Of a DNA stretch of 64,000 nt, positions 1 to 64,000 are shown in pieces. The position numbers and the translations under genes were made by a program. Each line of letters starts with the position of its first letter. The stretch's first letter is position 1. The DNA comes from an uncultured Spirochaetales bacterium (GTDB taxonomy: Bacteria; Spirochaetota; Spirochaetia; Sphaerochaetales; Sphaerochaetaceae). The notes below the pieces were generated by a model. The model was not told the origin of the DNA, ran no database searches, and saw only the letters and a program-made list of their open reading frames with translations. The stretch lies in contig CASFMA010000026.1 of NCBI GenBank assembly GCA_949295675.1, positions 9,898 to 73,897 on the forward strand, in the 5' to 3' direction.

Positions 1-1293
1 GCCGTGAGCGACAAGTCCCTCTCACTGCTTTCGATAAGCGATGCGATAATCTTCCTGATGGACTGCATGGAGGTGACAAGGGAGGACCAGCTCCTGATAG
101 ATGAGCTCCGCCCTTATTCAGATAAAGTTGTTCTCTGCGTCAATAAGGTGGATGACATAAAAAGGGACGATCTTGTCTGGAACTTCTTCTCATATGGCTA
201 CCAGCGTGTCGTCGGGATATCTGCAGCGCATGGCCTCGGCATAGAGGATCTCGAGGATACTCTCCTTGGAATGCTTGATCTTGAGCGCACCGAGGATGAG
301 CCTGAAGAGCCCGAGACCATAAAGCTTGCCATACTCGGCAAGCCTAATACAGGCAAGAGCACTCTCATGAACCTGCTTACCGGCCGCGATATCTCGATAG
401 TAAGCCCCATTGCCGGCACGACACGTGATGTCATGCGCGGCACGTTCATATACAAAGGCACTGAATACACCGTCCTTGATACCGCCGGGATAAGGAGGAA
501 GAGCAAGGTCGATGAGGATGTCGAGTATTACTCTGTCAACAGGGCGATCAAGACCATAGACGATGCTGATGTCGTCCTGCTTATGATAGACATAACGGAG
601 GGGATCTCGGATCAGGATAAGAAAATCGCCAACCTTATCGTCAGAAGGGGAAAAGGAGTGCTGCTTGTGCTGAACAAGATGGATCTCCTGAAGGGAACCC
701 CAAATGAGATCGAGGCGATAAAGGACAGGGTCAGGTTCCTTTTCCCGATTCTTTCCTTTGCCCCGCTGATGCCTATATCTGCACTCGATGGCATCGATAT
801 AGGCAAGATGCTTGATATGGTATGGGCGGTCTGGAAGCAGCTGAACAAGCGAGTCGACACATCACAGCTGAATGAAGCCCTGCAGGTATGGACGCATGAC
901 AATGAACCTCCACGCGGAGCGCAGGGGCACTATAAGGTACTTTATGGGACGCAGGTGTCTTCAACCCCTGTCCGCTTCCTGTTCTTTGTCAACCGCATAC
1001 ATGGCTTTCCGGAGACCTATGTCTCCTATCTCAAGAACATGATCCGCCGTGATTTCGGGTTCACGAACATTCCTGTTGAGATATCACTTCGCGAGAGACG
1101 CCGCAATCCAAGCCTTCATGAGAAAGGTCCTTCGAAGAACGAGGCTGCGATTCAGAGCGTTATGAAGAGCAATTCAGGCAAATCCGCCAAGAAGAGCGGT
1201 GTTTCCAGGAAGCCTGGCGGAAAGGCCAGGACAGGGAAGGCCAGGGAAGCCGCGGAGAAGATCGTACGCAACCAGAGGCAGAAGAGGAAGTAA
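1..1293 (+). CDS. der: GTPase Der/EngA (5' end truncated by the window edge)
   Basis: The end of GTPase domain 1 is visible (CVNKVDD). A complete second GTPase domain follows (GKPNTGKSTLMNLL, DTAGIRRK, LNKMDLL), then a KH-like C-terminal domain and a K/R-rich tail. The ORF is open to position 1. Confidence 0.9.
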   Translation, partial: AVSDKSLSLLSISDAIIFLMDCMEVTREDQLLIDELRPYSDKVVLCVNKVDDIKRDDLVWNFFSYGYQRVVGISAAHGLGIEDLEDTLLGMLDLERTEDEPEEPETIKLAILGKPNTGKSTLMNLLTGRDISIVSPIAGTTRDVMRGTFIYKGTEYTVLDTAGIRRKSKVDEDVEYYSVNRAIKTIDDADVVLLMIDITEGISDQDKKIANLIVRRGKGVLLVLNKMDLLKGTPNEIEAIKDRVRFLFPILSFAPLMPISALDGIDIGKMLDMVWAVWKQLNKRVDTSQLNEALQVWTHDNEPPRGAQGHYKVLYGTQVSSTPVRFLFFVNRIHGFPETYVSYLKNMIRRDFGFTNIPVEISLRERRRNPSLHEKGPSKNEAAIQSVMKSNSGKSAKKSGVSRKPGGKARTGKAREAAEKIVRNQRQKRK

Positions 1294-1294
1294 G

Positions 1295-1981
1295 ATGGGA
1301 CTAGCAGCTCAGTGGCATATAGAGGCTATAGCTTTTGATATTGACGGGACACTCTATCCTAAACGCTCGCTTGATCTTCGCCTTGCCCTGACTTCCATCC
1401 TCCATCTTCCATTCGCGCTGCGCTATAACGCCATGAGGCGGCAGATACGAAAGGAGGATGGGCTTGCAGCTAGGCCTCCCATGCCCCTCTGCGCATTCCA
1501 GGCGAGGGAAGCCGGGATAATGTATCCAGGGAAGGATAGGACCCGTTGGTTCATATCAAAGGAGGAAAGGGTCTTCAGGCGCCCATGGGAGAAGGTCTTT
1601 GGCAACATCGAGGGCTTTCCAGGCATGAAGGCTGCGCTGGAGGAAGCTTCGGCGTCTTACAGGCTATGTGCCCTCTCAGATTTCCCTGTTGGCGTGAAGC
1701 TCAGGGCTTTGGGCGTTGAGGATTTGTTCTCGTTCATCGCCTCATCGGAGGACTATGGAGCTCTCAAGCCATCCGCGACGCCGTTCATTGCGATGCTTGA
1801 TGCGATTTCTCTCACGCCTGACCGTGTTCTTTATGTAGGAGACAGCGAAAGCAAGGATATAGCTGGCGCAAAAGGTGCAGGAATGCGCGCTGCCCTTATT
1901 TCCCCCTCCTGCAGGAAAGTGTATAGTAAAGCTGATTTAGTTTTCTCATCCTGGAATGAATTCAGGGAGAGGGTGCTGTAG
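1295..1981 (+). CDS. HAD-superfamily hydrolase
   Basis: Motif I is AFDIDGTLYP and the C-terminal motif is YVGDSESKDIAGAKGAG. I chose the ATG at 1295, 1 nt after the der stop. The longer ORF from 1199 overlaps the der tail. Confidence 0.7.
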   Translation: MGLAAQWHIEAIAFDIDGTLYPKRSLDLRLALTSILHLPFALRYNAMRRQIRKEDGLAARPPMPLCAFQAREAGIMYPGKDRTRWFISKEERVFRRPWEKVFGNIEGFPGMKAALEEASASYRLCALSDFPVGVKLRALGVEDLFSFIASSEDYGALKPSATPFIAMLDAISLTPDRVLYVGDSESKDIAGAKGAGMRAALISPSCRKVYSKADLVFSSWNEFRERVL

Positions 1982-1993
1982 GGGTATGTTGAT

Positions 1994-3859
1994 ATGCTGA
2001 TGACGAAGGATCTCATTATTTTCGCTGTTCTGGTTGTTCTGGTCTCTTTCTTCCTTAATCTTCTTGTGCTGGGGATATCAAAAAGGAAGAATCGCAATGA
2101 GCGTACGCTGAAGAATATAAACATGCAGATCAAGGCATTCAGGAATGAGTCCTCGTCAACGATCGAGCGTATCAGCACTGCAGGACGCGAGTGCCAGCAG
2201 GCAGTCGAGGCAAAGATAGGGGAAGCCGGTGCGATGATCAAGCAGGTCGCAGATTCCCTTGACTCGCTCTCGCAGCACCATAAGGACCTTGCTGCACTCG
2301 AGACTGTCTGTGTCAATTACAAGACAGCGCTTGAGAAGCTAAGGATATCAACAGAACAGGCCGAGGCAAGGATACAGGCCGTGCAGGAAGAGGTGCGGAA
2401 GGCAGAGGCCGTGAATGAGTTCGTTGCATCTTTCCAGAGCGATGCTGAGCGCCTTACAGGCCAGATGCAGGACCTGAGAAGCGATTATGTACGTCTTGTT
2501 GCGGCAACAGAGGAGAATCTGAAGGCCGCTGCAGAGGTCCAGAGGAACGAGAACCAGGACATGCTGCAGGAGTTCGGAGCGACACTTGGTCGTTTCCGCT
2601 CTGATTTCGGTGATTACGTATCATCGCTGAGGGCTGAGTTCGAGGCATTCTCTTCAGAGGAAAGGAAGAAGGCCGATGATGCCATCATCGATACAGAGAA
2701 CAGAAGGGAATACATAATCAGAAGCCTGGATGAGGGAAAAGCCGCGCTGGACGCATACAGAGGCGAGCTTGAGTCATCCCTTGCAGCCCTCGAAGAGAAG
2801 ACACACGCGCTTGAAAGCAATGCAGACACTTCGATAGCATCATTCGCCAATGCAGTTGACAGCCGCAGCGAGGAGGCCAGGAACGCCATCGATAAGGCCG
2901 TTGAGGAAATGAAGGCGAAGATTGCCGAGATTGACAGGGCAGAGGATGATGAGACCGAGAGACGCAAGGTATCTCTCTCGGACAGCCTTAATGAGATAAT
3001 GGATTCCCTGGATAGTGCCATAAAGGAGAAGAGCGAGTCGTTCTCCTCGATGTCATCGGCTCTGTCCAGCTCATTCGAGTCAGCCCTGGATGAGAAGAAA
3101 AGAGCTGCAGAGTCCGATCTTCAGTCCCTTATGTCCAGGCTTCAGGATGAAGCCGCCTCGATCCGTGATGCGATCGATGGCCTCAGACGGACAGGAGAGG
3201 ACGCGGAAGAGAATACGAAAAGGACGATCCAGGAGGCTCTTCAGAATGCAGAGAACGCAAGGTCCGCGCTCGATTCCGAGAGGAATGTATTCATCTCCTC
3301 TTCCTGCGATGCTCTCCAGCGCGGCTTTGATTCTATGATCGGAGAGATCGACAGCCGCTATCAGAAGATGAAAGAAGATGGAGAGGCTTTCATCAAGAAC
3401 CTTGCAGATCGTGTGCAGGAAACAAGGGAGACCATCGCTCTTCTTTCAGAGGGTGAGAGGGAGAAGATTTCTGATTCCGTGGACAGGCTGAATGAGCTTG
3501 AAGGCAAGATAAAGCTCTCCGAGGATCAGCTGACCGCGCTCTCAGAGCAGATCACGCGTACCCGCGAGGAGCTGTTCACGGTCCAGCAGGACAGAGGCAA
3601 GCTCGACAGCGATATCGCAGAGAAATCAAAAGAGCTTGACAAGCTCCAGAGCGATATGCAGAGCGCAAAGGCCCAGAGAATCAACGAGGAAGCGGCACTT
3701 GTCCGCCTTAAGCTTCAGATAAGCAATCTCCAGAAAGCGAACGCTGCAAAGGACAACAGCGCAAAGAAGAAGCCTGAGGATATGATAGAGGAGTTCCCCG
3801 ATGATATCTTCACAGGCAATATAGAGGATGTGGATCTTTCCGACGATAATGACAATTAA
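1994..3859 (+). CDS. Membrane-anchored long coiled-coil protein of unknown function
   Basis: A single N-terminal TM segment (IIFAVLVVLVSFFLNLLVLGI) is followed by ~580 aa of E/K/A/L/S-rich heptad-like sequence and an acidic tail. I see no catalytic motif. Confidence 0.6.
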   Translation: MLMTKDLIIFAVLVVLVSFFLNLLVLGISKRKNRNERTLKNINMQIKAFRNESSSTIERISTAGRECQQAVEAKIGEAGAMIKQVADSLDSLSQHHKDLAALETVCVNYKTALEKLRISTEQAEARIQAVQEEVRKAEAVNEFVASFQSDAERLTGQMQDLRSDYVRLVAATEENLKAAAEVQRNENQDMLQEFGATLGRFRSDFGDYVSSLRAEFEAFSSEERKKADDAIIDTENRREYIIRSLDEGKAALDAYRGELESSLAALEEKTHALESNADTSIASFANAVDSRSEEARNAIDKAVEEMKAKIAEIDRAEDDETERRKVSLSDSLNEIMDSLDSAIKEKSESFSSMSSALSSSFESALDEKKRAAESDLQSLMSRLQDEAASIRDAIDGLRRTGEDAEENTKRTIQEALQNAENARSALDSERNVFISSSCDALQRGFDSMIGEIDSRYQKMKEDGEAFIKNLADRVQETRETIALLSEGEREKISDSVDRLNELEGKIKLSEDQLTALSEQITRTREELFTVQQDRGKLDSDIAEKSKELDKLQSDMQSAKAQRINEEAALVRLKLQISNLQKANAAKDNSAKKKPEDMIEEFPDDIFTGNIEDVDLSDDNDN

Positions 3860-3867
3860 GGCTTATT

Positions 3868-3886
3868 GCCGCTCCTTCGGGGCGGC
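3868..3886. terminator. Possible bidirectional hairpin between convergent genes
   Basis: GCCGC(3868-72) pairs with GCGGC(3882-86) around a CC-TTCG-GG inner stem-loop. It lies between the coiled-coil gene stop (3859) and the minus-strand stop (3894). The flanking T tract is weak. Confidence 0.35.
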
Positions 3887-3893
3887 TGCCTTG

Positions 3894-4696
3894 CTATTCA
3901 AGGCATGCTTTTGCCTTGTCCAGCATAAGCCTGGCGTATCCTTCAAGGCCCATCTTGCCAAGTCTCTCTTTGTTGGGAATCTCAAGGACGACCGGTATCG
4001 TGGCATGATCAGGGATGCAGTTCATTATCTTCTTTATTCCGGCAACTCCCTCCCCGGGGCAGGCCCTGCGTGATAGTCCATCGCGCTGAAGGTCCTCCAT
4101 CGATCTGGATGTGGCAGCAAAGCAGTCGCACATATGCACAACGTGAACCATTTCTGCGGGCATCTGCGGATTTCCTCCGGGGAGACTCCTGAATGATGGA
4201 AATGGAATATGTCGATAAGAAGGCCTGCATTAGGCTGTCCTGCGCGCTCAAGCAGCTGCCTTGCCTGAATGATATCGGGGATGCCTGACCATATGATCGG
4301 CTCAAGGTTCACCTTCATGCTGAAGCGCGATGCAATCCTGCAGATATCCCTGAAGCGGCTGATGCGAGCCTCCCTGTCCCTTGATGGGATGGTGAGAGTA
4401 ATGTCTTCTATGCCTAGCGCTGCAGCAGCTTCGAGCGATGGGATGCACTTCTCGGCATTGAAGTCATCGGTGATGCGTATAAGCTCTGCATCCCTGCACT
4501 TGAGCCCTGTCTCTTCAAGTGCCTTCCGCGTCCTGTCCATCATGGCTTTGTCATGGGCGATGTCATAGGCATGATCGTCTTCACGCCCTAATATGCGGAG
4601 GCTCACCGCGTCATAGCCAGCGGCGGCTGCAGCCCTTATGAAGGCCGGAGGGGGCGTTGCAAGGTCAGCAAGGTGGGCAAGCGAATAGATGTGCAT
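3894..4696 (-). pseudogene. Sugar phosphate isomerase/epimerase (xylose isomerase-like TIM barrel), split by a frameshift near 4165
   Basis: ORF 4034..4696 supplies the N-terminal ~177 aa (..LLIDIFHFHHSGVSPEEIR) and then drifts into non-family sequence. ORF 3894..4163 in another frame continues with PAEMVHVVHMCD..PGEG..VVLEIPN, which is the expected C-terminal part. Joined length is ~266 aa, typical for this family. Confidence 0.6.
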
Positions 4697-4728
4697 AGCG
4701 GTATTATACCATCAATCTTCTGTGCCAT

Positions 4729-4757
4729 TTGACTATGTCTATCTACTTTATTACATT
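4729..4757 (+). promoter_or_regulatory. Candidate sigma-70 promoter for grpE-dnaK-dnaJ
   Basis: TTGACT(4729-34)-N17-TACATT(4752-57), about 25 nt upstream of the grpE start. No CIRCE element was seen. Confidence 0.35.
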
Positions 4758-4781
4758 CTCTTTATGCGCTGAGGACGCTAT

Positions 4782-5378
4782 ATGTCACGTAAGAACAACA
4801 AGAAAAGAGGAAATATGGCTGAAGAAGAGAAGAAGGAAGTCGAGGAGACTCCTGTTGAAGAAAAGCCCGAAGAGGCTGGACAGGCTGTGGAGAATGATGA
4901 GACTGAAGCTCTCAGGAGCCGCGTAAAGGAACTTGAGGACAAGGTTGCGGAGCTCAATGACAGGATCCTCAGGGATGCTGCAGAGACAGAGAACTACAAG
5001 AAGAGGCTCCGTCAGGATAAGGAGAATGCAGTCAAGTATGCTAATGAATCGCTTATCCGCGATCTGCTGGATCCACTTGATAATTTCTCCAGGGCCATAG
5101 AGGCTGCTGAGAAATCACAGGATGTCGAGACAATAAAGAAAGGCGTTGAGATGGTTGAGAGCCAGCTGAAGACTGTCTTGAGCACGAACTGGGGGCTTGA
5201 GCAGTTCTCTCCCGATGGCCAGGATTTCGATCCGTCTGAGATGGAAGCCTGCATGATGAAGGAAGAGGAGGGCCTTGACAAGGAAAAGGTCCTGCAGGTC
5301 TTCATGAAAGGCTACAAGCTCCATGGCAAGGTTCTCAGAAGCGCTAAGGTCGTGGTAGGCAAGCCTAAAAAGAATTGA
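4782..5378 (+). CDS. grpE: Nucleotide exchange factor GrpE
   Basis: Acidic N-terminus, coiled-coil region, and C-terminal FDPSEMEACMM..GYKLHGKVLRSAKVVVGK. It sits immediately upstream of dnaK. An alternative start is the ATG at 4815, which has an AGAGGA RBS. Confidence 0.9.
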   Translation: MSRKNNKKRGNMAEEEKKEVEETPVEEKPEEAGQAVENDETEALRSRVKELEDKVAELNDRILRDAAETENYKKRLRQDKENAVKYANESLIRDLLDPLDNFSRAIEAAEKSQDVETIKKGVEMVESQLKTVLSTNWGLEQFSPDGQDFDPSEMEACMMKEEEGLDKEKVLQVFMKGYKLHGKVLRSAKVVVGKPKKN

Positions 5379-5469
5379 CGATTGCCCGCGGCTTTATTAT
5401 CTTACCGTTGATGGGAGCGGAAGCTTCCGGATTGAGAAGAATTAAACTGATACATGGAGAGAAAATAAA

Positions 5470-7404
5470 ATGGGAAAGATTATTGGCATAGACTTGGGAA
5501 CGACCAACAGCTGCGTTGCCGTCATGGAAGGCAGCGAGCCAGTGGTTATCGCAAACAGCGAAGGGGACAGGACGACACCTTCTGTAGTTGGCTTCACTGA
5601 TTCTGACAGGCTTGTCGGAAAGCCGGCAAAGAACCAGATGGTCACGAACCCTGAGAATACTGTCTATTCTATAAAGAGATTCATGGGACGTAAGTACCAT
5701 GAGGTAAGCGAAGAGCTTAAGATGGTCCCTTATAAGGTGGTTGCCGGAGCAGGGGACGAGATCAAGGTCGATATAAGGGGCAAGGAGTATTCCCCTCAGG
5801 AGATTTCCGCTATTGTCCTTCAGAAGATGAAGAAGACAGCAGAGGATTATCTCGGTGAAAGCGTCACAGAGGCTGTCATCACCGTTCCTGCATATTTCAA
5901 TGACGCGCAGCGTCAGGCTACGAAGGATGCAGGAAGGATAGCAGGACTTGATGTGAAGAGGATAGTGAACGAGCCTACAGCCGCTGCCCTTGCATACGGA
6001 TTTGGAAAGGATAAGAGCGATAAGGAAGAGACCATAGCTGTCTATGACTTCGGTGGCGGTACTTTCGATATCTCTATCCTCGAGCTTGGTGATGGCGTTT
6101 TCGAGGTTAAGTCCACTAATGGAGACACACACCTCGGAGGCGATAATATCGACCAGGTCATAATCGACTGGATGGTTGCTGACTTCAAGCAGAAGAACGG
6201 AGTTGACCTTTCCAATGACAAGATGGCGCTCCAGAGGCTCAAGGAAGCTGCAGAGCAGGCTAAGATCACGCTTTCGTCATCCATGACGACAACGATAAAC
6301 CTTCCGTTCATCACAGCCAACGCCAATGGGCCGCTTCATCTCCAGATGGAGCTCTCAAGGGCTAAGTTCGAGCAGATGATCGCGCCTATCATAGAGAGGT
6401 CGAAGGTCCCTTGCCAGAATGCGCTCAGGGATGCCGGTATCACTGCAAGCGGTGTCGATGAGGTTATCCTTGTCGGTGGATCTTCCAGGATCCCTGCTGT
6501 CCAGGCTCTCGTTAAGGAGCTTTTCGGAAAAGAGCCGCATAAGGGAGTCAATCCTGATGAAGTCGTTGCAGTAGGTGCTGCAATACAGGGCGGAATCCTC
6601 AAGGGAGATGTCAAGGATGTGCTTCTTCTCGATGTGACGCCGCTTTCGCTTGGAATCGAGACGCTTGGCGGTGTCTGCACGAAGCTTATAGAGAGGAATA
6701 CGACAATTCCTACCCGCAAGAGCCAGATCTTCTCTACAGCATCCGATGGCCAGACCGCTGTATCGATCCATGTCCTCCAGGGTGAAAGAGAGCTTGCATC
6801 ACAGAACAGGACTCTTGGAACATTCAACCTTGAAGGCATTGCACCTGCACCGCGTGGAGTACCTCAGATCGAAGTCACATTCGATATCGATGCGAACGGC
6901 ATAGTCCATGTCTCCGCAAAGGATCTCGGCACCGGCAAGGAGCAGAAGATCAGGATTGAATCCTCTTCAGGCCTTTCCGAGCAGGAGATCGACAAGATGG
7001 TAAAGGATGCAGAGGCCCATGCCGCTGAGGATAAGAAGGCAAGGGAGGGCATCGAGGCAAGGAACAATGCCGAGAGCGTGGTCTATTCCACGGAAAAAGC
7101 CCTTAAGGATTATGGCGATAAGATAAGCCCGTCTGAAAGGGGGAATATCGAGAGCGCTGTCCAAGAGCTCAAGGATGCCCTTGCGAACTCTTCGTCAACC
7201 CCTGATGAGATCAAGAGCAAGACAGAGCGTGTCCAGCAGGCTTCGATGGAGCTTGGACAGAAGGTCTATGAGAGTGCACAGCAGGCACAGCAGCAGTCGC
7301 AGCCTGGCAGCTCTGCCGATAACGGCTCTTCAGCATCTTCGGGATCATCATCCAGCAGCAATGACTCTGGAACGATGGACGCAGATTTTGAAGAAGTCAA
7401 ATAA
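5470..7404 (+). CDS. dnaK: Chaperone DnaK (Hsp70)
   Basis: [13 protein letters not shown] and [12 protein letters not shown] are present, and Hsp70 similarity runs the full length. The C-terminal tail is S/Q-rich. Confidence 0.98.
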
Positions 7405-7425
7405 GGTATACAGGGCTAATGATGG

Positions 7426-7449
7426 AAGCAGCATGGCAGCATGCTGCTT
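7426..7449 (+). terminator. Hairpin (partial terminator or attenuator) between dnaK and dnaJ
   Basis: A perfect 10-bp stem, AAGCAGCATG / CATGCTGCTT, encloses a GCAG loop and is followed by TCT. The U tract is short, so this is probably only a partial terminator. Confidence 0.45.
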
Positions 7450-7471
7450 TCTGCCGGACGAGGGGAGAGGT

Positions 7472-8584
7472 ATGGCTAAAAGAGATTACTATGAAGTTCT
7501 GGGCGTTTCAAAAACCGCCACTGAGGAAGAGATAAAGAAAGCATACAGAAAGATCGCCCTGGCTAATCATCCTGATACCCATCCCAATGATAAGGATGCA
7601 GAAGAAAGGTTCAAGGAAGCCAGCGAGGCATATGAAGTCCTTTCTGATTCCAAGAAGAGGAAGGCCTATGACCAGTTTGGCTTCAGCGGAATGAATGACT
7701 TCCAGGGCGGCGCTGCAGGCAATTACTCAAATGTCTATAGGGATTTCTCAGACATTTTCGGCGGTGCTGGCGGATTTGAGGATATATTCTCTTCATTCTT
7801 CGGCGGCGGGCGTGCACGTTCTTCCCGTTCCCAGGGTGAGCCTGGTGCATCGTTCAGATATGATCTCACGATTGATTTCAAGGAAGCTGCATTCGGCTGC
7901 AAGAAGGAAATCTCCTTCTCCCACAAGGTCAAGTGCGATAGCTGCTCAGGGCAGGGAGGCTCGGGGCGCCATACATGCCCGACATGCGGAGGATCCGGCC
8001 GTGTCACGCAGGGCTCTGGCTTCTTCCAGGTCGCGACAAGCTGCCGTGCCTGCGGAGGAAAGGGCTATGTGATTGATAATCCGTGCGCAGCATGCCATGG
8101 CACTGGCACGGTCTCGAAGAAAGAGAAGCTTATGGTCACCATACCTGCCGGAATCGACAATGGTGCAAGGCTTACGCTCAGAGGCAAGGGAGATGAAGGG
8201 ACTAATGGCGGTCCTGCAGGCGATCTTGTACTGTTCATTTCCGTGCGGCCTGATAAGTATTTCGTAAGGGAAGGACAGGATGTATATCTGCAGGTCCCTG
8301 TCTCAATCGCGCAGGCTACGCTTGGTGCGTCAATACTGGTGCCGACGATAGAGGGCAATGATGTCTCTGTGGAGATCCCTGCTGGCATACAGTCCGGCAC
8401 GATGCTTCGCCTGAAGGGAAAAGGGATACCTGTGCTGCAGGGACGTGGCAGCGGCGATATGTATCTTCGTGTTGTAGTGGAGATTCCTAAGCGCCTCTCG
8501 ATGAAGGCGAAAGGACTGATGAAGGAACTGGCATCTGAGCTTAAGGAGACAACAAAGCCGGAGCCTATGGAGTTCAGAGGCTGA
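7472..8584 (+). CDS. dnaJ: Co-chaperone DnaJ
   Basis: J domain ([31 protein letters not shown]), a G/F-rich region, and four CxxCxGxG repeats ([32 protein letters not shown]). The ATG at 7472 has a GGGGAGAGG RBS. The ORF-track extension back to 7175 overlaps dnaK. Confidence 0.95.
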
Positions 8585-9336
8585 TGGGTGAGAAAGTATA
8601 TGGGCATCATGCCATAGAGGAAGCTATCAAGAAAGCGGGGATGGGATCCACGCTGTTCATCGACAGGACGAAAGCTGACAAGTTCAGCGCTATGATCCGT
8701 GAAGCGCAGCTTACAGGAAAGATCGCTGTCAGGAAGGTATCGAGAGATGAGCTTGAGAGAATGCTTCCCGGAGCAGATCTCAGAGGTGCCTTGCTTGATA
8801 TGGGAGGCCCCAGACGTGGAGCTTCAAGGCTTCAGGAGACCACTGTAGAGGAGTTCTGCGCAAAGCTTGGAGATGGAGACAATGCCCTGGTCCTCATGCT
8901 TGACGGCATCACTGACCCTCACAACCTAGGTGCGATACTGCGCTCTGCCGATCAGTTCGGCGTCGATCTTGTTGTCATCCCTGAGCGCCGTTCCGTCCAG
9001 GCTAACGAGACAGTCGTGAAGGTCTCATCCGGAGCAGCTCAGTACGTTCCGATTGCTGTCGTGACGAACCTGTCGCGCGCGATCGGGACGTTCAAGGACA
9101 ATGGATTCTGGGTATATGGCGCTGACATGGCGGGCGAGTCCTCTTATTCAATTGAGTTCGCGGGGAAGAGCGTCATCGTCATGGGCTCTGAAGGAGATGG
9201 CATGTCGCAGCTCGTCAGGAAGAACTGCGATCATATCGTATCAATACCGATGAGAGGACACATAGACTCCCTGAATGTATCTGTGGCAGCTGGCATACTG
9301 CTTTATGAATCCAGAAGAGAAGATCAGGTGAAATAA
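8584..9336 (+). CDS. rlmB: SpoU/TrmH-family RNA 2'-O-methyltransferase (RlmB-like)
   Basis: N-terminal substrate-binding region (YGHHAIEEAIKK) plus SpoU motifs VIVMGSEGDGMS and LNVSVAAGILLYE. The start overlaps the dnaJ stop (TGATG). Confidence 0.7.
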   Translation: MGEKVYGHHAIEEAIKKAGMGSTLFIDRTKADKFSAMIREAQLTGKIAVRKVSRDELERMLPGADLRGALLDMGGPRRGASRLQETTVEEFCAKLGDGDNALVLMLDGITDPHNLGAILRSADQFGVDLVVIPERRSVQANETVVKVSSGAAQYVPIAVVTNLSRAIGTFKDNGFWVYGADMAGESSYSIEFAGKSVIVMGSEGDGMSQLVRKNCDHIVSIPMRGHIDSLNVSVAAGILLYESRREDQVK

Positions 9337-10583
9337 GCGTTTCCGATGTCCTCTCTGTACCAGAGGCTTCGGAAGCCCTTCCTTTCTATGAGGTCGTATG
9401 CCTGCCTGTTCGCTTCCTGCAGATTGCGGCCTTTGCCTACTACGGTTATATTCCTTCCGCCAGTCGTGACTGCCTTGCCGTTCTCCTCCTGTATGGCACC
9501 TATGAATACATCGGGATAGTCAAGGATAGGCTCAAGGAGCCTCGCATCTATGCCGTTTATGATACGTCCGGTCTTCGGATATAGCGGATAGCCTTCGGAA
9601 GCAAGCACGACAGCCACTGTGCACATATCGGAAACGTCAAGCTCTATCGTGTTCACAGTGTCGTTCCTCATTGCGTAGAGTATTGATATCAGATCTGTGT
9701 TGATGAGAGGGACCATTGCCTGCGTCGCAGGATCGTTCAGCCTGACATGGTAATCAACAAGATAGGGCTCCCCATCTTCCCTTATCATCATGGACAGCGT
9801 GAGGACTCCCTTGTATGACAGCTGCTCGACCTTCATTCCGTATAGCGTCGGGTCTATTATCTTTTCCTTTATCTTTCCTTTCATCTTCTCAAGGAGAGGG
9901 ACAGGGCAGATTGCGCCCATCCCGCCTGTCGGGGTGTTGTCGATTGCGCTCTTGTGCATGTAGTCGCTGGTCACAGGCAGTGCAAGGTAGCCGTTCCTGT
10001 CCACAAGCAGCGTGCATGTCGCAGGTGTTCCCTTTATATATTCCTCCAGGAGCACATTGCCTTTCGGGAACAATGTGGAGGCAAAGTCCATCAAAGCCTC
10101 CGTATCGTCAGATGAGAGCATCACCCTTGATGGTGATACCGAATTGCTTTTTATTATGAATGTCTCGCCGATGTGCTTCTCAAGATATTTCCTCAGATCA
10201 TCAGGCTTCGAGAAGAATGATCCGCGTGGCACTGGTATATTGTGCCTGTTCGAGAACGCCCTTGAGAAGGACCTGTCCCCCTCCAGCTTGAGGGATGCAG
10301 ATGGGGCTCCGAATGTCTCGATCCCCCTGTCATTCAGGTATTTTACCACTCCGGTGAAGAGCGGGGTCTCTGTCCCTATGAATACGAAGTCAATCTTGTT
10401 GTCCACGCATGCCTGATACACATCGCCAGGATCTGCGATGTTGACAGATGGAAGATTCGTCGCGAATCTCTGTGTTGCCAGATTGCCAGGAGCGACAAAC
10501 AAAGCAGAGATGAAAGAACTCTTGCTGAACCACCATGCGATAGCATGGTCCTTAGCTCCTGAACCTAAGAGCAAAACCCTCAT
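9324..10583 (-). CDS. purD: Phosphoribosylamine-glycine ligase
   Basis: N-terminus MRVLLLGSGAKDHAIAWW, ATP-grasp body, 419 aa. It overlaps the rlmB 3' end convergently by 13 nt. Confidence 0.85.
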   Translation of the reverse strand: MRVLLLGSGAKDHAIAWWFSKSSFISALFVAPGNLATQRFATNLPSVNIADPGDVYQACVDNKIDFVFIGTETPLFTGVVKYLNDRGIETFGAPSASLKLEGDRSFSRAFSNRHNIPVPRGSFFSKPDDLRKYLEKHIGETFIIKSNSVSPSRVMLSSDDTEALMDFASTLFPKGNVLLEEYIKGTPATCTLLVDRNGYLALPVTSDYMHKSAIDNTPTGGMGAICPVPLLEKMKGKIKEKIIDPTLYGMKVEQLSYKGVLTLSMMIREDGEPYLVDYHVRLNDPATQAMVPLINTDLISILYAMRNDTVNTIELDVSDMCTVAVVLASEGYPLYPKTGRIINGIDARLLEPILDYPDVFIGAIQEENGKAVTTGGRNITVVGKGRNLQEANRQAYDLIERKGFRSLWYREDIGNAYFT

Positions 10584-10656
10584 AGCTGACTCCTTTTAAT
10601 AAAACGCTATCACACCGAAATTGGAAAATCAAAGAAAATCTCCAAAATGAATAGGG

Positions 10657-11616
10657 CTAGGCAAGCTGCTGCAGCGTTTCCCTCATCTCCTCGAACGTCA
10701 CTGCCTGTCCTATTCCGGCTTTTGCCTTGTTCGCGCCTTTTATCCCCTTTATGTAGGCCATCAGATGTTTCCTCATCTCCCTGCATGCCACATCCTCCCC
10801 ATAGAAAGAGACAGCCAGGGAAAGATGCCAGATTGCGGTATTGATCTTCTCCTCAGCCGAGGGCTCTTCATACCTGCCTTCCCCTATATATTCCTTCGCC
10901 ATGCGGAATATGAAGGGATTTCCTATGGCACCCCTTGCGAACATGACTCCATCAAGACCGTAGTCATTGATCAGCGTGCAGGCATCTTCCGGAGTGAATA
11001 CATCGCCGGAGCCATAGACAAGCACACCGCTTCCACGGAAATGCTCAGAGAGCGTACGGAACGCAGATCTGTCCGCGGTCCCTGAATAGCCCTGGGCCCT
11101 TGTCCTTGCATGCAGCGTGATGAGAGAGGCTCCTGCAGATACGGCTTTCTCTGCGAATTCCAGATAATTGATCGATGAGCTGTCCCAGCCAAGCCTGAAC
11201 TTCACCGATACAGGGATATCAGTGGCTTTCCTTATCACGCTCACTATCCGGCCGATCTCATCTGGATTCTTCATAAGGGCAGAGCCTGCTCCTGTCTTCA
11301 CGACCTTCGGCACAGGACAGCCGCAGTTTATGTCTATCATGGCAGGATTGTGCATAAGCAGCCTTTCCATGCAGCGTCCGACAGGATCGGAGGAGGGCGC
11401 GAATATCTGCATGATGAGCTTGTCCTCTCCTGGATAGCGCTCAAGAAGCTTCTCTGTCTTCTCGCCGCCCCTGGCAAGTCCTTCCGCGCTCACCATCTCC
11501 GTCACCGCTCCGTCAGCCCCCAGCGATCTTGCGACCATCCTGAAAGCTTTGTCCGTATAGCCTGCAAGAGGGGCGAGCATGAAAGGCCCCACGATGTTCC
11601 TTATGTCTTCTCTCAT
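10657..11616 (-). CDS. dusB: tRNA-dihydrouridine synthase
   Basis: MLAPLAGYTDKAFR, catalytic-cysteine region DINCGCPVPKV, and a TIM barrel plus C-terminal helical domain. Confidence 0.8.
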   Translation of the reverse strand: MREDIRNIVGPFMLAPLAGYTDKAFRMVARSLGADGAVTEMVSAEGLARGGEKTEKLLERYPGEDKLIMQIFAPSSDPVGRCMERLLMHNPAMIDINCGCPVPKVVKTGAGSALMKNPDEIGRIVSVIRKATDIPVSVKFRLGWDSSSINYLEFAEKAVSAGASLITLHARTRAQGYSGTADRSAFRTLSEHFRGSGVLVYGSGDVFTPEDACTLINDYGLDGVMFARGAIGNPFIFRMAKEYIGEGRYEEPSAEEKINTAIWHLSLAVSFYGEDVACREMRKHLMAYIKGIKGANKAKAGIGQAVTFEEMRETLQQLA

Positions 11617-11675
11617 GTTCTGGATGGTAGCCTATCTCTTGCTAATTTGCCACCTACGTGTTAGCTTCGGATAGT

Positions 11676-12707
11676 ATGAAGCAGAAGATAGCGGAACAGG
11701 ACGATGATTACGCATATGTATATGTCGTGAAGAATCCTGCGTCAAATGATATTTCACTATGTGCATGGGACAGCGTGCTTTATGGCGGCACTCCTATAAT
11801 GTACGAGACAAGATTCGGGCTCGACCTTGGCATCGTGATAGGTTCTGCCCCGAAGCCTGATTCGGTATATGTTCCGGGCAGCAGCTCCGTGCGTGGCGCC
11901 TGCCTGCATTTCGGAGAGGATGATCAGGATGATATGTATCAGGCAGGTGAGGATGAGCATCAGTGCAATTCCTGCATGCACTGCCAGATAGCGAAAGAGC
12001 CTGAGAGGATGAAGGTTGACGGCGATGTCACCTGGATAGACCATCTCGCAACACCTGCTGAGATGGCAAAGTATGCGGAGAATACCGAAAAGGAAGAGTA
12101 CGCGATAAGGATATGCCGAGAGAAGATAAAGAAGCATGGGCTCGACATGAAGCTTGTCACGACGCATTTCCTCTTAGGAGAGCCTAAGGTCATCTTCTTC
12201 TTCACTGCTGAGCAGCGTGTCGATTTCCGCGAGCTTGTGAAGGATCTTGTCGCTGTATTCCGCATGAGGATAGAGCTGCGCCAGATCGGCGTGCGTGATG
12301 AGTCAAGGCTTATCGGAGGGCTTTCCGTGTGCGGCAGGGATTATTGCTGCCATGCGATGACGCGCGAGATGGATCCTGTGACCATAAAGATGGCCAAGGA
12401 GCAGAATCTCTCACTCAACAGCATGAAGATATCAGGGCCATGCGGCCGCCTCCTTTGCTGCCTGGCATATGAGTATGATTACTACATGGAGGAAAAGGCT
12501 TCATGCCCGCCTGAGGGAACAAGGATAAAGATAGAGCATGAGCTGTGGCGCGTGTCCGAGATAAATATCCTCTCGCATACCATCACGCTGATGGCAAGCG
12601 AGGGCAGGACGCTTACAGTTCCGTCTGCGGAGATCAGCTTCAACAGCGGCACAGGCTACTGGGAGCTTTCTGAAGAGTATCAGGAGGACCTCTTCTCTGC
12701 AGAGTAA
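11676..12707 (+). CDS. PSP1 domain protein (YaaT/RicT-like)
   Basis: Conserved Cys-rich PSP1 region: SVCGRDYCCHAM and CGRLLCCLAYE. I prefer the ATG at 11676 over the GTG at 11658. Confidence 0.7.
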   Translation: MKQKIAEQDDDYAYVYVVKNPASNDISLCAWDSVLYGGTPIMYETRFGLDLGIVIGSAPKPDSVYVPGSSSVRGACLHFGEDDQDDMYQAGEDEHQCNSCMHCQIAKEPERMKVDGDVTWIDHLATPAEMAKYAENTEKEEYAIRICREKIKKHGLDMKLVTTHFLLGEPKVIFFFTAEQRVDFRELVKDLVAVFRMRIELRQIGVRDESRLIGGLSVCGRDYCCHAMTREMDPVTIKMAKEQNLSLNSMKISGPCGRLLCCLAYEYDYYMEEKASCPPEGTRIKIEHELWRVSEINILSHTITLMASEGRTLTVPSAEISFNSGTGYWELSEEYQEDLFSAE

Positions 12708-12731
12708 TCATCTGCCAGCTGCCTATTTCTG

Positions 12732-12760
12732 TTACTTTCCACTTTCTTTCATGGTAGAAT
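12732..12760 (+). promoter_or_regulatory. Candidate extended -10 promoter for the two-component operon
   Basis: TTACTT(12732-37)-N17-TAGAAT(12755-60), with TGG immediately upstream of the -10 hexamer. Confidence 0.4.
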
Positions 12761-12803
12761 GTCTGAAGAAAGCAGTCATGCTGATTGAAGGATCTGGAAG
12801 GCT

Positions 12804-13547
12804 ATGTTCACTATCGCTATCTGTGATGACCAGGATGGACAGCTGGAGCTGGTAAAGGAAGCATTGCGGAGATATTCCGCAGCTTCTGACAATATATCAT
12901 TCGAAGTCCGCTCATTCTCCGATCCCGCAGCATTCCTTTCTGAGCTGAGAAGGACAGGAGGGTGGGATATAGTGATCCTGGATGTCTGCATGCCAGGCTT
13001 TTCCGGTACGGATCTGGCCAGGGAAATCAGGGAGCGACATGACAGGACCGAGATAATCTTCGTATCTTTTTCCAGGGATTATGCAGTCGATGCCTTTTCC
13101 GTCAACGCCTCTCATTACCTTGTGAAGCCATTCACCCAGGAAGAGTTCTCGGAAGCCATGGACAGGGCAGTATCTGCATTCCTTTCAGCGAAGAGATGCA
13201 AGATTCCCATCCAGATAGGCAATGGCGCTGTGAGATCGCTGGACATCAACGACATAATCTACATCGAGAGCGTTGCGTATCATCGCGTCGTGCATACGGC
13301 GTCCGATACATATGAGGAGTCACGCATGACGCTTTCAAAGTTCGAGGAGACGCTTGACTCCCTCTCTCCCGGGCAGTTCATACAGCCTTATCGCGGATAT
13401 ATAGTGAACCTGGATGCAGTGAAGACTATAACCACAAGCCGCATCATCCTGCAGAATGGAGATGCGATAATCATAAAGCGCGGGGATTTCAGGAGGCTTC
13501 GCGAGCTTTTCTTCAAGTGGTCATTCAGGAACAGGGACTCTGTATGA
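12804..13547 (+). CDS. LytTR-family response regulator
   Basis: Receiver domain (ICDDQ, DIVILDVCMPGFSG) plus a C-terminal LytTR DNA-binding domain (IIYIESVAYHRVVHT). Confidence 0.85.
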   Translation: MFTIAICDDQDGQLELVKEALRRYSAASDNISFEVRSFSDPAAFLSELRRTGGWDIVILDVCMPGFSGTDLAREIRERHDRTEIIFVSFSRDYAVDAFSVNASHYLVKPFTQEEFSEAMDRAVSAFLSAKRCKIPIQIGNGAVRSLDINDIIYIESVAYHRVVHTASDTYEESRMTLSKFEETLDSLSPGQFIQPYRGYIVNLDAVKTITTSRIILQNGDAIIIKRGDFRRLRELFFKWSFRNRDSV

Positions 13548-14797
13548 TCCTGCAGTTCTGCCTCATGACATACCTGCTTATGGCCTGCCATGCCATGACG
13601 CTTTATCTCATGTCCGATGTCAAGCCGATGTTCAGGCATCCTGCTGCGCTGTATGTCTCCTTCTTTGCATTATCATGCTCTGTGCTTACAGCTGTTGCAG
13701 TGGCATATGACGGAGACAATACCCTTGGTGTGCTGTTTGCGATCTCCATAGGGCTGCATTGCGTGTTCTTTCTCTCTGTCACAGATGGAATGATTCTTAA
13801 GAATATCTTCCTGTTCATGGTTTATTCGACATATTTCATACTTGCTGTCGGATGGTCCCAGTACATCTCTGCAGTGCTCTTCGATGGTTCGTATATGGCG
13901 ACATTCATCATTCGCAGCATCCTTTCCATCTCTTATATCATCCTCCTTGCGGCAAGGCTCCGGAATTATCTGATAGCTTTCACGGAAGATGTTGATTCAG
14001 GCTGGGGACCTATCTGCACATTCTCGTCTGTCTCCTGCATCCTTGTATCATATGAGGTGATGTACAGCCCGGAAGAGATGGGGCTGGTCCAGCTTCTGAC
14101 GATATCCGTGATCATCACATCGGCGTTCATCGTGGGCTTCCAGACGATCATGCACCTTTATGAAGAGGGAAGGCTGCAGGAGATGGAGACGAGGAAGGAC
14201 CTGCTGATCCAGGAGCTTGAGAGCGAGAACGAGGCGATGGAGTATGCAAGGAGGCTCAGGCATGATATCAGGCATCATAATGCAGTGATGCTCGAGTATC
14301 TTGAAGACGGTGATGTCCAGGGTGCCAAGGAGTATCTTGATACATTCTCATCAAAGGCCGAAAGCTGTCCGCTGCCTAGGTGCTGGTGCGAGAACAAGGC
14401 TGCCAATGCCGTGATCAGGGCAGCCGCAAGGAGAAGCGCAGCATCTGGCGTAAGCTTTGCATTTGAAGGGAGCATTCCGGTCCATCTTCCCCTCAGCGAG
14501 CCTGAGATCGCATGCGTGCTCGGCAATGTGCTTGAGAATGCCGTGCATGCAGCAGAAGGCATCAGATCCGGATCTGTTTCGATACGCTCGATCGATAAAG
14601 GCAATGCGCTCTTCCTGGAGGTAAGCAATACATCAAAAGGCCCTGTGCCATTTGCAGATGGCCTGCCTCGTTCAGGAAGGGCCGGCGGAGGGCTTGGGCT
14701 GAGGAATGTACGCTCAATTCTCGACAGTCACGGCGCAATGATCCGCTTCACCCAGGACGATGATGTGTTCGTGGCGCAGCTGGTTATACCTATGTGA
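13544..14797 (+). CDS. AgrC/LytS-like GHKL sensor histidine kinase (polytopic)
   Basis: About 6 TM segments, H box RRLRHDIRHHN, N box LGNVLENAVHAA and G box GGGLGLRNV. The start overlaps the regulator stop as ATGA. Confidence 0.8.
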   Translation: MILQFCLMTYLLMACHAMTLYLMSDVKPMFRHPAALYVSFFALSCSVLTAVAVAYDGDNTLGVLFAISIGLHCVFFLSVTDGMILKNIFLFMVYSTYFILAVGWSQYISAVLFDGSYMATFIIRSILSISYIILLAARLRNYLIAFTEDVDSGWGPICTFSSVSCILVSYEVMYSPEEMGLVQLLTISVIITSAFIVGFQTIMHLYEEGRLQEMETRKDLLIQELESENEAMEYARRLRHDIRHHNAVMLEYLEDGDVQGAKEYLDTFSSKAESCPLPRCWCENKAANAVIRAAARRSAASGVSFAFEGSIPVHLPLSEPEIACVLGNVLENAVHAAEGIRSGSVSIRSIDKGNALFLEVSNTSKGPVPFADGLPRSGRAGGGLGLRNVRSILDSHGAMIRFTQDDDVFVAQLVIPM

Positions 14798-14834
14798 ATT
14801 TGATTGCGCCGATAAAACATTGCATGGCAAAGTG

Positions 14835-14863
14835 TTGACTACAAATTCTCTTTATGATAAGTT
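14835..14863 (+). promoter_or_regulatory. Candidate promoter for rpsT-hbb
   Basis: TTGACT(14835-40)-N17-TAAGTT(14858-63), about 75 nt upstream of rpsT. Confidence 0.3.
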
Positions 14864-14937
14864 CTTTAATCGCTGTCATACCACGACAGCTGTTTGATTA
14901 TAATAACTTCATTTAATGGAAATGTTTGGAGGAATAA

Positions 14938-15198
14938 ATGTCTAATCAGTCCGCAAAGAAGAGAGAGCGTCAGGAGGCAAAGCGCCGTCTTCGCAACCGC
15001 GCAGCAAAAAGCACGATGCGTACAGCGATCAAGAAGTTCAACGCTGCAGTTGCAGCAGGAGACAAGGCAGAGGCCGAGAAGGCAATGGCTCTCAGCTGCA
15101 AGCTTCTTGATAAGGTTTCAGGAAAAGGCATCATTCATAGAAACACAGCTGCAAGGAAGAAGAGCAGGCTCGCACACGCATATAACAAGATGGTCTGA
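14938..15198 (+). CDS. rpsT: 30S ribosomal protein S20
   Basis: SAKKRERQEAKRRLRNRAAKS; 86 aa and basic; GGAGG RBS. Confidence 0.95.
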   Translation: MSNQSAKKRERQEAKRRLRNRAAKSTMRTAIKKFNAAVAAGDKAEAEKAMALSCKLLDKVSGKGIIHRNTAARKKSRLAHAYNKMV

Positions 15199-15224
15199 TT
15201 GATCTATCTTTTCGGGAGTTTACC

Positions 15225-15542
15225 ATGGATCAGAAACTGACAAAGGCCGCTATCATTGAGAATATCCATCAGAAGCTTGGCCTTAATCGTACGGATATCC
15301 ACCAGGTCATAGATGAGCTTTTCGAAGAGATCAAGGACGGACTTAAGGATAATCGTGTGATAGAACTCCGTGGATTCGGGACATTTGAAGTCCGTATCAG
15401 AAAGGGCAGGGAGAAGGCCCGTAACCCGAAGACCGGTGATGTGGTGTCTGTCGATAGGCATGGCGTTGCTCTGTTCAGGGCAGGCAAGGAACTGAAGGAC
15501 TTTGTCTGGGATATCACCACGGATAGCAAGGACGAGGTATAA
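15225..15542 (+). CDS. hbb: HU/IHF-family DNA-binding protein, spirochaete Hbb-like
   Basis: ELRGFGTFEVRIRKGREKARNPKTGD..FRAGKELKDFVW closely parallels my recollection of Borrelia Hbb. Its position next to rpsT matches Borrelia. Confidence 0.8.
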   Translation: MDQKLTKAAIIENIHQKLGLNRTDIHQVIDELFEEIKDGLKDNRVIELRGFGTFEVRIRKGREKARNPKTGDVVSVDRHGVALFRAGKELKDFVWDITTDSKDEV

Positions 15543-15547
15543 CAGCC

Positions 15548-17224
15548 TTGGAAGAAAGAATTCTGAATTTCCCTCAGCGAAGAAGCCTCAGGACGTTATG
15601 TTCTGAGGTTATTGCTTTGCTTTTCTCGGCTTTTTCCCTTTCGATCGCATCCCCAGGCTTCATGTCTGAGAAGGGAATCTGGATAATCGCATTCCTGGCG
15701 CTTATCCCGGTGTTCGCCGTTGTCAGGAACGCCACATGGAAGGTTGTCTGGGGCTATGGCTTCCTGTTCGGCTTCGTATACTATATTTTCTTCGCATACT
15801 GGCTGAAGGGATTCCATGCGCTTGCAATACTGCTCATACCGATAATCAATGGTCTGGAGACCATGCTGCTGTTCCTCGCCCTGAAGGGGGCAGATACGTT
15901 CTTCAGACGGCATGGATGGTTCGTGCAGGGGATTATCTGGGTAGCCTATGAATACCTTTCCGAGAGCTGGTTCGCGGGCTTCCCGTATGGGAATATCGCA
16001 TACGCATTCTATCGCGCGCCGCTTCTGACGCAGATTGCTGATGTGACAGGCATATGGGGCATTGCGTTCCTTGCTGTCGTCCCGCAGGCTTTTCTTGGCC
16101 GCTACCTGATTGATTATATCAACATGAAGGCCCCTTCATTCCTCTCTTATCTCAGGAAGAACGCAGTCCTTGCTGCCGTGTGGGCTGCCCTCATGCTCAT
16201 CACGCTTGCTTATGGTGCCATCAAGGTAAGCGAATGGAGGAACAAGGAACCTGACAGGGTATGGGATGTCGTGGCAGTCCAGCACAACCATGATTCATGG
16301 CAGGGCGGATACATGACTTATCTTCATAACTTCAATAACCTCCGCCGCCTTACGCTTGAGGCCCTTGCCGCAACTGATCCTGATATCGTGATATGGAGCG
16401 AGACAGCATTTGTCCCATCTGTTGCATGGCATACCAAGTATTCAGTTGCAGGATCTGGCTATGAGACCACTGCAAGGCTTGTCGATGAGTTCGTTGCTTT
16501 CGGATCAAACCTTGAAGTCCCGCTTGTGACAGGAAACCCGGAAGGCGTGATAAAGGACCCGTCACTCCCTCCGATCCTTGAGGATGGCTCCACGAACAGG
16601 ACAGATTACAATACAGTCATCCTCTTTGATGATGGTGAGATCAAGGAGACATACCGCAAGCAGCATCTTGTGCCTTTCACTGAGTATTTCCCGTATGAGA
16701 AGGAGCTTCCATGGCTTTACAACCTTCTTCTTGCTAATGACTACAACTGGTGGGAGCAGGGGGATGAGCCTGTCGTATTCGAGACTGACGGGGTGAAGTT
16801 CTCGACTCCTATCTGCTTTGAGGATACATTTGCGGACATAAGCGCAGACTTCGTCGCGAATGGCGCTGATGTGATACTCAATATGTCCAATGACAACTGG
16901 TCAAAGAGAGTTCCTGCAGAGATGCAGCATGCTGCGATGGCATCGTTCAGAAGCATCGAGACAAGGAAGTCCACGATAAGGGGAACCAATAGCGGAATCA
17001 CCTGCCTGATAACCCCAGATGGTACTATGCACGATGAGATGACGCCGTTTGCGATGGGCTGGAAGCTCTACAATGTCCCTGTATACACTCATGAGAGCAA
17101 TCCTGATACATTCTTCGTGCAGCATCCAAATCTGTTCGCTCATATCGCCGTATACGCGTCGGCAGCGCTTCTTGTCTTGGGTGCCGTGATCAGGCTTGCC
17201 GAGAAGATGAGGAAAAGCAAGTGA
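15548..17224 (+). CDS. lnt: Apolipoprotein N-acyltransferase
   Basis: Polytopic N-terminal half plus a CN-hydrolase domain with the E/K/C triad contexts VIWSETAF, YRKQHLVPFTEY and FSTPICFEDTF. The TTG start at 15548 is needed to include the first TM segment. Confidence 0.85.
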   Translation: MEERILNFPQRRSLRTLCSEVIALLFSAFSLSIASPGFMSEKGIWIIAFLALIPVFAVVRNATWKVVWGYGFLFGFVYYIFFAYWLKGFHALAILLIPIINGLETMLLFLALKGADTFFRRHGWFVQGIIWVAYEYLSESWFAGFPYGNIAYAFYRAPLLTQIADVTGIWGIAFLAVVPQAFLGRYLIDYINMKAPSFLSYLRKNAVLAAVWAALMLITLAYGAIKVSEWRNKEPDRVWDVVAVQHNHDSWQGGYMTYLHNFNNLRRLTLEALAATDPDIVIWSETAFVPSVAWHTKYSVAGSGYETTARLVDEFVAFGSNLEVPLVTGNPEGVIKDPSLPPILEDGSTNRTDYNTVILFDDGEIKETYRKQHLVPFTEYFPYEKELPWLYNLLLANDYNWWEQGDEPVVFETDGVKFSTPICFEDTFADISADFVANGADVILNMSNDNWSKRVPAEMQHAAMASFRSIETRKSTIRGTNSGITCLITPDGTMHDEMTPFAMGWKLYNVPVYTHESNPDTFFVQHPNLFAHIAVYASAALLVLGAVIRLAEKMRKSK

Positions 17225-18459
17225 AAGCCAGCTTCATAATAATCGGCACAGAGCTTACGCGTGGCATAATCCAGGATAGCCATGGCTCCCTTCTTTCCAG
17301 GGAGCTTTCGCATCTGGGCATACATGTATCCGAGATCGTTATAGTCCCGGATGACGGAAGCATTGAGAAGATCCTTGAGGCATTGATGCGGAACAGCGAT
17401 GTCGTGATCATCACAGGTGGTCTCGGCCCGACCTCCGATGATATGACCCGGCCTGTGATAGCCGAAGCTGCAGGGGTGAAGCTGGTTCGCAGCGATGAGG
17501 CATGGACATTCCTTCTTTCCAGGCTGGGAGACAAGGCCTATGGCGCAAATGAGCGCCAGGCCATGATACCTGAGGGATTCTCGATAATAGAGAACAGGAA
17601 CGGCACTGCTCCTGGGTTCTATGGCTATGGAAATGGCACATTGCTCATCTCGCTTCCCGGACCGCCTCGTGAGATGACCCCGATGCTCTATGAGAGCGTG
17701 CTTCCTCTTCTTCGCCAGAAGCTTGACCTTGCCGAGGATGCAAGGGATGAATATACGTCATTCATCACAGCAGAGGCAAAGCTTGAGGAGCTTTGCAATG
17801 AGGCTGACAGTTCGCTTTGCTGGGGGACAAGGTTCCAGGATTACAAGATATCGCTGTATGTATCAGGGAAGAGCCGTGAAGAGCGGGACAAGGCTATAAG
17901 GCTCCTTCAGTCCAAGGTCGGTTCCCTGCGTCTTGCAGAAGGCGATGTCGATGCGCTTTCTCTGGCCATTGATGCACTGAAAAGCCATGGTGCGACGATA
18001 TCCGTGGCAGAAAGCTGTACAGGAGGGCTGCTATCGATGCTTCTTACAGAACGTGCAGGAGCTTCCGCGTATATGCTCGGTTCCGTAACGGGCTATGCTC
18101 CTCAGGTGAAGCGTGATGTCCTCTCTGTAAGCGGAAAGGTGATAGAGGAGAATGGGACTGTCTCATATGAATGCGCGTCTGGGATGGCTGATGGAGTAAG
18201 GAAGCTTACAGGTTCAGATTACTCAATATCAGTGACAGGTGTCGCAGGCCCTGACAAGGATGAGGGAAAGGATGTCGGTACTGTTTATATAGGCTTTTCC
18301 GGAAAGGACAGGGCCACTGTATCCATCCTGTTCAGATTCTCCTCATGGGGCAGGGCATCGATAAGGCGCAAGGCTGCGGTTGCTGCGCTTCTTCTGCTTC
18401 CTTCCTTCATAGAGGGGAAGGATATAAGGCAGATTGCGGATACCTGGGATTATATCTGA
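17221..18459 (+). CDS. cinA: CinA-family protein (MoCF-binding domain plus PncC-like nicotinamide-nucleotide amidase domain)
   Basis: IIIGTELTRGIIQDSHG at the N-terminus and SVAESCTGGLLS in the C-terminal domain. The GTG start overlaps the lnt stop (GTGA). Confidence 0.85.
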   Translation: MKASFIIIGTELTRGIIQDSHGSLLSRELSHLGIHVSEIVIVPDDGSIEKILEALMRNSDVVIITGGLGPTSDDMTRPVIAEAAGVKLVRSDEAWTFLLSRLGDKAYGANERQAMIPEGFSIIENRNGTAPGFYGYGNGTLLISLPGPPREMTPMLYESVLPLLRQKLDLAEDARDEYTSFITAEAKLEELCNEADSSLCWGTRFQDYKISLYVSGKSREERDKAIRLLQSKVGSLRLAEGDVDALSLAIDALKSHGATISVAESCTGGLLSMLLTERAGASAYMLGSVTGYAPQVKRDVLSVSGKVIEENGTVSYECASGMADGVRKLTGSDYSISVTGVAGPDKDEGKDVGTVYIGFSGKDRATVSILFRFSSWGRASIRRKAAVAALLLLPSFIEGKDIRQIADTWDYI

Positions 18460-18468
18460 TACCTAGAG

Positions 18469-18495
18469 TGCCTGCCATTGTTTATGTGGCAGGCA
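18469..18495 (+). terminator. Hairpin after cinA, within the rho leader
   Basis: Perfect 9-bp stem TGCCTGCCA / TGGCAGGCA with a 9-nt loop. The following sequence (TAATTCCC) is a poor U tract. Confidence 0.4.
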
Positions 18496-18631
18496 TAATT
18501 CCCAATAGGCTAAAGAATTTCATGGCAGGCGTTGACTTGCATCCCTGTTGGTAATAATATGCAGGTATTATGAATTTGGCCCAGGATGGGCTTTTCCAAG
18601 AAACAAACCTACTCAAAATCTGGAGCAATTG

Positions 18632-20473
18632 ATGTCAGATTACATTGATGAGAACGATGGTGTGCCATCTGTGCCCGCTGTCGAAGAATCTGTAGAGCAG
18701 CCAGCTGCCAAGCCACATAGGGGCAGAAAGCCTAAGGCTGCATCGGAAAATAGTGCAAAGCGTAAGATAACGATAAAGAAACGCACACGTGTGACTGTCC
18801 GCAAGCCAAAGGATGAAGCTGCAGCAGAAGATGTCTCTTCCGCTGATATAGCCGATACATCCGATGCTGTGGCAGAGAACGGTGCGGAGCTGGATGCCCA
18901 GATTGCAGCACCGACTGATGATCCTGCAGCGGCTGATGTCCAGACTCAGCCTGAACATGAGCAGATCATACCTGACGATATGGTTCCCGGTGCTGTCGAT
19001 GGGCCTTCAGAGGCTGCGGATGCGGAAGAGGGTGCCGATGGGGACGCGAAGCCTTTCGCGAATGAGAAGGGGGAGAAGGATTTCAGGCCGCATCGTGACA
19101 AGAGAATGAAGAACGGCAAGAACAGAAGGCCTGTCGAGGAACTGCCGCCTGAGATAAATATCGACGAGCATCCAGATGCCCCGCGCCTTTATATCTCAGT
19201 GCTTACAGCTCTTCATCTTGACCAGCTCAGGGACAGGGCGAGGGAAGTCGGCATCCCTGAGGATGTGATCCTTGACTGCCGCAAGCAGGATCTTATAGCA
19301 AAGATGCTCCGCCTTCACTCTGCATCCGGCGGTGCGCTTTTCGTGGAAGGCGTTCTTGAGGTATTGCAGGATGGAAGCTTCGGCTATGTCCGCTATGCTG
19401 TCAATAACTATCTTGCCGGGACAGAGGATGTCTATATATCGGCATCCATAATCAAGGCTGTAGGCCTCAAGACTGGTGATTTCATCTTCGGCCAGATAAG
19501 GGCCCCGAGGGAAGGTGAGAAGAGCGCTGCTGTTATCAGGGTGCTGAAGGTCAACGGTGAGGAGCCGAAGATGGCGAAAGTGCGCGCTCCTTTCGATTCG
19601 CTCACTCCTATCTTCCCTGATGAGCGCCTGAAGCTTGAGACAATTCTTGACAGCTCTGCGTCAACAGATCTCTCTACGCGTGTGGTTGATCTTTTCTGCC
19701 CGATCGGAAAGGGACAGCGTTCCCTGATAGTAGCTCCGCCAAGGACCGGAAAGACTGTGCTGATGCAGAAGATCGCCAATGCGATAACAGCCAACCATCC
19801 AGAGGTCACTCTCATTGTGCTTCTTGTTGATGAGAGGCCTGAAGAGGTCACCGATATGTCCCGCAACGTGAAGGGCGAGGTCATAGCAAGCACTTTCGAT
19901 GAGCAGGCCCAGCATCATGTGCAGGTCGCCGAGATGGTGATAGAGAGGGCAAAGCGCCTTGTCGAGTACAAGAAGGATGTCGTCATACTCCTTGATTCAA
20001 TAACAAGGCTCGCAAGGGCATATAACCAGACTGTCCCTGCGTCTGGCAAGATACTTTCAGGAGGTGTTGACTCTAATGCCCTCCATAAGCCTAAGAGATT
20101 CTTCGGAGCTGCCAGGAATATCGAGGAAGGCGGTTCCCTCACTATAATCTCGACAGCCTTGATCGAGACAGGTTCCAGGATGGATGAAGTCATATTCGAG
20201 GAGTTCAAGGGAACTGGAAACAATGAGATCATCCTTGACAGGAAGATGGCTGATAACAGGCGCTTCCCAGCTATAAACATCAAGAAGTCTGGCACAAGAA
20301 GGGATGATCTGCTGCTTTCGGAGGATGTAAGGTCACGTGTATACCTTCTTCGCACGGCTTTCGGCAATCTTGATGATATGGATATGTCTGTCAGCATAAT
20401 TGACAAGATGCGGAAAACAAACAACAATAAGGAGTTCCTTGAGTCGATGAATGCACCGGCCAGGATGGTTTGA
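18632..20473 (+). CDS. rho: Transcription termination factor Rho with a ~200-aa N-terminal low-complexity extension
   Basis: Walker A region [20 protein letters not shown], plus [10 protein letters not shown] and [13 protein letters not shown]. The Rho_N-like helix [23 protein letters not shown] begins only at about residue 205. I chose the ATG at 18632, which has a TGGAG RBS. Confidence 0.9.
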
Positions 20474-20525
20474 AATCCCTTGCCTGTGAAAGCAGGCGAT
20501 ATTACATAGTTCGGAGGAAAGAGAG

Positions 20526-20735
20526 ATGAAGAAGAATATCCACCCTGAGTACACCCTTCAGGAAATCCATTGCTCATGCGGCAATGTGATCAAGACAAAG
20601 TCAACAGCAAAGAACCTGCACGTTGAAATCTGTTCAGCATGCCATCCGTTCTTCACAGGCACACAGAAGCTTGTTGATACGACTGGACGTGTTGAGCGCT
20701 TCAACAAGAGATATCACAGGGACTCTGCAAACTGA
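20526..20735 (+). CDS. rpmE: 50S ribosomal protein L31 (Zn-binding type)
   Basis: MKKNIHPEY, with the [13 protein letters not shown] cysteine pairs. Confidence 0.95.
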
Positions 20736-20806
20736 GGCCCGCAGCAGGGCCGATGGAATGAAGGGGAAATCCCGGTGTACCATCGGTCATTGCCACGATA
20801 CATGCG

Positions 20807-20848
20807 AAAACCACCGTATACCTCTTGGTACGCGGTGGCTTTCTCTTT
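20807..20848. terminator. Bidirectional intrinsic terminator shared by rpmE and hsp20
   Basis: AAAA, then CCACCGTATACC, a TCTT loop, GGTACGCGGTGG, then CTTTCTCTTT. The stem is 12 bp with one mismatch and one G-U pair. T-rich tracts follow it on both strands. It abuts the hsp20 stop codon. Confidence 0.55.
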
Positions 20849-21290
20849 ATCTGCCGATCTTCACGTCAATCTGCCTTGGTTTCTCTTCCGGTGTCTTCGG
20901 AAGCGTTATCTCAAGGACACCATTGCTGAAATCTGCAGTGATCCCAGACTCATCAAGCCCTTCAGGAAGGGAGAATGATCTTTCGAAGGATTCATGCCTT
21001 CTTTCCTTTATAAGGTATTTCTTCCCGTCATTGTCCTTTTCCTTCTCAGTCTCATCGACTGTTCCGGAGATCTTGAGAACATGCTTGTCTACGGTGATCT
21101 TGACGTTTTCCTTTGAGAACCCAGGCATCTCTGCCTTGATCATGTAGTTATCTGCATTCTCCTCTACATCCACAGCTGGTATCTTTGATGAGTAGCTGCC
21201 CCACGCTCCCAGCATTGAATCGAAGAAATCATCGAAGATTGAAAGGTCCCTTCTCCTGTTCTCATTATATCTTTCCAAATCGTTTGCCAT
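20847..21290 (-). CDS. Small heat-shock protein (Hsp20 / alpha-crystallin family)
   Basis: Alpha-crystallin domain PAVDVEENADNYMIKAEMPGFSKENVKITVD..GVLEITLPK. The ATG at 21290 has a strong AGGAGG RBS. The longer ORF to 21338 would begin downstream of the predicted promoter. Confidence 0.85.
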   Translation of the reverse strand: MANDLERYNENRRRDLSIFDDFFDSMLGAWGSYSSKIPAVDVEENADNYMIKAEMPGFSKENVKITVDKHVLKISGTVDETEKEKDNDGKKYLIKERRHESFERSFSLPEGLDESGITADFSNGVLEITLPKTPEEKPRQIDVKIGR

Positions 21291-21342
21291 ATAAGGCCTC
21301 CTGTATATTCTGTTTCTGTTCCTTTGGAACACAGACATATAG

Positions 21343-21358
21343 GCAAAGAGTGTGCCAA
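21343..21358 (-). promoter_or_regulatory. Sigma-54 (-24/-12) promoter match upstream of hsp20
   Basis: The minus strand reads TTGGCACACTCTTTGCC, that is TGGCAC-N5-TTGC with canonical GG/GC spacing. The -12 element lies ~53 nt upstream of the 21290 start. Confidence 0.5.
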
Positions 21359-21573
21359 ATCAAATAATTTGTTATATAATATATAATTATATAATATTAT
21401 CATTATGTCGGTAATGTGAAGAGGCGACATTTTCACCCATGTTGCCGATAGTTGCGCTTTATTGTGGTCATTTTGATACAGCTTGTCTGTGATTGACTTG
21501 AAAATGGCCCATCAGGACATATGCTTGCAACGCTTGCTTCCAATTTTTTATAATCCTTTCAAAGGGTGTATCA

Positions 21574-22752
21574 ATGGACGGGACAGCAAAAGCACATCAG
21601 GGAGAATATGGTGTACAGCCAGGTGTTCTGGTAGAGGTTCCTCAGGTAACGACACTGCTTGGCGCATTTGCAGAGTATTGTGGCGGCTATGCGCTGATGA
21701 GCACCAATGACCATGGACTGCGTGTCGCTATATCCAAGCGTGATGACAATACCGTACGGGTCTTCAATGCGACCAAGGGCGAGAGAAAGAAGTTCCAGCT
21801 TTCAGCCCTCAAGGAGAGGAAGGAGGACAAGTGGGCCTCAATCGTCAAGGCGGTATGCCAGGTGCTTATATCTGCTGAAATCCCGATATCAGGCTTTGAT
21901 ATGACATTCAAGGGCCAGAGCGCAAGTGCGGATGCCCCCTCGATAACGGCAGCTATAGTCTCAGGGATGATATACGGCCTCAATTCGCTTGATTCGCTAG
22001 GGCTGGATGCCAACACGATGATGAGGCTCAGCTTCGGTGCGAACAGATACATCTCGAAATATGGCTCAAGGCTACGCGATCTCATAACACTCTTTACGGC
22101 TGTACCCGGCAGGATAATATTCTTTGATCTTGAGAGCTATGATTATGATTCATACAGCTATCCATTCACATCGGAAAGCGGCATAGGCTCATACTTCATA
22201 GACTGTTCACTGCCTGAGGATGAGCTGTCCGCTGAGGTTGAGATATTCAGGGACAACTGCACGAAAGCTGCAAAGCTCACAAAGGAAGCTCTCTCTTACG
22301 GAGAGAAGCTCAAAGGACTGACTGAACGTGGCATAAGGCATCTTCATCTTCCGCTTTCAGAGGATATGAAGAGAACCATAAGCTTTGTCGTGGAGGATTC
22401 GGCTTTTGCACGCAAGGGCCTTGATGCGATAAAGGCGAAGGATGCGACAGCCTTCGGCAAGATCTTCACCGCGGAACAGCGGAATATATCAGAGCTTGCC
22501 GATCTTACATCACCTGAAGTGGACTGGCTTGTCAAAAGGGGCATAGAAGCTGCCGGGGTGAAGGGGATAACCGAGATATCTGTCGGGATATCAGGGACCC
22601 TTGTCGCCCTTATCGAGAAAGATGCGGTGGAGCAGTACAGTGCGCAGCTCGAGGAATATGAGCGGATCTTCGGCTTCCATCCCATAATGCGCGAATATGT
22701 TCCATCCAGCGGCCTGAGGATAATTGATGCGGATGAATATTCTTCTCTCTAA
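21574..22752 (+). CDS. GHMP-kinase-fold protein, galactokinase-like with degenerate motifs
   Basis: 392 aa. The N-terminal VTTLLGAFAEYCGGYAL sits where the galactokinase signature is expected, and GQSASADAPSITAAIVSG sits where the PxGSGLSSSA phosphate-binding loop is expected. Confidence 0.5.
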   Translation: MDGTAKAHQGEYGVQPGVLVEVPQVTTLLGAFAEYCGGYALMSTNDHGLRVAISKRDDNTVRVFNATKGERKKFQLSALKERKEDKWASIVKAVCQVLISAEIPISGFDMTFKGQSASADAPSITAAIVSGMIYGLNSLDSLGLDANTMMRLSFGANRYISKYGSRLRDLITLFTAVPGRIIFFDLESYDYDSYSYPFTSESGIGSYFIDCSLPEDELSAEVEIFRDNCTKAAKLTKEALSYGEKLKGLTERGIRHLHLPLSEDMKRTISFVVEDSAFARKGLDAIKAKDATAFGKIFTAEQRNISELADLTSPEVDWLVKRGIEAAGVKGITEISVGISGTLVALIEKDAVEQYSAQLEEYERIFGFHPIMREYVPSSGLRIIDADEYSSL

Positions 22753-23467
22753 TGATGACGGTTTCGAGGCTCTTGGCATAAATGTGCTTGATCGCGTGCT
22801 TTCCGAAAGGCACGTTGTTACAGTCGCGGCTCCTGATCGCGAGCAGAGCGGTAAGTCGCACTCGATGACAATAAGGGGACGTGTACGCATAACAGAGTAC
22901 GGCGACAGGCATTTCCATGTCTCAGGCACTCCTGCTGACTGCATAATATACAGCCATAGATGCTCGCTCTTCCCCGTCCAGCCTGATATCGTGATAGCCG
23001 GCATAAACCATGGCTACAACCTTTCTGCCGATATAGTTTATTCGGGCACATGCGCTGCTGCGAGGCAGGCTGCGTTCTATGGCATGAAGGCAATAGCGCT
23101 TTCTGCAGAGGATGGATGCGGCGAGGATACATTTGAGAAGGCTGCACGCTTTGTCCTTGATAACCTTGAAGCGCTCTCAGCTGCTATCAGGCCTATGACG
23201 TTCCTGAACATAAATGTCCCTGTGTCATTCTCCGGCGAGTGGGAGAAAGGCGGCATAGGCTTTGTCCGCTATCTTGATGATATCTCAGTGGTGGAGGAAT
23301 GCGGGAACATAAGGGAGCTTGAGATAAACGGGTGCGAGTTCCATCGCTTCCCTGCAGCTGGAGCTTACAGGGCAGATTATGAGATCTGTGCCTCGGGGCG
23401 GGCCGCTGTGACTCTTGTTGATGTGCTTCCGCACTATTCTGCATCCATGGACTCATTTTCGCTGTGA
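22727..23467 (+). CDS. surE: 5'/3'-nucleotidase SurE
   Basis: N-terminus NILLSNDDGFEA with full-length SurE similarity. The start is ambiguous (TTG 22724, ATG 22727 or ATG 22733) and overlaps the upstream gene. Confidence 0.85.
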   Translation: MRMNILLSNDDGFEALGINVLDRVLSERHVVTVAAPDREQSGKSHSMTIRGRVRITEYGDRHFHVSGTPADCIIYSHRCSLFPVQPDIVIAGINHGYNLSADIVYSGTCAAARQAAFYGMKAIALSAEDGCGEDTFEKAARFVLDNLEALSAAIRPMTFLNINVPVSFSGEWEKGGIGFVRYLDDISVVEECGNIRELEINGCEFHRFPAAGAYRADYEICASGRAAVTLVDVLPHYSASMDSFSL

Positions 23468-23766
23468 AGTGGGAGGATATATGCAGGCAATGCGCGCTCT
23501 GCTGCTATGAGCGCGTGTCATATCCTGACGAGGTCATTGTAGATAAATCATCGCCATGCCAGTTCCTTGACACATCATCGGGGCTGTGCACTGTCTATGA
23601 CAGGCGCTTCAAAGCCTGTCCTGCATGTTCGAAGGTGACTCTATGGGATGCTGTTATCGGTGATTCCCTTCCTCCGGGCTGCGGGTATATAGAATGGGCT
23701 AGAAGACATCATATAAGGCTCCGCCGCGACAAGGCGCTGGTAATCGAAGAGCGAGCAGAGAGTTGA
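23464..23766 (+). CDS. YkgJ-family cysteine-cluster protein (UPF0153)
   Basis: CRQCALCCY (CxxCxxCC) plus downstream cysteines (CQF, CTVY, CPAC). The GTG start overlaps the surE stop. Confidence 0.55.
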   Translation: MKWEDICRQCALCCYERVSYPDEVIVDKSSPCQFLDTSSGLCTVYDRRFKACPACSKVTLWDAVIGDSLPPGCGYIEWARRHHIRLRRDKALVIEERAES

Positions 23767-23807
23767 CCTCATCCGCTAAAGCTAATAACTTACGTGTGAG
23801 GAAAAAT

Positions 23808-24977
23808 ATGGATAGATACGTCTACCTTGATAATAATGGCACAACGCAGATGGCTGATGAGGTGATCTCATTCATCCACGAGAATGATGTGCTTTATGGA
23901 AATGCTTCAAGCATGCACACTGTAGGACGCCAGGCAGCAAGCGGAATTGACTGGGCCAGAGGCGAAGTCGCTGCATTGATTGACGGCGACAAGTCCGGGG
24001 TGATCTTCACTTCAGGTGCATCTGAAAGCAACAATACAGTATTCTCCATCTTCCGTGACAGGATAGATGATGGGGATAAGCGCAACCGCATCGTGACGAC
24101 CACGATAGAGCATCCGGCGACGATAGAGACAGCCAAGTACCTCAGGGCAAAGGGATACAAGGTTGATCTCTGCCCTGTAGACAAGGCTGGCCGCGTAAGG
24201 CTTTCTGAGATGGAGAAGCTTATCGGGGACGATACTGCCCTTGTATCTGTCATGCTTGGCAACAACGAGACCGGTACGATACAGCCAGTGAAGGAAGTTG
24301 CGGCGATGGCTCATGCCAAGGGCGCATTCGTCCACACCGACGCAACCCAGGCCATCGGCAAGATACCTGTCTCTGTCAAGGATCTCGATGTGGATTACCT
24401 TTCGCTTTCTGCTCATAAGTTCTATGGCCCCAAGGGTATAGGCGTGCTTTATGCGAGGCCCGGCGTGCCTCTCTCCCCGTTTGTCCATGGAGGACATCAG
24501 GAAGGTGGGATGAGGGCCGGTACATACAATAACCAGGCTATCTTCGGACTCGGCAAGGCAGCAGAGCTTGCAAGGCTTTCTGTCAAGGAAGAGCATGACA
24601 AGCTGTGGGAGATGAGGGAAGCATTGAGGAAAGGTATCGAGGAAAGGATCCCAGACGTCGTTATCAACGGCCCTGATGACAGCTCCCTGTGCCTTCCGGG
24701 CACTCTGAATGTTTCATTTCCGGGCGCAGAGGGCGAGTCTATACTGCTTTATCTCGATCTGGAGGGAATAGAGGTATCCACAGGTTCTGCCTGCGCTACA
24801 GGCTCGCTTGAGCCAAGCTACGTGCTTATCGCATCAGGGCTTCCTGTCGAGCTTGCGCATGGCTCGGTCCGCTTCTCGTTCGGACGGTTCAACACGATGG
24901 ATGATGTAAGCTACGTTCTGCAAAAGCTTCCTCCTATCATCGAGCGGATAAGGAATATGAGTACAAGGAAGGTGTGA
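23808..24977 (+). CDS. nifS: Cysteine desulfurase NifS
   Basis: PLP lysine context SLSAHKFYGPKGIG and active-site cysteine context STGSACATGS. The ATG at 23808 has a GAGGA RBS. Confidence 0.9.
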   Translation: MDRYVYLDNNGTTQMADEVISFIHENDVLYGNASSMHTVGRQAASGIDWARGEVAALIDGDKSGVIFTSGASESNNTVFSIFRDRIDDGDKRNRIVTTTIEHPATIETAKYLRAKGYKVDLCPVDKAGRVRLSEMEKLIGDDTALVSVMLGNNETGTIQPVKEVAAMAHAKGAFVHTDATQAIGKIPVSVKDLDVDYLSLSAHKFYGPKGIGVLYARPGVPLSPFVHGGHQEGGMRAGTYNNQAIFGLGKAAELARLSVKEEHDKLWEMREALRKGIEERIPDVVINGPDDSSLCLPGTLNVSFPGAEGESILLYLDLEGIEVSTGSACATGSLEPSYVLIASGLPVELAHGSVRFSFGRFNTMDDVSYVLQKLPPIIERIRNMSTRKV

Positions 24978-24978
24978 T

Positions 24979-25590
24979 ATGGCAAGCAGTTTCATGGCAG
25001 AGTGGGTATATACAGATACAGTCAAGGATCATTTCATGAATCCGCGGAATCTCTGGAAGGAGGGCGAGGATTTCTCTCCTGATGGAGTAGGAGAGGTCGG
25101 ATCCCTTGCATGCGGCGATCAGATGAGGGTCGGCATCCAGGTTGAGGATGGCAGGATAAAGGCGCTGAGGTGGCTTACATATGGCTGTGCGTCCGCAATA
25201 GCATCCACATCTATGATGAGCGAGATAGCCACAGGCATGACTCTTGAGGAAGCTTACCACATAACCCCTGAGATGATCACATCTGCTTTGGGCGGGCTTC
25301 CTGAGCATAAGTTCCATTGCTCCGTCCTTGGTGACAAGGCTCTCCGCGCTGCGATTGATGATTACTTCGAGAAGAATGGCATCAAGAACAACCTGAAGAA
25401 CAGCACTGCCAAGATCATATGCGAGTGCAAGGGTGTGACGGACCAGATGATCGAGGAGCTTGTGAAGAGCGATAAGGTCAGGAATTTCGAGGAACTCCAG
25501 GCGGCTACCGGATGCTGCACAGCCTGTGGCAAATGCCGTTCGAAGATCATGGATGAGCTGAACGAGTTCCTGCATATCTATGGCAAATGA
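24979..25590 (+). CDS. nifU: NifU-type Fe-S cluster scaffold (IscU-like domain plus BFD-like 2Fe-2S domain)
   Basis: Scaffold cysteines in GSLACGDQM, YGCASAIAS and HCSVLG. BFD-like cysteines in CECKGVT and CCTACGKC. Confidence 0.85.
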   Translation: MASSFMAEWVYTDTVKDHFMNPRNLWKEGEDFSPDGVGEVGSLACGDQMRVGIQVEDGRIKALRWLTYGCASAIASTSMMSEIATGMTLEEAYHITPEMITSALGGLPEHKFHCSVLGDKALRAAIDDYFEKNGIKNNLKNSTAKIICECKGVTDQMIEELVKSDKVRNFEELQAATGCCTACGKCRSKIMDELNEFLHIYGK

Positions 25591-25901
25591 TCAGTGCTTA
25601 CGGTGATATGGTCAAGGATGCGCTTTATCCCAAGAAGCGTGTCCTGACCAAGCGCAATAAATACCTCAAGATCGCAGAGCCAAGGGCGTTCTCGCCGGAT
25701 GAGATAAAGATGCTGAGGCGTCGTCTCAAGCTGTCTGTCGGGATGTTCGCCTCGCTCTTTGCTGTCTCTGACAAGACAGTCGAGGCATGGGAAGCAGGGA
25801 CTAATGTGCCTTCCGGGCCTGCGCTGCGCCTCATGTCCATGATAATTGTCTATCCTGATATCCTCGTCGATACCAGGACGTTCTATGAGACAGCGGATTA
25901 G
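25587..25901 (+). CDS. XRE-family helix-turn-helix protein resembling HigA/MqsA-type antitoxins
   Basis: FSPDEIKMLRRRLKLSVGMFASLFAVSDKTVEAWEAGTNVPSGPALRLM. The start overlaps the nifU stop as ATGA. Confidence 0.6.
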   Translation: MISAYGDMVKDALYPKKRVLTKRNKYLKIAEPRAFSPDEIKMLRRRLKLSVGMFASLFAVSDKTVEAWEAGTNVPSGPALRLMSMIIVYPDILVDTRTFYETAD

Positions 25902-27550
25902 ATCGCGCCGTATATCGAGCCGCCGATGAACTCACGCAGGATCGAGTCCGGCGGTACATCATCTTTCGGAGCGGGGTATATCAGGTCGAGGAAATCGAGA
26001 AGCCTCCTCGCAAGCGTATAGGCATCCCCAGTCTCCTTCCTTACAGAGCGCAGGAGCGGGATGGCCAGCGGGGCAAGCACAGCCAGCTCATATTCAAGCG
26101 CGCTGTTTATCATGACATCTGCATTGTTCTGGTATGGGAAGATGTTGTTCTTCTCGCCCCTTTCCACGCTTGGCCATCTCGTAAGCGTCTCGACAGCATC
26201 AAGCCCTCTTGTCCTGTTGTCCCTTACCATGCGCCTGAGTATCCTGTTGTCTGTCGTGCTTATGCGTGAGCGTGTATCGAGGTTGACCTGTGTCAGCGCA
26301 GATATGTATATCTTGTAGCATTCATCCTTCGGGAAATCTGGGCAAAGTGCGGGATTAAGGCCATGTATTCCCTCGATTATCAGGATTGTATGCTCTCCCA
26401 TCCTTGAAGGGACAGGGGCAAAGCTTGTCTTCTTATCCTTGAAAGAGTGCCTTGCGAGATGTACTTCCTCTCCATCCAGAAGAGCTTTCAGCTGCAGCCT
26501 CAGAAGCTCAAGATCAAGCGATTCAAGAACCTCGAAGTCCTTCTCCCCGTTCTCATCAAGAGGTATCTTGTCTCCTTCCAGATAGTAGTCATCCAATGAG
26601 ATCCTCAGGCATTCATAGCCATGCGCTCTAAGCTCATCCGTAAGCTTCATGGAGAACGTTGTCTTGCCTGAAGATGATGGACCCGCTATGAACACGGCTC
26701 TTACCTTCTTCCTCTTTCTTATATCTTCAGCAGCATCTGCGATCCTTTTCCTTTGCAGCGTCTCTGTCAGCCTTATGGTCTCTGCCAGCTTCCCATCCGC
26801 GATCTTCGCGTTCAGATCGCCAAGTGATTCGATTGAGAGGATGCTTGCATATTTCTTGTTCTCCTGGAATACGGAGAATAGCAGAGGGTTGTCTGAAAAT
26901 GGTTTTATGCAGAGAGGATCCCTTGACTGCGGATAGCGCAGCAGCATCCCATCCTGATATGGCCTCAGCTCCCATTTCTCAAGATATGATGCGGAAAGAA
27001 GAAGCGGCTCATAGTATACCTCCAGGCAGCTCCCGAGCCTTGCGAACCGGTAAGATCCGGCATTGATCGTTCCAAGAAGCCGCACGGTCTCGGTAAGGAG
27101 ATGTTTCTCTGAATACTCAAGTGCCTCTTCTGCGGTAAGCTCAAGGATCTCAAACGGGATGTCATCTGCAATCGCTTTCTCCATCACCCTGGTCAGGGCA
27201 GGTATGTCAGGCGGATTGCCGTCACGGTACCTGAAATAGTATCCATCGCCGAAGCTGTGGCCTATGATAAGGGTGCGTTCCGGCGCTATTTCTGCAGAGG
27301 CATATGAAAGCAGGAAGCAGAGGCTCTTCCTGTATACGCGAAGCCCGTTCCTCGAGAACAGCCTTATTGAACGTATATCCGCATTGCCATAAAGCCTCTC
27401 CGAGAGCGAGGTAGCGATCCCGTTGACCGTTGCAGCCACCACCGGATTCGAGCTGTATTCCCGGTTCCCGATATCGATCACGCTCTGCACTGCTGAGCCT
27501 TTCTCAGCCTTCGCTTCCTTTCCATCTATCCTGACAAGTATGCTTTCCAT
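25898..27550 (-). CDS. Uridine kinase/phosphoribulokinase-family P-loop protein with a long N-terminal (TGS/ThrRS-like) extension
   Basis: P-loop FIAGPSSSGKTTFS at about residue 300. I prefer the ATG at 27550 (MESILVRIDGKE) over the TTG at 27586. Confidence 0.6.
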   Translation of the reverse strand: MESILVRIDGKEAKAEKGSAVQSVIDIGNREYSSNPVVAATVNGIATSLSERLYGNADIRSIRLFSRNGLRVYRKSLCFLLSYASAEIAPERTLIIGHSFGDGYYFRYRDGNPPDIPALTRVMEKAIADDIPFEILELTAEEALEYSEKHLLTETVRLLGTINAGSYRFARLGSCLEVYYEPLLLSASYLEKWELRPYQDGMLLRYPQSRDPLCIKPFSDNPLLFSVFQENKKYASILSIESLGDLNAKIADGKLAETIRLTETLQRKRIADAAEDIRKRKKVRAVFIAGPSSSGKTTFSMKLTDELRAHGYECLRISLDDYYLEGDKIPLDENGEKDFEVLESLDLELLRLQLKALLDGEEVHLARHSFKDKKTSFAPVPSRMGEHTILIIEGIHGLNPALCPDFPKDECYKIYISALTQVNLDTRSRISTTDNRILRRMVRDNRTRGLDAVETLTRWPSVERGEKNNIFPYQNNADVMINSALEYELAVLAPLAIPLLRSVRKETGDAYTLARRLLDFLDLIYPAPKDDVPPDSILREFIGGSIYGAI

Positions 27551-27588
27551 CCTCTTATGATAACCACACGTTGCCGTGCTATGCAAAT

Positions 27589-27963
27589 TCAGCTTATGTG
27601 ATCAGCGTGAAGTTCATCTATTATCCATCGCATTATCACATCCCTGACATAAAGCTTCTCGTCCTCAGTGAGTTCCCTTCCTTTCTCTATGTGGTGCCAT
27701 TTCTCAAGGCATCCACGGCAGCAGCAGCCTGTCGCATGTTGCGCTATGAAGACAGGATGCCCCTTCATAGGTGTCTGACGGCCATCGTTCCGTGGCTCTG
27801 CCGGGGCGAGCCTATGCGCTATGAAGTCTTCAGCATGATGCTCTATCGTCTTCAGCCCTTTCTCCTTTATGTAGCTGATATCCTTCCCGGAAAGATGGAA
27901 CCTGCTTCTGAATGCGGATCTGGAGAGCCGTTCTGAAAGATATCTCCATTCTTCATCTGTCAT
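27589..27963 (-). CDS. DUF4186-family protein
   Basis: HPVFIAQHATGCCCRGCLEKWH matches the conserved DUF4186 core as I recall it. The start is either 27963 (MTDEEW) or 28008. Confidence 0.55.
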   Translation of the reverse strand: MTDEEWRYLSERLSRSAFRSRFHLSGKDISYIKEKGLKTIEHHAEDFIAHRLAPAEPRNDGRQTPMKGHPVFIAQHATGCCCRGCLEKWHHIEKGRELTEDEKLYVRDVIMRWIIDELHADHIS

Positions 27964-28006
27964 GGCTTCATTGTACCACTTGTACGTATCGTATATACTG
28001 CAATCC

Positions 28007-29677
28007 ATGACGGTTCTGGTTGCGGATCTCGATAACGATAGCTATGAGCGCATTGAGAAGGACTATGGCAAGACAGGCATTGAGCTTGGGACCCTGCTGT
28101 TTGATGAGCATGGTGCCGGCTGTCCTGTAGTCATCACATCTCCTTCGGCAGACAGCATACGCTTTTCAGGTTCTGCTGTGTTCGCCATGATCTACGAATC
28201 TCCTTTCTCGAAAGGTAAATCGCTTGCGTTCTCCTCATATGCCCCAGGGCTTTCCCTCAGGCTTCTTGGCTATGACGCTTTGGTTATAAAGGGAAAGGCT
28301 AAGAATCTTTCATTCCTTTCAGTCTCTTCCGATGGTGCGGAAAGAAGCGTCGCCGTACAGTACAGCGGGCTGAGCTCACAGGATTTCGAGAGCGCTGCAA
28401 GGAAGAATGTCGGCGATGTGTTCCTCTCTGTCGGAAGGGCTGCCGAGAATGGTGTCCTGTTCTCTTCTCTGCAATGCGGAGGAAGGGAGATACAGGGTGA
28501 AGGGCTTGGCTATGCGCTTGCGCTCAAGAACATAAAAGGCATCCTCTTCCCGGGATTTCCTCGCAAGGACTTCCTTGGCAATGGCCATGAGGAGAGAGCG
28601 GTCAGGGAAAGGCTCGAGAGGGGAAAGCTGACAAAGCGCATAAGGAAGGAAGGCGGCGGCATATTCATAGATGCTGCGCTCCGCTGTGGATTCCTTCCTG
28701 TCCGGAACTATGCTCTCCGGTACGATCCGAGGGCCTATTTCCTCGATGGCAAGGCCTACAATGAGAGATATGGCATATACAGGGAGTCATGCCAGGACTG
28801 CTTTTTCTCATGCTGCCGGCGCAGGCAGGATGACTCCCTTCTTCCGACATGGAGGGAAGCCATGGCCCTTGGCAGCAATCTCTGCTTCTTCGATCCTGAG
28901 GATGTCTCAAGGATAGCTGATGCCGTAAGGGCTGAAGGGCTTTCCGCAACGTATACCGGAGCTGTGCTTAGCGCGATAAGCGCAAAGGAAGGCCAGCTTG
29001 AGGTTGATGACTGCATTGCTTCAGTCCATCTTATAGGGGAGGGCAAAGTTCCATTCAGGACTCTTCTTGATATTCCTGATGCTGTATGTATGGCTGATGG
29101 ACTTCCTGTCACCTTCGACCTCAGGGGGGCTTTACAGGCTGCCGCTTCCCTTATCTTCTCGATACCTGCAGAACCATATGCTTCCATGCTTGCCGCCAGG
29201 CGGCCTCTTGGTCCCGGAAGCGCCGCTGTCATGGCTTTGTATGAAGGTATTTACTCGCTTGCCTTGATATCACAGGGATATTCACCCATGTACAGCATAT
29301 CGGAGTGGTGGGGACGCTTCCCTTCATTCCTGTATGGCATCCCAATTGCAGCAAGATTCATAGCGCGTCATTTCAGGGCATTTGGCATGAAGGGGAAGGA
29401 TCTGCAGGAAAGCGGATTGAGGATACTCTCGCTCTTCTCATCATCACCAAGGCAGCTGCCTGATGCTTTCACTCTCAACCCGCTGAGCGCTGTCAAAGAC
29501 GGCCGCACTGTGCCTTATATCCAGCTTGTGAAGGCTTATGAGGCTGAGAAGGCGAGGCTGGAGAGGACTGTAAGGTCCAGCAGTGACAGGAGGAAGATGC
29601 CTGATGGTTCGAAGACAGCCGCAGTGGGCCCCGACGATGAGCGTGGGCGCGATGGAGATCCTGGATTGACGATATAG
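28007..29677 (+). CDS. Divergent aldehyde:ferredoxin oxidoreductase (AOR) family protein
   Basis: Blocks align by eye to Pyrococcus AOR: LRLLGYDALVIKGKAKN, VGRAAENGVLFSS..GEGLGYALALKNIKGILF, and SCQDCFFSCC (CxxCxxxC cluster motif). REAMALGSNLCFFDPEDVSRIADAVRAEGL also aligns. Confidence 0.6.
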   Translation: MTVLVADLDNDSYERIEKDYGKTGIELGTLLFDEHGAGCPVVITSPSADSIRFSGSAVFAMIYESPFSKGKSLAFSSYAPGLSLRLLGYDALVIKGKAKNLSFLSVSSDGAERSVAVQYSGLSSQDFESAARKNVGDVFLSVGRAAENGVLFSSLQCGGREIQGEGLGYALALKNIKGILFPGFPRKDFLGNGHEERAVRERLERGKLTKRIRKEGGGIFIDAALRCGFLPVRNYALRYDPRAYFLDGKAYNERYGIYRESCQDCFFSCCRRRQDDSLLPTWREAMALGSNLCFFDPEDVSRIADAVRAEGLSATYTGAVLSAISAKEGQLEVDDCIASVHLIGEGKVPFRTLLDIPDAVCMADGLPVTFDLRGALQAAASLIFSIPAEPYASMLAARRPLGPGSAAVMALYEGIYSLALISQGYSPMYSISEWWGRFPSFLYGIPIAARFIARHFRAFGMKGKDLQESGLRILSLFSSSPRQLPDAFTLNPLSAVKDGRTVPYIQLVKAYEAEKARLERTVRSSSDRRKMPDGSKTAAVGPDDERGRDGDPGLTI

Positions 29678-30033
29678 ATGCCGTTCCTCTCCTCAAGGAC
29701 AGGCACATGAGTATGCCCTGATATGAAGATATCGCCAGACGTGAGCTGGAAGTCATCCATCCACAGCCTGTCTCCATGCGTTATCGTCACGTTCCGCCCG
29801 TATATCCTTTCCGTCCTGCTTGCTGGAGGAAATGGCATATCCATATATTCATAGTAGCGATCGCAGTTGCCACGTACAGCAATAAGGCTCCTCCAGAAAC
29901 CCGGCTGAGCTCCGTCAGGGCATTGATCCCCGGCTGAGATTATACCTTCTGCATTGAAGCGCCTTGCTGCTTCCTGTATAAGCTTTACGCCTTCTGCTGA
30001 GCCATGGATGTCTGAGACGATTAGATACGGCAT
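29536..30033 (-). CDS. YfcE-like metallophosphoesterase
   Basis: YLIVSDIHGS, AVRGNCD and ISGHTHVP. The ATG at 30033 gives 165 aa. The 3' end overlaps the AOR-like gene by 142 nt. Confidence 0.75.
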   Translation of the reverse strand: MPYLIVSDIHGSAEGVKLIQEAARRFNAEGIISAGDQCPDGAQPGFWRSLIAVRGNCDRYYEYMDMPFPPASRTERIYGRNVTITHGDRLWMDDFQLTSGDIFISGHTHVPVLEERNGIYIVNPGSPSRPRSSSGPTAAVFEPSGIFLLSLLDLTVLSSLAFSAS

Positions 30034-30107
30034 GGGAAAAGGATAGCCGTTCCGCACCGCATTGCCAATTGATGAAAAGCCATTTATATTGAATCTGAGG
30101 TATTTCC

Positions 30108-31028
30108 ATGGATCAGCGTTCGCTTGTATTGGGAGATGGTCACGATCTTTTCTATCGTGTCTGGGATGTTCAGGATGCAAAGGCAACATTGCATATCAAC
30201 CATGGCATGGCTGAGCATAGCCTTCGCTATTCACGATTCGCGTCTTATCTCAATTCCATTGGGATCGCGGTATATGCACAGGATCATAGGGGACATGGCT
30301 ACACCAAGGAAGAGAATGAGAAGGGGTGGTTTGCCGAACATGATGGATGGAAGAGTGTCGTTGATGATTCATGGGAACTCGATAAGGTCATATCAAACGA
30401 CCATCCAGACCTGCCTCATATCCTTTTCGGGCATTCGATGGGATCGTTCATAGCGCGCATAGTGCTCTCTGAGCATTCTTCTGCGTTCGATGCCGCTGTC
30501 TTCTGCGGCACAGGTGCTTCACAGGGGCTGATAGGCAAGTTCGGGAGGCTTATAGCAGGACACAACGCGAAGAAGTATGGTTCACGCATGCCTGATCCTG
30601 TCTTTGAGAATATCGCATTCGGTTCGTATGTGAGGCACTTCCCCGGCGAAGGCCGATTTGGCTGGCTCTCGAAGGATAGGACTGAGGTTGAGAAGTATGA
30701 GAATGATCCGCTTTGTGGCTTCACCTGCTCATCAGGCTTCTATATCGACCTGCTGACTCTGATCGAGAAGGCCAATGACAAGGCTGCCGCCGGCGGAATA
30801 AGGAAGGATATTCCTGTAATGGTCATATCCGGGGATGCCGATCCTGTAGGGAACTATGGGAAAGGTGTCAGGAAGGTTGCCTCTATGTACAGGAAAGCCG
30901 GGATCGAGGACGTCCGTCTTGTGCTCTTCCCAGATGACCGCCACGAGATACTGAACGAGACAGACAGGGATGTCGTGGAGAAGACAATAGGGGCTTTCAT
31001 CCTGGAGGTCGTTGACAATGCCGGGTAA
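30108..31028 (+). CDS. Alpha/beta hydrolase (lysophospholipase / monoacylglycerol lipase-like)
   Basis: Nucleophile elbow LFGHSMGSFIA and a C-terminal D..H pair (SGDADPV, DDRHEIL). Confidence 0.75.
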   Translation: MDQRSLVLGDGHDLFYRVWDVQDAKATLHINHGMAEHSLRYSRFASYLNSIGIAVYAQDHRGHGYTKEENEKGWFAEHDGWKSVVDDSWELDKVISNDHPDLPHILFGHSMGSFIARIVLSEHSSAFDAAVFCGTGASQGLIGKFGRLIAGHNAKKYGSRMPDPVFENIAFGSYVRHFPGEGRFGWLSKDRTEVEKYENDPLCGFTCSSGFYIDLLTLIEKANDKAAAGGIRKDIPVMVISGDADPVGNYGKGVRKVASMYRKAGIEDVRLVLFPDDRHEILNETDRDVVEKTIGAFILEVVDNAG

Positions 31029-32271
31029 GGTCAAGGGAATATCATGCAGGTTCTGCGCGTGGTGGGCGGATTACTGGCATGTAGTGACATCCGCATTCCG
31101 CGGAATGGGAAAGGATAACCTCACGATGGTTGCATCGGGGATGGTCTATTCGACTCTTATAGCCATTGTCCCATGCCTGACGTTCCTCTTTGCCTTCCTC
31201 TCCGCGTTCGGTGTCGTCCAGCCGTTCATGAAGATAATTGCGTTCATGCTTCAGGATACATTCGGGGAGCAGACAGGGCAGGAGCTCATCGACTACATCC
31301 AGCAGTTCTCGTCGAACGCTATGAGCCTTGGAGTGGTCGGGCTCGTTTCGTTCATAATCACAGGCATACTGCTTGTCGATAAGATATACATCGCGATAAA
31401 CAATATATTCCACACGCGTCCGTCATCTGGGACAATGAGGAGGTTCACGACATTCCTTACGTTCCTGATAGTAGGCGCATTCATGATAGTTGTGTCGTTC
31501 GCGCTTCAGAGCATGCTTCAGAATACGCTGTCACGGATAGCCATAGGTACAGAGAGGCCAAGAGGGATATTGTCATCGCTTGTGCCGTATTTTGTCATAT
31601 GGCTGTTCCTTTTCCTTCTCTATGAGGCTGTGCCGAATGCCAAGATACGTTTCGGCAGCGCTTCTGTCGGGGCTTTCACAGGTGTCATATCGTTGTCGAT
31701 AGCATCCAAGATATTCAGCCTTATCACGAAGCTCATGGTCAGCTATTCAGTGATATATGGCTCCATGGCCTCGATACTCATAGCGCTTCTTTTCCTCTTC
31801 GTCAGCTGGTTCATAATCCTTTTCTCTGCTGAGATCGTCTATGTGCATCAGTTCAGGCCAGATAAGACGATGCTGCTTGGAAACAGGCAGTCACCGATCA
31901 TACAGATGACAGAGGCTGTGAACATGCTCCTCCTTATTGCCGATAAGTACAGGAAAGGCGATGGGGTGATGACAATGAAGGAGCTTATGAAGAGGCTGGG
32001 AGTGCCTTCAGCCACGATAATATCGTATATATCTGACTTCGAGGATGCCAAGATGGTGATAGCTGCGAATACTGCCCGTACGGCATTCATTCCAGCCAGG
32101 CCGCTTGATCAGATAAAGCTTTCGGATATCCTCTCTGTCTTGTTTGGCGGGAGGGATATCTCAAGTGCCGATATCGAGACGATAGGTGAGGCTGTCGCTG
32201 TGGATTTCCTCAGGAAAGGCACCCAGGATATGGATACAGTGACAGTCGAGAATCTTCTGGAGAGAATATGA
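31018..32271 (+). CDS. YihY/BrkB-family membrane protein with a C-terminal soluble extension
   Basis: About 6 TM segments with YihY-like sequence (NLTMVASGMVYSTLIAIVPCL), then a ~120-aa tail that looks like a winged helix (MTMKELMKRLGVPSATIISYI). Confidence 0.6.
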   Translation: MPGKVKGISCRFCAWWADYWHVVTSAFRGMGKDNLTMVASGMVYSTLIAIVPCLTFLFAFLSAFGVVQPFMKIIAFMLQDTFGEQTGQELIDYIQQFSSNAMSLGVVGLVSFIITGILLVDKIYIAINNIFHTRPSSGTMRRFTTFLTFLIVGAFMIVVSFALQSMLQNTLSRIAIGTERPRGILSSLVPYFVIWLFLFLLYEAVPNAKIRFGSASVGAFTGVISLSIASKIFSLITKLMVSYSVIYGSMASILIALLFLFVSWFIILFSAEIVYVHQFRPDKTMLLGNRQSPIIQMTEAVNMLLLIADKYRKGDGVMTMKELMKRLGVPSATIISYISDFEDAKMVIAANTARTAFIPARPLDQIKLSDILSVLFGGRDISSADIETIGEAVAVDFLRKGTQDMDTVTVENLLERI

Positions 32272-32720
32272 TAATAGACAGGAACAGTGCGCCATCGCTT
32301 CTTGGCAGTGGTTTTGATTCGATACCGCTCCCTGATTCTGCGGTAGTGGCAAGATATGGTGTATCAGATCTGGAGATAAGGTTCCAGAAGATGGCAGAGT
32401 GTGCCTCATCGCTCTCTGTCGTGGCTCTTCCGTATTCGGTGAGCGTGCTTTGCGCAGGCCGCTATATCTTCGCCGCAGCGATAGAGTGCGAGGATCTCCG
32501 TGCCATGGCTCCTCTTATGGGGATATCCCTGAAGGATCTTCAGGCTGATTACGGCACAAAGGGGTTCTATGGAGAGAAGAGGATAATGCTCTATGGCAAT
32601 GGGGAGAGGGAGAGCCTTGGCCCGTATTATGGCAAGGAAGAAGATGATGAGATAATATCATTCCTCCTCTCCCTCGTCCTTGATTCATTTGATGAGATTG
32701 AGGATCCTGTCAAGCTATAA
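32268..32720 (+). CDS. Hypothetical protein (150 aa)
   Basis: The ORF overlaps the upstream stop as ATGA and its codon usage resembles its neighbours. I recognise no motif. Confidence 0.4.
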   Translation: MIIDRNSAPSLLGSGFDSIPLPDSAVVARYGVSDLEIRFQKMAECASSLSVVALPYSVSVLCAGRYIFAAAIECEDLRAMAPLMGISLKDLQADYGTKGFYGEKRIMLYGNGERESLGPYYGKEEDDEIISFLLSLVLDSFDEIEDPVKL

Positions 32721-32738
32721 TCTGTCGCATCATAGCCC

Positions 32739-33419
32739 CTAGAATCCAAGATAGAGCAGGACTATCCCGATAATGAATACACCGCATCCGAGGAGGATTG
32801 AAAGGGCTTTGGATGCTTTTCTCATCCTGTCGTTCTGCCCGATCTTCCTTATAAGGGACGGCGATGAGCCAAGTGCTACGGAAAGGGCTGTGCATCCTAT
32901 TGAGTAAAGCAGCATGAGCACCGCGCCCTTCACTGTGCTTTCCGACGCGGCTATCATGGCTATGAGCGCAATCAGCACAGGTGTTGAGCAAGGTGAAGAG
33001 AATATTCCTCCGATAACACCTGCGATAAGCGCTCCAAGATAGCCTCTGTGTCTGTTCTTCGCTGCGAGATATGTAGATGGGGCTATGTTTATTATGCCCC
33101 ATATCTGCAGCGCCATAAGCAGCATTATGATGCCAAGGACTATGTACCACCATGAGAATGCAGCTCCAAGAAGTGTCCCCAGAAGGGACGCTGCGATGCC
33201 GAATGCCGTGAATGTGACAGCGGATCCAGCTGCATATACCAGTGACAGCCGGAAGGCTTTCCCAGGGCTTGCTTCCTTTCCGACATATCCAAGCACAAGT
33301 GGGATCTGCGAAAGAGAGCATGGCGTGAGCGATGTGATCACGCCTGCAATGAATGCTGCGATAGGTGCTGCAGCGCTGCCTGTCATGAGATGGGATAGCG
33401 ACTCAAGTATGCTGTCCAT
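32739..33419 (-). CDS. ccdA: Cytochrome c biogenesis/thiol-disulfide transporter CcdA (DsbD transmembrane domain family)
   Basis: Two membrane-embedded cysteines, in LTPCSLSQIPLV and FSSPCSTPVLIA, within about 6 TM segments. Confidence 0.8.
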   Translation of the reverse strand: MDSILESLSHLMTGSAAAPIAAFIAGVITSLTPCSLSQIPLVLGYVGKEASPGKAFRLSLVYAAGSAVTFTAFGIAASLLGTLLGAAFSWWYIVLGIIMLLMALQIWGIINIAPSTYLAAKNRHRGYLGALIAGVIGGIFSSPCSTPVLIALIAMIAASESTVKGAVLMLLYSIGCTALSVALGSSPSLIRKIGQNDRMRKASKALSILLGCGVFIIGIVLLYLGF

Positions 33420-33933
33420 TGGTTTCCAGTGCCTCTACAAGCGTGTCTAGCTCAGTTCGTGAAAGATAGCCCTCATGGACTGTGAAGAGATGCTCGCCTG
33501 TATCGCGAGAGGAGTACATAAGCATCGATACCGGGAAATCCTCAGGAGGAGAGAATGGCTCGCCTTCTGCCTGATACAGCACGATAGTAGGCGTGACCCT
33601 TACCGGGAAATAGCTCATTGCCTCAGGATTCCTCTCAAGGTCTATATACCTTACCTCGACGTTCTCTTCGCTCTTATGCAGATCCCTGAGATCATCCATC
33701 ATCCTCAGGCAGGGCTGGCACCAGGACTCTCCAAGCACAAGGATCATAGGCTTCTCTGCCTCTTCTACCATGCTTGGCGTGAATCCAGATATCTCAAGCG
33801 GTACCACACCCTCCCTTGATGTATCGAAGTTCTGGTCTATCGAATCCTGCAGACCGCCTGCACCGCCGTTCTTTGCTATGTAGACTGCAATGATTATGAC
33901 GAGAATGACAAACGCAGCCGCGATCTGCTGCAT
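33403..33933 (-). CDS. Membrane-anchored thioredoxin-like protein (TlpA/ResA-like)
   Basis: N-terminal TM segment and WCQPC active site. It overlaps the ccdA start by 17 nt. I chose the ATG at 33933. Confidence 0.7.
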   Translation of the reverse strand: MQQIAAAFVILVIIIAVYIAKNGGAGGLQDSIDQNFDTSREGVVPLEISGFTPSMVEEAEKPMILVLGESWCQPCLRMMDDLRDLHKSEENVEVRYIDLERNPEAMSYFPVRVTPTIVLYQAEGEPFSPPEDFPVSMLMYSSRDTGEHLFTVHEGYLSRTELDTLVEALETNGQHT

Positions 33934-33943
33934 GGATCTCCGC

Positions 33944-34726
33944 TTATCCACGTTCACGTCCCCATGCTTCGATCTGCACCAGCGCCGGGAACGGCGAAGG
34001 ATCATCTGCCTTTATGAGATGCGATATAGTAAGGCTCGTCACAGCCTTCTTCACGACATCGAATTCCTGCGCACCGTCCTTCTTCACGAAGCTGAGCGTC
34101 ACGGAAGTGCCATCTGAGAATGAGACACGCCCTTCAGTCCACCAGGCATCATGGGGGAAGTCAGCCCTGTTGTAGAACACAAGCTTATCGATATCGACAG
34201 GCCTGCCGAAATCAACTGTCATCTCTGCATCGGGATTCTTGTTGATGCCCCAGCTTGACCATGGATAGCCGCCATGGTTATCTGCCGCTATAAGGCCATC
34301 TACGGCATTCCTTGATGCGAATACAGACTCGCCGCGTGTCTCCACGTTCGCGTATGTGTGAGGATACATCGCGCTGTTGTCATGATGGTCTGCTGGATTG
34401 AGAGCGAGATTCCGGAAGTTTGACTTCTCTTCATCCTTAGCCTTCTTTACCATCAGGAGATGTATGCTGCCTGTGAAGGCTGCGGGAGAGTATGCCAGCT
34501 TCTTCTCCTCAAACGGGACAGGCAGCCTGTACGTGCCCTTGCACCAGAGAAGGGCTGGGAATACCGATGCGTCCAATGATACCCAGTAAAGTCCTTCTTC
34601 TCCGAATTCCACATAGATCGTGTCGCCGGGAGCATACTCTTGCCTGTATACTGCATAGACCTCATCCTCGCCGCATCTTTCAGCAAGGATATTCTCCTCA
34701 TTCGCTATCTTTATAGTGATCATCAT
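33944..34726 (-). CDS. Putative carbohydrate-binding (galactose-binding-like) domain protein
   Basis: C-terminal half: YPHTYANVETRGESVFASRNAVDG..GGYPWSSWG..DFPHDAWW. The family call rests on general resemblance only. Confidence 0.4.
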   Translation of the reverse strand: MMITIKIANEENILAERCGEDEVYAVYRQEYAPGDTIYVEFGEEGLYWVSLDASVFPALLWCKGTYRLPVPFEEKKLAYSPAAFTGSIHLLMVKKAKDEEKSNFRNLALNPADHHDNSAMYPHTYANVETRGESVFASRNAVDGLIAADNHGGYPWSSWGINKNPDAEMTVDFGRPVDIDKLVFYNRADFPHDAWWTEGRVSFSDGTSVTLSFVKKDGAQEFDVVKKAVTSLTISHLIKADDPSPFPALVQIEAWGRERG

Positions 34727-34772
34727 AGACTCCTTTCCTGCATTTTAGCATTCATGCTGGGGATATCGCTAG

Positions 34773-36758
34773 ATGGAATCGGCATTGTGGAATAACATCA
34801 TGGATATGACTCAGAATGATTTCTTTCAGGACAGGCGTTTCTTCTTCGATGATGCAAAGGCGACGGCAGAGTATGCTCTCCGCTACTCACCTGATGAGTG
34901 CAGGAAGATCATAAGGACTGCAGACGACACAATTGAGCAGCGATTCATATTCAATCTCCGGTGGGATCTTGAGCAGACACAGGTTCCCGTTGTCTTTGAT
35001 GATATCGACTGGCTTTATCAGCCGGGCGATGATCCTGAGTTCATATATGCGTTCAACCGCATGCGCTTCTGGATCTGCCTTGGCCAGGCCTATGCCATCA
35101 CTGGGGATGAGAAATATGCCAGATGCTTCGTGTCACAGCTCATGCACTGGATACGGACAGTCCCGTTCTCCCCGGAGTCCAAGGCATGGAGGACTATAGA
35201 GACAGGAATACGTATGGAGCACTGGTGCAAGGCCATACAGTATTTCAGGGGTTCGCCTTGCCTGACTGATGATGTGATAGATGCTTTCGTACGTTCTGTA
35301 ACTGAGCATGCTGAGTACATCATGGGCGTCTGGAATTCATATAACCTGCTTTCGAACTGGGGCATCCTTGCAAATCATGGCTTGTTCGTGGCCTCTGTGG
35401 TGCTTCCGGAAGACGATAGGACGATCATATGGCGCAAGACTGCTGTCGAGCGGCTTGCTGCGGAGGCTGAGATCCAGATCTACGATGATGGAGTGCATTG
35501 GGAGCAGAGCGCCATGTACCACAATGAGGTGCTCCACTGCATGCTTGATGTGGTGCTTCTTGCACAGCGCTTCTCAATAGACCTGCCACCATCATTTACA
35601 GAGAGAATACATAAGGCAGCCCTTGCCTCCGCCCTCATGCAGAAGCCCGATGGCTCTGAGCCTATGTCAGGCGACAGCGATGACATAGATCAGAGGGATC
35701 TTACTGAAAAGAGCGCATATATCTTCTCGGATCCTGTCATACGCAGCTTCGGAGAGGATCATATGACATTCGATGCGGTCTGGGATGCCGGAGCTGATGC
35801 TGCGTCCATTTATGAGGGAATGGAGAGCAAGCCATCTCCCATGCTCTCAGCTTTCCCTGACAGCGGCCATGTGGTATACAGATGCGGCGACACATATCTT
35901 TCCTTCAAGGACGGGCCGATAGGGGCCGGGCATTCACATGCTGACCAGACACATGTGGATCTTGCCTTTGGGGGCTGTGACATACTTATAGATCCGGGGC
36001 GCTATACATATGTGGACAAGCCTGAGCGCTATGAGTTCAAGGATTCCTCTGCCCATAACCTTGTCACGATAGATGGAATGAACAGCTATGTTAAGAAGGA
36101 CAGCTGGGAATACAGCAAGATGAGCGAGTCATACGGGCTTAAATGGAAGGAGAAGGGCGGGATGGCCTTCATCAAAGGCGGCCATCTTGGATATATATTC
36201 TCATCATCATTCGTATCCCGCAAGATTGTCGCTGTGGATCCCTCCATCATAGTTGTCATAGATGAGTGCTATGGAAGGGGCCGGCATACCATGGATGGCT
36301 ACTGGCATTTTTCTGAAAAGGGTGATGTTGAGATCTTGTCAGATCAGTCATTCTCATTTTGCCAGGGTGATTGCAGAGCTTCATTTGCTGTCCTGAATGC
36401 AGAGAGCGCAGTATCATTCGGATCAAGGATCTCAAGGCATTACAACCAGGCATCAGAGAATGTATCAGTCAAAGTAAGCCGTGGTTACGAAGACTTCGGA
36501 TCTCTTATCACGGTTATATCACTCGGTAGCGGAAGCATATCTCCAGTGAAACTTCCCGTAAAGAGCAATTTCAAAGGTATTACTTTCTCTGATAAGGAGA
36601 TAGAAGCAGTTAAGATAGGTGAGTACATATTAGTTGTCTCTCATTACGAATGGGGTTCACCTACAGATAGCTTCTCTGTGGACGGACATACCGGCTGGGG
36701 ACGCCTTGTCGTGTTCGGACTGGGTGACAGGGACATAGGGACAGTGCTTGAGGCATGA
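34773..36758 (+). CDS. Heparinase II/III-family polysaccharide lyase-like protein
   Basis: 661 aa. N-terminal alpha/alpha-toroid-like region (WNSYNLLSNWG, HWEQSAMYHNEVL) and a C-terminal beta region containing GAGHSHADQTHVDL. Confidence 0.65.
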   Translation: MESALWNNIMDMTQNDFFQDRRFFFDDAKATAEYALRYSPDECRKIIRTADDTIEQRFIFNLRWDLEQTQVPVVFDDIDWLYQPGDDPEFIYAFNRMRFWICLGQAYAITGDEKYARCFVSQLMHWIRTVPFSPESKAWRTIETGIRMEHWCKAIQYFRGSPCLTDDVIDAFVRSVTEHAEYIMGVWNSYNLLSNWGILANHGLFVASVVLPEDDRTIIWRKTAVERLAAEAEIQIYDDGVHWEQSAMYHNEVLHCMLDVVLLAQRFSIDLPPSFTERIHKAALASALMQKPDGSEPMSGDSDDIDQRDLTEKSAYIFSDPVIRSFGEDHMTFDAVWDAGADAASIYEGMESKPSPMLSAFPDSGHVVYRCGDTYLSFKDGPIGAGHSHADQTHVDLAFGGCDILIDPGRYTYVDKPERYEFKDSSAHNLVTIDGMNSYVKKDSWEYSKMSESYGLKWKEKGGMAFIKGGHLGYIFSSSFVSRKIVAVDPSIIVVIDECYGRGRHTMDGYWHFSEKGDVEILSDQSFSFCQGDCRASFAVLNAESAVSFGSRISRHYNQASENVSVKVSRGYEDFGSLITVISLGSGSISPVKLPVKSNFKGITFSDKEIEAVKIGEYILVVSHYEWGSPTDSFSVDGHTGWGRLVVFGLGDRDIGTVLEA

Positions 36759-36761
36759 TCG

Positions 36762-36792
36762 GAAGAAGAAACCACAGGCGTGATGCCTGTGG
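36762..36792 (-). terminator. Intrinsic terminator after the Fe-ADH gene (possibly bidirectional)
   Basis: 8-bp GC-rich stem CCACAGGC / GCCTGTGG with a GTGAT loop. On the minus strand it is followed by TTTCTTCTTCC. Confidence 0.6.
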
Positions 36793-36797
36793 CCGTC

Positions 36798-38018
36798 TTA
36801 TGCTGTTGCTGTCTTGCTGCTGTCTTTCGACATTATCATCCGGTAGAAGATCTTAAGCTCTTCCTTGTCCATCAGGAACGGGACAGGGTAAAGCGGGTTT
36901 GCCTCTTTGTCGGCATATGAAGCGAGCTGGTCTATATCCTCTTCCCTGACCTCAGGAAGAGTTGCAGGTATGCGCAGCTCTTTTTCCAGCTTCCTTATCT
37001 CATCTATGAATGCCTTTGCCTTGTCCTCATCGCTTTTGCCTTTTATCCCGATTGCCTCTGCAAGCACTGCAAGGCGTTTCCAGGCATGGCTGCCGTAGCT
37101 GTCAAGCACGTATGGAAGGATCACTGCATTGGCCAGGCCATGCGGCGTGTTGTACCTGCCTCCAAGGGAATGCGCAACAGCGTGCACGTAGCCTACATAT
37201 GACTTCGTGAATGCGCTTCCTGCAAGGAAAGCCGCCTTGAGCATCGCCCTCCTTGCATCCATGTCATTACCGTCTTTGTATGCCTTCTCGATATTCCCGA
37301 AGATAAGCTTCACAGCCTCGATGGAGTCTGCTCTTGTCTCCTTTGTCGTAGAGCGTCCTATGAATGCCTCTACAGCATGCGTGAGTGCATCGAGTCCTGT
37401 AGCTGCCGTGATCGAAGGCGGAAGCGTCCTTGTCGTCTCTGGATCAAGTACAGCATAGCGCGGTATGAGAGGGAAGCTGTTTATAGGATACTTATGCCTT
37501 GTTTCTGAATCGACGATCACAGAGGCAAGCGTTGTCTCGCTTCCTGTCCCCGCAGTCGTCGGCACCGCGACAAGCAGTGGGATCCGTCTCAGCACCTTCA
37601 GTATGCCTTCCATCTTCGCAAGTGGCTTCCTTGGGTATGCAATCCTCGCTCCTACCGCTTTCGCCGCATCAATTGAAGAGCCGCCGCCGAAGCCTATGAT
37701 TGCCTGGCATCCTGATGCCAGATAGAGCTTCCTGGCCTCCTCGACGTTATCTGTTGTTGGATTCGCGACAGTGCCATCGTAGACTGATGCCTTTATATTG
37801 TTCTCCCTGAGGACATCCTCAAGGGCCTTCGTTATCCCGAAGCCTCTTATTGCCTTGTCTGTTACGATCAGCACATTGTTTATGTTTTTCTTCTTAAAGA
37901 GCTTTGGGAGATCCTCTACGCTGTTCAGTATCGCTGGTTTCCTGTATGGAAGGAACGGTATTGCGATGTGGAAGACTTCCTGAAAGACCCTGCAGTAGAT
38001 TTTCCTTGCTATGTTCAT
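36798..38018 (-). CDS. Iron-containing alcohol dehydrogenase
   Basis: GFGGGSSIDAAKAV and HAVAHSLGGRYNTPHG. I chose the ATG at 38018 (MNIARKIYCRVFQ). Confidence 0.85.
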   Translation of the reverse strand: MNIARKIYCRVFQEVFHIAIPFLPYRKPAILNSVEDLPKLFKKKNINNVLIVTDKAIRGFGITKALEDVLRENNIKASVYDGTVANPTTDNVEEARKLYLASGCQAIIGFGGGSSIDAAKAVGARIAYPRKPLAKMEGILKVLRRIPLLVAVPTTAGTGSETTLASVIVDSETRHKYPINSFPLIPRYAVLDPETTRTLPPSITAATGLDALTHAVEAFIGRSTTKETRADSIEAVKLIFGNIEKAYKDGNDMDARRAMLKAAFLAGSAFTKSYVGYVHAVAHSLGGRYNTPHGLANAVILPYVLDSYGSHAWKRLAVLAEAIGIKGKSDEDKAKAFIDEIRKLEKELRIPATLPEVREEDIDQLASYADKEANPLYPVPFLMDKEELKIFYRMIMSKDSSKTATA

Positions 38019-38028
38019 GACGTGTAGG

Positions 38029-38057
38029 AAATTAACAGAATTGGCATAAAGTGTCAA
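38029..38057 (-). promoter_or_regulatory. Candidate promoter for the Fe-ADH gene, implying a near-leaderless transcript
   Basis: The minus strand reads TTGACA(38057-52)-N17-TAATTT(38034-29). The -10 element ends 10 nt before the ATG at 38018. Confidence 0.35.
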
Positions 38058-38134
38058 TAAAAACAAAGGATACAGAATCTGTAAGGATAGTTTCTATATC
38101 TTATGACAATAAATCATTCCTAGATGGAAATAGT

Positions 38135-39217
38135 TTATAATTCTTCAAGCATTGATAGTATATCAGAAGCAGATGGCGGACAGCCGATTGCCGCGTGTTC
38201 TGCGCCCTTGCAGCACAGGCCCGAGCCAAGCTCCATCTTCTTTCCCTTCCAGCCTTGTCCCACAGCGACTTTCCTGCTGCCGAGCTTTCCGATATCTCCT
38301 TCTTCCTCAAGGCGCTTGATTGCATGTATCAAGGCCGCATAGCATGCAGAGCATGCCTCATCCGGAGCTGTGTAGGAAGCAAGATGGGATACGGTCCCTC
38401 TTGGTCTGATATTCCCTGTCGCTGGTTTGTTCAGCTGTATGATATCGATATCTTCAAGGTTTAGGCTGCGGCCTGAGTAACCTGCGGCAATCTGGATGTA
38501 GCCTATGTCTTCGGGGGAGTATCCCATGAGGGAGGCACCAAGCATATCCAGGGCAGCGGGGTCTTCGGAGAGCATCATCCTGTCTGTCTCTACAGGTGTC
38601 CCTCCTTCTTCGAAGTCCAGGTCCCCGCATATGCTGTCAACTATTGTGAGGTCAGGCCTTATAAGCATATTGAGCGCGGCGATTGGCTTCATGAGCCCTT
38701 CCTTATGGAAATCCCTCTTGGATCTGTCTGATATGCAGCCTTTGAGATTCTTCATCGCAGCTGTCATCTTTGTCTGGCAGTGCCCTTTAAGCACTGGCAG
38801 GTTTATCACATAGTCCGCGTTCAGCACAGCTTCAGATATCTCCATGCTGATGCCATCGTATGAGAGGGTGCGGAACCTGTCTTTCTTTATATCAAGGAGC
38901 TTTATGCCATATTCCTCTGCAATCTCCCTGTAGCCGAGCTTCCTGAATCCTTCTTCAGTGGATGCACCGACCCACGAGCTTTCCGCGATTGTTATGTCGT
39001 TCTTGCCGCATGATTGCAGATACCTGATTATGGCCTTGGCAATCCCTGGATGAGTGGTAGCCCCATGCTCAGGCTTTGATGGTGTCACGATATTCGGCTT
39101 GATTATGAAGCTATGCTTGTCTTTTATCCTGCTCTTCAGGTCATAGGCATCAAGAAGCCTCTCTGCCATGGCTTCTTCATCTCTTCCATATATCATGTAG
39201 ATAGCTGCATCGGACAT
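38135..39217 (-). CDS. DUF362 domain protein
   Basis: N-terminal region FIIKPNIVTPSKPEHGATTHPGI resembles the DUF362 family. The C-terminal region is Cys-rich. Confidence 0.55.
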   Translation of the reverse strand: MSDAAIYMIYGRDEEAMAERLLDAYDLKSRIKDKHSFIIKPNIVTPSKPEHGATTHPGIAKAIIRYLQSCGKNDITIAESSWVGASTEEGFRKLGYREIAEEYGIKLLDIKKDRFRTLSYDGISMEISEAVLNADYVINLPVLKGHCQTKMTAAMKNLKGCISDRSKRDFHKEGLMKPIAALNMLIRPDLTIVDSICGDLDFEEGGTPVETDRMMLSEDPAALDMLGASLMGYSPEDIGYIQIAAGYSGRSLNLEDIDIIQLNKPATGNIRPRGTVSHLASYTAPDEACSACYAALIHAIKRLEEEGDIGKLGSRKVAVGQGWKGKKMELGSGLCCKGAEHAAIGCPPSASDILSMLEEL

Positions 39218-39254
39218 GGATAAAGAGTATCCATTTTGCAGTATATTTGGAATA

Positions 39255-39280
39255 GGAAAAGGGCTGCGATGAGCAGCCCC
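39255..39280 (-). terminator. Intrinsic terminator after efp
   Basis: The minus strand reads GGGCTGC-TCATC-GCAGCCC followed by TTTTCCTATT, starting 6 nt after the efp stop. Confidence 0.7.
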
Positions 39281-39285
39281 ATTGA

Positions 39286-39849
39286 TCAGCTGTTTACTCT
39301 TTCGAGATATTCCTTGGTCTCTGTATTGACCCTGATCTTCTCGCCCTGCTTTATGAAGATAGGCACGCGTACGCGAAGTCCTGTCTCTGTCGTTACATAC
39401 TTTGTAGCGCCCTGGACTGTATCGCCCTTGACAGCTTCCTCTGCCTCTGCGACTGTGAACACGATCTTCGAAGGGATGATGATGTCAAGGACCTGGTCTT
39501 CCCAGAACGTTGCCCTGTATGTCTCTCCTTCCTTCATGAAGTACTCATAGTCCGTGAATGACTTCATCGGCACATCGATCTGGTCGAATGTGTCTGTGTT
39601 CTGGAAATAGAAATTCTCTCCGTCATTGTAGAGATACTGAAGATCCTTATCCTCGACTGTGATGTCCTCTGCATTGTCCTGGCTCTTCATTGTCTCGGAG
39701 AGGACCTGGCCTGTTGCCGGGCTCTTGAGCTTGAGGCGCACGAATGCTGAACCTTTTCCCGGGTTTACGAACTCACGCTCAATGCAGACAAAAGGCTGAC
39801 CTTTTATAAGAAGCGCTGTTCCCTTGTCGATCTGACCTGCTTTAATCAT
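39286..39849 (-). CDS. efp: Elongation factor P
   Basis: Full-length EF-P similarity. The loop is NPGKGSAFVRLKLK, with the lysine that receives the modification. Confidence 0.95.
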   Translation of the reverse strand: MIKAGQIDKGTALLIKGQPFVCIEREFVNPGKGSAFVRLKLKSPATGQVLSETMKSQDNAEDITVEDKDLQYLYNDGENFYFQNTDTFDQIDVPMKSFTDYEYFMKEGETYRATFWEDQVLDIIIPSKIVFTVAEAEEAVKGDTVQGATKYVTTETGLRVRVPIFIKQGEKIRVNTETKEYLERVNS

Positions 39850-39882
39850 GATAAAATACCTCTATTACTGCTTTTTATATTC

Positions 39883-40872
39883 TTATCTGGATTTACCGCG
39901 GACAAGCATATCAGAAAGGGGGAATAAAAGTAAAGGCTCAATCGAATTAAGCCCCATCTCAGCTGCAAGCAGCCTGTCCAGTCCCATCGCGACTCCTGAT
40001 GACTTCGGTATGGACAGATCAGGGAATGACGGATCTGCTGGAGGGATTGCGTCGCCTGTGCCTTTCCTCTCTGAGATCAGCCTTGCCTCCTCTTCATCGA
40101 AGTATCTTCTTGTCTCTTCCTTGTCTGTCTCCTCATCGTAGCAGTTCGCAATCTCGATGCCGTTTATGTACATCTCCCATCTCTTGCGGCATGGCTTGTC
40201 GCTGCAGGCTTTTGCAAGGCAGCGTATCTGGTCCGGATAGTCTGTTATGTATACAGGCCTGTCCTTAGGGATCGATGGCTCTACATATGTGAGGAATATC
40301 CTGTTGAACACATCGCTCCATGTGTCAGAGCTGTCAGGCGAGAGGCCAAGTCTCTCTGCCTCTTTCCTCATATATGATATATCCTCGCCTTTGGCCATAT
40401 CCACGCCGGCCCATCTCTCCATCGCCTCTGCCATCGTGATCACAAGGCTTTCGTTATCCATCCATTCCTGATGCTCTGCTATCATCGTCTCCCTGATCAT
40501 TTCGGCTGTGAGTCCTATCGAGTCCTTCTCGTCGAAGCCGAGCGTATAGTACTCAAGCATCATGAACTCCGGATTGTGTACATCTCCAAGCTGCTCGGCA
40601 TTCCTGAAGCACGTGCTTATCTGGTAGATCGAAGGGGATCCTGCCGCAAGCAGCCTCTTCATGAAGATCTCCGGAGAGGGGATGAGATAGAGATCCATGT
40701 TGCCTGTGAATTCATTCCTGAACTCTGTCCTGAATGTCTTTATCGTCGGCTCAGGGATCAGATATGGTGAGAGCGACGGCGTATATACCTCAAGGTATCC
40801 TTTCCCGTCGAAGAACTTCCTTATGTTCCTGCATAGTTCTGAGCGTCTTGCCGCTGCTTTGAAGTCAAACAT
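39883..40872 (-). CDS. epmA: EF-P lysine-lysyltransferase EpmA (truncated LysRS paralog, PoxA/GenX)
   Basis: Class II aaRS core without an anticodon-binding domain (CFRNAEQ, GVAMGLDRLL). It is adjacent to efp. Confidence 0.8.
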   Translation of the reverse strand: MFDFKAAARRSELCRNIRKFFDGKGYLEVYTPSLSPYLIPEPTIKTFRTEFRNEFTGNMDLYLIPSPEIFMKRLLAAGSPSIYQISTCFRNAEQLGDVHNPEFMMLEYYTLGFDEKDSIGLTAEMIRETMIAEHQEWMDNESLVITMAEAMERWAGVDMAKGEDISYMRKEAERLGLSPDSSDTWSDVFNRIFLTYVEPSIPKDRPVYITDYPDQIRCLAKACSDKPCRKRWEMYINGIEIANCYDEETDKEETRRYFDEEEARLISERKGTGDAIPPADPSFPDLSIPKSSGVAMGLDRLLAAEMGLNSIEPLLLFPLSDMLVRGKSR

Positions 40873-40935
40873 GCCAAGATTCTAGACTGCTTCATCGGTT
40901 GCAACAAGAGCCAAGGATATATAGTATCGGAATGT

Positions 40936-42246
40936 ATGGCACATTATTCGACCAATGAACCAATCTATGCTCTTGCGACGCCTTGCTCTCCCTCTGCCCT
41001 TGCTGTGATAAGGGCTTCTGGCGATGGTGTCCTTGCATTGCTTGCGCCATGTTTCACAGGCAGGCTTTCAGGGAGGCCAAGCAGCATGGCCGTGCATGGC
41101 TATCTTGTCGATGGGAATGGCAGGCGGATAGATGAGGTTATGGTCATAAAATATGAGGAAGGCCATGGATACACCGGAGAGGAGGCCTTTGAGATAATGT
41201 GCCATGGCTCTCTTCCAGTGATCCGAATGATATCGAGGATGCTTGAGAGCCTTGGCATAAGAGAAGCCGAGCGTGGGGAGTTCACATACAGGGCCTTCAT
41301 GCACGGACGGATGGATCTTACAGAGGCTGAAGCTGTCGAGGAGATAGTCTCCGCGAGGACGGAAAGGGCAGGATCAGAAGCGCTTGCGAGGCTTTCTGGT
41401 GCGATAAAAGCTGAAGCTGATGCAGCAAAGGATGAGATCCTTGATATCCTCGCATCTGTCGAGGTCCAGCTTGATTATGGCGAGGATGATGTCCCGGAAG
41501 AGTGGGTATTCCCTGCAGATAGGGTTGATAACATCATCTCCAGGCTATCAATGATTGCTTCGACATACTCTTCCTCCCGTCTGTACAGCCATGGGGCGTC
41601 GGTGGTTCTGATCGGCCGCACGAATGCTGGCAAGAGCTCGCTCTATAATGCCATACTCAAGGAGAACAGGGCTATTGTCTCTGACGAGGAAGGCACGACA
41701 AGGGATTATATCGAGAGCGATGCCTCGATAGGCGGGATTCCCGTGCGTCTCTTCGATACAGCTGGCATAAGGGATGGCGGAGGCAGTGTCGAGAAGGAAG
41801 GGATCAGGAGATCGATGGATCTCATGAAGAGCGCCGATCTCATAGTCTATGTCCTCGATGGCGATGAAGCTGATGATTATCCTGATGATGGCAATACGCT
41901 CCATGTCCGTTCAAAGCGTGACATAACAGGTCTCGATGAGAGGCTTTCATTCTCGTCATTGACAGGTGAGGGGCTGAGCGATGTCATAGCAGCCATCAAG
42001 GAGAAGCTGATCTCATCTGATGCTGAGCTTTCTTCTGTGCCTCATATAGATTCGGAGAGGCAGCTTGATGCGTTGAATGAAACTGTTGCGGCATTGAAGG
42101 ATGCCGGCAAGGCAGTCCCGATGGGAGAGGATGTCGTTGCCATGTATCTTCAGTCTGCGCTCTCATCTCTTGGTGAGCTGACTGGCGAGGTTACGAATGA
42201 TGATGTGCTTGAACGTCTTTTCTCGTCGTTCTGCCTGGGGAAGTGA
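40936..42246 (+). CDS. mnmE: tRNA modification GTPase MnmE
   Basis: GRTNAGKSSLYNAIL, DTAGIRD and the C-terminal FCLGK. Confidence 0.92.
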   Translation: MAHYSTNEPIYALATPCSPSALAVIRASGDGVLALLAPCFTGRLSGRPSSMAVHGYLVDGNGRRIDEVMVIKYEEGHGYTGEEAFEIMCHGSLPVIRMISRMLESLGIREAERGEFTYRAFMHGRMDLTEAEAVEEIVSARTERAGSEALARLSGAIKAEADAAKDEILDILASVEVQLDYGEDDVPEEWVFPADRVDNIISRLSMIASTYSSSRLYSHGASVVLIGRTNAGKSSLYNAILKENRAIVSDEEGTTRDYIESDASIGGIPVRLFDTAGIRDGGGSVEKEGIRRSMDLMKSADLIVYVLDGDEADDYPDDGNTLHVRSKRDITGLDERLSFSSLTGEGLSDVIAAIKEKLISSDAELSSVPHIDSERQLDALNETVAALKDAGKAVPMGEDVVAMYLQSALSSLGELTGEVTNDDVLERLFSSFCLGK

Positions 42247-42249
42247 GAT

Positions 42250-44040
42250 ATGGATTATGATGCGATAGTGATCGGGGGCGGCCATGCTGGTATAGAGGCC
42301 TGCCTTGCTCTCTCTCGTGAGGGTTTTGAGACTCTTCTGATTACACAGTCGCTTGATGCGATAGGCCGTATGAGCTGCAATCCTTCCATCGGAGGGCTTG
42401 CGAAAGGGAACCTTGTCCGTGAGATAGATGCGCTTGGCGGCGAGATGGCCCATCTTATCGACAGCACTATGATACAGTACAGGATCCTTAACAAGCGCAG
42501 GGGACCGGCGGTTCAGGCACCGCGTGCCCAGGCTGATAAGTTCTCTTACTCGCGCCTTGCAAAGGAGACGCTTGAGAGGCAGGGCCATCTCCATCTCTTC
42601 ATGGATACCGTCACTGACTTCATCGTTGAGAACGGGTCTGTTAGGGGTGTTGTCACCGAGAGGGGGTGGAAGATAAGCTCCTCTGTTGTCGTCCTTACGA
42701 CAGGTACATTCATGGATGGGCGCATATTCATCGGGGAGTATGATGCTCCAGCAGGCAGGCTTGGCGAGAGTGCCGCGATAGGCCTTGGCGATAGCCTGAG
42801 ACGGCTTGGGTTCCATACAGGCAGGATGAAGACAGGCACCCCTGCCCGTGTGCTTCTTTCCTCCCTTGACCTTGATGAGATGGAGATCCAGGAAGGCGAT
42901 GCTGAGGAGCCTTTCTCGTTTGATGATGACACTGTAGACCGGCCTTCGCTCCCGTGCTATGTGACATATACGAATGATGAGACGCACAGGATAATCAGGG
43001 AGAATATCCATCGCTCTCCGCTCTATGGCGGCAAGATCGTTGGAAGAGGCCCGCGCTACTGTCCTTCCATCGAGGATAAGGTGGTGCGCTTCCCAGAGCG
43101 CGGTAGGCATCAGATATTCGTTGAGCCTGAAGGGATAGGCAGCGAGGAGATGTATCTCAATGGACTTTCTTCCTCTCTTCCTGAGGATGTGCAGAGGGCA
43201 TTCATACATTCCATTCCTGGCCTCAGGCGTGCTGAGGTCATGCGCCCTGCATATGCTGTGGAGTATGATTACCTTGATCCTCTGGACCTGTATCCTACCC
43301 TTGAGAGCAAGATAGTGCGATCGCTTTTCATAGCAGGGCAGACAAACGGCACATCCGGATACGAGGAAGCCGCAGCGCAGGGGCTCATGGCCGGGATAAA
43401 CGCAGCTGAACGGCTGAAGGGTGAGGAAGGTGTGGTCCTTTCAAGGACGGAGGCCTATATAGGCGTGCTGATAGATGATCTTGTCACCAAGGGCACAAAG
43501 GAGCCTTACAGGATGTTCACCTCACGCGCTGAGTACAGGCTGTCGCTCAGGCATGATACAGCTGATGAGCGCCTGACTCCAATCGGTGTCAGGATAGGGC
43601 TTGCCTCGAAGGAGAAGGAGGCGAGGTTTGAGAGGAAGAAGAAAGAGATCGAAGAGATCGTCGATATACTCAGGAAGTCCCGTGTTGATGGAAAGAGCGC
43701 CTATGACAGGCTCAAGGAGCCGGGGCAGGATATAAGGCAGCTGGGGCTTGATGCGCTTTCCTCCTATCCGGACAGCGTGCTTTCACGCGTTGAGCTTGAT
43801 ATCAGGTATTCAGGATACCTTCTCAGGCAGGAGAGAGAGGCTGAGAAGACAAGACGTGAAGAGAATATGGCGATTCCCGCCGATTTTGATTATGATAGCA
43901 TTGACGGCATCTCCTCTGAATCGAGGGAGAAGCTGAAGGCAGTGCGTCCGCTGTCCCTTGGGCAGGCAGGGAGGATCTCCGGTGTGCGTGTCTCGGATAT
44001 AGCGGTGCTGGCTGTCGCGATTAGGAGCAGACGTGGATAA
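42250..44040 (+). CDS. mnmG: tRNA uridine 5-carboxymethylaminomethyl modification enzyme MnmG (GidA)
   Basis: FAD-binding N-terminus [15 protein letters not shown] with full-length GidA similarity. Confidence 0.95.
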
Positions 44041-44689
44041 AGAACTTCTGGTTTCCGGCCTGGAGAGAATAGGAATACCCTTTGATGATGGAGTATTGAG
44101 CGCTATTGATACCTTCATCAGCGAGATAATGTTGTTCAATCCCGTCTATAAGCTCGTCGGGGACAAGGACCCTGATGAGATATTGATAAGGCATGTGCTG
44201 GACTGTGCTGCGGCATATCCTGTCTTCATGCGTTATACAAAGCCTGGCGATGTTGTCGCGGATCTTGGCTCAGGTGCTGGATTCCCTGGGATCGTGCTTT
44301 CCATCCTGATGCCTGACAGGTCTTTCGTCCTTATCGAAAGGATGCAGAGACGGGTTGGGTTCCTTAATGGTGTGATTGCCCGTACAGGCATAAAGAACGC
44401 CACTGTGTCCGACAAGGACATAAAGGAAGAGAGCAGGGCGTTCAGTACGGTCACTGCAAGGGCCTTCCATCCGCTTTTCGATGTCGCTGAGTCTGTGCTG
44501 CCGCTGCTGCAGCCAGATGGTGTTGGCATATTCTATAAAGGGCAGCGTGCTAATGTGGAATCTGAACTTGAGGTCCTGCGGGGAGAGGGCTACAGGTTCG
44601 ATGCCAGGATAGAGGATGTGAAAGTCCCCTATCTAGATGAGAGAAGGACTATCTGCGTCCTTGAGAATTGGAAAGAAAATGAAGGTTAG
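44033..44689 (+). CDS. rsmG: 16S rRNA (guanine527-N7)-methyltransferase RsmG (GidB)
   Basis: SAM motif [14 protein letters not shown]. The GTG start overlaps the mnmG 3' end. Confidence 0.88.
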
Positions 44690-47600
44690 AAGTTACCGGA
44701 TCTCCCTGACACTGTCGCTTGTATTTATCTTGTTCGCTCTTATTTTCGGCGGACTTTGCCTTATGTCGTCCCGGTCCATGATCCTGCCGCCCTTTGATGA
44801 GTACGTTGCAAAGGCCATTGAGACAGTATCGCTGTCATCAGAGCTTTATGGATCGCTGGGATTTTCCGTGGCGCTGGCTGCAGAAGCTGTATTCATGCTT
44901 GCATATAGAAGGAAGAAGAGAGCCAGCATGTACGTCTCCTTCTTCCTCATAGCGTTCATATATCTCACAGTGCTTGTGTATGCGCATCTCATGAATGGGA
45001 TAGACAGCCCCGCCTTGATCATGTCCCATATCTCCGGCGACAAGCCCTGGCTTCTGCTTGTATGCGTGGCCCTTGAGCTTATATTGTTCTTCGCCTTCCC
45101 TGTCATGCTGCGTCCTCTTGACAGGAGAATCTATTCAAGGCATGAGCTGAGGGTCCGCCAGCTGCAGGAGAAGGAAAGTGAGAAGGAAGCTGCTGGCGCA
45201 GAGGGCGATGAGCAAGCTTCTGATGATGAGAAGCAGAGGGCAAAGGATGAGAAAGATGCCCTGAAATATACAAAGGACAAGGAGAGGAAGGAGAAAAAGC
45301 TCCAGAGGAAGGCTGAGAAGGAGGCGCTTAAGGATGAAAGGCGCCAGCAGAAGTTCATGGCTAAGCAGGAAGCTGCGGCAAGGAAAGAGGAGGAGAAGGC
45401 AAGGCGCAAGCTTGCGAAGGAAGATAGCGATATCTCTGATGAGTCTTCTGATGCCTTCACCACAGCAGGTGCTGTGCCGTACAGCCATGCAGTCAATCCT
45501 TCAGAGCCTGTCACGTTCCCTGATATAGCATCGATACCGTCTTTCAGGACCATTGCGCTGTCAAGGCATGAGGATGAGCCTGAGGAGGCAGAGGAGCCGG
45601 CTCCTGCCGAGCAGGAAGCTCCTCATCGTTCCTTTGACACCGACGTGTTCTCCCAGGTGAAGGAAGAGATAGAGAGGAAGGACAGGAAAGAAGAGATGGC
45701 TGCCAAGCGCAGCGATTTCACAAAGCCGATGTCCTTCAATAAGGGAGGAATGCTGGAAGCAACGCTTGAATCGATCTTGTCAACATCATCCGCGCCTCCT
45801 CTGGAACAGGGGCCGATCATCGGGTATGACGATAAGAAGAAGGACAAGGAGAAGCCACATGCCTCCTCAATCGCTCCGTCAGGACTCTCACCGGACCATC
45901 CGCGCTACAAGCTTTTCGAGGCGATCGCATCAAAGCCTAATGTATCCCACTTCCCTTCAAAGGGGTTTGTGCCAGAGGAAAAGGAAGAGGAGGATCTTTC
46001 AGAATACGGCAATGTGTTCGATGAGCCGAAGAAGCCTAGGAAGACCGTTGCTGTGAAGGAGGTTGTACCTGTAGAGCCAAGGAAAGAGAGCGTTCCTGCA
46101 TCTCCTGCCGTCGCTGATGAAAGCGAGGATGATGAGGTGTCTGTATCTGCGATGGATGTTTTTGAGGATGACAAGCCTGTGGAGAAGAAGCCTCAGATGA
46201 TAGATCCATTCTCAACTCCGATAAAGAAGAAGGAGAAGCCACAGCCGAAGAACGATGAGCCATCGCTTCTCCCAGAGGAAGATGAGAGGGAGGACTTCAG
46301 CCAGGAGAATGAGCTGATGCTGTCAGTTGGAATCGGCGGGCTCCAGAGCAATGAGCTTGGCTTTGCCGGGATATCAAAGAGGAGCAAGAAGAGATATACA
46401 GCTCCTTCTGCTGAGTTCCTTGTTGATTATCCTGAGATATCGACAGAGATAGATGATGTCACGCGCATGCAGGGCGAGGAGATAGTCAACACGCTGCTGC
46501 AGTTCCACACGGAAGTTTCATTGGACAATATAGTGAAAGGACCGACTGTCACGATGTTTGAGCTCAAGCTCAAGGAAGGGACTCCTGTAAGCCGTGTCCG
46601 CGCACGCTATGATGAGCTTTCATATAATCTTGGAGGCGTCCAGATAAGGATCCTTGCACCGGTGCCAGGCAAGCAGGCCGTGGGTATAGAGGTGCCAAAC
46701 AGGAAGAGGGCTGTCATAGGCTTCAAGGATATGCTGAAGGCAATGAAGAAAGATCCTGACGCGAAGAAGCTCCGCGTGCCTATGATCCTTGGCCGCACCA
46801 TCACCGGAAAGCCGATGATCATCGATGTCGCGAAGATGCCTCATATGCTGATCGCAGGAACAACAGGATCAGGAAAGTCGGTATGTATAAATGCCTTCAT
46901 ATGCACAGTGCTGTACACGAGGGCACCGCAGGATGTGCGGTTCATCATGGTCGATCCTAAGGTTGTCGAGCTCTCTGTCTATAACGGCATACCTCATCTT
47001 CTCACGCCTGTCATCACTGAGGCGAAGAAGGTCGTGAGGGCATTGGCATGGCTTTGCGATGAGATGGAAAGGCGCTATAAGATGCTTTCGAAGTTCGGCG
47101 TGAGGAACATCGATGGCTTCAATTCGAAGATCCTGAGCGAGAACATCCCTGCCGAGCGTATGCCTTACATAGTCCTCATAATGGATGAGTTCGCTGACCT
47201 CATGACGACTGTCGGAAAGGATATCGAGAACTATGTAGCCCGTCTTGCGGCAAAGGCAAGGGCTGCCGGCATACACCTTGTGCTTGCGACACAGCGCCCA
47301 TCTGCCGATGTCATAACCGGCACGATCAAGAATAACTTCCCCGCGCGTATCGCGTTTGCGGTCTCTTCTGCCACAAACTCAAGGATCATCCTTGATGATG
47401 GCGGCGCTGAGAATCTTCTCGGACGTGGTGATATGCTCTTCATGAACCCTTCCTCGATGGGCTTTGAGAGAATACAGGGAGCATTCCTCTCAGATGATGA
47501 GGTTGATTCGATCGTTTCGTTCGAGCAGCGCAACTCAACACCTGATTATCTTGCTGAGGATATCTTTGAGGAACCTGCCCAGGAGAGCGAAGGCGGCGGT

Positions 47601-47819
47601 GAGGATATAGATGTCTCCGATGATGACAGCGATGAGGTCCTGTATGAGAAGGCGAAGGAGATTGTCTATGAACGGAAGATGGCATCCGCATCATTCCTGC
47701 AGAGAAGGATGAAGATAGGCTATAACAGGGCTGCGCGTCTTATCGAGATGATGGAGGACAATGGGATAATAGGGCCTGCCAATGGTTCCAAGCCACGTGA
47801 AATCCTCAAGTACGAGTAG
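44679..47819 (+). CDS. ftsK: DNA translocase FtsK/SpoIIIE
   Basis: N-terminal TM segments, a ~430-aa K/E/P-rich linker, the motor domain (IAGTTGSGKSVCINA, VLIMDEFADLM) and a gamma winged-helix domain (FLQRRMKIGYNRAARLIEMME). I chose the ATG at 44679. Confidence 0.92.
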   Translation: MKVRSYRISLTLSLVFILFALIFGGLCLMSSRSMILPPFDEYVAKAIETVSLSSELYGSLGFSVALAAEAVFMLAYRRKKRASMYVSFFLIAFIYLTVLVYAHLMNGIDSPALIMSHISGDKPWLLLVCVALELILFFAFPVMLRPLDRRIYSRHELRVRQLQEKESEKEAAGAEGDEQASDDEKQRAKDEKDALKYTKDKERKEKKLQRKAEKEALKDERRQQKFMAKQEAAARKEEEKARRKLAKEDSDISDESSDAFTTAGAVPYSHAVNPSEPVTFPDIASIPSFRTIALSRHEDEPEEAEEPAPAEQEAPHRSFDTDVFSQVKEEIERKDRKEEMAAKRSDFTKPMSFNKGGMLEATLESILSTSSAPPLEQGPIIGYDDKKKDKEKPHASSIAPSGLSPDHPRYKLFEAIASKPNVSHFPSKGFVPEEKEEEDLSEYGNVFDEPKKPRKTVAVKEVVPVEPRKESVPASPAVADESEDDEVSVSAMDVFEDDKPVEKKPQMIDPFSTPIKKKEKPQPKNDEPSLLPEEDEREDFSQENELMLSVGIGGLQSNELGFAGISKRSKKRYTAPSAEFLVDYPEISTEIDDVTRMQGEEIVNTLLQFHTEVSLDNIVKGPTVTMFELKLKEGTPVSRVRARYDELSYNLGGVQIRILAPVPGKQAVGIEVPNRKRAVIGFKDMLKAMKKDPDAKKLRVPMILGRTITGKPMIIDVAKMPHMLIAGTTGSGKSVCINAFICTVLYTRAPQDVRFIMVDPKVVELSVYNGIPHLLTPVITEAKKVVRALAWLCDEMERRYKMLSKFGVRNIDGFNSKILSENIPAERMPYIVLIMDEFADLMTTVGKDIENYVARLAAKARAAGIHLVLATQRPSADVITGTIKNNFPARIAFAVSSATNSRIILDDGGAENLLGRGDMLFMNPSSMGFERIQGAFLSDDEVDSIVSFEQRNSTPDYLAEDIFEEPAQESEGGGEDIDVSDDDSDEVLYEKAKEIVYERKMASASFLQRRMKIGYNRAARLIEMMEDNGIIGPANGSKPREILKYE

Positions 47820-47853
47820 TCTATATCACTTCTTTTGCCTATAATCTTGAGCC

Positions 47854-48648
47854 ATGAGAAGTGCAATAAGGAATACAGAACTGATCAGGGAGGATGAAGC
47901 GGTCCTCCCTGTCGTATCAAGAGAGGTGCAGTACTCATTTTCCGTGTATGAGGCACTGCGTGTCATAAATGGCCATATTGTCCATCTGGATGATCATCTG
48001 AAGCGTCTGGCAGCCTCCTGCAGCGATATAGGGCTTGTCCATTGCTTTTCGGATCGCGATATAGAGATGTCGCTGGACAGGCTTATCAAAGCTGATGGCA
48101 TAAAGGATGCCTCTGTCCGCATCTTCATAGTCGGGGGGCCGTCGCCTCTGCTCTTCATAACATATACGGATCTCCTGTCCTATCCTGATAGCTATTATAC
48201 AGATGGAGTCAGGGCTTCTCTTTACCATGGGGAGAGGTTCATGCCGCAGGCTAAGACCTCCAATCTCCTTATGCAGTACATAGCGCTTGAGGAAGCAAAG
48301 CGCAAAGGTGCGTTTGAGGCCCTGCTTGTCAACAGGGAAGGAGAGGTTCTCGAGGGTACCAGAAGCAACTTCTATGCTATAAAGGGAGACAAGCTATTCA
48401 CCGCTCCTGATGAGAAGGTCCTGTCAGGGATCACCAGGATAAGCGTTGTGAAAGCCGCATCAGAGCTTGGCCTTGATATCGTCTATACGCCGCCGCTAGC
48501 ATCTGAGCTTCTGTCGTTTGATTCTGTTTTCATATCAGCGACATCCATGGCTGCGATCCCTGTGAGCCATATCGATGGCATTGAGATGAATAAGGCCAGA
48601 TGGCCTCTGATCCTCGATATAATGAAGCTCGTGAGGCAGTGGGAGTAG
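47854..48648 (+). CDS. Class IV (fold-type IV) aminotransferase: D-amino-acid, branched-chain or ADC-lyase type
   Basis: Lysine context PQAKTSNLL and the EGTRSNFYAI motif. 264 aa. Confidence 0.7.
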   Translation: MRSAIRNTELIREDEAVLPVVSREVQYSFSVYEALRVINGHIVHLDDHLKRLAASCSDIGLVHCFSDRDIEMSLDRLIKADGIKDASVRIFIVGGPSPLLFITYTDLLSYPDSYYTDGVRASLYHGERFMPQAKTSNLLMQYIALEEAKRKGAFEALLVNREGEVLEGTRSNFYAIKGDKLFTAPDEKVLSGITRISVVKAASELGLDIVYTPPLASELLSFDSVFISATSMAAIPVSHIDGIEMNKARWPLILDIMKLVRQWE

Positions 48649-48744
48649 GACAGCTGGGGCATAATCTTGCAAAAAGCCATGCACTTTTATAGAGTAGTCA
48701 TGTAATCTAGCATTTATCCTTTTTGACAGGTGGAAATAAAACTT

Positions 48745-50316
48745 ATGAAATTCAGTGAACTGCCTCTCTGCGAAGAGGTTCTCGCCGGGATAAGCAAAGC
48801 CGGCTACACAGATTGCACTGATGTGCAGGAACGCGTCCTTCCTCTTACGCTCAGCGGACGCGATGTAATGGTGCAGTCAAAGACTGGAAGCGGTAAGACT
48901 GCGGTATTCCTTATCACCATCCTTGAGAAATATGCCCACAATCGCGCATCTGCTGCTCTCATAGTCTCTCCGACAAGGGAGCTTGCTGTACAGATAGAAG
49001 AGGATGCGAAGCTTCTTGCCTCAGGCTATCCTGATTTCCGCATCGGATGCTTCTATGGCGGGGTGGGCTACAAGGAGCAGATGGAGGAGCTAAGGTCCGG
49101 CCTCAATCTCTATGTAGGTACGCCGGGCCGCCTGCTTGATTTCGCGAAGTCAAGCAAGATTGATTTCCGCTGCTTCGATACTGTCGTGCTGGATGAGGCT
49201 GACCGCATGTTCGATATGGGATTTTATCCTGATATCCAGACAATGTTCTCACGTATGGTAAGCCCTAAGGAGAGGCAGACTATGCTTTTCTCTGCAACGC
49301 TCTCCACGAGGGTGAGGAATCTCGCATGGAAGTATATGAATGAAGCTGAGGAGATTACCGTCCAGCCTGAAGAGATAACGGTGAAGAACATCACCCAGGA
49401 GCTTTTCCATGTATCGAAGGATGAGAAGTTCGGCCTGCTTCTTTCTATAATGAGCAAGATAAATCCTGCTTCGTGCCTTATATTCACGAACACGAAGGAT
49501 AGGGCTGTCGAGGTAGCCAAGCGTCTTCAGATGAATGGTTACAAGGCTGAGTATCTTATGGGTGACATGCCTCAGGCAAAGAGGCTGAAGACCATCGACA
49601 GGATGAAGGAGGGGAAGCTTCCGATCCTTGTCGCTACAGATGTGGCTGCAAGGGGGCTGCAGATCGATGATCTTGAGCTTGTTGTCAATTATGATATCCC
49701 GGAGGATTTTGAGAGCTATGTGCATCGCATCGGGCGTACTGCAAGGGCTGGTAAGTCCGGCAAGGCCATAACGCTTGCCTGTGAGGAATATATCTATGGG
49801 CTTGAGCCTATCGAGCGTTATATACAGATGAAGATTCCTGTGCTCTGGCCTGACGAGGCAGGTCTTGTCAGCGTTGAGGACAAGAGCGAAGGTTTCAGAT
49901 ACAAGAGCCCGTCCCGCCGTCCATCGCAGTCAGGCCGCCAGACAAGGCAGGATGGCAGGAAGAGCCAGAGAGGTCCTTCACGCAAGCATGTCCAGAAGAA
50001 GCCTGAGAGCGCTGCTCCTTCAAAGAAGGTGGAAGAGGATTATGACAAGCTTTCCAGGATGACGCTTGAGGAACGTATGGCTTACTACAAGAAAGAGTTC
50101 GGGCAGCCTGCTGGAGATAAGAAGCCTCAGGTCCAGAGGAAACCCCAGCAGCCGGGTGGAAAGAGGCCCGGCCAGGCACAGAGGAAGCCACAGAAGCCAC
50201 AGCCTCAGGTGCAGAGGCCTCAGCAGAAGAGCGCTGAAGCTGTGCAGCCTAAAGAGGTAAAGGTCGTGAAGAAGGGCATCTTCTCACGTATATTCGACAA
50301 GCTCAGGGGTAAGTGA
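48745..50316 (+). CDS. DEAD-box ATP-dependent RNA helicase with a basic Q/P/K-rich tail
   Basis: SKTGSGKTAVF, VLDEADRMFD, LFSATLS and HRIGRTARAG. I chose the ATG at 48745. Confidence 0.9.
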   Translation: MKFSELPLCEEVLAGISKAGYTDCTDVQERVLPLTLSGRDVMVQSKTGSGKTAVFLITILEKYAHNRASAALIVSPTRELAVQIEEDAKLLASGYPDFRIGCFYGGVGYKEQMEELRSGLNLYVGTPGRLLDFAKSSKIDFRCFDTVVLDEADRMFDMGFYPDIQTMFSRMVSPKERQTMLFSATLSTRVRNLAWKYMNEAEEITVQPEEITVKNITQELFHVSKDEKFGLLLSIMSKINPASCLIFTNTKDRAVEVAKRLQMNGYKAEYLMGDMPQAKRLKTIDRMKEGKLPILVATDVAARGLQIDDLELVVNYDIPEDFESYVHRIGRTARAGKSGKAITLACEEYIYGLEPIERYIQMKIPVLWPDEAGLVSVEDKSEGFRYKSPSRRPSQSGRQTRQDGRKSQRGPSRKHVQKKPESAAPSKKVEEDYDKLSRMTLEERMAYYKKEFGQPAGDKKPQVQRKPQQPGGKRPGQAQRKPQKPQPQVQRPQQKSAEAVQPKEVKVVKKGIFSRIFDKLRGK

Positions 50317-52031
50317 TGCTCAGACGCTTCATTTCATATTACAGGTACTACAAGGGCCTTTTCGCCCTTGATATGAGCGTCGCGCTGCTTTCCTCTATCC
50401 TGTCTGTCATCTCTCCGGCTCTTGTCCGCAGCATACTCTACGGCAGCCTTCCTCTTGGGCTTATCAAGTCAGTGATATGGACGCTTTCGCTGATACTTGT
50501 GATATATATGCTCCAGGCTGTCACTACCTACATAAGGATACGGTGGGGCCATTATCTTGGCGTGAGGATGGAGAACAGGATGAGGGAAGAGCTTTTCTCC
50601 CATCTTCAGGATCTTTCGTTCTCATATTTCGACAGGACGAAGACCGGAACCATAATGAGCCGCATCACGAACGATCTTTTCAATATCGCGGAAGTCGCCC
50701 ATCATGGGCCTGAGGACTTCCTGATATCCATAGCGACGATCGTCGCAGCTTATGGCCTGATGTTCTCATTCTCATGGGAGCTTTCGCTTGTATCGATCAT
50801 CCCTTTGCCTGTGATGCTTCTGTATGGCATCCATTTCAATAAGAAGCTAAAGGCAAAGAACCGTGCGATAAGGCAGAAGATAGCTGATGTCAATGTAGCC
50901 GCTGAGAACTCTATACAGGGCATAAGGGAAGTCAAGAGCTACTCCCAGGAGAGCTTCCAGAAGAGGAAGTTCGGAGTATCCAATGCTGAGCTGAAGAAGA
51001 GCCGGGAGCGCATGTACAGCACCATGGCCAATTACCAGACCGGTATTTCGTTCATGCGTGATTTCTATTATTTCATGACAATCGCGGGAGGCATCCTTCT
51101 TATATACGCAGGACGCTGCGAGATTCCTGATCTTGTCACTTTCGTCCTTTACGTTTCTGTCGTGCTTCCTCCGATCGACAGGCTGATAAACTTCACTGAG
51201 CAGTTCTCGCAGGGCATGGCTTCCTTTGAGCGCTTCGCGGAGATAATGGATATAAAGCCGCAGATTGAGGACAGCGAAGGTGCTTTCCCGCTTGTTGTCA
51301 CGAAGGGTGATGTGGACTACAGGGATGTCTCGTTCTCATATGAGAGCGATGGAAGGGAGATAGTCATAAATCACCTCAATCTCCATATCCCGGGAGGCTC
51401 GAAGGCCGCGCTTGTCGGTGAGTCCGGAGCGGGAAAGAGCACGATAGCTGCGCTTCTTGCCCGCTTCTATGAACGCAGCGGCGGGACGATTGAGATAGAT
51501 GGACAGGACATAGACAACGTTACGCAGAAGTCCCTGCATGACTCTATCGGATTTGTCCAGCAGAATGTTTTCCTCTTCGATGCGACGATCAAGGAGAACC
51601 TCAGGTACGGCAAGAGCGATGCGACTGAAGATGAGATGTGGCAGGCGCTTCGCAATGCCAATCTCTATGACTTCGTATCATCTCTTCCCGATGGGCTTGA
51701 TACAGAGGTCGGAGAGAGGGGGACAAGGCTTTCGGGAGGACAGAAGCAGCGCCTCTCGATTGCACGTGTGTTCCTGAAGAATCCTAAGATCCTCATATTC
51801 GATGAAGCCACAAGTTCTCTCGATACAGAGAGCGAGGCGCTCATCCAGGATGCTTTCGACAGGTTGGCGAAAGGCCGTACGTCGATTGTGATCGCGCATA
51901 GGCTTTCAACGATAAAGGATTCGGATATAATCTTCGTCATAGACAAGGGAATGGTCGCTGAGCAGGGTACGCATGACACTCTCATGGCACAGGGCGGAAG
52001 GTACTCAAGCCTCTATTCCATCAAAGGTTGA
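50316..52031 (+). CDS. ABC exporter, fused permease/ATPase (MsbA-like)
   Basis: 6-TM domain followed by GESGAGKSTIA, LSGGQKQRLSIAR and ILIFDEATSSLD. The start overlaps the helicase stop. Confidence 0.88.
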   Translation: MLRRFISYYRYYKGLFALDMSVALLSSILSVISPALVRSILYGSLPLGLIKSVIWTLSLILVIYMLQAVTTYIRIRWGHYLGVRMENRMREELFSHLQDLSFSYFDRTKTGTIMSRITNDLFNIAEVAHHGPEDFLISIATIVAAYGLMFSFSWELSLVSIIPLPVMLLYGIHFNKKLKAKNRAIRQKIADVNVAAENSIQGIREVKSYSQESFQKRKFGVSNAELKKSRERMYSTMANYQTGISFMRDFYYFMTIAGGILLIYAGRCEIPDLVTFVLYVSVVLPPIDRLINFTEQFSQGMASFERFAEIMDIKPQIEDSEGAFPLVVTKGDVDYRDVSFSYESDGREIVINHLNLHIPGGSKAALVGESGAGKSTIAALLARFYERSGGTIEIDGQDIDNVTQKSLHDSIGFVQQNVFLFDATIKENLRYGKSDATEDEMWQALRNANLYDFVSSLPDGLDTEVGERGTRLSGGQKQRLSIARVFLKNPKILIFDEATSSLDTESEALIQDAFDRLAKGRTSIVIAHRLSTIKDSDIIFVIDKGMVAEQGTHDTLMAQGGRYSSLYSIKG

Positions 52032-52034
52032 GTT

Positions 52035-52784
52035 ATGGGAAAAGCTAGACAGATCATAGGCATCATATTCATAGCGCCTGTATTCATAGTGCTTGCGCTT
52101 GTGACGATGATAATAGGCGGGCTTCTTCATGTCCTGCATCTTGAGCGTGCGTCTGAGAAATCAGTGCACTTCATCCTTTCGATACTGATCGTATGGATAT
52201 TCATATGGTTCGGCATAAGGCTGCACGTTACAGGAAAGGAGAACATCCCGTCATGGGGCGAGAGGGTGTGCTATGTCCCTAACCACCAGTCGATAATCGA
52301 CATACCTGTGCTGTATGCTTCTGGTATGTGGTGCGGCCTTGTCGCGAAGAAGGAGCTTTTCAGCATCCCTGTCCTGCATGGGCTTCTTCGTGTCCTGAAA
52401 TGCGTTGAGATTGACAGATCCAGCCTCCGCGAGAGCCTGAAGTCGATAATAGAGGGCTCTGACAGGATAAAGAAGGGCTATCCCATGGGGATATTCCCTG
52501 AGGGCACAAGAAGCAAGACTGGCGAGATCGCTGAGATGAAGGCCGGTGCTTTCAAGATGGCGACAAGAGCAAAGGCCAAGGTCGTTCCTGTAGCCATGAA
52601 GAATACCAGAATGGCATTCGAGGCTGCGGACAGCCTCCGTCCCGTGCATGTCTATGTGAAGATAATGCCTGCAATCGATACATCAGCAATGGATGAGGAA
52701 GAGATCAAGGACGTGCATAACGTTGTGGAGAAAGAGGTAAGGGGGGCATATGAATCCCTGCCCGGGCCATATGGTAGAGCTTGA
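52035..52784 (+). CDS. plsC: 1-acyl-sn-glycerol-3-phosphate acyltransferase
   Basis: HX4D motif PNHQSIIDIP and the IFPEGTRS motif. Confidence 0.85.
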   Translation: MGKARQIIGIIFIAPVFIVLALVTMIIGGLLHVLHLERASEKSVHFILSILIVWIFIWFGIRLHVTGKENIPSWGERVCYVPNHQSIIDIPVLYASGMWCGLVAKKELFSIPVLHGLLRVLKCVEIDRSSLRESLKSIIEGSDRIKKGYPMGIFPEGTRSKTGEIAEMKAGAFKMATRAKAKVVPVAMKNTRMAFEAADSLRPVHVYVKIMPAIDTSAMDEEEIKDVHNVVEKEVRGAYESLPGPYGRA

Positions 52785-54102
52785 TATTTCTTTCTCATAT
52801 CATACAGGGGAGGAGATTTTCTCCTCCTTTTCTCTTTCTGCAGAAGAGGGTGAGCATGTCCTTGTGCTGTCGCCTCCTGGAAGCGGCAAGACAACGCTGG
52901 CCCGCATACTCACCGGATCAATTCCCAAATACATAGAGGGAAGTCTTGGTGGATATTTCCGCATTGGCGGAAGGGATGTGCTTCCTATGGATATTCCTGA
53001 GCGGGTTGAGCTGGTAGGCCGCGCAAGCCAGAACAGTGATGAGATGCTGCTTTTCTCATCTGTTGAAGAGGAGATTTCATTCCCGCTGGAGAATCTTGGC
53101 CTTGCAGGAGAGGAGAGGGAACGGCGTATTTCCGATGCCCTTTCATTGTTCGGCCTTGAGAGATACAGGGATGTTTCCACATCTGAGCTTTCAGGAGGTG
53201 AGAAGCGTCGCCTCATGCTTGCAGTCCTATATGCTGTGGATCCTCTTGTATATATCCTTGATGAGTCTTTTGACGAGTTGTCGCCGTATTGGAGGAAACG
53301 GCTTGCTGAGCTTGTCCACAGCAATCCTCGGACTGTGATTGCGCTGGGCAGCCATGAGCTGGGGGAATATGATGCCGTATTTGACAGGGTCGTCATGATT
53401 GAAGGCAAGGCTTGCCGCAGTTATGTCCAGAGGCCTTTCCAGCCTTATTCCTTCCCTTCTTCCTCTGAGAGCGGACATATCCTTTCTGCCGAGTCCATTG
53501 CCGTTGAGCGTGAGCATAGGAGTTCCGGCAGTCTTCCTTCCTTTTCCCTGAGTGTTCCGTCATTCTTTCTTTCAGAGGGGGAATGTACGACGTTGATAGG
53601 AGAGAACGGGAGCGGGAAAAGCTCTTTCTCGAGAATCCTGTCGGGGTTGCTCAAGGAGAGAGCAGGGACGGTGAGGCTGGACGGAAATGTCATCATGCAG
53701 AAGGATAGGAGGCATGTTGTCGCATACCTGATGCAGAATCCGTATGAAGAACTTTTCCTGCCGACGGTATCTGATGAGCTTCATAGCACCGGTGCATCCG
53801 ATGATGACATAGAGAGGGCCTTGGAAGTTTTCTCCCTTGACAGTGATGCCTATGTGCAGGAGATGTCATATGGAAAAGCGAAGATGCTGCAGGCAGCTGT
53901 GTTCTATCTCCTTGACCGCCCTTTCGCGATCTTCGATGAGCTCGACAGCGCTGTATCGTATGATGATTTTGCAAAAACCATTGCCGCATATCTTGGCAAG
54001 GGATGCGGGATACTTGTCATCACTCATGATATGAGGATTGCATCCATGCTTCCAGGGCGTAAGCTCAGGATAGAAGGAGGAGTGCTTCATGAATGTGAGT
54101 AG
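52771..54102 (+). CDS. ECF transporter ATPase with two fused nucleotide-binding domains (EcfA1-EcfA2-like)
   Basis: NBD1: SPPGSGKTT, LSGGEKRR, YILDESFDEL. NBD2: GENGSGKSS, a degenerate signature MSYGKAKM, and AIFDELDSAV. The gene overlaps the plsC 3' end. Confidence 0.8.
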   Translation: MVELDISFSYHTGEEIFSSFSLSAEEGEHVLVLSPPGSGKTTLARILTGSIPKYIEGSLGGYFRIGGRDVLPMDIPERVELVGRASQNSDEMLLFSSVEEEISFPLENLGLAGEERERRISDALSLFGLERYRDVSTSELSGGEKRRLMLAVLYAVDPLVYILDESFDELSPYWRKRLAELVHSNPRTVIALGSHELGEYDAVFDRVVMIEGKACRSYVQRPFQPYSFPSSSESGHILSAESIAVEREHRSSGSLPSFSLSVPSFFLSEGECTTLIGENGSGKSSFSRILSGLLKERAGTVRLDGNVIMQKDRRHVVAYLMQNPYEELFLPTVSDELHSTGASDDDIERALEVFSLDSDAYVQEMSYGKAKMLQAAVFYLLDRPFAIFDELDSAVSYDDFAKTIAAYLGKGCGILVITHDMRIASMLPGRKLRIEGGVLHECE

Positions 54103-54826
54103 CTATGTATACGGAACATCTTTCTATCATAAGCTTGACATAAGGCCGAAACTATTCTTCACATTGCTTTTCTCGGTTATCTCATTTCTTGCGTCTTCGT
54201 GGCCTGGCCTCATCATTGTGTTCTTCCTGCCTGCTGTCATTATGGTTTTCTCTGTCGGCTGGCGGGAGTCATGGCGTTGCTATTCCAGGCTGGTTCCTCT
54301 TTTTGTGATGATTCTCCTTCTTTCACCGCTGCAGGACCGTGGAGGCGTTCCTCTTGCTGTCTTTAACGGCTTCGTGCTTGTGACAAGAGAGGGGGCCGGA
54401 AGCGTGCTGAGGATAATATCCAGGCTGGGAGGGATATCAGGGGCGCTGATGCTTCTGCTTCTTACGGAGCGCAATGAGGATATAATAAAGGGGCTCAGGG
54501 CTTGCCATCTGCCATATAATGCCGCGCTGTCTGCCTCGATGATCCTCCGTTTCATACCTTACCTTGGGCTTTTGTTCTCGGAGATAAGGGATTCGATGTC
54601 GCTCAGATTGAAGGAGGGCAGGAGAGGCTATCCGATATTGCCTTCGATCACAGCCCTTGCTGTTGCATCCATCAAGATGATCCCTGATACAGCCTCCGCC
54701 CTGGAGGAGCGTGGCTTTGGAAGGAGCGGAAAGATCGCCAGGGAGCCTCTGAAAAGGCCTAGATGCTATTTTATTCAATGGCTCATCGGTGCTATTATCC
54801 TGTTCAGCTTGTTTATTGTGGGGTAG
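54089..54826 (+). CDS. ecfT: ECF transporter transmembrane component EcfT (CbiQ family)
   Basis: Polytopic, 245 aa, with a strong GAAGGAGG RBS. It overlaps the ATPase gene and sits between the ATPase and the S component. Confidence 0.7.
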   Translation: MNVSSYVYGTSFYHKLDIRPKLFFTLLFSVISFLASSWPGLIIVFFLPAVIMVFSVGWRESWRCYSRLVPLFVMILLLSPLQDRGGVPLAVFNGFVLVTREGAGSVLRIISRLGGISGALMLLLLTERNEDIIKGLRACHLPYNAALSASMILRFIPYLGLLFSEIRDSMSLRLKEGRRGYPILPSITALAVASIKMIPDTASALEERGFGRSGKIAREPLKRPRCYFIQWLIGAIILFSLFIVG

Positions 54827-54829
54827 TTT

Positions 54830-55351
54830 ATGGCAGAGAAGAACAGAACCGCTTTACGTATCAGCCTCATTGCAATAATGACGGCTGTGGTCGCAGTATT
54901 CACGCTGGTTGTGAGGATACCGTCCCCGATCGGAGGATATATATCGCTCTGTGACGCCGCTGTTTCATTTGTCGCTTATGCGTTCGGCCCTGTGACTGGA
55001 CTGATCGCAGGGGGCTTGGGAGCTGCATTCGCTGATCTTATAGGAGGCTATCCTCAGTGGGCCCTGATCTCGTTCATAGTCCATGGACTTGAGGCTTTCC
55101 TGATGGGGCTTGTGGTCAAGAAGGGCAATTCCTCGGTCCCTGTGCGCATAGTGGCTGCTTTGATAGCTGTCGTTATCGTCTCAGGTGGTTATCTTTGCTT
55201 GACAACGCTTTTCGGCCTTACTGTTTTCTCGGAGGCTGTGCTTGAGGTGCCAGGGAATATCGCACAGAGCGCTGTAGGTGCTGTGATTGGCCTTCTGCTT
55301 TATAGCGGGGTAAGGAAGGCTTATAGACAGCTTGATGCCCTCAGATGGTAG
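54830..55351 (+). CDS. ECF transporter substrate-specific (S) component, substrate unknown
   Basis: 173 aa, about 5-6 TM segments, glycine-rich helices (GLIAGGLGAAFADLIGG). It starts 3 nt after ecfT. Confidence 0.6.
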   Translation: MAEKNRTALRISLIAIMTAVVAVFTLVVRIPSPIGGYISLCDAAVSFVAYAFGPVTGLIAGGLGAAFADLIGGYPQWALISFIVHGLEAFLMGLVVKKGNSSVPVRIVAALIAVVIVSGGYLCLTTLFGLTVFSEAVLEVPGNIAQSAVGAVIGLLLYSGVRKAYRQLDALRW

Positions 55352-55395
55352 CTTAACAGCGTTTATCTCTGATAATATCAGTACCAGGAGGCGCT

Positions 55396-56949
55396 ATGGC
55401 GATAAAGAACCATGACTCTGTGATTGTTCTGGACTTCGGAGCTCAGTACAGCCAGCTTATAGCAAGGCGTGTGAGGGAGTGCGGCGTGTACAGCCAGATT
55501 GTCCCTTATACGATAGCTGCTGATGAAGTAAGGAAGATAGCTCCTAAGGGGATCATATTCTCCGGTGGACCTTCTAGCGTGAAGACTCCGGGGTCTCCAC
55601 GTCCTGATAAGGAGATATTCTCGCTTGGTATTCCGATCCTTGGCATATGCTATGGTCTTCAGGTCATGTCTGAGATGCTTGGTGGCAATGTCACATGTCC
55701 GGAGAAGAAGGAATATGGCCTCCAGAATATCGATATAGACGATAGGACATCCATGCTTCTGAAGGATGTGTCAGACCATAGCCAGGTATGGATGAGCCAT
55801 GGTGACAGCGTTGACAGGATTCCTGCTGGGTTCCGTGTCACAGCCTCGACTCCTACGTGTCCTTATACAGTGGTTGAGAACGATGAGAAAAAGTTCTATG
55901 GAGTCCAGTTCCATCCTGAGGTTGTCCATTCAGAAGAGGGCATGAATATCATCCGCTCATTCGTGCTTGATATCGCCAAAGCCAGTCCGGACTGGAATAT
56001 GGGATCATTCATAGATGATGCTGTTGAAGAAATCAGGCGCACTGTCGGCGACAGGCAGGTGCTGTGTGGCCTTTCGGGCGGTGTCGATTCATCTGTTGCC
56101 GCCCTCCTGATACACAAGGCTATTGGTGATCAGCTTGTATGTGTGTTCGTGAATAATGGGATGCTCAGGAAGAACGAGGCTGAGAATGTCATCAATCTTT
56201 TCACGAAGCATTTCAATATAAGGCTGAGATACGCAGATGCAGAGGACGCTTTCCTTGCTGCTCTAAAGGGCGTTACAGAGCCTGAGGCCAAGAGGAAGAT
56301 CATAGGCAAGGTCTTTGTCGATACTTTCTATGACGAGGCTCGTCAGTGCGGGGATATTTCATTCCTTGCCCAAGGGACGTTGTATCCGGATGTGATTGAA
56401 TCGAAGTCTCCGACAGGAGGGCCATCCTCCACGATAAAGTCCCATCATAACGTTGGCGGTTTGCCTGAGGATCTCAAATGGCAGCTGCTTGAGCCTCTTA
56501 AGGAACTCTTCAAGGATGAGGTACGGGCTCTTGGAAAGGAGCTTGGGCTCCCTGATGAGCTTGTATATCGCCATCCGTTCCCTGGCCCAGGCCTTGGCGT
56601 AAGGTGCATAGGCGAGGTTACGAAAGAACGCCTCGATACTCTCCGCGATGTCGATGCCATATTCATCGAGGAAATAAGGAAGGCAGGCCTTTATGATAAG
56701 ATCTGGCAGGCTCTTGCTGATCTTCTTCCTGTAAAGAGCGTAGGCGTGCAGGGCGATGAGAGGACTTATAGGGAGGTCTGTACGCTCCGTGCGGTCACTT
56801 CCGAGGATGCGATGACAGCTGATTGGTTCAGGATGCCTTATGACGTCCTGCAGAGAGCAGCTGCGCGTATATGCAATGAAGTCAAAGGTGTGAACCGTGT
56901 ACTCTATGACATCACATCTAAGCCACCTGCAACTATAGAGTGGGAATGA
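55396..56949 (+). CDS. guaA: GMP synthase (glutamine-hydrolysing)
   Basis: VLDFGAQYSQLIARRVRE, GICYGLQ, the PP-loop GLSGGVDSSV and the C-terminal IEWE. Confidence 0.97.
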   Translation: MAIKNHDSVIVLDFGAQYSQLIARRVRECGVYSQIVPYTIAADEVRKIAPKGIIFSGGPSSVKTPGSPRPDKEIFSLGIPILGICYGLQVMSEMLGGNVTCPEKKEYGLQNIDIDDRTSMLLKDVSDHSQVWMSHGDSVDRIPAGFRVTASTPTCPYTVVENDEKKFYGVQFHPEVVHSEEGMNIIRSFVLDIAKASPDWNMGSFIDDAVEEIRRTVGDRQVLCGLSGGVDSSVAALLIHKAIGDQLVCVFVNNGMLRKNEAENVINLFTKHFNIRLRYADAEDAFLAALKGVTEPEAKRKIIGKVFVDTFYDEARQCGDISFLAQGTLYPDVIESKSPTGGPSSTIKSHHNVGGLPEDLKWQLLEPLKELFKDEVRALGKELGLPDELVYRHPFPGPGLGVRCIGEVTKERLDTLRDVDAIFIEEIRKAGLYDKIWQALADLLPVKSVGVQGDERTYREVCTLRAVTSEDAMTADWFRMPYDVLQRAAARICNEVKGVNRVLYDITSKPPATIEWE

Positions 56950-57512
56950 TTGCATTTTATCTTTAATACGGGAAACCGTTGTAATACAATATCTTGTATT
57001 ATGACGATTTTTTGTCAGTTATCACTATTATTTGGGACATGATGGAGGCTGTGAAACAGGTATAGCTATCAGATGGAGATTGAAAAGAAGAATTATACAG
57101 AGGGCTATGAGAGAGCAAAGCCATTCTTCTCTGTATATGTGCTGAGGACCGTTTCATCATCCATGCCTCCGGAAAAGGTATTATCATTGTGCAAGAAGAG
57201 ATGGCACATACTATAACTACTTCTCCAATGAGGATTACTGCAATGTATTCTGCCTGAAAGAATATTACAGGATACTTCATACTCCTTGTCTTATTGATAA
57301 TACATAATGAATTCGCTCTTGAAGATAAAGGGAAATGGCTGTTCAGTATGCGATGCTCTCTGCAAGGAGATTGTGAAGATAATAAAATGGTGGAGGACAA
57401 TGGATCTGCACGAACACTAAAGGAAGCACCGAGGATCTCTTCAAGGTCCTCAATACTTCCCCTCCTTCAGGCTTTATTCCTGATTTTCAAAGTCACTGTG
57501 CTTAAATTTCAG

Positions 57513-57531
57513 TTGCACTCTTATAGTGCAA
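57513..57531. promoter_or_regulatory. Perfect inverted repeat TTGCACT-N5-AGTGCAA (candidate operator or hairpin)
   Basis: Read directly from the sequence. It lies in the AT-rich spacer ~100 bp upstream of the candidate promoter of the SPFH operon. Confidence 0.25.
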
Positions 57532-57605
57532 TCAGTTCCTCAATTTTGCAAGTGACGAAAAAAGCTTGATACTAGCTGCATTCTTTTCATGAAACTATAT
57601 TTTGT

Positions 57606-57633
57606 TTGCGGGTTTTCTTTTTGCATATATAAT
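57606..57633 (+). promoter_or_regulatory. Candidate promoter of the SPFH-led operon
   Basis: TTGCGG(57606-11)-N16-TATAAT(57628-33). The predicted transcription start near 57640 favours the ATG at 57661 over the ATG at 57649. Confidence 0.35.
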
Positions 57634-57660
57634 AAAAAGGAATAATTCATGGGGGTTTCA

Positions 57661-58839
57661 ATGGCTATAATCAATTTTGTTGAATGGCGTGATGCCGATC
57701 CTTCAGTTTTTGCTTGGAGATATCCGGAAACGAATCTTTCAATGGGAACCCAGGTTATTGTCAATGAATCCCAGGAAGCTGTGTTTTTCTCTAAAGGTGA
57801 GATTGCAGACAGACTGGGACCAGGTCGCCATACGCTCTCTTCTGCCAATATCCCTGGCATATGTAAACTTTGGGGTATTCCATTCGGAGGCAAGAATCCT
57901 TTCACAGCAGAGCTTTGGTTTGTAAATAAGCGAGCTCCTTTGAATATTGATTGGCACTGTTCAAAGATGATGGTATCTGACAGTAGATTCTCCGTTGTGC
58001 CGCTTGTAGCTAGCGGACGTTATGGTCTGAGAATTGAGAATTCAGAGCGATTTCTTGCCGAACTTGTCGGAAACGTAGAACGCTTTACATCTCCTCAGAT
58101 TACTGAGCATTTTTCTGGCATGATTGAGCAATATACCAAGAATGCGATTGTAAACTACATCTCTAATAATGGTGTTTCTGTAACTGAGATTACAGCCCGT
58201 CTTACAGAGATAGCTGATGCAGTAGGCAAGCAGATGACTCCTTTCTGGGCGAAATATGGGTTAGCAATCCCTGGCTTCTTCATCACAGATATAAGTATTG
58301 ATGAATCAGATTCAGTTGGAAGAAAGGTACTGGAAGCTATCGCATCTTCATCTGCTCAGAATATCGCTGGATATACATGGCTGCAGGAGCAGACGATGAA
58401 GATTGCCAATAATGCAGTCACAGGCCCAGGCGGAGATATGGGAATCCTTGGCATGGCTATGCTGACAGGAGCTTTCGGTGGAGGCATGAACGGCTTTGGT
58501 TCCCAGATGATGCAAGTACCTGGACAGAATCAGATGCCACAGAATCAAGGAGGGTTTCAGCCCCCCAGACAACAGGGGCGAAAAGTAGTCTATTGTTCAA
58601 ACTGCGGAAAGAGCTATCCAAGTACAAGCAAGTTCTGTCCAAACTGTGGTGACAAATATAATCCATGCCCTGTCTGCGGTGCTGACAACTCTGAAAATGC
58701 TAAGCGCTGTGTGAGCTGTGGCACAGCACTCGTAAATAAGAATGATGTTATGTCTGACTCTGGTTACATCTGCCCGTCATGCGGTGCTCCTGTAACACCT
58801 GGAACGAAGTTCTGTCCAAACTGTGGCAGTAAACTTTAA
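57661..58839 (+). CDS. SPFH/band-7 domain protein with a G/M/Q-rich linker and three C-terminal zinc ribbons (COG4260, B. subtilis YdjI-like)
   Basis: The N-terminus IINFVEWRDAD..VIVNESQEAVFFSKGEIADRLGPGRH resembles the YdjI family. Three CxxC-x10-CxxC units close the protein. An alternative start is the ATG at 57649. Confidence 0.75.
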   Translation: MAIINFVEWRDADPSVFAWRYPETNLSMGTQVIVNESQEAVFFSKGEIADRLGPGRHTLSSANIPGICKLWGIPFGGKNPFTAELWFVNKRAPLNIDWHCSKMMVSDSRFSVVPLVASGRYGLRIENSERFLAELVGNVERFTSPQITEHFSGMIEQYTKNAIVNYISNNGVSVTEITARLTEIADAVGKQMTPFWAKYGLAIPGFFITDISIDESDSVGRKVLEAIASSSAQNIAGYTWLQEQTMKIANNAVTGPGGDMGILGMAMLTGAFGGGMNGFGSQMMQVPGQNQMPQNQGGFQPPRQQGRKVVYCSNCGKSYPSTSKFCPNCGDKYNPCPVCGADNSENAKRCVSCGTALVNKNDVMSDSGYICPSCGAPVTPGTKFCPNCGSKL

Positions 58840-58850
58840 GGAAGTACATT

Positions 58851-59534
58851 ATGAAAACGAAATCGTTGAGGATTTATATATCTCTGATTGCTTTGATCAT
58901 TGTAGCAATCTATGTTCTTCTTTTTGTTGCTTTTGCTAAGACACCATATTCTTCTCAAAGTATCTTCTTCCTTGTCCTTATTCCATTTGAAATTGCAGTG
59001 AACTGGGCTTCTCTCTTCTTTACTGCTCGGTATAGGAATGATGAAGGTGTGATCACATCAATCATGCCAGTGCTTATTTCGCAGGTTCTCTATACAGTTC
59101 TTTCGCTTGTGATCGCATTCATTCTTGCTTTTTTCGGAGCATCTATGAAGACGCAGCTAGTAATCCAGGTTGCCATACTGCTCATCGGTGTAATCGGAAT
59201 CATGATTGCATTCTTCAGTGCTTCTGCTTCTAAGGAGAGTACAAAGGTTCAAATGGAGAATCTGCAAAGCGTTAAGGATATCAGAGCACAATTCAGAAAG
59301 ACTCTGGATGAGATGGAAGCTAAAGGGCTTGAGGGAGATAATTTCTCACTTCTTTCATCTCTCTATGATGATTATGCACATATTGCACCGTGTAATAAAG
59401 CAGAAGCAGCCGCACTCGATAAGCAGATTGCTGAGACGTTGACTGAAATATCGTCCCGCAAGGCAAGTGAGTGTGATGGCAGTATTTCTATGTTGCGTTT
59501 TCTTGTTAAACGTCGCTTGAGCATCAGAAGCTGA
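58851..59534 (+). CDS. Hypothetical 4-TM membrane protein with a helical cytoplasmic tail
   Basis: There are four hydrophobic segments in residues 1-125, then ~100 aa of charged, helix-like sequence. RBS is AAGGAAG, 11 nt after the upstream stop. I recognise no motif. Confidence 0.6.
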   Translation: MKTKSLRIYISLIALIIVAIYVLLFVAFAKTPYSSQSIFFLVLIPFEIAVNWASLFFTARYRNDEGVITSIMPVLISQVLYTVLSLVIAFILAFFGASMKTQLVIQVAILLIGVIGIMIAFFSASASKESTKVQMENLQSVKDIRAQFRKTLDEMEAKGLEGDNFSLLSSLYDDYAHIAPCNKAEAAALDKQIAETLTEISSRKASECDGSISMLRFLVKRRLSIRS

Positions 59535-59554
59535 GATATAGGGGAGGTTATGAA

Positions 59555-61555
59555 ATGCAAGGTAAGCTGTATCAGGACTCATCGAGCATATATGAGGACG
59601 AGGCAAGGATCCTTTTTGATTATTTTTCGCAGGCTGCTGATCGGATCATTGAGGAAGAGAATAAAGCAACGGCAAGGATTGAAGAGGCAAAGGACAGCCT
59701 GAACCGAGCGTTTCAGGATGGAAAAAAGAAGAAGATACGCAATATAATATTGTTTATTTTTGCACTTATTGGAGCTGCTTCTCTTTTCTATATCGGGGAG
59801 GCGAAGCCGTCATATATAGTTGCGGGCCTAGCTGTCATCTTCTTTTTCATGTTACTTTCGTCGATTTTCTCATCTAAGGCGAAAATAGCTGAAAAGAAAG
59901 CGAAAGTGAAAGAAAGCGAAGAGGCGTTCTCAGCAATCAGGCGGAACTATCGTGTTGATAAGCTTGGTGTTGCATATGTGCCAGTTGCCAAGAAGATACC
60001 GTTTGGCAGCCAGAGCATAACTGTAGATCTGAGTGGGGCTGTGCAAGATGAGAATTTCGAGCTTATTTCCATCAACGAGCCGGATAAATTCGAGAACGAT
60101 GTGAACGCATTCAAGAAAACACTCTCATCCGTGCCTCTTGTTGAGGGCTCTAGAATTGCAAGCAATGTCGATACTGCTGATTTCTCTCCTTCTATGCAGG
60201 AAGTTCCTATCTATGATTATCTATCATCTATAAGCAATGGAATCGGTACTATAGAAACAGACCTGAAGAATGTCGATAAGAAATCCGTATCGATTCCTGT
60301 TATCGTACCAGGCTCTGAGACGATGGACTTCCTTAGCAAATGCGGAACCACGGAGCCTGAGGATTATCCTGTTGTCAATGTTTTCGATTCAAGCTCTGTT
60401 GAACCTAAGCTGAGCGTGCTTCTCGATATTTACAACCAGAGAAAAAATACAAGCACAGGCGATGAGAAAGCTTTGGAGAATCTTATCTCGTTGATTGGTA
60501 TATCTGCACAGACAATAGTTGGGTCCAAGATGAACTGCTCTGCAGCAATTCTCGAGTACAATAATGGTATATTCGCTAATGTTTTGAAGAGTCCTTATCG
60601 CAATTACAGCCCTAAGCTTGAAGCTGAGACGATAGAGGAGATCAAGTCAATGAACTTCAATTTTGGCGATATGGCTGAGACATATAGGCCATTCAAGTTC
60701 AAGGAAAGCTCATTGATGAAGTTCGATCTCTATTCTGGTTCTTGGATTGATGAGACAGGAGGAAGAACATCGATGCCTTTCGGCTTGCACCAGATTCAGG
60801 AAGAGATCTTCATGCCTATCGTCAATAATCTAATGGAAGAGAATAGAATCGAGAGGCGCAAGATCTACGAGCGTATCCAGACACAGAAGCTGGAGTATCT
60901 GAACAAATGGCATACAGAGACACAAGATTTCTATGGCCGTAACAGAGATACATCTGATACGCTTAAGAGTAATATAATTGAAGCACTTTCTTCTTATAAT
61001 TCATCCTATGCGACATGGAAAGCTATCAAGGATACTATCAGCAAGATGGATGAGCAGCAGAGCCTTCTTGGTGGTAAGATTGAGAACGACAGTACAACGG
61101 CCTCTTCTATGATAATTGCTGCGGAGCAGGCCAATAATAACTTCAAAGCGCTTGAAGAAGAATTCGATGCTTATATGGAAAGATTGCAGGATGATATCGA
61201 CGAGAAGGCAGATAAGTTCGGTAGGGTAACTTATTATGAAGCGTATCTCTATGCTGCTGAGGCACAGAAAGCCGCAGTTGCTGCTGGAAATGTATCTTCG
61301 TTTGATTCCAGAAAGCTTAAACTGGCAAAAGCCAGTCCTTATCTTGCAGAGTATGGAACGCTTCCACCTCAGCCAAGTGTTGACGATGAAGTTTATGAAA
61401 TCATGGATAAGAATCTTGCATCTGAGGCATCCGACCTTCTTAATAAGCTTCATGAGGATGAAAGCAATGAAAGCGAAAATGTCGAAACAATAATGTTCAC
61501 TGATGAAGATGGAAATAGCGGAGCATACGATGCTCTAGATTCCGACAAGGAGTGA
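59555..61555 (+). CDS. Hypothetical 666-aa membrane protein (coiled-coil, a pair of TM segments, then a large unknown domain)
   Basis: RBS is GGGGAGG. The two TM segments are IILFIFALIGAASLFYIG and IVAGLAVIFFFMLLSSIF. About 530 aa follow, and I could not find a P-loop, nuclease, protease or other known signature in them. The C-terminal tail is acidic. Confidence 0.65.
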   Translation: MQGKLYQDSSSIYEDEARILFDYFSQAADRIIEEENKATARIEEAKDSLNRAFQDGKKKKIRNIILFIFALIGAASLFYIGEAKPSYIVAGLAVIFFFMLLSSIFSSKAKIAEKKAKVKESEEAFSAIRRNYRVDKLGVAYVPVAKKIPFGSQSITVDLSGAVQDENFELISINEPDKFENDVNAFKKTLSSVPLVEGSRIASNVDTADFSPSMQEVPIYDYLSSISNGIGTIETDLKNVDKKSVSIPVIVPGSETMDFLSKCGTTEPEDYPVVNVFDSSSVEPKLSVLLDIYNQRKNTSTGDEKALENLISLIGISAQTIVGSKMNCSAAILEYNNGIFANVLKSPYRNYSPKLEAETIEEIKSMNFNFGDMAETYRPFKFKESSLMKFDLYSGSWIDETGGRTSMPFGLHQIQEEIFMPIVNNLMEENRIERRKIYERIQTQKLEYLNKWHTETQDFYGRNRDTSDTLKSNIIEALSSYNSSYATWKAIKDTISKMDEQQSLLGGKIENDSTTASSMIIAAEQANNNFKALEEEFDAYMERLQDDIDEKADKFGRVTYYEAYLYAAEAQKAAVAAGNVSSFDSRKLKLAKASPYLAEYGTLPPQPSVDDEVYEIMDKNLASEASDLLNKLHEDESNESENVETIMFTDEDGNSGAYDALDSDKE

Positions 61556-61557
61556 TT

Positions 61558-62481
61558 ATGGCAAGTTTCACTGTTGATATAGGAACTGAACCCCTTGCTG
61601 AGCATGTTGATGTGATGACTTCATCAGTCCGTCAGGTTTCCTCATCTGTAGACACGATGTCCAATCGCCTTGTCGCAGCAGAGCAGATGGCAGCAGAGCG
61701 TGTTAGTATGAATGTCACTTATGGCTTTTACATGCTTACTCGCAATCAATTCATGCAGAAGGCTATAGCGCTGGAAAACGATGTTCTTATGACATTCTCA
61801 AAAATCCAGACTTATTCGGAGAATCTTAAAGAGATAAAAAGACGTATGGAGAAGGATTATGCTAATATATCGCGTCAGTATCTCAAGATCTTCTCGAATA
61901 TCGACGAAGCATTGAAGAACTCGATACGCGAGCTTGACCAGGGCCTTGTCGAGGTGGCTGTCGATGGAAGGCAAAAGCTAACGGAGAGACGGTTGGAGAA
62001 CTCAGTCAAAGTCATAGCTTATCCTGATGACATCCTTATGCTTTCGCAGACGATGGTGTCTGGAAAGCTCAAGAAAGAGGCTGAGGTTCTTCTTTCTCAT
62101 CTTTTTGCGCTTGTTGAAGCCCAGAAAAAGTTAGGTGGCAAGATGCAGGGAAGTCTCTCTTCAGAACAGATAGAGAACGATGAAACACTCTACTTCCCTG
62201 TTGTAATGATAGAGACAGAAAATCAGGATGAGGAAGGTAGCTATGTGTTGGAAATCAGGATGCCTAATTTCCCTGAAGCGATATCTACGCAGAGCGGCAG
62301 TGTCTATTCCCGTGTTGTAGAGCTTAAGGATGATGATATCTGGCAAAAAGGCAATAAGGCGAAGATGACATTGGTGAGAAGCGAATTCAATAAGCTTCTT
62401 TCATCACTTGATCCGCGTAAGAAAGAAATCATGCAGACTCTTTTTGAGTCTTCTGAATGGAAGGAGCTGAGAAAGGAATGA
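61558..62481 (+). CDS. Hypothetical protein, paralog 1 of a tandem pair
   Basis: The ATG at 61558 has an AAGGAG RBS lying in the upstream gene's last codons. A GTG at 61552 overlapping the upstream stop is an alternative start. The protein is helix-rich and paralogous to the next gene. Confidence 0.6.
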   Translation: MASFTVDIGTEPLAEHVDVMTSSVRQVSSSVDTMSNRLVAAEQMAAERVSMNVTYGFYMLTRNQFMQKAIALENDVLMTFSKIQTYSENLKEIKRRMEKDYANISRQYLKIFSNIDEALKNSIRELDQGLVEVAVDGRQKLTERRLENSVKVIAYPDDILMLSQTMVSGKLKKEAEVLLSHLFALVEAQKKLGGKMQGSLSSEQIENDETLYFPVVMIETENQDEEGSYVLEIRMPNFPEAISTQSGSVYSRVVELKDDDIWQKGNKAKMTLVRSEFNKLLSSLDPRKKEIMQTLFESSEWKELRKE

Positions 62482-63476
62482 GCTACTCTAGAACATTTCA
62501 TGGCAGTGTCAGCTTATCTGTCCATTACTCCTATCCAGCGAGTGAGCATGGGGGGAGCGGATCGAAGACTGTCACAGAGCCTATTACTATCACAGTAGTA
62601 GTCGATGATGCGCCATTCATACGTTCGGCTGCTGTTTGTACAGAGAGTATCGATGACGTGGCTTCAAGCCTTATCGAGGCGGCTAATCGCAATGAGAGCG
62701 CGAAGATTACTACTGCCGAAAAAATCAGCAGCAGTGTCATCAATGGCTTCTATAACTACACTAAAGCGGATTTTTCCCAGAAAATGGTGGAGCTTGAGAA
62801 TGAAGTTTCCGCAGCAGGCCCGAAGCTTCTGACTTACTTCGACCAGCTGAAAAGTATCAAGGAGAGGATGGAGAATGACTTCAATATGATAAAAAAACGC
62901 TATGTTGATATCTTCTCTTCCCTTGATGATGAGCTATATCGGGAAGTCTATAGGCTGTACAGCCCTTGTTTCGATCTTATCGATGACTGCTTCAATAAGC
63001 TGATTGTCTCAAGCAGCCTTTCATCTCTCTCTGAAGTCCTTGGATACAACGAGCTGACAGTGACTGAGAATGCTTTGCTGCTTTCATTCCTAAAGTTGAA
63101 GCTTTCAGGTGTGATGAAGTTACTTTCAAGGATAGCTGAAAACATAAAGCATCTGGATTCTGTTATCTCCGCTGTTTGCGAGAAAAAAAGTGCTGATGAT
63201 ACCATAACGCTTTATGTCCCTGCTATTTTCTTCCAGCGTGAAATGTTGACCGGTGGGAATTCTGAGATAGTCACATATGCACCATCCATCGCTTCGGATG
63301 AAGCACAGAAGAAAATCATGGAGAGTGTCCAGCTCTCAGCTTCTTCGTTCCAGGCAAAACCTCGCGAGATGGATCTTGTTGAAATGAAATTCCAGGAGAT
63401 GATGGCTGGTATGGAAAGTGCTGAGAAGCGAAAGAAGATGATGGCTCTATGGCAGTCTTACAAAGGAGGTAATTGA
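62478..63476 (+). CDS. Hypothetical protein, paralog 2 of a tandem pair
   Basis: The start overlaps the upstream stop as ATGA, preceded by AAGGAG/GAAAGGA. It shares blocks with paralog 1, for example INGFYNYTKADFSQKMVELENEV versus TYGFYMLTRNQFMQKAIALENDV. Confidence 0.6.
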   Translation: MSYSRTFHGSVSLSVHYSYPASEHGGSGSKTVTEPITITVVVDDAPFIRSAAVCTESIDDVASSLIEAANRNESAKITTAEKISSSVINGFYNYTKADFSQKMVELENEVSAAGPKLLTYFDQLKSIKERMENDFNMIKKRYVDIFSSLDDELYREVYRLYSPCFDLIDDCFNKLIVSSSLSSLSEVLGYNELTVTENALLLSFLKLKLSGVMKLLSRIAENIKHLDSVISAVCEKKSADDTITLYVPAIFFQREMLTGGNSEIVTYAPSIASDEAQKKIMESVQLSASSFQAKPREMDLVEMKFQEMMAGMESAEKRKKMMALWQSYKGGN

Positions 63477-64000
63477 TGATTTCAGAGAAGAATATGGAAG
63501 AAATAAGAGTAGATAGCAAGGATCTGATCCTGAAAGACAATAAAGTAAGCTCAGGTATTATCCCGCAGACATCTGCGCAGCTCAAACGTTCCATTGTCAT
63601 TGAAGGCAATGTTGATATTCTTGGCGCTGTTTATGGAGAGAAGGTTCTTGTCCACGATGGGCCATGCTCTTTCCATCGCTCTGTCTTCGGAAAAGAAGAG
63701 CTTGTCATCGATCCGACTAGCAAAGGTTCAATCATCTTCCATGAATCAGCTGGATCGAATCATGTTGTTTCTTCTGCTTCTCTTTCAGGAGAAGTCATAT
63801 TTGCTTCGGATATCAATGCAAAGAGAGTAACTCTACGCAATGCGTTTGTCGGAGGTTGTGTATATGCTGATGAGATCAAGCTAGATAACTCTGTTGTAAT
63901 CGGTGGTGCTTTTGCTTCCAAGAAGCTTGAGATAAATCATTCTGTCATAGGTACTTTCAACAGTCAGGAAGTCGTACTTGAGGGGAGGAATTATCTAATT
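63476..64000 (+). CDS. Bactofilin-like beta-helical repeat protein (3' end truncated by the window edge; not in the ORF track)
   Basis: My own translation from the ATG at 63476 (AAAGGAGG RBS, TGATG overlap) is open for 175 codons to the window end. It reads MISEKNMEEIRVDSKD..SIVIEGNVDILGAVYGEKVLV..RVTLRNAFVGGCVYADEIKLDNSVVIGGAFASKKLEINHSVIGTF, with repeated short hydrophobic/Gly beta-strand units. Confidence 0.55.
   Translation, partial: MISEKNMEEIRVDSKDLILKDNKVSSGIIPQTSAQLKRSIVIEGNVDILGAVYGEKVLVHDGPCSFHRSVFGKEELVIDPTSKGSIIFHESAGSNHVVSSASLSGEVIFASDINAKRVTLRNAFVGGCVYADEIKLDNSVVIGGAFASKKLEINHSVIGTFNSQEVVLEGRNYLI

Follow-up and report, generated by a model that had tools for sequence, protein, structure and literature searches.

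A conserved six-gene operon joining an SPFH-zinc ribbon protein to five proteins outside described families in an uncultured Spirochaetales bacterium

In the pspA-ydjGHI operon of B. subtilis, also named pspA-samGHI, YdjI (SamI) combines a band-7 domain with a zinc ribbon and needs the membrane partners YdjG and YdjH to recruit PspA (PMC8581546; PMC11237479; bioRxiv 10.64898/2026.02.06.704340). YdjG-type partners join a zinc ribbon, an NTF2-like domain, and transmembrane (TM) segments, and YdjH-type partners carry a TPM domain. The Lia/PSP Toastrack modules (LiaG, LiaF, and YvlB) comprise TM anchors, a coiled-coil protein, and a beta-helical sub-membrane protein, and were proposed to act as a stress-signaling platform (PMC11237479). 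Other SPFH genes (HflK/C-FtsH, QmcA-YbbJ, YqiK-YqiJ, and flotillin-NfeD) are followed by a gene for a small multi-TM partner. NfeD proteins have a beta-barrel domain at their end. Small multi-TM proteins also occur with soluble partners, and with a patchy phyletic distribution, in Kiwa (the 4-TM KwaA with KwaB) and Zorya.

The locus described here comes from an uncultured Spirochaetales bacterium (assembly GCA_949295675.1, contig CASFMA010000026.1, positions 9,898 to 73,897), and the whole stretch of 64,000 nt is called the window. Six open reading frames, A to F, lie on the plus strand downstream of guaA and its terminator (Table 1). The upstream gene is presumably guaA, as read from its translation against a genuine GuaA fragment (P0331) and as called in the preliminary description of this DNA. 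The terminator-like hairpin behind it is predicted to set guaA apart from the cassette transcript. The final ~70 nt of the following spacer are conserved in the relatives L002 and L003 and hold a −10-like TATAAT at 57628 to 57633, which is a putative promoter element. No Rfam family matched in the spacer, and a minus-strand 133-aa frame within it (56999 to 57400) has no gene call on the identical contig L001.

Table 1. Features of the cassette and its upstream border, in window coordinates
Feature	Position	Strand	Basis and remarks
guaA (GMP synthase)	55396..56949	+	517-aa ORF, GC 0.502, GC3 0.529; core gene upstream, outside the cassette
Terminator-like hairpin closing guaA	56977..57015	+	Consensus scan; 13 pairs and a T-run
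AT-rich spacer	56950..57660	.	Composition (GC 0.369) and alignment with L002 and L003
Gene A	57661..58839 (alternative start 57649)	+	ORF, Band_7_1 match, start conservation
Gene B	58851..59534	+	ORF, hydropathy, same-architecture ORF in relatives
Gene C	59555..61555	+	ORF, homologs, AlphaFold
Gene D	61558..62481	+	ORF, family consensus start, AlphaFold
Gene E	62478..63476	+	ORF, hhalign paralogy with D
Gene F (first 175 of 328 codons)	63476..64000, runs beyond the window edge	+	ORF; full length from L092 and L002

The gaps between A and B and between B and C are 11 and 20 nt, the start of E overlaps the stop of D in ATGA, and E and F overlap in TGATG, with AAGGAGG upstream of the F start. For the C-D junction, a 2-nt gap or a GTGA overlap had been offered. 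The gap stands and the GTG start does not, because the family consensus of D opens MAxFxFxVDT, which places the predicted start at the ATG at 61558 and not at the GTG at 61552. These frames and junctions bear out the early proposal of one operon with translational coupling of C-D-E-F. That proposal counted at least six genes up to the window edge and suggested extending the contig past 64000. The operon end was located on a metagenome scaffold (L092) that is 100% identical to the window at 60988 to 61986 and 61997 to 64000. There, F ends at the equivalent of 64462, about 460 nt past the edge; an inverted repeat and a gap of 325 nt come next. The same-strand genes thus number exactly six; in the close relatives L002 and L003 the cassette also stops at F. 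The six-gene operon is real, and each of the six genes evolves under strong purifying selection and is thus genuine: compared with the 90%-identical relative L010, dN/dS is 0.009 to 0.079 at a dS of 0.37 to 0.60.

Gene A is the only one of the six with a characterized relative, as first suggested, with B to F matching no family. Its product is 392 aa from the second ATG (MAIINF...) or 396 aa from the first; the second is most likely the start, since it alone is shared with the relatives L003 and L009 and gives the 392-aa length called for the L002 gene. The protein matches Band_7_1 (Pfam PF13421) over residues 23 to 220 at an E value of 1.5e-39 (136.3 bits against a gathering cutoff of 24), as well as Zn_Ribbon_1 three times and DZR. 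A G/M/Q-rich linker leads to its three C-terminal zinc ribbons, which six CxxC pairs form, and hydropathy gave no TM segment. A is thus of the YdjI/SamI type, a cytosolic SPFH protein with C-terminal zinc ribbon(s) and without a membrane span. Its homologs in other phyla also score above the Band_7_1 cutoff, and identities are 35 to 52% in 63 loci across phyla.

Gene B encodes 227 aa with four hydrophobic segments and a ~100-aa helical tail. From its hydropathy it is predicted to be an inner-membrane protein with four TM segments and a cytoplasmic tail, that is, a membrane anchor. Most loci that carry A have a frame of this size and architecture between A and C, with a conserved RYLSP...A..LE motif and a terminal RK motif. 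The pair A and B, 11 nt apart, resembles the SPFH-partner operons. However, B matched NfeD in neither Pfam nor NCBIfam and does have a helical tail, A has no membrane anchor of its own, and four extra conserved genes follow B.

The likeness to pspA-samGHI extends from A itself to the setting: an SPFH gene adjoins genes for integral membrane proteins that may recruit its product, in a membrane-associated and non-enzymatic module. Unlike that operon, the cassette holds no PspA/ESCRT-III protein (PspA_IM30 and Snf7 gave no match at E values up to 1 in any of the six proteins), zinc-ribbon, NTF2-like, and TPM domains of the YdjG or YdjH type were not found in B, nor in C, with Pfam and NCBIfam, and nothing there corresponds to C, D, E, or F. 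Membership in the PspA-YdjGHI/SamGHI operon was rejected for want of a PspA gene and of YdjG/YdjH-type partners. The parts list is analogous to that of the Lia/PSP Toastrack modules, but F has no Toastrack/DUF4097 match, the cassette contains no regulator gene, and neither a two-component system nor a transcription factor is linked to it.

We give a probability of roughly 40% to the reading that the cassette encodes a scaffold without enzymes beneath the inner membrane, which would serve in membrane surveillance or stabilization by analogy with PspA-SamGHI. The searches agree with the earlier statement that no known system combines these parts. B to F found no match in Pfam, NCBIfam, PADLOC, PHROGs, or PDB sequence profiles, Foldseek was likewise empty for the models of C and D, and none of the six proteins showed an enzymatic domain in four libraries.

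The main rival is a membrane-acting anti-phage system of the abortive-infection type, in which a sub-membrane lattice would respond to phage injection or to membrane events that phages induce, whereupon B and/or C would permeabilize the membrane. Like Kiwa and Zorya, the cassette joins multi-TM and soluble proteins and is patchily distributed, with strict synteny. The same gene order occurs in at least 265 bacterial species of about seven phyla (Spirochaetota, Bacteroidota, Firmicutes, Actinobacteriota, and three more). Order and gene sizes from A to F are the same in 80 loci, a pattern that the window fits; A precedes C in 60 of 64 loci, and F follows it in all 62. Contrary to two objections weighed in the preliminary description, the gene set thus co-occurs across phyla and its composition differs from that of core genes. 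The lower GC judged there by eye was computed as 0.406 to 0.453 (GC3, 0.368 to 0.489) for the cassette, against 0.512 ± 0.014 (GC3, 0.575 ± 0.033, minimum 0.507) for the 44 other frames of the window. In this genome the cassette lies within a low-GC island of ~8.9 kb with one further orphan frame, in an 80%-identical relative the upstream context differs, and in Bacteroides cellulosilyticus the cassette adjoins an AbiLi-type ATPase (E = 1e-82), an RloB protein, and an integrase.

Against an anti-phage role stand the search results, the neighborhoods, and the mode of evolution. None of the 5,027 models of PADLOC-DB v2.0.0 matched C, D, E, or F, and the best matches for A and B (E = 0.002 to 0.003, on zinc-ribbon or TM segments) were not significant to any system model. 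There is no motor, NTPase, nuclease, DNA-binding, or other usual sensor or effector domain. A SLATT two-TM effector domain in B or C was rejected, as the matches on their TM regions (NCBIfam SLATT_1 on B, E = 0.35; SLATT_4 on C, E = 0.36) are far below cutoff. By plain count, defense-type genes are about 5% or less of 218 immediate neighbors (one AbiLi, one type I S subunit, one or two MADS, and two PIN, beside three integrases); the Pfam assignments of these neighbors spread over about 265 families, a mixed set made up mostly of housekeeping functions. No copy of the cassette was found in 72,556 plasmids, 50,697 phages, or IMG/VR. Its GC follows that of the host in 53 other loci (mean difference, −0.011), so that low GC is a trait of this genome and not of the cassette family, and D and E, at a dN/dS of 0.04 to 0.06, show no sign of an arms race. 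The housekeeping flanks, the absence from plasmid and phage collections, and the usual tracking of host GC leave the suggested residence in a defense island unsupported, and we consider an anti-phage function unlikely, if the best of the alternatives. Of the two roles first suggested, membrane integrity and phage defense, we infer that the former is the better.

Gene F raises a less probable alternative, a cytoskeletal landmark in which F would polymerize like a bactofilin and D and E would form coiled-coil filaments, so placing some envelope or cellular machinery at a point on the membrane that A, B, and C mark out. F is 328 aa in full, with identities of 37 to 46% across phyla, and includes a beta-helix-like region of ~130 residues, in which short strand repeats recur with a weak periodicity of 16 to 17 residues. 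Of the early description as beta-helical and bactofilin-like, this strand-repeat region stands; the Bactofilin match (PF04519) does not reach the threshold, at 16.2 bits for the window fragment against a gathering cutoff of 27.9 and at 14.1 bits for the full-length L002 protein, and F was rejected as a Pfam bactofilin. F nevertheless resembles bactofilins (BacA/CcmA) in its short repeats and in sub-threshold matches, found in 6 of 19 F relatives (best E = 1.1e-4) together with weak left-handed beta-helix matches, and one source names a homolog CcmA. It differs in a conserved C-terminal domain of ~150 aa beyond the window, with invariant D253 and N262-H263-F264; we know of no bactofilin with such a domain. 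The long helices that dominate the D model, the lack of enzymes, and the housekeeping neighbors suit a landmark. However, neither a client enzyme nor a cell-wall gene is a conserved neighbor of the cassette, the hosts include spirochaetes, rods, and cocci and so link it to no one morphology, and the family is rare, all of which makes this reading rather improbable.

The rarity shows in the signature protein C, whose relatives occur in ~265 of 185,579 species genomes (two search patterns), with about 20 full-length clusters at 50% identity; all of its more than 327 homologs are annotated as hypothetical. C is 666 aa long, with an N-terminal helix, a TM hairpin (residues 63 to 81 and 88 to 106), a ~530-aa cytoplasmic domain of alpha/beta and coiled-coil character, and an acidic disordered tail of 30 residues. 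The Lys-rich flanks of the hairpin place both ends in the cytoplasm. The AlphaFold model (mean pLDDT, 76; pTM, 0.40) matched nothing in PDB or BFVD with Foldseek, and the sequence matched nothing in Pfam, NCBIfam, PADLOC, PHROGs, or PDB, in line with the early finding of no known signature. Two very divergent homologs carry at their end, behind a long acidic linker, a genuine C-terminal domain of ribosomal protein L7/L12 (P0062, E = 1.1e-14, in a locus of otherwise normal gene order; P0167, E = 1.3e-17), with a weak match in L039. The acidic tail of C might by that token act like a ribosomal stalk and capture translational GTPases or ribosomes at the membrane. But the fusion occurs in only two or three family members, a profile search found no L12 domain in the window's C, the L12 domain may be a generic protein-binding module, and no other translation-related genes are linked to the cassette, so that we regard such a tether as quite improbable.

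Genes D and E diverged from each other long ago and encode proteins made up mainly of very long helices; hhalign (probability 100%, E = 3e-56 over 303 columns) upheld their description as tandem paralogs. D is soluble and 307 aa long, E has 332 aa with a strand-rich N-terminal extension of ~35 aa, and hydropathy gave no TM segment in D, E, or F. The D model (pLDDT, 73; pTM, 0.26) consists of helices at 11 to 152 and 159 to 200 and a small C-terminal alpha/beta unit. Neither this model (Foldseek) nor the D and E sequence profiles matched the PDB, and the D profile gave a probability of 0.2% in hhalign against what we take to be the E. coli PspA sequence. That D and E are exported components of a ClyA/Mak/Ahl-type alpha-pore-forming toxin against other cells, as tandem ~300-aa paralogs with long helices before a small beta unit, a very weak NCBIfam MakE match (E = 0.093), and AhlB in the Foldseek noise for C (E = 1.6) might suggest, is highly improbable, as Foldseek found nothing at an E value below 1 for D in a PDB that includes such structures, neither D nor E has a hydrophobic segment that could form a head or tongue, and a secretion signal and a linked secretion system are absent.

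The sub-membrane scaffold remains the reading that we prefer. In its favor are the gene order and gene sizes shared across phyla, the selection on all six genes, the predicted topologies, the SPFH and zinc-ribbon make-up of A, the long helices of D and its paralogy with E, the weak bactofilin and beta-helix matches of F, the lack of enzymatic domains, and the mixed, largely housekeeping neighbors. Observations that count against it are that a PspA/ESCRT-III homolog and a regulator are both missing, that the family is rarer than a general envelope function would lead one to expect, that F scores below the bactofilin threshold, and that the cassette lies in a low-GC island in this genome. As a self-contained unit, the operon would assemble its proteins into a complex on the cytoplasmic side of the inner membrane, with B and, through its TM hairpin with both ends inside, C as the anchors. 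A would form an SPFH ring or cage and dock on B, as cytosolic SamI does on SamG/SamH, and C would hold a coiled-coil heterodimer of D and E and a polymer of F as a lattice beneath the membrane; given the pTM values of the D and C models, these quaternary arrangements are guesses. The zinc ribbons may be portable docking modules inside the complex, an idea drawn from their fusion in other lineages, where ribbons of the A type are joined to F in three Actinobacteria-labeled loci and to the N terminus of one C homolog.

Such an assembly may sense or stabilize a perturbed membrane, and would be a functional analogue, built from unrelated parts, of the PspA-SamGHI and Lia envelope-stress modules. 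That its GC content follows the host's in most genomes is in keeping with a cellular function of long residence. With five of its six proteins outside described families, the cassette is probably an undescribed membrane-associated cellular machine.

Six genes on the same strand follow guaA in a row, as seen both in the ORF listing and by direct reading. The junctions reported in the preliminary description, that is, gaps of 11 nt between A and B and of 20 nt between B and C, and the ATGA and TGATG overlaps at D-E and E-F, are all present. At the C-D junction the 2-nt gap holds, but the alternative GTG start with a GTGA overlap does not, since the family alignment fixes the start of D at MASFTV, which fits the family consensus MAxFxFxVDT. 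A family alignment likewise places the start of E at MSYSRT, in line with the consensus MSYxxxY. Gene A probably starts at the second ATG, 57661, as this is the only start kept in the related contigs L003 and L009, and the gene call in a further relative, L002, is 392 amino acids. Upstream, a hairpin followed by a T-run closes guaA, and the final ~70 nt of the spacer before A, which are shared with relatives and contain a TATAAT sequence, represent a putative promoter. A search of the spacer and cassette against Rfam gave no match. The AT-rich spacer also contains a minus-strand ORF of 133 amino acids with a TTG start; gene calling on the identical contig L001 did not report it, and it is likely to be spurious.

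Coordinates of the cassette genes and of other features in the window and in related loci (L numbers denote contigs or scaffolds with cassette relatives; all other positions are window positions)
Feature	Position	Strand	Source or remark
A	57649/57661-58839	+	ORF listing and direct reading
B	58851-59534	+	ORF listing and direct reading
C	59555-61555	+	ORF listing and direct reading
D	61558-62481	+	ORF listing and direct reading
E	62478-63476	+	ORF listing and direct reading
F	63476 onward	+	Continues off window edge; ORF listing and direct reading
Hairpin (13 pairs) and T-run	56977-57015		
TATAAT	57628-57633		
ORF within spacer	56999-57400	-	
320-aa orphan ORF	L092:3881-4843 (window-equivalent about 64788-65750)	+	Also L002:7825-8145
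V-type ATPase operon	L003:12745-17995		Downstream of cassette
V-type ATPase operon	L010:7914-10987		Downstream of cassette
V-type ATPase operon	L009:5712-8006		Upstream of cassette
F with C-terminal zinc ribbon	L045:7773-9131		Actinobacteria-labelled
F with C-terminal zinc ribbon	L053:14022-15581		Actinobacteria-labelled
F with C-terminal zinc ribbon	L058:13912-15348		Actinobacteria-labelled
C homolog P0062 with L7/L12 domain	L094:1077-3542		
Weak L7/L12 domain	L039:10001-12349		

The end of the operon was located by extending the contig past 64000, as had been proposed, with metagenome scaffold L092, which is 100% identical to window positions 60988-61986 and 61997-64000. On this scaffold F is 328 amino acids long, with its stop at window-equivalent 64462, and is followed by an inverted repeat and a 325-nt gap. 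The cassette likewise stops at a 328-amino-acid F in L002 (97-98% identical) and L003 (80% identical). The operon thus consists of exactly six genes; it had been described as at least six, of which the six stand but none follows beyond F. After the gap come an orphan ORF of 320 amino acids and then ABC-transporter genes on the opposite strand. The orphan ORF lies within the low-GC island of the cassette (GC 0.38), is missing from the corresponding position in L010 and L003, and has no match in Pfam or PDB. Its NANDGGIDFVLRP motif resembles the catalytic motif of Mrr-type restriction endonucleases.

In protein A, a linker rich in G, M and Q joins a Band_7_1 domain (E = 1.5e-39) to three zinc ribbons made from six CxxC pairs, and there is no transmembrane (TM) segment. 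Protein B combines four TM segments with a helical tail in the cytoplasm; its relatives fall below tblastn detection and have in common their size, topology and a RYLSP...A..LE motif. Protein C begins with a helix followed by a TM hairpin whose outer loop spans 6 residues and whose flanks are rich in Lys, which places both ends of the protein in the cytoplasm. The domain of ~530 amino acids that follows is predicted to contain an alpha/beta region and a long helical hairpin (pLDDT 76), and the terminus is an acidic, disordered tail of 30 residues. The model of D (pLDDT 73, pTM 0.26) shows a helix of 140 residues, then another helix and a small beta/alpha unit. E is a paralog of D with an N-terminal extension of ~35 residues (hhalign probability 100%, E = 3e-56). 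F consists of a repeat region and a well-conserved C-terminal domain. As regards the label of bactofilin-like given to F, the protein shows a weak 16-17-residue periodicity and sub-threshold Bactofilin matches, but no match above threshold.

The absence of a known system for B to F, noted earlier, was confirmed: none of the five has a relative in Pfam, NCBIfam, PADLOC, PHROGs or PDB sequence profiles; the PDB profile search with A was likewise without a meaningful match. With Foldseek, the model of C was compared with PDB and BFVD and that of D with PDB, and coiled-coil noise was all that emerged, including matches to the colicin R domain, PI3K iSH2, JetA and tape-measure proteins. No enzymatic domain was detectable in any of the six proteins. 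Stray matches of D to phrog_15273 (E = 0.0016) and EspC, of E to syntaxin, of B to LeoBC and of the zinc ribbon of A to DrmA were judged to be noise, and a PspA-like identity of D and E was ruled out by hhalign. In the source annotations, B to E are hypothetical, F is hypothetical save for one label of CcmA (bactofilin family), and A is an SPFH domain-containing or putative virion core protein.

Homologs of C number more than 327, every one annotated as hypothetical, and when each species was represented by a single genome, 265 species had a relative of C. The best 80 loci belong to Spirochaetota, Bacteroidota, Cloacimonetes, Desulfovibrionaceae, Deferribacteraceae, Firmicutes (Butyrivibrio, Lachnospiraceae, Oscillospiraceae) and Actinobacteriota (Olsenella, Atopobiaceae, Coriobacteriaceae) according to their record titles, in which labels of metagenome-assembled genomes may be wrong. 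Gene order and sizes recur throughout, and the gene set co-occurs across phyla: of the informative loci, 60 of 64 have A upstream of C and 62 of 62 have F downstream, with sizes of ~390-460 (A), ~235-245 (B), 630-830 (C), ~300-330 (D), ~335-370 (E) and ~322-340 (F) amino acids. Median identities to the window proteins across phyla are 48% for A, 42% for F, 36% for C, 28% for E and 27% for D. The Bacteroides cellulosilyticus/timonensis group (L006/L007/L008, L074, L079, L081) lacks A and B, which are replaced by a 591-amino-acid Sel1-repeat protein immediately upstream of C, and another locus, L033, also lacks A; the invariant core is therefore C to F. The family is rare yet widely spread: an exhaustive HMM search of 1.84 billion cluster representatives with a C profile gave 384 hits, of which about 20 are full-length clusters. 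A distant C-like sister group of 550-600 amino acids (P0253, P0265, P0280, P0283, P0285, P0295) matched the C profile at E = 1e-19 to 1e-28 and has no Pfam domain. Bacteroidales bacterium CF carries the cassette (AGY54589-AGY54594), and B. cellulosilyticus DSM 14838 the C-F core. The cassette is very common in human-gut metagenomes, where the D and F homolog clusters of the B. cellulosilyticus/timonensis variant each occur on at least 1000 contigs. One apparent link between guaA and D, a partial B. cellulosilyticus GuaA (P0331) grouped at 90% with a D homolog from Bacteroides, proved to be a clustering artefact, the sequences being unrelated.

Computed composition showed that the by-eye estimate of a GC content about 10 points lower was correct. 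The six genes have a GC of 0.406-0.453 and a GC3 of 0.368-0.489, and the guaA-A spacer a GC of 0.369, against 0.512 +/- 0.014 and a GC3 of 0.575 +/- 0.033 (minimum, 0.507) in the 44 other window ORFs of at least 150 amino acids. The low-GC stretch totals ~8.9 kb, running through the orphan ORF and stopping at the transporter genes. Low GC is not a family trait, since the cassettes of 53 other loci have GC contents between 0.32 and 0.67 that track those of the flanks (mean difference, -0.011), a range that also supports real host diversity. The window cassette, at about 0.43, is similar to those of its closest relatives L003 and L010 (0.45; flanks, 0.46-0.48), which suggests that it entered this higher-GC genome fairly recently from a related spirochaete. 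The genes are real and under selection. In comparison with L010, from Candidatus Ornithospirochaeta stercoripullorum and 90% identical in DNA (dS 0.37-0.60), dN/dS is 0.079 for B, 0.059 for C, 0.044 for D, 0.055 for E and 0.009 for F, and A gives 0.023 against L003.

The flanks were surveyed as the two nearest ORFs per side in about 55 loci. The resulting 218 proteins represent 133 + 134 different Pfam families, have no conserved neighbor among them, and are mostly housekeeping proteins (TsaD, adenylosuccinate lyase, UvrD, transporters, MCPs, superoxide dismutase). PADLOC recognized one AbiLi, one type I S subunit and one or two MADS proteins among them, along with ambiguous UvrD- and DEDDh-type matches. 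No C relative was found in 72,556 plasmids, 50,697 phage genomes or IMG/VR, so a phage- or plasmid-borne cassette was rejected, and no att-like direct or inverted repeats of at least 12 nt occur at the island ends. On these grounds the cassette is an autonomous module that is not a typical resident of defense islands and not on known mobile elements. A V-type ATPase operon adjoins the cassette in the closest spirochaete relatives. In the window, guaA precedes and an ABC transporter follows the cassette, unlike in the relatives, and the upstream context has thus been rearranged within the clade.

The earlier suggestion of a defense island fares poorly here, with few defense genes among the 218 neighbors and no PADLOC match for B to F. 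A membrane-acting abortive-infection system is nonetheless the first-ranked rival explanation, if an unlikely one. It draws on the local low-GC island and on the Bacteroides loci L006-L008, in which an AbiLi-type AAA_21 ATPase (PADLOC E = 1e-82) follows the cassette, with an RloB protein in two of them and a tyrosine integrase in two; it is weakened by the flank statistics and the low dN/dS values, and by the fact that the cassette tracks host GC and is absent from mobile elements.

Domain fusions bear on how the proteins may fit together. A zinc ribbon of the type found in A ends the F proteins of three Actinobacteria-labelled loci, where F measures 450-520 amino acids, and another begins the C homolog P0169. 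This sharing suggests that the short zinc ribbon is a portable module for docking inside a single complex. In two highly divergent homologs of C, P0062, whose locus has the normal gene order, and P0167, a long acidic linker leads into a true L7/L12 C-terminal domain of the kind found in ribosomes (Pfam E = 1.1e-14 for P0062 and 1.3e-17 for P0167). An L12 domain outside the ribosome may point to a connection with translation GTPases, or to a binding module held on a tether.

The six proteins of the cassette, which are co-inherited and co-translated, comprise two membrane anchors and four soluble members without TM segments. The latter are scaffold- or polymer-type proteins, one of them a YdjI/SamI-type SPFH protein. 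In B. subtilis, the membrane proteins YdjG/H recruit cytosolic YdjI/SamI, which stabilizes foci of PspA and forms a complex that senses membrane stress (PMC8581546; bioRxiv 10.64898/2026.02.06.704340), and band-7 proteins are recurrent in PSP-type contexts (PMC11237479). By analogy, A would dock on B, C would anchor the D/E coiled-coil pair and the F polymer, and the assembly may monitor or stabilize the membrane; we give this reading, with all of its proposed interactions, a probability of about 0.4. We consider it possible, more tentatively, that the cassette is an unrecognized, enzyme-free prokaryotic sub-membrane machine, spread horizontally among mostly host-associated or anaerobic bacteria and with a physical output. 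It would be built from an SPFH cage and a bactofilin-like polymer together with two membrane anchors and a coiled-coil pair of new kinds, and it would seal or gate the membrane or capture cytoplasmic machinery. In the boldest version, which draws on the L7/L12 domain that ends the C tail in some lineages, the acidic tail of C would be a membrane-bound ribosomal-stalk decoy that sequesters translation GTPases upon stress or infection. Among the remaining rivals, a cytoskeletal landmark ranks second and is improbable, a tether for translation factors is more improbable still, and an alpha-pore-forming toxin pair is barely credible.

We found no description of the cassette in the literature on SPFH, bactofilin and zinc-ribbon proteins. 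Only one of the six components falls in a described family, and the architecture is absent from known systems. B to F, which lack relatives in the family databases and, for the modelled C and D, a fold match, share a strictly co-linear operon with an SPFH protein across about seven phyla, the signature of an undescribed multi-protein machine. SPFH proteins are universal, and their bacterial partners and mechanisms are poorly understood. The six-part conserved context gives a tangible starting point for finding out what SPFH proteins of the YdjI/SamI type organize, and the occurrence of the cassette in cultured or completely sequenced organisms and its abundance in gut metagenomes make genetics and cryo-ET feasible. 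Should the cassette turn out to act in immunity, it would do so without an enzyme; should it act in membrane repair, it would do so independently of ESCRT-III.
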